Assembly: GCA_043810925.1 (NCBI GenBank)
Contig: JBDRNT010000095.1
Span: 1 to 31,630, forward strand
Direction of reading: 5' to 3'
DNA length: 31,630 bases
Source: Candidatus Eiseniibacteriota bacterium
Lineage (GTDB): Bacteria; Arandabacterota; Arandabacteria; Arandabacterales; Arandabacteraceae
The position numbers and the translations under genes were made by a program. The notes beneath the pieces were generated by a model. The model made no database searches and was not told the origin of the DNA. It saw only the letters and a program-made list of their open reading frames with translations. This document shows, piece by piece, positions 1 to 31,630 of the stretch. Every line of letters begins with the position of its first letter. The stretch's first letter is position 1.

Positions 1-71
1 CGCCCATCGCCTTCCACAACACCAATACGGGTGTTGCTTGAATGAACATCCAATCCACCGTATAATTCCAT
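1..71 (-). CDS. IS110-family transposase/recombinase, N-terminal fragment (runs off the left edge)
   Basis: Reverse complement of 71..1 reads ATG-initiated MELYGGLDVHSSNTRIGVVEGDG, matching the IS110 DEDD N-terminal pattern Y-x-G-[IL]-D-[VL]-H. A strong RBS AAGGAGGTG lies just upstream. Only 23 codons are visible and the ORF track omits it. Confidence 0.75.
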   Translation of the reverse strand, partial: MELYGGLDVHSSNTRIGVVEGDG

Positions 72-160
72 AGGGCACCTCCTTTGGTTGGTGGTAAACC
101 AGAGCATACCAGAGAGAAATCTCTCTTGGAATACTCTGGAGGTGCCTCTTTATGATTATC
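1..160 (-). mobile_element. Left end of a putative IS110-family element
   Basis: About 90 nt non-coding leader with nested hairpins: GGCACCTCC 74-82 / GGAGGTGCC 138-146 and AGAGAG 111-116 / CTCTCT 121-126. It ends abruptly at TC 159-160, where the inverted-repeat arm begins. Confidence 0.6.
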
Positions 161-264
161 AGGCTTTGAATTCTGGAATTCTGGAATTCTTGGTCTCACG
201 GTGTCATCGCAAAATCCCGGGGGGAGCGCAGAGACCCTGCAGAATTCCAGAATTCAAAGCCTGA
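159..264. repeat. 25-bp perfect inverted repeat (MITE/REP-like palindrome)
   Basis: TCAGGCTTTGAATTCTGGAATTCTG (159-183) is the exact reverse complement of 240-264. Inner GGTCTC (192-197) / GAGACC (231-236) also pair. The left arm contains tandem GAATTCTG units. Confidence 0.9.
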
Positions 265-293
265 CCCCAGTGGTGAACCAGGGTTGGCCCCAC

Positions 294-322
294 TTGACGC
301 GCGGTGGGATTGGGTTTAGGAT
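294..322 (+). promoter_or_regulatory. Putative sigma70 promoter of the sulfatase gene
   Basis: TTGACG (294-299), 17 nt, TAGGAT (317-322). The ATG follows at 329. Confidence 0.55.
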
Positions 323-328
323 AAGACC

Positions 329-2161
329 ATGCTTAAGCATCTTTGGCGGACACGCATTGTCATCGCATGGCTTGCCGCTACCCTCCTGCTTCAACTTGGA
401 TGCGGCAGGCACGAAAAGCCCCAGTACTTCATAGTGATTCTGATGGATGCGGTCAGACCCGACCATCTCGGCTGCTATGGCTACAAGAGAGACACAAGTC
501 CCCGGATAGACCGCCTGGCCGCGGACGGGGTGGTTTTCGAAAACGCCATAGCCGAGGCGCCCTGGACCCTCCCTTCCATTGCCACCATTCTCTCATCCAC
601 TTTCCCGTGCCAGCACGGGGCGAAGCGTGTAGAGGGTGCGAATGTGGGAATGAAGGACAGAGAGATCACGTTTGTTGAGCTGCTTGCACAGGCCGGGTAC
701 AAGACCTGCGCGATGAGTACGGCAAAGATATTCAATCCCAATCTGGGGCTGTCACAGGGTTTTGACGAGAGCATCGTCGTGGGTAAGACGGGGAGTGTAC
801 TTGAGAAAGTCGCCGCAATCGAGCTGAGTGATGCAGCCATAACATGGCTCCGTCAGAACCGCGGCCACAAGTGCTTCCTTTTTATCCATCACTACGACAC
901 GCATTACCCTTACAAGGCCGGCGAGCAGTGTGTGAGCAAGTTCAATCCTGGCTATGAGGGCCCGTACCGTATGAGATTCGGGGACAGCTCGCTGCGCATC
1001 CTCAAGATGGCCAGAGCAGGCAGGTTGGCCGAGGCCGTCGATCTTACGGATGCCGATGTGGAGCAGATCAAGACCCTCTATGATTGCGAGATAGTCCGGA
1101 CAGACAAGGCCATAGGCAACCTGGTTGACTCACTCTCGGCATGGGGCTGCCTTAAGAAGTCCATGATCCTGATATCGGCGGATCACGGAGAGGAGTTCCT
1201 CGAACGGGGAAGCCTTGATCACGGACAGACGGTCTATGATGAAAGCATAAGGGTACCGCTCGTTATCTACGGTCCGCGAGTGGTCGACGAGACAGGCAGG
1301 ATCGACCAGCAGGTTGGTCTCATTGATTTCGGTCCGACCATCCTCAGTGCCGCCGGAATCGAGATACCCCCGGAATTCGAGGGAGCGAGCCTGCTACCGC
1401 ATCTTTCTTCCAGGTTCAAGACACAGCAGGAACAACTCAGGCCATCCGGGCTGCCGTTTTCCTGCCTGGTGTCAGAGGCCATAGCTCACAGACCGGAGAA
1501 GAAGGCGCTCCGATGCCCGCCATGGAAGCTGATATACGATCCATTCTTCGGAGCTCGAGAGCTCTACAACCTCGAACGGGATCCCGGGGAGACCGAGAAC
1601 ATCATAGAGGTGGAAGCCGAGGTCGCGTCCGATCTCACCGACATCCTCCTGACGTCGCTCCAGACTTACTACTCCGGCGGCTGGTGCATCGCCTGGCGCA
1701 ACCCCGAAGGCAAGGGCACCATACGGGGTAATCTCGAGTTGAACTCCGCCATGATCGAGGTCGTGGGACACAACCTCTACCCTGCGTTCGATCCTGCGGT
1801 GGATTCACTGACCATATCTCATGATCGCACGCGTCTGAGTTTCGGAAGCATGCTCGAAAAGCGCTGGGAAGGAGTCGAAGTCAGAATGCCGTCCCGCCAG
1901 AGGGCGACGATCGATATCGTCATAAGCGGCTCAGGGGGATTCGAGACCCTGGTAGGTCAGACTCCAAGAGAACTCACGTTTCCTGCCACGCTCAATCCCG
2001 AGTCCGCGGAGGTTGGTCGAGACCAGCTCCACACCCTCTTCAGGCAGGATAAGGCCGACCTCGTCATCTTCTGGATCGACCCCGGCAGCCAGCCGATGGC
2101 AAGAGATGAAAAGCAGGAAGAGCTCAGACGGAAACTCAAGGCCATAGGCTATATAGACTGA
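329..2161 (+). CDS. Sulfatase-like hydrolase (alkaline phosphatase superfamily), probable lipoprotein, with extra C-terminal domain
   Basis: Lipobox LLQLGC. Motifs ILMDAVRPDHLGCYGY, APWTLPS, HHYDTHYPY, SADHGEEF, DHG..VYDESIRVPL, ELYNLERDPGE and tail LKAIGYI. Confidence 0.9.
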   Translation: MLKHLWRTRIVIAWLAATLLLQLGCGRHEKPQYFIVILMDAVRPDHLGCYGYKRDTSPRIDRLAADGVVFENAIAEAPWTLPSIATILSSTFPCQHGAKRVEGANVGMKDREITFVELLAQAGYKTCAMSTAKIFNPNLGLSQGFDESIVVGKTGSVLEKVAAIELSDAAITWLRQNRGHKCFLFIHHYDTHYPYKAGEQCVSKFNPGYEGPYRMRFGDSSLRILKMARAGRLAEAVDLTDADVEQIKTLYDCEIVRTDKAIGNLVDSLSAWGCLKKSMILISADHGEEFLERGSLDHGQTVYDESIRVPLVIYGPRVVDETGRIDQQVGLIDFGPTILSAAGIEIPPEFEGASLLPHLSSRFKTQQEQLRPSGLPFSCLVSEAIAHRPEKKALRCPPWKLIYDPFFGARELYNLERDPGETENIIEVEAEVASDLTDILLTSLQTYYSGGWCIAWRNPEGKGTIRGNLELNSAMIEVVGHNLYPAFDPAVDSLTISHDRTRLSFGSMLEKRWEGVEVRMPSRQRATIDIVISGSGGFETLVGQTPRELTFPATLNPESAEVGRDQLHTLFRQDKADLVIFWIDPGSQPMARDEKQEELRRKLKAIGYID

Positions 2162-2220
2162 ACACCGGCCCTACTATCGCACTCTTCCCACCGGCTAGTC
2201 TTTACACGTATGTGTGTCTT

Positions 2221-2889
2221 CTATCCCTGTACTTCCGCCTCGGCCGCCTTCTTGAGTTTGTCGTTCGCATAGATCGCGACTTCAACCCGGCGGTTCTGCT
2301 GGCGCCCATCCTCCGTATCGTTTGATCCCACGGGCTGGGACTCACCATATCCCATGATCGTGAACCGCGTGGCGTTGACCCCGACACTCGCAAGATGATT
2401 TGAGACCGACTGCGCCCGGAGACGGGAAAGATCGAGATTGTACTCATCTGAACCGGTTGCATCCGTGTGGCCCTCGAGCAGGATATTCGTGTCCTGGTAC
2501 TTGTTGAGGATCACAGCCAGCTTCTCCAGATTGTCCCTGCTCGCCTGTTTCAGCGAGGCCTTGTTGACATCGAACATGATTCCGGAATCGAAGGTGATCT
2601 TGATGCCCTCTCCAACTCGCTCAACCTTTGCGCCCGCGATGTCCCGTTCGATCTCCTCCGCCTGCTTGTCCATGTAATCGCCGATATAGGCCCCCGCCGC
2701 ACCACCGATGGCCGCACCGAGTATGGCTCCTAAAGCAGTGTTACCTGACTGCTTGCCGATCACACCGCCGATGATGCCGCCGGCCGCCGCCCCGGCAGCC
2801 GCTCCCTTTTGCTTCCGGCTCCAGCCGGAGCAGCTGAGGCTTCCCACAACCAGCAGACAGATCAGAGTGAGAGCGATGAATTTCCTCAT
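2221..2889 (-). CDS. OmpA-family lipoprotein with glycine zipper (YiaD-like)
   Basis: Lipobox GSLSC, glycine zipper GAAAGAAAGGIIGG, OmpA motifs EGHTD..G..EYN..LS..RA and NRRVE. Start set at ATG 2889, 7 nt after the GGGGG RBS. Confidence 0.93.
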   Translation of the reverse strand: MRKFIALTLICLLVVGSLSCSGWSRKQKGAAAGAAAGGIIGGVIGKQSGNTALGAILGAAIGGAAGAYIGDYMDKQAEEIERDIAGAKVERVGEGIKITFDSGIMFDVNKASLKQASRDNLEKLAVILNKYQDTNILLEGHTDATGSDEYNLDLSRLRAQSVSNHLASVGVNATRFTIMGYGESQPVGSNDTEDGRQQNRRVEVAIYANDKLKKAAEAEVQG

Positions 2890-2929
2890 TTCCATTCCCC
2901 CTTTCAGCAGATTTCGAACCTGCAAGCAG

Positions 2930-2958
2930 ATGATAGACCTACCCGGGGTTCAGGGCAA
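2930..2958 (-). promoter_or_regulatory. Putative sigma70 promoter of the ompA-like gene
   Basis: TTGCCC, 17 nt, TATCAT on the minus strand. Confidence 0.45.
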
Positions 2959-2987
2959 GCGGGATTTCGCAGGTGTCAGCCGGTGGC

Positions 2988-3848
2988 TCAGGCAGCTGCC
3001 AGGAAGTCCGAATAGAACCCCGAGAGCGTACGGAAGTCACTGCCGCGAAGACACGTGAGCATCGCGTGGGTGGTCCGGCACAGATTCCGGGGGTCGGTCT
3101 CCCGTATCCAGCGTTTCCAGCCGAATCCTCCCGGGGTTCGCGGCAGGAGATCGCGGAAAGATCGCGGCGGTGCAGGATCGATCCTGCCCGTCGGGGAGAA
3201 GTCGTAAACATGGAACATGAAGTTGATAATCACGTCCGGTTTGAGCCTTGCCTCCAGGAGTAAGAGACGCATGAACAGCATAGTCCCGGAGTATCTGAAG
3301 GTCTCGAACGTCGGGGCCCCCAGAGGGAAGACAAGGGCGCTCGTAGGTATCTCCAGCAGAGTCTCGTTTATGAAATGCGGGGTTCGTCTCGACCAGAAAT
3401 ACGGATTCTCGGTGGGATATGAACTGAAGACACCAAGACGTTGGGGAGTACAGCTTGAGTCCACCTGATAGCCCAGGCAACACAACTCATCCAGGCTCTG
3501 TTCGCTGAGCCCGGACCAGCAGGGAGCTCTAAAAGAACGCGGTGGAAAACCGAAGAAGTCCTCAAAGCAGTCCCTTGACCGGGCGAGAAAACCTATGTCG
3601 CCCTCGCCATCAAGCTTCAGGGCCTCTATCTCACTTAAGTCATGGAAATGACCATGGGTCCCTGCCTCGTGCTCTCCCGATGCAAGGGCGGCGAGTGTGT
3701 GCCGGTACTTCCTGACGGTAAGCATAGATGTCGGTATCAGAAACGTCCCGGGAATTCCCGCTGCTTTGAGCCAGTGATTGCAGTACGCGATATCGCGGGG
3801 ACGGTCCGTTGTATGAACATCAACGGTAACGGCGACCCTGTAGCACAT
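2988..3848 (-). CDS. Polysaccharide deacetylase family protein (CE4/NodB-like)
   Basis: Motifs VTVDVH, HEAGTHGHFH, SFRAP, YQVDSS, LLEIP. Start is ambiguous (3848 or 3911; both have RBS-like purine runs). Confidence 0.8.
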   Translation of the reverse strand: MCYRVAVTVDVHTTDRPRDIAYCNHWLKAAGIPGTFLIPTSMLTVRKYRHTLAALASGEHEAGTHGHFHDLSEIEALKLDGEGDIGFLARSRDCFEDFFGFPPRSFRAPCWSGLSEQSLDELCCLGYQVDSSCTPQRLGVFSSYPTENPYFWSRRTPHFINETLLEIPTSALVFPLGAPTFETFRYSGTMLFMRLLLLEARLKPDVIINFMFHVYDFSPTGRIDPAPPRSFRDLLPRTPGGFGWKRWIRETDPRNLCRTTHAMLTCLRGSDFRTLSGFYSDFLAAA

Positions 3849-3930
3849 GGCCGCACCCCCTTCGCACGGATCCGCCTCAATGGAACCCCACCCTACCCTA
3901 CCACTCAGCATGAAACCTCGTCGCTCTCAA

Positions 3931-3959
3931 AGTGTACGAACACCGGCCACAGGCGTCAA
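3931..3959 (-). promoter_or_regulatory. Putative sigma70 promoter of the deacetylase gene
   Basis: TTGACG, 17 nt, TACACT on the minus strand. Confidence 0.55.
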
Positions 3960-4001
3960 GAGACGGAGTCGTATCCGCAAACGGCATCGGGCGACCCCGG
4001 A

Positions 4002-5318
4002 TCAGCCGCGGATTGCCCAGCGCACCACCCTGCCGAGTTTGAGGGGCTGCCCCTGCATCAGGATGGCCACACGGAATATTCGCCCGGCGGCCCAGACAGC
4101 GAACACGGTGTAAGCCAACAGCCCGACGATTCCCGCTACCGGCTGCCATGCGGGGATACCGGCCTGCGAGGCCTGTCGCAGCAGCATAACCATGGGTGTG
4201 AAGGGCGGGACAAGTGACAGCCACGTGGCAAAGGTGCTGTTGGGGTACTGTATTACCGGGAGCATTACGAACATGGGTATGATTATCGGGACCATGGCCA
4301 GAGGAGTGACCGACTGGGCCTCCTTTGCATCATTGCACGCCGAACCAAGCCCGACCATCGTGGCCCCCAGCATGATCATCGCCGTCAGCATGTAGCCGAA
4401 GAACCACGGCAGGATGAAATAGGGGATGCGTTCGGCCAGTCCCATGCGTCCCAGGGCGAGAATTGCAACAACTACGTATACGGCCGATGCCGTCAGTGAT
4501 ACTGCGACCGCCCCGAGGATCTTGCCTGCCATCAGCTCCGACGGCGTGACCGAGCCGAGAAGCACTTCGGCGATCCTCTGGGTCTTCTCTTCCATCACGG
4601 CGCTCAACTGCGGTATGACCGCAATCAGCATCAGGATGAACATCAGCATAACCATCGCAAGTGGAACACCGAGGGCTTCAGCCTCGCTGCTTCGCTGCGC
4701 CTGTTTGATCTCACCTGTCGCGTCGTCCACCGATACAAGCCCGAGGCCTTCCACCTGCACAAAGTCAAACAGGTCTCCGACACGCGACTCCTCAATCCCT
4801 GCCTCGGCCATCCGCAACGCACGCAGCCGCTCATTTATGGGCCATCCTGCCCACTGGCGGAAATCGTCCATCACGGCGTTCTTGGCGTAGTAGGATATGC
4901 GCGCGGTCTCCGGGCTCTCCCGCGGGTGCATCACTCCCGGTCCGATTTCGATAAAGGCGTGAAGGTCACGGTCCCGCACCCGGTCGGACAACCTCAGTCG
5001 CTGGGCGTCCGTGGCTTCATCATCAGGTTCAACGACCTCAATGATGTAGGCCGGTTTGTTCTTCTTACCGGTTTCCTCATCGAATATGGCTTCGGCGTTC
5101 CGTTTCCGGGCGGCCTCAACCAGCGTCTCCGCAACCACCCCCGACCGGTCCACAACTGCTACGGTTGTGTCGGTGGTATCCACCCGGTCCTTAAGCAGCA
5201 TCATGGCGAGAAGACTCCCGCCCATGAACATCGGTGCTATCAAAAGACCGATGAGGAAACCCTTGGTATGGACAGCCGCCTTGTATTCACGCCTGGCCAG
5301 TTTCAGGGTCTTACGCAT
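4002..5318 (-). CDS. ABC-2 type transporter permease (NatB/YhaP-like)
   Basis: N-terminal TM, large extracytoplasmic loop, motif VMEEKTQRIAEVLLGSV..ELMAGK and several C-terminal TMs. Start MRKTLK at 5318 overlaps the ATPase stop. Confidence 0.88.
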   Translation of the reverse strand: MRKTLKLARREYKAAVHTKGFLIGLLIAPMFMGGSLLAMMLLKDRVDTTDTTVAVVDRSGVVAETLVEAARKRNAEAIFDEETGKKNKPAYIIEVVEPDDEATDAQRLRLSDRVRDRDLHAFIEIGPGVMHPRESPETARISYYAKNAVMDDFRQWAGWPINERLRALRMAEAGIEESRVGDLFDFVQVEGLGLVSVDDATGEIKQAQRSSEAEALGVPLAMVMLMFILMLIAVIPQLSAVMEEKTQRIAEVLLGSVTPSELMAGKILGAVAVSLTASAVYVVVAILALGRMGLAERIPYFILPWFFGYMLTAMIMLGATMVGLGSACNDAKEAQSVTPLAMVPIIIPMFVMLPVIQYPNSTFATWLSLVPPFTPMVMLLRQASQAGIPAWQPVAGIVGLLAYTVFAVWAAGRIFRVAILMQGQPLKLGRVVRWAIRG

Positions 5319-6222
5319 CCTCCGCCCCCTCCGCCGCCGGACCGGCGATTCGCACGAAGATGTCGTGGAGTGACGGTCTGGAGACCTCGAAACTCGCGAC
5401 CCGCGTGCGTGACATGATCGCGGTAACAACCTCCTGGGGATCACAGCCCTGCTTCAAACGCAACTCCTGCACCTGACCGAAGTCATTCACCTTTTCGACA
5501 CCGGGAAGGTTTCTGAGGATCTCCGCACCGCCTTGCGAGCGTATGCGGACGGTATCGTGACTGTATGCCTCCTGAATCGAGGCCAGGGTGCCGTCCAGAA
5601 CTTTGCGGCCCTTGAAGATCATGAAGATGAAATCACACATCCTCTCGGCGACACCCATGTCGTGGGTACTGAAGATAACGGTAGTGCCGCGGGCCTGCAT
5701 CTCCAGGACGGCCTCTCTCAGCACATCAGTGTTCACCGGATCCAGACCGGCGAAGGGCTCATCAAGGATGAGCAGATCGGGGCGGGAGGCGACAGCAGCT
5801 ATGAACTGGACTTTCTGGCTCATGCCCTTGCTCAGTGTCTCCACCTTGCGGTCGGCCCAGTCGGCGAGATCGAGTCTTTCCAGCCAGTGATCGACCTCCC
5901 GACGGACATTCTTGCCACCCTTGAGCTCCCCGTAAAATGTCAGGATCTCCCTCACCTTCATTCTTCTGTAGAGCCCGCGCTCTTCGGGGAGGTACCCTAT
6001 GCGATCGGTCGCCGTCCCGGAAATCTTGTCACCGAAGACGCTGATCTCACCGCTATCGGGGTAGAAGATATTCATGATCATCCGCATCGTGGTGGTCTTG
6101 CCCGACCCGTTCGGCCCTATGAAACCGTAGACACTACCACGGGGCACAGTCAGCGAAAGATCACTGACGGCAGTCACACTGCCGAATGTCTTTGTGACAC
6201 TACGCAACTGAACAGCTGTCAC
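5311..6222 (-). CDS. ABC transporter ATP-binding protein (NatA/YhaQ-like)
   Basis: Walker A GPNGSGKTT, GYLPEERGLY, signature LSKGM, Walker B LLILDEP. GTG start at 6222 preferred because GGAGG lies 7 nt upstream. Confidence 0.93.
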   Translation of the reverse strand: MTAVQLRSVTKTFGSVTAVSDLSLTVPRGSVYGFIGPNGSGKTTTMRMIMNIFYPDSGEISVFGDKISGTATDRIGYLPEERGLYRRMKVREILTFYGELKGGKNVRREVDHWLERLDLADWADRKVETLSKGMSQKVQFIAAVASRPDLLILDEPFAGLDPVNTDVLREAVLEMQARGTTVIFSTHDMGVAERMCDFIFMIFKGRKVLDGTLASIQEAYSHDTVRIRSQGGAEILRNLPGVEKVNDFGQVQELRLKQGCDPQEVVTAIMSRTRVASFEVSRPSLHDIFVRIAGPAAEGAEDA

Positions 6223-6243
6223 TTTCAAACCTCCAGAATAGCG

Positions 6244-6272
6244 AGGTTACTCGAATTCGCGTATTGCTTCAA
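6244..6272 (-). promoter_or_regulatory. Putative sigma70 promoter of the ABC-2 operon
   Basis: TTGAAG, 17 nt, TAACCT on the minus strand. Confidence 0.45.
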
Positions 6273-6330
6273 GCAAACTTCTCTCGACCGGCCCCTCTCC
6301 CATCCAGTGCCCCCCTCCCTCGCCCTGCCT

Positions 6331-7008
6331 TCACCCGGTCGTAAAGGTGAGCATCCACCTGCGAAGGACATCATGCTCACGATACTCCATGTCATCAGCC
6401 AACCCGCTGAGTACCTCGCGAAGCTCCTCCTCGGTCGGAAAGTTCTTAACGACTTCGAAGACTTCGCCATCAGGGAAATCCCGTCTGTGAATAAGATTTC
6501 CGTCATCGTCGTAGTGTGAAAACCACCGGTTGAGTTCCTCACTCGGAAGCATGTCTATGACTATCACCCTCGAACGCGGACGAAGCCGGTCCTTCAAACC
6601 CGCAACGAACGACCGGAGCGCCGCCTTCGGAATGTGTGACCACCAGTCCGCGGCGAATGCTGCATCAAATGACCCATCGATCTTCCCCAGATCGTACGCG
6701 TCGGCAACCTCGAACCGGACCCGGTCGTTGTCATATGTCTTCGTGCGTGCCATCCCGATTATGGTCGAGTTGACATCTGTGGCCACGACCGACCGTGCCC
6801 GCTTTGCGAGAACCTGGGTCCAGTTACCGGTTCCGCACGCGATCTCAAGCACCTCCCTGCCCCTCACATCGGCTTCAAACCACTCGATCATGGGACCCAG
6901 CAATCTTTCCATCTCTATGTTGCCCGTGTAGCCCATGAAGTAGTCGTGCTCAGGCGCACGTTTGGCATAGTACGCATTCATGTGCCTTATGAGATCCCCG
7001 GTGTTCAT
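6331..7008 (-). CDS. Class I SAM-dependent methyltransferase
   Basis: YYAKRAPE, motif I VLEIACGTG, WWSHIP, VVKNFP. Confidence 0.9.
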   Translation of the reverse strand: MNTGDLIRHMNAYYAKRAPEHDYFMGYTGNIEMERLLGPMIEWFEADVRGREVLEIACGTGNWTQVLAKRARSVVATDVNSTIIGMARTKTYDNDRVRFEVADAYDLGKIDGSFDAAFAADWWSHIPKAALRSFVAGLKDRLRPRSRVIVIDMLPSEELNRWFSHYDDDGNLIHRRDFPDGEVFEVVKNFPTEEELREVLSGLADDMEYREHDVLRRWMLTFTTG

Positions 7009-7061
7009 CCTGCAACTCCTGTTTCATCAATCATACGCCGGATGGACGAGGTCCCGGCGGC

Positions 7062-8483
7062 TCAGTCATGGCGCAGGGCCTCAACGGGGTCTACGCGGGA
7101 GGCCCGAACGGCCGGATACAGACCGGCTGCGAGACTCACCACAATTGAAAACGCGATCGCCCCGAGGATCAGCCAGGCGGGGAAGTAGAACATATTGACC
7201 GAAGGCAGGTCCTCAGGCATCAGATGGGCGTTGACGACGAGATTGGCGACACGCGTTACGGCCCAACCCAGAACAAGACCGAATGCGGCACCGATGACCC
7301 CGATGGTCGCAGCCTCAACGAAAAAGATCATCCTGATCTCCCCCTCGCTCCCACCGATCGCCTTCATTATACCGATCTCACGCGTCCGCTCGAGAATCGA
7401 CATCACCATGGTGTTGGCGATACCCAGAGCGGCGACCACGAGTGCAATGGTTCCGACAGCTCCAAGGATCGAATCGACGATGAGAAAAGCCCGCCTGATT
7501 TCTTTGAGCTCATCGGAAATCGAAACAACATTGAGTCCCATGCTCTCAAGTTGCTCTCTCACAGGCTTCATGTCCGCCATACGTTTGACCCGAACATAAA
7601 GTGAACTGTAGGTGCCGTCATCACCGCGACCGCGCAGAAGATCCCAGACGCTCGAGAACCCCAATCTCGGGATTCGTTCCGCCGTCTTCGTGGGGACTAT
7701 CACCCCGCCTCTGAACCTGCTTTCCGAGAACTGGCTCGGTTGCTCAAGCACACCACACAGTCGAAGTTCGGTCGTTGATTCCGTGAAAGGCCTGCCGCCG
7801 GACCGAAGAAAAGTGCCCATCGGATCCGAACGCATCCTGTCGACATCGAGCACGGCGGATACTATCTCCACCTGCGAGCCGATTATGGAATCAGGATCGA
7901 GCACGGTCGTTGTTTCGGATGAGTACGCCCCGGAAGAATCAGCTGAATCCCGGTCTTCGGCCTCCCTGTTCATCCTCTGGAGAGTCTCCCAACGCAGGAC
8001 CACGGCCGCTGCTGAGTCGTCTGCGAAGAACTCGCCGGCCGCTAACTCGCTGAACGGTCTATACTCTCCCATCACCGCGGGTAACGCCTCGAGCGTTGTT
8101 GCGGTTTCCTGACCGTTTATCCGGATCTTGACGGGAAAACTGATCTCGGGAAACGCGATCTCCACTCCGTCAATATTCTTGATATCCGCCAGTGTCGAAT
8201 CGGTCAGTCTTGTGGCCGGCTTTTTTAATGACTCGGCAATGTTTTCAATCCCGCCGTGCGCCACCTCCTCCACGTCTATCTTCACGGCGGTTACAAAAAG
8301 ACTGGTGAAAAGATCGTTCTCCTTGAAAGCTTCTGTGATGTTCTTCTGCATGCCTGTACCAAAGGACACCATCGAGGTCAGCGCACCGATCCCGATCACC
8401 ACACCGAGGACGGTAAGAGCTGTCCTGAGCTTGGTCCGCCGCAGGTTGTCAAAGCCGAGTTCGAACATATCGAGTAATGTCAT
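7062..8483 (-). CDS. MacB/FtsX-type ABC transporter permease
   Basis: LRTALTVLGVVIG, GIANTMVMSILERTREIGIMKAIG, AGLYPAVRASRVDPVEALR. Confidence 0.93.
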   Translation of the reverse strand: MTLLDMFELGFDNLRRTKLRTALTVLGVVIGIGALTSMVSFGTGMQKNITEAFKENDLFTSLFVTAVKIDVEEVAHGGIENIAESLKKPATRLTDSTLADIKNIDGVEIAFPEISFPVKIRINGQETATTLEALPAVMGEYRPFSELAAGEFFADDSAAAVVLRWETLQRMNREAEDRDSADSSGAYSSETTTVLDPDSIIGSQVEIVSAVLDVDRMRSDPMGTFLRSGGRPFTESTTELRLCGVLEQPSQFSESRFRGGVIVPTKTAERIPRLGFSSVWDLLRGRGDDGTYSSLYVRVKRMADMKPVREQLESMGLNVVSISDELKEIRRAFLIVDSILGAVGTIALVVAALGIANTMVMSILERTREIGIMKAIGGSEGEIRMIFFVEAATIGVIGAAFGLVLGWAVTRVANLVVNAHLMPEDLPSVNMFYFPAWLILGAIAFSIVVSLAAGLYPAVRASRVDPVEALRHD

Positions 8484-9175
8484 AGCGCTTTCCCGTGGTC
8501 CGATTTATCCGCAATCCGTCCGTCGAGCATGCGGATGATCTTGTGTGATACACTCTCGGCCATGTCCTGTTCATGGGTTACCATGAGGACCGTCAGGTCC
8601 TCACTCCGGTTGAGATGCTTGACCAGACTCATGATCTCCTCAGAGGTCGTGCTGTCCAGATTCCCGGTGGGTTCGTCGAGGAGCAGCATCGCGGGCCTGT
8701 TCGCAAGCGCACGCGCAATTGCCACCCGCTGTGCCTCGCCACCCGACATTTCGCCGGGCCTGTGGGCAAGCCTGTGGGCAAGCCCCAGACTGGTAAGCAG
8801 TTCCCTGGCCTTCGGCCCTCTCTCCTGCCGTCCTGTCCCCCCGAAGACGAGGGCCAGCATGACGTTCTCGAGCGCCGTTCTGTGGGGCACCAGATTGAAG
8901 GACTGGAACACCATGCCAACGGAAGACCGCCGGTGCACCGCGAGTTCCCCGGGTTTCATACGGGTGAGATCCCGGTCGTTGAAGACGATTGCGCCGGAGG
9001 TGGCGGTATCCAGCCCGCCGATAAGGTTCAGCAGGGTCGACTTGCCCGAACCCGACCTGCCCACAATGGACAGGAACTCTCCCTGATCCACAGTGAGCGA
9101 TACATCTCTCAGTGCGGGTATTTCGAGACTGCCCTTGCGGTATATTTTCGAAAGCCCTGATACTTCAAGCATCAT
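8480..9175 (-). CDS. ABC transporter ATP-binding protein (LolD/MacB-like)
   Basis: GRSGSGKST, VGMVFQSFNL, MSGGEAQRVAIARAL, LLLDEPTGNLD. 4-nt overlaps with neighbours. Confidence 0.95.
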   Translation of the reverse strand: MMLEVSGLSKIYRKGSLEIPALRDVSLTVDQGEFLSIVGRSGSGKSTLLNLIGGLDTATSGAIVFNDRDLTRMKPGELAVHRRSSVGMVFQSFNLVPHRTALENVMLALVFGGTGRQERGPKARELLTSLGLAHRLAHRPGEMSGGEAQRVAIARALANRPAMLLLDEPTGNLDSTTSEEIMSLVKHLNRSEDLTVLMVTHEQDMAESVSHKIIRMLDGRIADKSDHGKAL

Positions 9176-9612
9176 AATGTATACGGTTCGTCCGGTCCCA
9201 ATCGTTTCCCCATCGACACCACCGGGTCCACCGAGAAGCCGATGGCCTCATAGAATCTTATCACGTCATCGTTGGATGTCCTAATCTGCAAATTGATCTT
9301 GGGACAGCCCGCGGCCTCAAGGGTGCGTTGGGCATGTTCCATCATCCTCGTTGCCAGACCGCGTCGCCGGCAGCGCGGCGAAACCGCAAGGTAGTTTATC
9401 CAGCCCCGATGACCTTCATATCCTGCCATGCAGGTGGCAACCACCCTCTCATCGATTGTGCCTACCATGAACCATTCCCCGTTCACCTTGAGTTTTCTCT
9501 CTATGTCGCGTCTCGGGTCATTGTGAGGCACAACCAGACCGCATTCCTGCCAGAGCTCGATGACCGCGGCTTTGTCCTGAGACCGGTACGGCCGAACAGT
9601 AAGATCATCCAT
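9172..9612 (-). CDS. GNAT acetyltransferase (YpeA-like)
   Basis: NDPRRDIERKL, MAGYEGHRGWINYLAV, RRRGLA, GCPKINLQIR. Confidence 0.9.
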   Translation of the reverse strand: MDDLTVRPYRSQDKAAVIELWQECGLVVPHNDPRRDIERKLKVNGEWFMVGTIDERVVATCMAGYEGHRGWINYLAVSPRCRRRGLATRMMEHAQRTLEAAGCPKINLQIRTSNDDVIRFYEAIGFSVDPVVSMGKRLGPDEPYTL

Positions 9613-9640
9613 GTTCGAAGCGCTCCCTCATTCTCACATC

Positions 9641-9790
9641 GTCATCGCGAGCGAAGCCTGCAGTGTCATCGCGAGCGAAGCCTATAGTGTCATCGCGAGC
9701 GAAGCGTGGCGATCCCCTTTGTGACACTCCCGCTCGTCGGATTGCCGCGTGGCGATCGCTCCACGCAATGGGCACTGCGCCCGCAATGAC
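9641..9790. repeat. Palindromic intergenic element (GTCATCGCGAGCGAAGC...GCAATGAC) with triplicated left end
   Basis: GTCATCGCGAGCGAAGC at 9641, 9665 and 9689 (24-nt period). GTGGCGATCC (9706) pairs with GGATTGCCGC (9739). Terminal CCGCAATGAC (9781-9790) is inverse to the GTCATCGCG start. Confidence 0.85.
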
Positions 9791-9806
9791 AGAGCCGTGT
9801 CCCAGC

Positions 9807-11702
9807 TCAGTCGCTCAATTCATAGGCAGCAACGCTGTTGCCCCGGAAAGTCGGTATGACTATAAGGTCTTGCCCCGGAACGTATTCAATATCGGCACAG
9901 CTTGTCCCGACTACGGATGTATCGAGCAACTTGACGATCTCACCCGCGGGGCTGATCCGGTAAACTCTCCCTTCCCAGTGGGAGACGATATAGTTGCCGC
10001 CACCGTCGACCTCCACCCCGTCGATGATACCCTGACTCAACTGCGTTACCGTCGTGACTTCGCGTGTCGCAAGATCGACGGCCTTCAGACGGTTGTCACC
10101 ATTATTACCCACGAGCAATCTGTCTCCATCAACTCGAATTCCATTTGGATTCTGAATGTCATCGGACTTCAACCACTCTTTAAACCCGTCGTCCGTGTAA
10201 CCGAATATGACACTGTTGCGTGAATCCGATACGTACATGGTGCCTGCGGCATCGATTGCAATGTCGTTCAGGAAACCTGCTTCCGGGATAGGATGTCGCT
10301 CTACGATCTCTCCGTTCGCAGCGTCGATCTCGACCACACCTGCCCTTTCAACAACAAAAAGTCTGTCCTCATGTACCTCCATACCCGTTGGGTTGTTAAG
10401 CCCTGTTGCCCAGTTGAGGTCCTCAATCAGGCCGTCCAGCGAAACTCTTGAGATCGCCTGAAGTCCCTGGTTGTTGCTCACGTTGTAGGCGTCATAGTTG
10501 GATACATAAAGAACGTCTCCGGCAGCATCGTACGCAACGCATTCGGGTATGGCAAAAACGTCGTCCGTTTCCCAGGCCTTCCTCACCGTCTCATGCTCGA
10601 ACACGGCGTCGGCATCCTGCCACATGAAGCCCCATCCACCGAAACCTTCGGCGACAGCGATCAAGAGCTCGTTCTCCCCCTCCTCAAGCGGCAGATAGAG
10701 CGCGTCGTTTAGACCGATGATCCCGAGGAAAGAAGGATCGCGCTGGCGGTAGGCGCTGTTTGCAGAGAAGAGGATCCGGCCGTTTAGGAACACCGCTATC
10801 CAGTCACTGTACCCGAAGAGATACTCCCTTATACCAGCCTCATCGGCCATGATAGTGGTGCGCGCGAAAATACAATCGGGTTCCCTTCCCAGTCTCCCCG
10901 TATAGCGTGCGACATCCACAAGACCCGAAGGTTTGCTGGTGACATCCTGCCACGCAATACCCGTGAGGCCCTGGCTGTCGGGATGCTCTTCGAGATCGAC
11001 CCGGCTCACCACAAAAGCCTGGGATATCTGCCATTCACTTATCACCCCCGGCGGCGTTTCCTGTGGTGGTGGAGGCGCGAATTCAAGATCCGCATCGGAC
11101 CGGTACGTGAAGTTTGAGAAATACGCAGACCCGTCCCTCTCGCACATGAGACCTATCATGCCGCTGCTGATACCGTGCTCGAGCTCATTGATCTCAAGTG
11201 CAGGCGTGTCCATATCACCCCAGTAGACCTTCGCCTGTTTTCCGAGTACCTCTATCCTGAGACGTGTCCACTCGTTTTCCGTGACTTCGGCACCGGCCGT
11301 ATAACCTTCACCACTGTAGAGTTGCCAGCCGGCAATCCGGTTGATCACCGGTGTGTACTGGATCGCATCGGGATAGAGACCGGCTCTGTGCGGCCGGACA
11401 TAGAGGCGTTCGTAGTCGGCAGGTGACTGCATCCTGAAGTTGATACCGGGGTAGGCGCGCCGGCCGTCGACCGCGATGTCGACCTCTATTATTCCGTTCT
11501 CGAACTCTACACCGTTGAGATACGCCATGCCGGCCAGACTGGTTCTCCCCAGATGCTCCACGATCTCGGCATCGGCCAGCACCCACTGGTCGGATTCGAA
11601 GTCGATGAAGTCACCCTGTGCCCGGACCTCGGCCGGGACGAACAGGGTGAGAACACACAAGGCACCCACCGCTGCAGTTCCGAGAATCTTCTGTCCGTAC
11701 AT
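9807..11702 (-). CDS. Secreted multidomain protein: DUF1080/ConA-like domain, beta-sandwich, SMP-30/gluconolactonase-like propeller
   Basis: Signal peptide ending VRA-Q; FENGIIEVDI..GINFR; Pro linker PPPPQETPP; C-terminal PECVAYD, GLNNPTGM, FLNDIAID, PNGI, DGVEVD. Start 11702 follows GGGAGG. Confidence 0.75.
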   Translation of the reverse strand: MYGQKILGTAAVGALCVLTLFVPAEVRAQGDFIDFESDQWVLADAEIVEHLGRTSLAGMAYLNGVEFENGIIEVDIAVDGRRAYPGINFRMQSPADYERLYVRPHRAGLYPDAIQYTPVINRIAGWQLYSGEGYTAGAEVTENEWTRLRIEVLGKQAKVYWGDMDTPALEINELEHGISSGMIGLMCERDGSAYFSNFTYRSDADLEFAPPPPQETPPGVISEWQISQAFVVSRVDLEEHPDSQGLTGIAWQDVTSKPSGLVDVARYTGRLGREPDCIFARTTIMADEAGIREYLFGYSDWIAVFLNGRILFSANSAYRQRDPSFLGIIGLNDALYLPLEEGENELLIAVAEGFGGWGFMWQDADAVFEHETVRKAWETDDVFAIPECVAYDAAGDVLYVSNYDAYNVSNNQGLQAISRVSLDGLIEDLNWATGLNNPTGMEVHEDRLFVVERAGVVEIDAANGEIVERHPIPEAGFLNDIAIDAAGTMYVSDSRNSVIFGYTDDGFKEWLKSDDIQNPNGIRVDGDRLLVGNNGDNRLKAVDLATREVTTVTQLSQGIIDGVEVDGGGNYIVSHWEGRVYRISPAGEIVKLLDTSVVGTSCADIEYVPGQDLIVIPTFRGNSVAAYELSD

Positions 11703-11757
11703 CTGTAACCCTCCCATCAGGGGCGATGTTGTTTTGCGCTCACGTGTGCGCTGATGC

Positions 11758-11782
11758 GTAGCGTCGGGGTTCCACCCCCGAC
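11758..11782 (+). repeat. GTAG-type REP-like palindrome
   Basis: GTAG-C-GTCGGGG-TTCCAC-CCCCGAC. Related copies at 22540 and 27066 (minus). Confidence 0.75.
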
Positions 11783-11800
11783 TGTCCTCCGTTCACCGGT

Positions 11801-11889
11801 AATTAAGCTTGGTGTCACCGAAACTTCCGACAATTAAGTTTGGTGTCACCGAAATTGCCCGACAATTAAGTTTGGTGTCACCGAAATTA
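11801..11889. repeat. Three tandem 31-32 bp units with palindromic core GGTGTCACC
   Basis: AATTAAG[C/T]TTGGTGTCACCGAAA at 11801, 11832 and 11864. Confidence 0.9.
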
Positions 11890-11891
11890 CT

Positions 11892-12380
11892 TCATGAGTT
11901 TTCCTTGAACTCGGTCAGGGGGCCGGTTGTCTTTCTCAACAGTATCTCGGAGTGACCCGGGACTATGAGATCCTCAAGTTCCCCGACTGCGCTGTAGCCA
12001 AGCCGTTCATAGAGCCGCCTTGCATCGGGATTGAAGGAAGACACACAGACAAAGACATTTGCTGTCACACCGAATATACGCTCCTCGGCGAATCCCATCA
12101 GCCGGCTTCCTATTTTCTTGTTCCTCCACTCGGGCATGATGGCGATTGTCTGAACAAAACCCACAAACGCGCCGGACATGATGAGAATGATAAAGCCTAC
12201 GATCTCTCCTCCTACGAGTGCGACATAGACTTCCCGCGTCGGGCTTGTGAGTATCTTGAGTGAAGTCTCGTAGTCACGGCGCAGGGTCTTCCACGGTTCA
12301 GAACCCGACATAAGCCGGGCACAGGTCTCGGCTTCATCGGGCCGGGCGAGTCTCCTTATCTCGACATTGAATTCACTCAT
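11892..12380 (-). CDS. GNAT acetyltransferase
   Basis: WRNKKIGSRLM, VFVCVSSFNPDARRLYERLGY. Confidence 0.88.
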   Translation of the reverse strand: MSEFNVEIRRLARPDEAETCARLMSGSEPWKTLRRDYETSLKILTSPTREVYVALVGGEIVGFIILIMSGAFVGFVQTIAIMPEWRNKKIGSRLMGFAEERIFGVTANVFVCVSSFNPDARRLYERLGYSAVGELEDLIVPGHSEILLRKTTGPLTEFKENS

Positions 12381-13690
12381 GGTGCCTCCAGGATTCTATC
12401 GCGCCGGTCCACGCTCCGGAGCAGGACCGCAAAGACCAGGGCCGCGACACCCAGCCCCGCGAACATCAGCATGCTTGCGCTGTAAGTCTCCGTTCGCTCA
12501 CGGAGCCAGCCGTTAAGCCAGGGAAACAGCATGAGCCCCACATTCTGGATAAGTGTCATCACACCGAAGGCCGTCCCCAGGCGGCCCCGCGATACAATGA
12601 GCGGCACCGCCGGCCACAGCGCGGCGGGCACCAGCACGAATGCCATACCCAGGACAACCATAACCATCGCCGGTGAGAGATGTGTGTACGCCAGGGCGAG
12701 ATAGCACGGTATCATGAGAGCGGACCCGAAGATCATCATCGATGCCCGTCTGCCGATCCGGTCGACAAGCGCACCGGCGAACGGGGCGAACACCATCGAC
12801 ATCGCAACAAGGATCGATGTGGTCCCGGGCGCGGTCGAAAACATATACCGGAAATTCTGGAAAACGGCCGCAAAGAAACCCTCTGCCGATCCCATCGCAA
12901 GCGGCAGACCCCACTTCTCATGGAAGAAGTTGGTGGAAAGTGCGGTAAAGGGAAAGATGGCAGAATAGAAACACAGGCACAGCAGGGCGATGTACCAGTA
13001 GGATGCCCTGAACTTGAGGATATCACCCCATACGATTCGGTCGCCGGCGGTCTTTTCATCAAGCGCAAGCACCGGCTCGGCCCATCGATCCATCAGGAAG
13101 TAGATGAAGTTGGCGATCACGCTCACAGCGCACAGACCGGCCGCCACCCAGAGGGCCGCTGAGGGCCCCATCCGTTCGGCAATCAGTGCCTCGGTATTAA
13201 ACGAGAACATCGTGCCCAACCGGCAGATTGTAAGTGATACCCCGAATGCGAGCGCGAGTTCCTTGCCCTTAAACCAGCGGGCCAGAATGGCGCTTTGCGC
13301 GACTATCAGGGCCTCCGATCCTGCCCCGAAAACGAAGCGCCCGATATGGATGGTCCTTACGCTTGAAGCCCAGGCGACGATGACGGCCCCGACAGTTACG
13401 GTTGCGGCAAACAACATGCTTGACCTGCGCGTCCCGATCCTGTCGATCAACCAGCCCGCGGCCAGCAGTGTGAAGATCGCACCCCAGCTGTACATGGAGT
13501 ACATGAGACCGATGTCCTCTTGTCCGATCCGCATCGAATCCATGAGGAAGTCTTCGATCGCACCCACACTGTCGTATGCGAAGTAGCTCCCGTAGATCAC
13601 GAAACATACGACGATGAGGATCACAAACCTGTATGGCCGTCTCGATGGATGGAGCCAGGTCACGCCGTCTCGAGGGTTCATATTAACCAT
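12377..13690 (-). CDS. MFS transporter (MFSD1-like subfamily)
   Basis: About 12 hydrophobic segments, motif A GWLIDRIGTR / GALVDRIGRR, N-terminal YGSYFAYD, WFKGKELALAFG. Confidence 0.9.
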   Translation of the reverse strand: MVNMNPRDGVTWLHPSRRPYRFVILIVVCFVIYGSYFAYDSVGAIEDFLMDSMRIGQEDIGLMYSMYSWGAIFTLLAAGWLIDRIGTRRSSMLFAATVTVGAVIVAWASSVRTIHIGRFVFGAGSEALIVAQSAILARWFKGKELALAFGVSLTICRLGTMFSFNTEALIAERMGPSAALWVAAGLCAVSVIANFIYFLMDRWAEPVLALDEKTAGDRIVWGDILKFRASYWYIALLCLCFYSAIFPFTALSTNFFHEKWGLPLAMGSAEGFFAAVFQNFRYMFSTAPGTTSILVAMSMVFAPFAGALVDRIGRRASMMIFGSALMIPCYLALAYTHLSPAMVMVVLGMAFVLVPAALWPAVPLIVSRGRLGTAFGVMTLIQNVGLMLFPWLNGWLRERTETYSASMLMFAGLGVAALVFAVLLRSVDRRDRILEAP

Positions 13691-13707
13691 GTCCTCTCTA
13701 TTCTATA

Positions 13708-15258
13708 CTAAAATACCGTGGCTTCGACACCCAGTACAGGCATCGCAACGGCATAGGTCAGCATGGTGATCAGTGCTATCCCTATCAAATTGAGCCATAG
13801 CCCCGCCTTGGACATCTGGGGCACCGTGACAAGACCCGAACCGAAAACGATGGCATTGGGCGGTGTTGCCACGGGAAGCATGAACGCACAACTGGCCGCA
13901 ATCGCCGTGGGGACTATCAGCAGGTAGGGATGCATTCTCATCCCTTCGGCCAGGGATGCGAATATCGGCACAAGTGTTACCGTGGTTGCCGTGTTACTCG
14001 TAAGCTCGGTCAGAAACACCAGCATCGTGATCACGACGACAACAAGAAACACTGGATGAAACCCTGCAATGGCCCCCACACGGCTGGCGATGAACTCACC
14101 AACCCCATTGGCCTTTATCGATGCCGCCAGACTCAAGCCCCCCCCAAAGAGAACGAGTAATCCCCATGGGAGTCTGACCGCCGTATTCCAGTCCATCACG
14201 AATATCCGTTTCCTGATATCTACCGGTATCACAAACAGGGCAAGCGCCGCAATCACCGCGATTCCGGTATCGGTGAGACCGGCGAGCGGTCTTGTTCCCG
14301 CCCACACGATCCTGGTGATGAGTGGCCGGAAAGTCCAGGTGAGAGCGGTAATCAGGAAGACTGAGAAGGTAGCTCTCTCGCCCCTGGTCATCGGTCCGAG
14401 TTTCTCATAGACACCGTCCACCCCGGAACGTCCGACGGCTGAGTCCATATCGCGGATCGGGAAAATCACTCTTGTAAGAAGCAGCCATACCAACGGTAGA
14501 AAGACAACTACCAGCGGCATCCCGACTCCCATCCAGCGGATGAAACTTATCTCCACCCCGAGATTCTCTCTGACATAAGAGGCGAGAAAGAGATTGGGCG
14601 GGGTACCTATCAGGGTCCCGATGCCTCCGATGGATGCCGCATAGGCTATCCCAAGAAGCAAGCATACGGTGAATCTATCGTCCGTATTCGGTCCCGCCGT
14701 CTGCCCGGCGGCCACGCCGGCTTTCTCCCGGTTCTTCTTCAGGAAATCGATCACGCTCAGCGCGATCGGTAACATCATGATTGTCGTGGCCGTGTTGGAC
14801 ACCCACATGCTGAGCGCAGCTGTAGCAATCATGAAACCGCCGACCAGCCGGCGGGGTTCCGATCCGACAAGCCTGAGCACAGAGAAGGCAAACCGTCTGT
14901 GAAGTTCCCAGCGCTGCATCGAAAGCGCAATGATGAAACCACCCATGAAAAGAAAGATCAGCTCATGGCCGTAGGGCGAAGAAGCTGCTTTAACTGATGC
15001 AGCCCCGGTGAGCGGCAAGACGGCCAGGGGCAGCAGGGCTGTTGCATAAACCGGGATGGCTTCGGTCATCCACCAGGTCGCCATCCAGACGGCAAGAGCC
15101 GCCGTTATCCGGCCCGCATGCGTGAAGTCGATGATCTGGCCCTGGGTGTTTGAGAATGTCTCCGGGAGCAATGCATAGGCCAGCGCCGCAAGCGCCGGGC
15201 CCGCGATGAGTCCGGCCCACTTCACACCCGACCGCGCTGGGGACATGCGTTCCATCAC
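13708..15258 (-). CDS. DASS/SLC13 sodium:dicarboxylate-sulfate symporter
   Basis: WWMTEAIP, SMWVSNTAT, GTLIGTPPN, TELTSNTAT, AFMLPVATPPNAIVF. Confidence 0.93.
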   Translation of the reverse strand: MMERMSPARSGVKWAGLIAGPALAALAYALLPETFSNTQGQIIDFTHAGRITAALAVWMATWWMTEAIPVYATALLPLAVLPLTGAASVKAASSPYGHELIFLFMGGFIIALSMQRWELHRRFAFSVLRLVGSEPRRLVGGFMIATAALSMWVSNTATTIMMLPIALSVIDFLKKNREKAGVAAGQTAGPNTDDRFTVCLLLGIAYAASIGGIGTLIGTPPNLFLASYVRENLGVEISFIRWMGVGMPLVVVFLPLVWLLLTRVIFPIRDMDSAVGRSGVDGVYEKLGPMTRGERATFSVFLITALTWTFRPLITRIVWAGTRPLAGLTDTGIAVIAALALFVIPVDIRKRIFVMDWNTAVRLPWGLLVLFGGGLSLAASIKANGVGEFIASRVGAIAGFHPVFLVVVVITMLVFLTELTSNTATTVTLVPIFASLAEGMRMHPYLLIVPTAIAASCAFMLPVATPPNAIVFGSGLVTVPQMSKAGLWLNLIGIALITMLTYAVAMPVLGVEATVF

Positions 15259-15279
15259 AAAGGCATTACCTCACGCCCA

Positions 15280-16416
15280 TCAGATGATAATCTTCCCGTT
15301 CTTCATCACAGGTGTTCGCCGGCCCCCGGCATCTATCAACGTCATAGTGGGGTTCTTGATCAGCCCATCGAGATGAATCAGGGCCTTTGCATCATCATCG
15401 TAGTTGCTGCCGATGGCTATGTGACAGGTCTTAAACACCTTTTCATCTTCCAGCATGTTCCCGCCGATTCTCGCCTTCTCGTTAAGACCGATACCGAGCT
15501 CACCCAGGTTGCGGATGTTCTCAATATAGCCGCCGAGCTCCCGCCGGGGTATCTTGCCTTCTGAGGCGAAGCGGTGCGTGGACTTTCTCGCCCGGTCGAG
15601 CGTGGCCTTAAGCTGGCTGGCCTCTCTCCCCCCGCGTATCCCGGTAACCAGGTTCTTACGCACGGTGATCTCGATCGGTTTCTTTATCAGGATCACACCT
15701 CTGTCGGACGATATGGATCCATCGTAGACCAGCGTCCCTTCCCCCGTGCCGAGCTCGGGAGAAATGAAAACCTCGCCTGCCGGCAGGTTGCCGCCGGAAC
15801 CGGGCTTTGAGAAATCGCCGTCATCTGTTCGGGCTTTCCGTCCGCGCAGACCCAGGACAAGATCGGTCCCCAGCCTGGTCGCTATGTGGACCTCTGCGGC
15901 CCTGTCTAAGACCCGCGTGAGTTTCCCGCAGTTATCGCGGAGCTTCTTATAGTCTACAGGGATCGTGCTTTCAAACATCTTGACCGTAACCGAAGGCGAC
16001 CAGAACGCCCGGGACTTCTTGCTCCCGAGGAGGTAGTTGAAGATGTGATTGAATGATCCCTTCTTGTACTTGTAGTTCTTCTTCATGGCAAAGCGGTCCT
16101 TGCCCAGTTTGTCCCGACTTATGGACACGATCATCTCGGGTTCCGACCGGAGTGCATGTATAACGGCATCGTCCGCCAGGTCCAGCTGTGACTTCACCGG
16201 TTGGAATACGAGCGTGGGCTCCGCACCGGCGTCGATGGCGGCATCGTAGAGCGCCATAGAGATCCGCCGGACATCTTCGCTCGGGTTTGTGATGATAAGA
16301 ACCCGCTCGCCACGCCGGGCTCTCAGTACCTGACCGACGGCCACCTCTGCAGCGTGCCGGAGCCGCCTGGACACGGTCGTCGATGGTCCGAATCCGGTCT
16401 TGGATTCACGCGCCAT
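15280..16416 (-). CDS. Aminopeptidase, peptidase M29 (thermophilic metalloprotease) family
   Basis: GNLPAGEVFISP, ELGIGLN, MLEDEK..TCHIAIG, IHLD metal-ligand motifs. Confidence 0.85.
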   Translation of the reverse strand: MARESKTGFGPSTTVSRRLRHAAEVAVGQVLRARRGERVLIITNPSEDVRRISMALYDAAIDAGAEPTLVFQPVKSQLDLADDAVIHALRSEPEMIVSISRDKLGKDRFAMKKNYKYKKGSFNHIFNYLLGSKKSRAFWSPSVTVKMFESTIPVDYKKLRDNCGKLTRVLDRAAEVHIATRLGTDLVLGLRGRKARTDDGDFSKPGSGGNLPAGEVFISPELGTGEGTLVYDGSISSDRGVILIKKPIEITVRKNLVTGIRGGREASQLKATLDRARKSTHRFASEGKIPRRELGGYIENIRNLGELGIGLNEKARIGGNMLEDEKVFKTCHIAIGSNYDDDAKALIHLDGLIKNPTMTLIDAGGRRTPVMKNGKIII

Positions 16417-16511
16417 AATCTCCCCCTTGGTTGGCCTCTATAAGTACAGACTCCCTACTCAATTACCACAGTGCGGGGATTACTTCAAGAGCTAGCCCGG
16501 AATTATTCAGG

Positions 16512-17516
16512 CTAAGTGCGGCCGGTGAACAGCCCGGCATCGATGTCACTGCCTGGCGAGCGCGGAATGACGTGAAGAAAGCTCTTCGGCAGCCCTGCGT
16601 CGAGCCCCCTGCCCTCAACGAGTATCACATGACCTTCTCTCACAACGTTTTTTTCTTCGAACACGATCTCGGGACCCGCGACACTTGTGCTGTAATCCGG
16701 TGCGGCAACACCGGCGTAGTACCGGCAATCCGTGATGAGGCAGTCTTCAAGGCGATAACACCTCTTGTTGTCCGCATCCCTCATAAAGAAGTACTCACAA
16801 TTCGTGATGACATTGTGATGAAACTCCAGGTCCTCGGCGGTCTGGCACACCCAGATACACGAGGTGTAGCAACCGTCCACAATGCAATGGCGCATTACAT
16901 TGCCACGGCTTGTGCCGCCCTCGGCATTCCAGAATACGACGCTGTTACGGCAGTTGTGGAAAACGCAGTGATCGACTATGAGTTCATGGCCGTGGGCAAT
17001 GACCGCTACATTGGATGACGTCGTGTACCGTTCGCTGACAAAGAGGCACTGTGTGACGACGAGATCCCTGAGGTCCATGCCACCACGGAATACCGGATAG
17101 TACCACACTCCTGAAACCGGACTCCCCAGGAACTTCAGCCCGCGTATCGTGACGTGATTCATCTCCACCTGAAGACCCTTGGCCTCGACCGGCCCCTTGT
17201 GATCCTCACCGACTTCGGGCCGCTCGGTAGAGAGCACAACCGGCATCAGGTCCGGCGTCCATTCCGGATCGCCCGGCAAATACAGCGCTTCAATTGTCAG
17301 TCTTTCATTCCTGGTGTATGACTTGTTACCCTCAAAGACCGCTGCCCGATCGAGAGCATAGACCCCGGGGGCAATCCTGATTGAGACGGGACCGTCTTCG
17401 CGCCGGCCGGATATCAGATCCGCTACCCGGGTGAGTGTCTTGAGTGGCTTCGATTCGGTGCCGGCACTGCGGTCGTCGCCCTTCGAGGAGTCGACATAGA
17501 TGACACAGCTGCTCAT
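16512..17516 (-). CDS. Right-handed beta-helix / pectin-lyase-fold protein (DUF1565-like N-terminus)
   Basis: IYVDSSKGDD...GTESKPLKT, IRIAPGVY, and repeated V-x-x-C-x-F beta-helix turns. Start 17516 follows GAGGAGAAGG. No evident signal peptide. Confidence 0.65.
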   Translation of the reverse strand: MSSCVIYVDSSKGDDRSAGTESKPLKTLTRVADLISGRREDGPVSIRIAPGVYALDRAAVFEGNKSYTRNERLTIEALYLPGDPEWTPDLMPVVLSTERPEVGEDHKGPVEAKGLQVEMNHVTIRGLKFLGSPVSGVWYYPVFRGGMDLRDLVVTQCLFVSERYTTSSNVAVIAHGHELIVDHCVFHNCRNSVVFWNAEGGTSRGNVMRHCIVDGCYTSCIWVCQTAEDLEFHHNVITNCEYFFMRDADNKRCYRLEDCLITDCRYYAGVAAPDYSTSVAGPEIVFEEKNVVREGHVILVEGRGLDAGLPKSFLHVIPRSPGSDIDAGLFTGRT

Positions 17517-17629
17517 TCCTTCTCCTCTCCGTGCCGGGATTAAAGAAGAGCGGCTAATCACGCTCAGGGCAGATTACCAGGGGGATTGGGGGTGCGTGCG
17601 GGCCCCAATCGAACCGTGCCTTCACCAGA

Positions 17630-17658
17630 AGTCTAATCAACAATTATCGGTTTGTCAA
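17630..17658 (-). promoter_or_regulatory. Putative sigma70 promoter of the beta-helix gene
   Basis: TTGACA, 17 nt, TAGACT on the minus strand. Confidence 0.6.
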
Positions 17659-17823
17659 ACGTTCTGATCACTTAGTGGCGCCGGAACTCCCCATGGGTAT
17701 CATCCATGCGTTACCAGCCTCCTATGCTTTCGGGCCCGGGATCGCATGGACCGAGCCGGTAACCGCGAGGGGCGTCAAGTCATTAAGGCTGCATAGTAGG
17801 ATGGAAGCCGGCGGCAGGTCAGT

Positions 17824-18369
17824 CTACTCCGGACGAAAACTGTTTACGATGTAGTCAAACCGGCTCTTGTAGCGGGCGAACTTGGATGTCTGGGCAACAC
17901 AGCTGATAAGGTAACCATTGTTATCCTCTACCAGGGCATAACCCAGGACACTTATCGGGCCGCCCTCATCTTCGAAGTCAAAGGCGATCCACTTGGCGTT
18001 TATGTCGTCAATCACGGCATCACCCCGGCCCGTCTCCCGGTACGCCGGTGTGTCCTCCGTTTGCAGATCAGAGGTAAGCTCGAAATAGCCGGCGAGATCC
18101 ATATCACCTTCCAGCTCTTCAACGTCAACCGTGACGTACTCGCTGAACTCGTCGTAGTCGCTCTCCCAGGGGCTGACGGCCTCGACGTTCGCGTACTCCT
18201 CCCCGTCGCCTTCACGTATCATCCAGTCTTCCGGGAACCTGATCGAGAAGCGCTCGGCCCTGTCGTAGTAGCGACCGGGCTCGGGCGCAGAGTTGCGTGA
18301 GCACCCCGGCAGCGTAAGTCCTTCAATTGCAATGGCTATTAGCATCAGGATTATAGTCCGATTTCGCAA
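17824..18369 (-). CDS. PsbP/DcrB-like lipoprotein
   Basis: TTG start after GGAGG, lipobox LPGC, FSIRFPEDW, C-terminal F..IVNSF. Confidence 0.7.
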   Translation of the reverse strand: MRNRTIILMLIAIAIEGLTLPGCSRNSAPEPGRYYDRAERFSIRFPEDWMIREGDGEEYANVEAVSPWESDYDEFSEYVTVDVEELEGDMDLAGYFELTSDLQTEDTPAYRETGRGDAVIDDINAKWIAFDFEDEGGPISVLGYALVEDNNGYLISCVAQTSKFARYKSRFDYIVNSFRPE

Positions 18370-18480
18370 TACAGCACCTCCGAGCTTACATAAATAAATA
18401 CGGAATCGGAGGCGCCCGGCTTGAGTTTTTTAATCTCAAATCACGGCGGTCCGGGAACGACTGTCGTGCGCCATTCGAGG

Positions 18481-18510
18481 TTGACAGACACGCGTGGGAT
18501 GCGGTATGAC
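18481..18510 (+). promoter_or_regulatory. Possible sigma70 promoter of the propeller lipoprotein pair
   Basis: TTGACA, 18 nt, TATGAC (imperfect -10). Confidence 0.35.
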
Positions 18511-18623
18511 ATACTTGTTGGAAGGCTTGTGCGGGCGGCTGCACTGCATGCAACGTGAGCATGCCGCAGTGTGGTTTCCCCCGCGCGACCGGGCCGGTAA
18601 GTTACTCATAAGGGAGGTTGGAA

Positions 18624-20438
18624 ATGGGTACTATGAACGCGAGGTCTCTGGGCATTGCCGCATCGCTTGGCGTAATCCTCGCCTTGCTGCTGGCGGGATG
18701 CTGTGATGAGACGACGATCATCAGGGAGGTCGAAGTCGAGGTACCGGGAGAGTGTGAGGACATGGGCGAGTTTGTTGAGGTGTTTCCGCCCCTTGGAAGC
18801 ATGAACTTCGTGGCAATCTGGGGAAGTTCCGAGAGCAACATCTTCGCCGTTGGAGACTATGGCAGAGTTGCCCACTTCGATGGTTCCAATTGGGAACTTA
18901 TGGATTCCGGCACCATGTTCTATCTGTACGCAGTCTGGGGAAGCGGCCCAAACGATGTCTATGCCGTCGGACAGAATGGCACGGTGATCCACTATGACGG
19001 CGCAACCTGGGAGCGAATTCGACTCGCTACCGATGCCCATCTCTATTGTATCTGGGGGACTTCGTCAGATGACATCCATATAGGCAGTTCATCCTACTTC
19101 TACCATTATGACGGTAATGAGTGGACCCAAGGCCCGTATCTGGGTTCCTGGTACACCAAGTACGATATTTGGGGAAGCTCGCCGACAAATGTCTTTGCGG
19201 TGGGATACACGGGCCGGATCTTCCACTACGACGGCAACGAGTGGTCGGACATAGGTGATCAGGTTCCCACCAACCTGGTCCTGCGGAGCATATGGGGAAG
19301 CGACAGCACCAATGTCTATGTCGTCGGGGAGGACGGAACAATGCTCCACCATGATGGTGACACCTGGACCGACATAACTGATCCCATGATGGACAACTTC
19401 TGGCTTTACGAGATCGACGGCAGGAGTGCGAACGACATATACGTCTCAGCCTCAAACTCCGGGGTCTTTCACTACAACGGCTCTGCCTGGGAGCGGATCG
19501 CTGATTGGGGTGACCTCGACGGCTACCAGTACGGTATCTGGGTCGGGGCCACCAACGCGTACTCTGCCGGTGAGGACGGTGAAATCACAAGATATGACGG
19601 GGCGGAGTGGACCAGTGTTACAGGCGGCCCGTTCGACAGGCTCGAGTCGGTCTGGGCGGCCTCGGCGACAAATGCTGTGGCTGTCGGACGTGATGGCCTG
19701 ATACTTCGCTACGACGGCGCCACATGGGAGAGAGAAAGCATTACCGGGCACGAGTACAGGGACTATAACGGCATAGCCGGCACGGCGGGGAATCTCTTCG
19801 TTTCGGGTGACTACGGTATTCTTCTCCACGACACCGGTTCGGGCTGGGAGGATGTCGGCAATACCGGTGTGACGAGCGACGACCTTCACGACGTGTGGAG
19901 CTCGGGAGACGTGGCCATCGCCGTAGGAGAAGGCGGTGCGGTTGTCTATTACGATGGGTCATTACTCAGCCTGATGACCAGCGGCACATCTAAAGAACTC
20001 AGGGGTGTTTGGGGTAGCTCTCCCGCCGATGTTTTCGCGGTTGGATACGGTGGCGCCCTGCTCCATTACGACGGCAATGTATCTAAGATCTGGGAGGAGA
20101 CAGATCTTGGAATGCCCTACGATCTCGAGGACGTGTGGGGAACGGCCTCAAACAACGTGTATGCGTGCGGCGGATATGGCATTGTGCTCCACTATGATGG
20201 AGCCACCTGGAAGCCTGTCTGGATAGATGCCTACGAGTGGCTCTACGGTATGGGCGGAACCGGGGAAGACGACATCTACATAATTGGATATGATGATGTT
20301 TATCACTATGACGGGCACTCCTGGAGCAAGTTGACCCAGAGGGCCACTTATCAGAACCTCTATGACATAAGCTGTGGTCCGGATGGCAGCACGTTTGCGG
20401 TGGGATATGAAGGGACCATCATATACAAGCAACCTTGA
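18624..20438 (+). CDS. WG-repeat beta-propeller lipoprotein, paralog 1
   Basis: RBS GGAGG, lipobox LLAGC, 14 repeats of about 40 aa (VWGSSxxDVFAVG...HYDGxxW). Confidence 0.85.
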   Translation: MGTMNARSLGIAASLGVILALLLAGCCDETTIIREVEVEVPGECEDMGEFVEVFPPLGSMNFVAIWGSSESNIFAVGDYGRVAHFDGSNWELMDSGTMFYLYAVWGSGPNDVYAVGQNGTVIHYDGATWERIRLATDAHLYCIWGTSSDDIHIGSSSYFYHYDGNEWTQGPYLGSWYTKYDIWGSSPTNVFAVGYTGRIFHYDGNEWSDIGDQVPTNLVLRSIWGSDSTNVYVVGEDGTMLHHDGDTWTDITDPMMDNFWLYEIDGRSANDIYVSASNSGVFHYNGSAWERIADWGDLDGYQYGIWVGATNAYSAGEDGEITRYDGAEWTSVTGGPFDRLESVWAASATNAVAVGRDGLILRYDGATWERESITGHEYRDYNGIAGTAGNLFVSGDYGILLHDTGSGWEDVGNTGVTSDDLHDVWSSGDVAIAVGEGGAVVYYDGSLLSLMTSGTSKELRGVWGSSPADVFAVGYGGALLHYDGNVSKIWEETDLGMPYDLEDVWGTASNNVYACGGYGIVLHYDGATWKPVWIDAYEWLYGMGGTGEDDIYIIGYDDVYHYDGHSWSKLTQRATYQNLYDISCGPDGSTFAVGYEGTIIYKQP

Positions 20439-20472
20439 AGTGAAGCTGAGTAGCCAACCAAGGAGGTTGAGA

Positions 20473-22281
20473 ATGCGATTCGCGGGTTGGAAGTGCGCCG
20501 GTCATTTCATCTGCATTACTATTGTCCTCGCTGTCTTGCTTGCCGGATGCTGTGAAGATAAAACAATCATCGAGGAGGTCGAGGTCGAGGTGCCCGGAGG
20601 TTGCGAAGCGGGTGCGTTTGTAAACTCCTTCCCGCCGTTTGGAAACAAGGATTTCGAGGGGGTGTGGGGAAGCTCCGAGAGTAACGTCTTTGCGGTGGGT
20701 GACGACGGACGAATCGCCCACTTCGACGGCAGCAAGTGGGAATTGATGGATTCCGGAACCTTGCGGGATTTGCGTGCCGTCTGGGGAACTTCGGCAAACA
20801 ACGTCTATGTCGTGGGAACGTCAGGGGTTGTACTTCGTTACGATGGTTCAGCATGGGAAGGTGTTTTTCCAAATAACTCAAACACCCTCTACACAGTATG
20901 GGGCCCGTCCGCCGACAATATCTACTGCACGGGTGGAGGCTACATACTCCACTACGACGGTAACGAGTGGACCACGGGAGACTATCTCGGTGCGTGGTAC
21001 ACCATCTATGAAATGTGGGGGAGTTCGCCCACCAACATTTTCGGCGTTGCGAGCAGTGGCAGGGTATACCACTTTGACGGGAGCGCGTGGACCGACATAA
21101 ACGATCAGATACCCACTTCACAGACCTTGAGAGGCATGTGGGGTGCCGACAGCACCCACATCTACGCCGTCACCGACGGCGGCACTGTGCTCTTTCACGA
21201 TGGTGATACCTGGACCGACGTAACCGATCCAGTGATGGAGAGCTCCTATTTCTATGACGTAACCGGCAGGAGCCCAAGCGACGTCTATATCTGCGGCGGA
21301 GGCGGAAAGGTGTTCCACTTCGACGGCTCAACCTGGGAGAACATAACCGTTAGTGCGCCGATGAATGAGTACCAGTACGGGATCTGGGCCGGGCCCAGCA
21401 CCGTCTACTCGGTGGGCAATGACGGCGAGGTCAGCAGCTTCGACGGCGCTGACTGGACCGCGCTGGGCGGTTCGTATGATGCGTTTGAGTCCATCTGGGT
21501 TAGATCGAGTACCGACGCCATGGCCGTCGGATACGGTGGCCAGATCTACAGTTATGACGGTAGCACGTGGATTGAGCAAACCGGGAGTGGTGTTGAGTTT
21601 CAAGATTACTTCGGTGTCTCCGGAGAAGCAGGAAATATCTTCGTATCGGGAACCAATGGTGTTCTTCTCCACAGAACCGGCACAGGCTGGGAGTATGTCA
21701 GTGACCCGGACATAACGGAGGAGGAGCTCTATGATGTATGGAGTTCCGGCAACCAGGCCATCGCTGTTGGAGATAGGGGCGTGGCTGTCTACTACGGAGG
21801 GGCCGTTTACAGCCCGATGACAAGTGGGACGACGCTGGACTTACAAGGGGTGTGGGGCAGCTCAGTAAGCAATGTGTTCGCGGTCGGAGAAGCGGGGACC
21901 ATCATCCACTACGACGGCAACCCGGCAAAGATCTGGGAGGAGATGGATTCGGGAGTGAGCCACTGGCTTGAAGATGTCTGGGGCACCGGACCCAACGACG
22001 TGTATGCGTGCGGCGGATATGGACTCTTGCTCCACTACGATGGAAGCACGTGGGAACCTGTCCCGCTTGAGGCGTACCAGTGGCTATATGCGGTCGGCGG
22101 GACCGGCGAAGATGACATCTACGTGATCGGTTATGACGATGTGTTTCACTTTGACGGCACGTCGTGGTCACAGATGGTACAGACCGCGACCGATCAAACG
22201 CTCTACGACATAACCTGCGGTCCGGACGGCTCGACGTTCGCGTGTGGAAGTGACGGCACAATCATATACAAAGCACCATAG
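20473..22281 (+). CDS. WG-repeat beta-propeller lipoprotein, paralog 2
   Basis: RBS AGGAGG before ATG 20473, lipobox LLAGC, colinear 14-repeat architecture with paralog 1. Confidence 0.85.
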   Translation: MRFAGWKCAGHFICITIVLAVLLAGCCEDKTIIEEVEVEVPGGCEAGAFVNSFPPFGNKDFEGVWGSSESNVFAVGDDGRIAHFDGSKWELMDSGTLRDLRAVWGTSANNVYVVGTSGVVLRYDGSAWEGVFPNNSNTLYTVWGPSADNIYCTGGGYILHYDGNEWTTGDYLGAWYTIYEMWGSSPTNIFGVASSGRVYHFDGSAWTDINDQIPTSQTLRGMWGADSTHIYAVTDGGTVLFHDGDTWTDVTDPVMESSYFYDVTGRSPSDVYICGGGGKVFHFDGSTWENITVSAPMNEYQYGIWAGPSTVYSVGNDGEVSSFDGADWTALGGSYDAFESIWVRSSTDAMAVGYGGQIYSYDGSTWIEQTGSGVEFQDYFGVSGEAGNIFVSGTNGVLLHRTGTGWEYVSDPDITEEELYDVWSSGNQAIAVGDRGVAVYYGGAVYSPMTSGTTLDLQGVWGSSVSNVFAVGEAGTIIHYDGNPAKIWEEMDSGVSHWLEDVWGTGPNDVYACGGYGLLLHYDGSTWEPVPLEAYQWLYAVGGTGEDDIYVIGYDDVFHFDGTSWSQMVQTATDQTLYDITCGPDGSTFACGSDGTIIYKAP

Positions 22282-22299
22282 AAGGCCGACATAGAAGGA

Positions 22300-22315
22300 T
22301 GTTTCACGTGAGACG
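22300..22315. promoter_or_regulatory. parS-like site
   Basis: TGTTTCACGTGAGACG matches 14/16 positions of the parS consensus TGTTTCACGTGAAACA. Confidence 0.5.
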
Positions 22316-22340
22316 CCCTCAACCGAGGGCGTCTTCATTT
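22311..22340 (+). terminator. Hairpin, probable intrinsic terminator after the propeller genes
   Basis: AGACGCCCTC-AACC-GAGGGCGTCT, a 10-bp perfect stem followed by TCATTT (weak U tract). Confidence 0.6.
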
Positions 22341-22448
22341 CCGGCATCTCGACACTTCCGGGACTTCTGAGTATAGTCAGGTGCCACTGCATGATGTGGG
22401 ATGCTCATGCGGTGGTAGACAGCAGAATCTCATGATTCGACGCCGAAC

Positions 22449-22590
22449 ATAGGCTTCCTTCGCAGCCTACACGGATGTGGTCAGCAACCCCTGTAGAGAG
22501 GAGCCTGTCTTGAGGTGCCCCCTCGTCAAGGCTTCCCTTGTAGCGTCGGGTTTCCATGCCCGACGTTGGATCGGGTTTCTGCGCCCGACG
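22449..22590. repeat. Cluster of GTAG-type REP-like palindromes
   Basis: GTAGCGTCGGGTTTCCATGCCCGACG (22540-22565), degenerate tandem copy TCGGGTTTCTGCGCCCGACG (about 22571-22590), and further GTAG-led hairpins at 22470 (minus) and about 22493 (plus). Confidence 0.65.
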
Positions 22591-22877
22591 GCCTTTCTGT
22601 GAAATCGCAATATTCGTGTATTCGGATGTCCCTGGTGGGTCGATGTCGGTCCATCTCCCATTAACGTCGTCTGGCCTTGAGGAGGTGAAGCAATCGTCGA
22701 GGGCAGCGAGGCCGAGATGCGGTGGCACAGCGGTGGTGACGTCGGCATAAGAAACGGCGCCGTTGTGGCCTCATACAACGCTGGGCTCGCTTTGGACGGT
22801 ACACTTCGCGTTGCGGGGCGTCGTCGACGCAGCGCTCGTCCGGCAGGTGCTTGCCGGGGACAATCCGATTTCCATAG

Positions 22878-23026
22878 CGATTATTCCGGGCTAAGGAACG
22901 ACAACGCAGGGACTCGCACCCCTGCCTCTTGAGAAGAAGATGGAGATAATGGGTAATCTGCAGAAGATCGCTCGCGAGATGTCGACGATTGGAGAACGCC
23001 TCAGGAAGGAGCGTGCACCGGAGTAA
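22878..23026 (+). pseudogene. Frameshifted remnant of a small helical hypothetical protein
   Basis: RLFRAKERQRRD in one frame continues as LAPLPLEKKMEIMGNLQKIAREM...* in another. A single missing C at GAC|TCGCA would join them. An in-frame TAG lies just upstream. Confidence 0.35.
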
Positions 23027-23070
23027 CCACGTGCGCCCACTGCAGGGGCCGGACCTTCACCAACCATCCA

Positions 23071-24633
23071 TTACGTTTTCTTCCGATTCTTCTTGCGAGC
23101 AGCTTTGGCCGACCGGCGCTTCCCCTTCTTCTGCTGCTTGTCTTTGCGCGGACTTGCCCCACTTTTTGAGCTACGAGGCGGGGATGGCGTCCCCCCAAGA
23201 GACCTGATCGCCCCGGTTGGTTGATCCACCTCACGGGCGTTGAAGAACTCCGTGAAGGCAGCCGTGTCCTGATCGGTGGTCATGTCGAACCCAGCGTTCC
23301 CTCCCTGCGTAAGCAGGGATTTCCCCATCCCGAATCGCGATGGATCATTCATTATGGCCGGGAAATCCATCTCGATCTTGTGAAGATATTCGAGGACGGA
23401 ACCGGAGTTGGGAAGGCTGTACTCACGTCGGAGATACTCCCAGAATGCAAGTAACTCCGGTATGGTCTCCTCAGCTTCCGCGGCTGCCGCTAAGGCTATC
23501 TTCCGTGGAAACAAATCTGTCACGATCTCCTCGACGTCCGCAACCTTGATCTCCGGCACAGGAACTCCAAGGTAGTTGTACCCATAATGCATGAAGCTCT
23601 CCACCCAGAAGCCGGCATCTGGATCGGATTCAAGCAGCGCTTTTCCTTCGGGTGAATCTAAGAACCGCTTCACCAAGGCTTCTTGGTACCCATCAAAAGC
23701 AGCCTCCGCTTCTTCGCTTCCCGGGTCAAAGCCATCCAGATAATGTATATCAAGAGATGTGTATCTCCTCTGAACGGGCTTTGCTCGACCATCGTCAGGC
23801 CGAGACCCCTTTGCACGTACGAAGTCTTTGATCAAGTCAATAGCACCCGCAGTATTCCTCCAGTAGGTGCCTTCCTCTATCCAGTAATAATAGGCCTCAT
23901 CGTGACCGCCGATCGTTACACAGTCAGCCCTCAGGTCCTTGGGTTTTCGATGTCGGTCCTTGATCATCTCTTGTGCTACAAGGGGCAAGATGTCAAAAGC
24001 CATCTCCAGCGACTCCTTCGCTTCAGCAGTTCGTCCAAGCTGGTGGAGAGCGAGGACACGCCCGTAGAGGACCGCTGCCATGGCATCATCCTGGTAGAGT
24101 TCACAGATGGACAGGACGTCTTCGGGGCGCTTCAATCTGAAGTTGCAGCCTATCGCCAAGGCACGAGCCCCCTGGTTATCATTGGGGTTCATGGTCAAGA
24201 GGCAGCTAAATACCTCGAGAGCCTCGCCGACCTTGTCCCGCTCATAGTACTCAATCCCGAGCGCATGAAACGCGCGCAGGAAAGGACGGTTGTCATGAAT
24301 CCCCCAGGGGAGCAGGTCTTTTCCCATGCGGAATCTTTCCGGGATAGAGTCCATTCCGATTGCCACTGCCTTCTGCCAGAGCTTGAATGCGTCTTGCTCT
24401 CTGTCACTCTCGCTAAGGAGTATGGCAAGATGATGATATGCGTCAATGAACTCGGGGTAGTCTCTAATCAGCTGCCGGTAGCTCTTCGCTGCAGCTTCGA
24501 AGTCGCCCCACTCCCAGGTCTCTATTGCCGAGTGGAATTCCTCAAAGACTTCCATCGTGAGCCTGGGATAGTCAAACGCCCAGGTGTGGTCTTCCAACTC
24601 TCTCACGATAATTGCATCAGCCCGAGCACTCAT
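23071..24633 (-). CDS. TPR-containing protein with C-terminal helical domain and Lys/Arg-rich tail
   Basis: TPR-like segments (YPEFIDAYHHLA, LPWGIHDNRPFLRA, MNPNDNQGAR), second domain RFLDSPEG...LFPRKI...ELLAFWEYL, tail KKGKRRSAKAARKKNRKK. Confidence 0.75.
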   Translation of the reverse strand: MSARADAIIVRELEDHTWAFDYPRLTMEVFEEFHSAIETWEWGDFEAAAKSYRQLIRDYPEFIDAYHHLAILLSESDREQDAFKLWQKAVAIGMDSIPERFRMGKDLLPWGIHDNRPFLRAFHALGIEYYERDKVGEALEVFSCLLTMNPNDNQGARALAIGCNFRLKRPEDVLSICELYQDDAMAAVLYGRVLALHQLGRTAEAKESLEMAFDILPLVAQEMIKDRHRKPKDLRADCVTIGGHDEAYYYWIEEGTYWRNTAGAIDLIKDFVRAKGSRPDDGRAKPVQRRYTSLDIHYLDGFDPGSEEAEAAFDGYQEALVKRFLDSPEGKALLESDPDAGFWVESFMHYGYNYLGVPVPEIKVADVEEIVTDLFPRKIALAAAAEAEETIPELLAFWEYLRREYSLPNSGSVLEYLHKIEMDFPAIMNDPSRFGMGKSLLTQGGNAGFDMTTDQDTAAFTEFFNAREVDQPTGAIRSLGGTPSPPRSSKSGASPRKDKQQKKGKRRSAKAARKKNRKKT

Positions 24634-24739
24634 TGTCTTGCCCTCCCAGTGGTTCTTGTGAATCGAGGGTCTGTTCTCCTAATCTCGTGATCGGATTTCC
24701 TCTCACTACCAGATACGGGTGTGCGGAATGATCAGGCGA

Positions 24740-25216
24740 TCACTTATCAGAATACTCTACGTTGTTTGACTCACACCAGTCGATGGCGATTTCTCTCAAG
24801 GCATCGTCTCTGAACTTGTACCATTTCTCAGCAATTCCAAATCGACTAATCGTGTCTTTGAATACCCGAAACGCACCTCGCCCTCTGATCGCAGTGTATA
24901 GGACCTTTGCGATCTCCTCGTCTTCAATTGAACCACAGAACCTCTCTATGATGCGATACTCATGAATGTCGAAGCTTGTGGGTAGAGGAGCGAACCTCCT
25001 CGAGTTCACATCCGCAAAGATGGCCTGCGCCACGTCGACCAAGTCCTTCTCCCAGTCGGGGAGATCTTCGATATCTGCCTCCACTTCCACCGCCCTCATC
25101 ACCTCCTCAGGCATCAGGACGATTTCACCCTTCGCAATGTCGACGTAGTACGAATGCTCATCCGACTGGAAGCCGATGGCATCCACGATGTCCTTGAGTT
25201 TCACAGGCTTACCCAT
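24740..25216 (-). CDS. UPF0158 family protein
   Basis: VKLKDIVDA, DIHEYRIIERF, AIRGRGAFRVFKD, WYKFRD..LREIAIDW. Confidence 0.85.
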   Translation of the reverse strand: MGKPVKLKDIVDAIGFQSDEHSYYVDIAKGEIVLMPEEVMRAVEVEADIEDLPDWEKDLVDVAQAIFADVNSRRFAPLPTSFDIHEYRIIERFCGSIEDEEIAKVLYTAIRGRGAFRVFKDTISRFGIAEKWYKFRDDALREIAIDWCESNNVEYSDK

Positions 25217-25345
25217 GTTTCAAGCCCTCTGTCTTTACCGCTGCTGGTTATCCAGGCTGCTCCCGCGTCCCTCCGACTCCTGCCGTGCTTCTCTTTCTTG
25301 TCTCGTGGCGCGACGGTGTCCCTGATCCGACCGGCATCCGGTGAA

Positions 25346-26866
25346 TCAGTCAATCAACTCCTCAAGACCCAGTTCTCTCAATACGAAGTCAATGTTGATG
25401 TCGAGACCCTCATCCCTGTTCCTACGTTCGATTCCATGTATATGGTCTTTCATTAGATCTACCAGCAAAGGACGAGCTTCAGGCTTTCTTGAAGCTTCCC
25501 GTGGGGTCATTCCATTCAGTGCAGGAACATGATCGTCCAGGAAACTGGTGTAGTGCTGGTGAAAGAACTTCCTAGCCATCTCGGCCTTAACCTCGGGCGG
25601 GATGGACTCAGAAGCGAGATCCTTGGAATCCCTATGATTCAAATCCGGAGTTCCCTCTTCATGCTCATCAGCTATCTTTCCTGCTATCTCTGAGATTTCC
25701 TCGTTCTCGAATCGCACAGCCTTTCCGAAATAGCGTCGGATCATCTTCTTCCCGAATTCGAAGTTGCGCTTCGTGAAGGCTTCAAACACGAACTTGTCCC
25801 TGTACAACGTGAGATTCCCCAGAGAACCTATCCACTCACTTCCCGTATCGTGACGGAACGCAGATGGCATCTCCTTCTCGATCTCCTGGGACTCACCAAG
25901 CCGCCGCCAGCTATAGTACTCAACATCGGGCGGATCACCTTCATCAGGCTCGCGGTCATCCCAGGCAAAATCGGGTTTCGCCTCCAGAATCTGCCTGATA
26001 CTGCTGCTCCGACCGGTGAGTGCATAGACTGCCAGACAATGATAGGAATCCATGTTCTTGAAGATTGCTGCCATCTTCTCGCCCGGCATCCTTAACAATG
26101 CCGGGAGCAGCTCGGGCAGATGCCGTGTCATGTAGCCTCTGCAGTCGGGCAGCCCGGCATCCTTCCATTCCTGTTCAGCACCCCGCCGGATCAGGTCGAT
26201 AAAGTCCTGATGCACAAGTTGCGGCACCTCATGAGAAAAGTGGCCCAACTTGCTGAAATGGGGATAGTGAGTCAGCCATCCAATGATACGGGTGAACCTG
26301 GTCATGGCCCTGGCAAGACTCCGGTCCAGAAGAATGAATGGCCGGTTTTCAGGATCAAACAAGTCGACGCACTCCATTGTTTGATGATCCACCACTTTCT
26401 GGATCTCAACAATGGTAACGAATGACCTGCTTCGATACCGCATTATCGCCGCTTCATCCGGCCTCAATCCGACCCAGCCGTGATCCCGCCATTTATCAGC
26501 CAGAGTCCTGCCTTCCTCATTGGTCTCACCGAAAAGACAGTGCTGGACGGTAAGGTATAGAACCTCTTCCCGAAATCCCATAGACGATGCTCCCTCCATG
26601 GCAAACGAGTCCTCGACTGATCCCAAGTGCATCTCCCCCACCGTCGAGACGACGTGCTTCACAACCTTGTGCATTAGGGATTCATCCAGATTCAACCATG
26701 TATCATATGCTGCAATAGCGAATGGGTAGAACCGACAGTCCGAAGCGCACTTGAGATCCGTTCCGCGCTTGGAGCCACAGCAAGGCGTGCAGATGTAGGC
26801 CCGTATCGCCGGGCAATGCCGTTTGGCTCTCCTTCCGCAGAACTCACATACCGTCTTGCCGGCCAT
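25346..26866 (-). CDS. Hypothetical protein with N-terminal Cys-rich putative Zn-finger and C-terminal Xre/MbcA/ParS-like (DUF2384) motif
   Basis: CEFC-x7-CPA-x4-C-TP-CCG-x7-C-x3-C at the N-terminus and FLDDHVPALNGMTPREA near the C-terminus. Start 26866 (ATG) or 26908 (GTG). Confidence 0.7.
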   Translation of the reverse strand: MAGKTVCEFCGRRAKRHCPAIRAYICTPCCGSKRGTDLKCASDCRFYPFAIAAYDTWLNLDESLMHKVVKHVVSTVGEMHLGSVEDSFAMEGASSMGFREEVLYLTVQHCLFGETNEEGRTLADKWRDHGWVGLRPDEAAIMRYRSRSFVTIVEIQKVVDHQTMECVDLFDPENRPFILLDRSLARAMTRFTRIIGWLTHYPHFSKLGHFSHEVPQLVHQDFIDLIRRGAEQEWKDAGLPDCRGYMTRHLPELLPALLRMPGEKMAAIFKNMDSYHCLAVYALTGRSSSIRQILEAKPDFAWDDREPDEGDPPDVEYYSWRRLGESQEIEKEMPSAFRHDTGSEWIGSLGNLTLYRDKFVFEAFTKRNFEFGKKMIRRYFGKAVRFENEEISEIAGKIADEHEEGTPDLNHRDSKDLASESIPPEVKAEMARKFFHQHYTSFLDDHVPALNGMTPREASRKPEARPLLVDLMKDHIHGIERRNRDEGLDINIDFVLRELGLEELID

Positions 26867-26972
26867 GTCACCACCAGCGTCGCCGCTCGTACCGGCGACA
26901 GGCTTCACAACTTGCGCAAGAGCAGGAACTCATATCCCTTAGACACCGCCTGCTGATAACATTCTCAAGTAG

Positions 26973-27001
26973 AGATTAGCACTGGTACTCGAATTTGTCA
27001 A
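26973..27001 (-). promoter_or_regulatory. Putative sigma70 promoter of the three-gene operon
   Basis: TTGACA, 17 nt, TAATCT with extended -10 TG on the minus strand. Confidence 0.6.
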
Positions 27002-27041
27002 ACATCCGGCCCAGGGGCGGAGAGCCTGCAAAAAGCCTATC

Positions 27042-31630: not shown

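Follow-up and report, generated by a model that had tools for sequence, protein, structure and literature searches.

A multi-copy IS110-family element with IS1111-type organization, probably RNA-guided, is inserted at the tips of REP-like palindromes

Introduction

RNA-guided recombinases of the IS110 and IS1111 families are under development as programmable DNA-insertion tools, and every clade with a readable guide code extends this toolbox. Insertion at REP sequences has been published for ISPa11, of the IS1111 family, and for IS621 (both treated in PMC11187229), as well as for ISPpu10 (PMC11208160). As presented in PMC11208160, the left end of IS1111 elements is short, the right end is long and contains the RNA, and the subterminal inverted repeats are long, at 7-17 bp. 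According to PMC11187229, the motif GL-P----S(T)G surrounds the catalytic serine in this family, and its seekRNAs carry the match to the top strand 5´ of the match to the bottom strand. For ISPpu9, a small-RNA gene downstream of the recombinase has been described (PMC12288879).

Here, we follow up the start of a 31,630-nucleotide stretch of DNA (the window), which is contig C95 from base 1 in a genome labelled G000. An earlier note on this DNA had proposed an IS110-family recombinase inserted into one arm of a palindromic repeat, as a candidate for a new class of target. We conclude that positions 1-159 are very likely the left end of a multi-copy, REP-tip-inserted and probably RNA-guided element of the IS110 family with IS1111-type organization. 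The class of target is not new, as REP targeting has been published for ISPa11, IS621 and ISPpu10. The element is a further member of the IS1111/IS110 elements that target REPs, from a clade far from IS4321.

Results

The left end of the element

The minus strand at the start of the window holds the beginning of an open reading frame with a strong ribosome-binding site, just as the earlier note had seen. Translation from the ATG at 71-69 gives MELYGGLDVHSSNTRIGVVEGDG in a frame that the ORF list shows open at the window start, and 4 nt separate this ATG from the ribosome-binding site on its 5´ side, AAGGAGGTG (complement of 76-84; Table 1). These 23 codons alone, a fragment, gave no Pfam match. 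Similar left ends occur in 6 of 41 related genomes, this one included, and one, L012, has a complete copy. This copy has the same ends and comprises 86 nt of left end, a frame of 339 aa and 392 nt of non-coding sequence downstream. The window residues are identical to the N-terminus of the L012 protein at 18 of 23 positions. That protein matches PF01548 (1.7e-14), PF02371 (1.4e-12) and NF033542 ('IS110 family RNA-guided transposase'; 165.9 bits against a cut-off of 140 bits), which bears out the proposed family.

Table 1. Features at the start of the window
Feature	Position	Strand	Basis or detail
Recombinase gene, first 23 codons (MELYGGLDVHSSNTRIGVVEGDG)	1..71	minus	ORF 3..107, open at 3´ end, exits at contig start
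Element left end, 88-nt leader	72..159	minus	Identity with other copies ceases at 159-162
Subterminal inverted repeat, left copy (CATAAAGAGGCACCT, recombinase sense)	140..154	minus	Sequences of both ends
Left arm of REP-like palindrome, tip interrupted	159..183		Missing GGGG(T) lies across the element, on C115
Crossover (core) dinucleotide, TG in recombinase sense, CA on plus strand	160..161	minus	Also at right-end junction
Palindrome spacer, not conserved between copies	184..239		Spacers of C95, C87, C124, C151 and C60 unrelated
Right arm, intact tip, unoccupied target copy	240..268		AAAGCC 256-261, TG 262-263, ACCCC 264-268

A BLAST search of window 1-330 against the genome found the left end again at five further contig ends (C64, C87, C124, C151 and C60), which brings the total to six. 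Because these five are 98.6-99.4% identical to the window, the sequence is a real element end and not a chance resemblance. All six copies halt at ...ATGATTAT|CA on the window plus strand, beyond which the flanks diverge; the final base of the element is window position 159, and its outermost bases read ATAATCAT in the recombinase sense.

The leader contains a subterminal inverted repeat that begins 6 nt from the left tip and has its counterpart 3 nt from the right tip. Read inward, the left CATAAAGAGGCACCT and the right-end CATTAAGAGGCACCT match at 14 of 15 bases, and relatives carry a matching subterminal repeat at both ends. The minus strand of window 60-160 is predicted to fold at -41.8 kcal/mol (z -6.55), into a strong hairpin that pairs the subterminal repeat (GGCACCUCC) with the ribosome-binding site (GGAGGUGCC). 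Given this pairing, the repeat may also serve as a brake on translation. No stretch matching the target was found in the 88-nt left end, in agreement with the earlier note, which saw no guide there and expected one downstream of the gene; relatives do have target-matching guides in that position.

The other end and the number of copies

When all contig ends of the assembly were clustered, one group of 15 emerged, made up of the six left ends together with nine others of a distinct type. The latter are the right end of the element: they are 98-100% identical to one another and have distinct flanks, each finishing in ...GGGGTCA| before the common CCCATTAAGAGGCACCTGTCAATAGG... sequence. In the recombinase sense the element thus runs from ATAATCATAAAGAGGCACC... 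to ...GGTGCCTCTTAATGGG, with TG bordering each end. The genome holds at least nine copies, and the element accounts for the breakpoints of at least 15 contig ends. Its interior is in no contig of the assembly; the left-end pieces extend approximately 160 nt inward, and the longest right-end piece 144 nt, before the contigs break, which is why the element's own recombinase and guides are not seen. The right-end contigs occur in two variants, which are distinguished by two neighbouring bases. Five other IS110-family genes in the genome (on C26, C44, C88, C59 and C65) belong to different elements.

The earlier note asked whether the far flank restores the missing tip of the palindrome, and GGGGTCA is indeed found in all nine right flanks. 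The partner of the window copy was identified by synteny with G001, a genome of the same genus, in which window 288-700 aligns at 83.5% identity and the last 1.4 kb of the C115 flank at 81.6%. The two alignments are collinear and 125 nt apart, with no element there; C115 therefore carries the right end of the window copy. Its flank ends in ...CACTGGGGTCA, followed by 122 nt of element, and joining the C115 and C95 flanks regains the full left arm, GGGGTCAGGCTTTGAATTC....

A nearly identical 417-nt flank occurs twice in the genome (C101:16936-17514 and C26:16608-17063), with different occupants at one insertion point. C101 has a truncated copy of the window element, 84% identical, and C26 has the last 39 nt of the element followed by the start of an IS481-like gene and another IS110-family gene. 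Either the bin is a mixture of strains, or the site is duplicated and has been struck repeatedly.

The palindromes are REP-like host repeats

The 25-bp perfect inverted repeat reported where the leader ends is present, with arms at 159-183 and 240-264 that are 25 nt long, 100% complementary and 56 nt apart. The right arm runs into an intact tip, ...AAAGCCTGACCCC (256-268). In that sense, the left arm ends in ...AAAGCCTGA followed by TAATCATAAAG, which is element sequence, so the replacement of one tip noted earlier is real.

About 15 uninterrupted members of the window palindrome's family are present in this genome. Pairs of GGGTCAG...CTGACCC with complementary arms number 45, some of them nested or overlapping, so that there are fewer distinct elements. 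Among the palindrome families, 15 members begin with GGGTCAGGCTTTGAA and 16 with GGGTCAGAGCTAAAA, and there are several minor families besides; at least two families have the element's target at their common tip.

Three Y1-transposase (PF01797) genes are present in the genome. The one on C15 (approximately 6270-7340) encodes a 294-aa Y1 (HUH) transposase of the RAYT type and has two AGCTAAAAA-type tips per side in inverted orientation, with two GGGGTCAGAGCTAAAA tips upstream and two inverted downstream. A RAYT gene flanked by its REPs is the usual arrangement, and the C15 enzyme probably spreads one of the palindrome families used by the element. The Y1 genes on C14 and C115 have no such flanks within 1.5 kb, apart from one 7-nt GGGTCAG approximately 1 kb from the C115 gene. 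The palindromes thus show the hallmarks of REPs and REPINs, namely many intergenic copies, a conserved head and a RAYT-type Y1 gene flanked by them. Because the families have many members and one of them flanks a RAYT-type gene, we take them to be REP/REPIN-like host repeats that lie outside the element.

In G001, two palindromes, from two other families with the same tips, are nested in the orthologous intergenic region (C177; L117), which likewise lies upstream of the sulfatase-like gene. As other families occupy the site there, the region is a REP hotspot whose occupants differ between species of one genus. We also considered an attC (integron) reading of the palindromes, suggested by conserved arms and variable centres. 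It was rejected because the repeats flank the RAYT gene and because their GTC...GAC tips point outward, opposite to the arrangement of attC cores.

Insertion site and crossover core

In this genome, all six left and all nine right junctions lie at one motif in a fixed orientation, in keeping with the claim of site-specific insertion at the CTGACCCC tip of one palindrome arm. Insertion is thus site-specific and orientation-specific, with the core repeated at either junction; the extreme tips of the element lack terminal inverted repeats. The insertion point of the window copy is the TG of AAAGCC[TG]ACCCC, at the palindrome tip, upstream of a sulfatase-like gene.

The idea that the palindromic repeat is itself the target stands only in part. 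The window copy does lie in a palindrome, as do the other copies in the GAATTC-rich family that makes up five of the six left flanks; the C64 flank belongs to the second family (AGCTAAAAA type) and has only the common tip, GGGGTCAG, and other sites show no evident palindrome. The diverged left end on C99 sits in a third palindrome, the flank shared by C101 and C26 has no evident palindrome, and a palindromic partner was found within 320 nt in only 5 of 50 relatives' left flanks. The recognized feature is the tip motif of approximately 10 nt and not the palindrome. An 8-nt form of this motif, TGGGGTCA (TGACCCCA on the other strand), occurs in two or three tandem copies, 12-14 nt apart, beside many palindromes, for instance in the right-end flanks of C124, C151, C162, C163 and C45 and to the right of the palindromes on C124, C151, C60 and C64. 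Being in tandem, it offers several potential landing sites per locus.

The core had been given as GA/TC. It is TG/CA, one base to the left, as the right flanks of relatives that do not begin with A, and the AG and CG pairs of other relatives, reveal. Among the best 80 of 584 relatives (see below), our script recovered 64 loci with the left-end motif and 52 with a credible right end. The left and right junctions carry TG/TG in 41 of these 52, AG/AG in one (L055) and CG/CG in one (L097); they are discordant in four, shifted one base in the register used in four, and lack a flank in one. CG on both sides is also found in L109, a copy in the genome G011. Since the right flanks of some relatives start with a base other than A (TCCT.., CC.. 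or CA..), the shared unit is TG, and in the TGA of this genome the A follows TG by coincidence.

Several relatives (L130, L132, L062, L071, L037 and L093) have a left-junction dinucleotide unlike the right one, for example TG as opposed to CG or CA. In L132 the left dinucleotide fits loop 1 and the right one fits site 3 of the downstream region described below. These cases suggest that, in this clade, the donor core may differ from the target core. L030 and L040 have two tandem copies of the right-end tip (subterminal repeat plus AATGGG) in their right flanks, which looks like the trace of a solo right end that stayed behind or was re-targeted.

A near-identical target, AGACC[TG]ACCC(C), is found across distant phyla (L020, L038, L049, L052, L058, L066, L085, L091, L096 and others). 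Conservation of AGACC[TG]ACCCC as a REP head across phyla was considered and rejected: GGGGTCAGG exceeded its reversed control in only two of five host genomes (59 against 18, and 34 against 6), with flat counts in the other three, and most of the sites lack a palindromic partner nearby (5 of 50 left flanks have one).

Relatives of the recombinase and group assignment

A collection scan gave 584 relatives among 599 candidate stretches. We analysed the best 80 of the 584, which are 48-63% identical; their recombinases are 332-347 aa long and their hosts include Nitrospirota, Desulfobacterota, Geobacter relatives, methanotrophs and others. The clade recombinase is 21% identical to that of IS4321 from plasmid R751 (residues 5-325, E 2e-6), and the match to the solved IS621 and ISCro4 structures covers the C-terminal domain only (IS621 E 1e-5). 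The catalytic serine is retained and is followed by N in 46 of 74 relatives; the remainder comprise 14 without a match to the pattern, 10 with TS and 4 with SD. The IS1111 motif GL-P----S(T)G is not found around this serine.

The architecture of the element is IS1111-like. The subterminal repeats, with 14 of 15 bases matching, fall within the 7-17 bp range, and the 88-nt left end is accompanied by a non-coding right end of at least 144 nt, which aligns to the last 144 nt of the 390-400-nt regions of relatives. We file the element as IS110 family with IS1111-type organization, without assigning a subgroup. Members of the clade may already be among the ISfinder elements tabulated in the supplements of PMC11187229 and PMC11208160.

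An Rfam scan of L012 1450-3060, at E up to 1, matched no family. In metagenomes, the exact 26-nt left end gave 0 matches and a 22-nt left end matched 12 contigs, none of which is this genome's element. The best of these matches were one of 94% over 133 nt, which is truncated, and L136 at 86-88%; L136 is the closest complete relative found (left end 86%, right end 88%).

A candidate guide RNA region downstream of the recombinase gene

Alignments of the relatives' downstream region, approximately 390 nt long, show three conserved sites with variable bases that track the flanks. Loop 1, approximately 25-60 nt after the stop codon, is an internal loop with a TGG...CCA hairpin cap and a stem with compensatory changes; its consensus fold has 10 pairs, 8 of them with double compensatory changes. 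The 5´ side of the loop holds the complement of the 6-8 bases that follow the core on the right, and the 3´ side repeats the core together with the five bases to its left. In L109, GTAGCGT and AGACC-CG face the flanks GAGACC[CG]ACGCTAC with matches of 7/7 and 7/7. The corresponding sequences are TGGGGT and GTACC-TG in L129 and L131 (6/6 and 7/7), GTAGCGT and AGTGG-TG in L130 (7/7 and 7/7), and AATAGGAC and AGAAA-TG in the L022 group. The relatives thus have the layout of seekRNAs and bridge RNAs, in which the top-strand complement is 5´ of the bottom-strand complement and the two overlap at the insertion point.

Among 39 non-redundant elements, exact guide matches of at least 6 nt to the element's own flank were found in 20 on the left and 11 on the right, as compared with 3.9% (left) and 4.3% (right) for the flanks of elements with other targets. 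The test did not count G-U pairs, and exact 6-nt matches are absent in about half of the relatives on the left and about 70% on the right. Co-variation of guide and target, core included, is seen in the relatives.

Loop 2, approximately 100 nt beyond loop 1, repeats the match to the left target plus core and complements only the first 2-4 bases of the right target. Site 3, approximately 250 nt after the stop codon, spells out the right-end tip followed by the core and the first two bases of the right target. These two bases agree with the flank in 32 of 42 elements; among the 20 elements with a right flank that starts otherwise than with AC, they agree in 10. Some of the disagreeing loci are doubtful right-end calls. 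No left-end (donor) guide complementary to ATAATCAT was seen by eye in the downstream-region alignments.

The right-end contigs of this genome begin exactly at site 3, which reads ATGGG-TG-AC (tip, core and first two target bases) and fits ACCCC; loops 1 and 2 would fall in the unassembled interior. We infer the guide of the window's own element from its relatives. Near-identical left ends in this genome adjoin two left-target sequences, AAGCC and AGCTC, and since these differ, one guide cannot match both perfectly; the two right-end variants may be two guide variants. L136 adjoins TTTTTAGCTC[TG], the flank type of C64, and its left guide, TGATC-TG, matches its own flank at 5 of 7 positions.

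Discussion

A model for insertion at REP tips

In the model that we propose, a short left end precedes the gene for a recombinase of approximately 340 aa, a long non-coding region follows it, and the element has subterminal inverted repeats. To judge from homologous elements, the region downstream of the gene would give rise to a structured seek or bridge RNA, in which the 5´ side of an internal loop would pair with the top strand right of the core and the 3´ side with the bottom strand left of the core. Going by the family and the literature, the element would excise to a circle. In such a circle, the right end would supply TTGACA, 16 nt from the right tip, the core T would complete a 17-nt spacer, and the core G plus the ATAAT of the left end would form GATAAT, giving a junction promoter for the recombinase. 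A junction promoter of this kind is formed by ISEc11, as reported in PMC11187229. In the integrated window copy, the corresponding -35 position, counted by hand, reads CAGAAT, and this sequence together with the leader fold would hold expression low until a circle forms. The downstream RNA would then pair with both strands of a REP tip, and the recombinase would exchange strands at TG. For the window's own element, we infer the RNA, the circle and the activity.

Alternative explanations

Other readings of the locus were weighed against an intact, RNA-guided element with IS1111-type organization. It is unlikely that the window copy is a dead remnant, that is, a solo left end or a truncated gene. 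Such remnants do exist in the genome: the diverged left end on C99 is 79% identical with no recombinase behind it, the one on C101 is 84% identical and is followed by approximately 25 codons before similarity stops, and C26 retains the last 39 nt. The window copy, in contrast, shows 99% identity to the other five that persists as far as the contig break, shares the break base with C64 and has a matching right end on its syntenic partner contig, C115; contig breaks at both ends are the product of a multi-copy, intact repeat. A role for the palindrome in place of the guide, with a protein that recognizes its hairpin selecting the target, is quite improbable. Several insertions are at palindrome tips, and a 2026 preprint describes structure as an extra layer of specificity for ISPpu10. 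However, insertions also occur without a palindromic partner, as in the C101/C26 flank and in all but the 5 of 50 relatives' left flanks that have one within 320 nt, and the loop sequences of relatives vary with their flanks, core included.

We give hardly any credence to an IS110-group element in the manner of IS621, with a bridge RNA in the left end and hence inside the window. IS621 targets REPs too (cited in PMC11187229) and the left end folds strongly, but it is only 88 nt long, its fold is the leader hairpin of ribosome-binding site and subterminal repeat, it contains no match to the target, and the guides of relatives are in the downstream region of approximately 390 nt. It is also highly improbable that the palindrome is part of the element, as a terminal structure or a miniature derivative, and not a host repeat. 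Although a palindrome directly adjoins the element in five of the six left-end copies, approximately 45 palindrome pairs with the same tips are away from any copy, C64 and C101 have other flanks, one palindrome family lies on both sides of the RAYT-type gene, and the palindrome arms are dissimilar to the element ends.

Significance of the element

REP tips serve as landing pads for the element in this genome, and the element is a natural example of a guide code, CC[TG]ACCCC at REP tips, with relatives that vary both core and guides. The remaining interest is in the distant recombinase clade and in an RNA layout that apparently has three sites. We raise tentatively, as a minority possibility, that this layout, with two successive loops and a third site, differs from both the 82-nt seekRNA and the IS621 bridge RNA. 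If it does, loop 2 and site 3 would represent the product junctions, with their strands exchanged, rather than read the donor, which would be recognized mainly through the long subterminal repeats.

Comparison with known systems

ISPa11 of Pseudomonas aeruginosa resembles the element in its fixed position in REPs, its subterminal inverted repeats and its downstream seekRNA region (PMC11187229); by description, it differs in host phylum, REP family and target motif. ISPpu9 and ISPpu10 of Pseudomonas putida are likewise, by description, multi-copy IS110-family elements in REP sequences.

With IS621 of E. coli, the element shares a DEDD/Tnp20 recombinase (here seen in the relative L012), a REP target and a dinucleotide core at both junctions, and its relatives share an RNA with internal loops that read both DNA strands. 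In IS621, however, the RNA is in a long left end and its second loop reads the donor, whereas here the RNA region is downstream, both loops hold matches to the left target plus core (in relatives), and only one donor-matching site was found, the right-end tip plus core.

IS4321 and IS5075, IS1111-family elements that target Tn21-type inverted repeats, are similar in recombinase length (334 aa as compared with 339 aa), in having subterminal repeats and a short left end, and in orientation-specific insertion into one arm of an inverted repeat. The clade stands apart from IS4321 in the sequence of the recombinase, with an RKVPSVRLSN-type motif where IS4321 has GLVPRQYSTGG, and with 21% identity overall.
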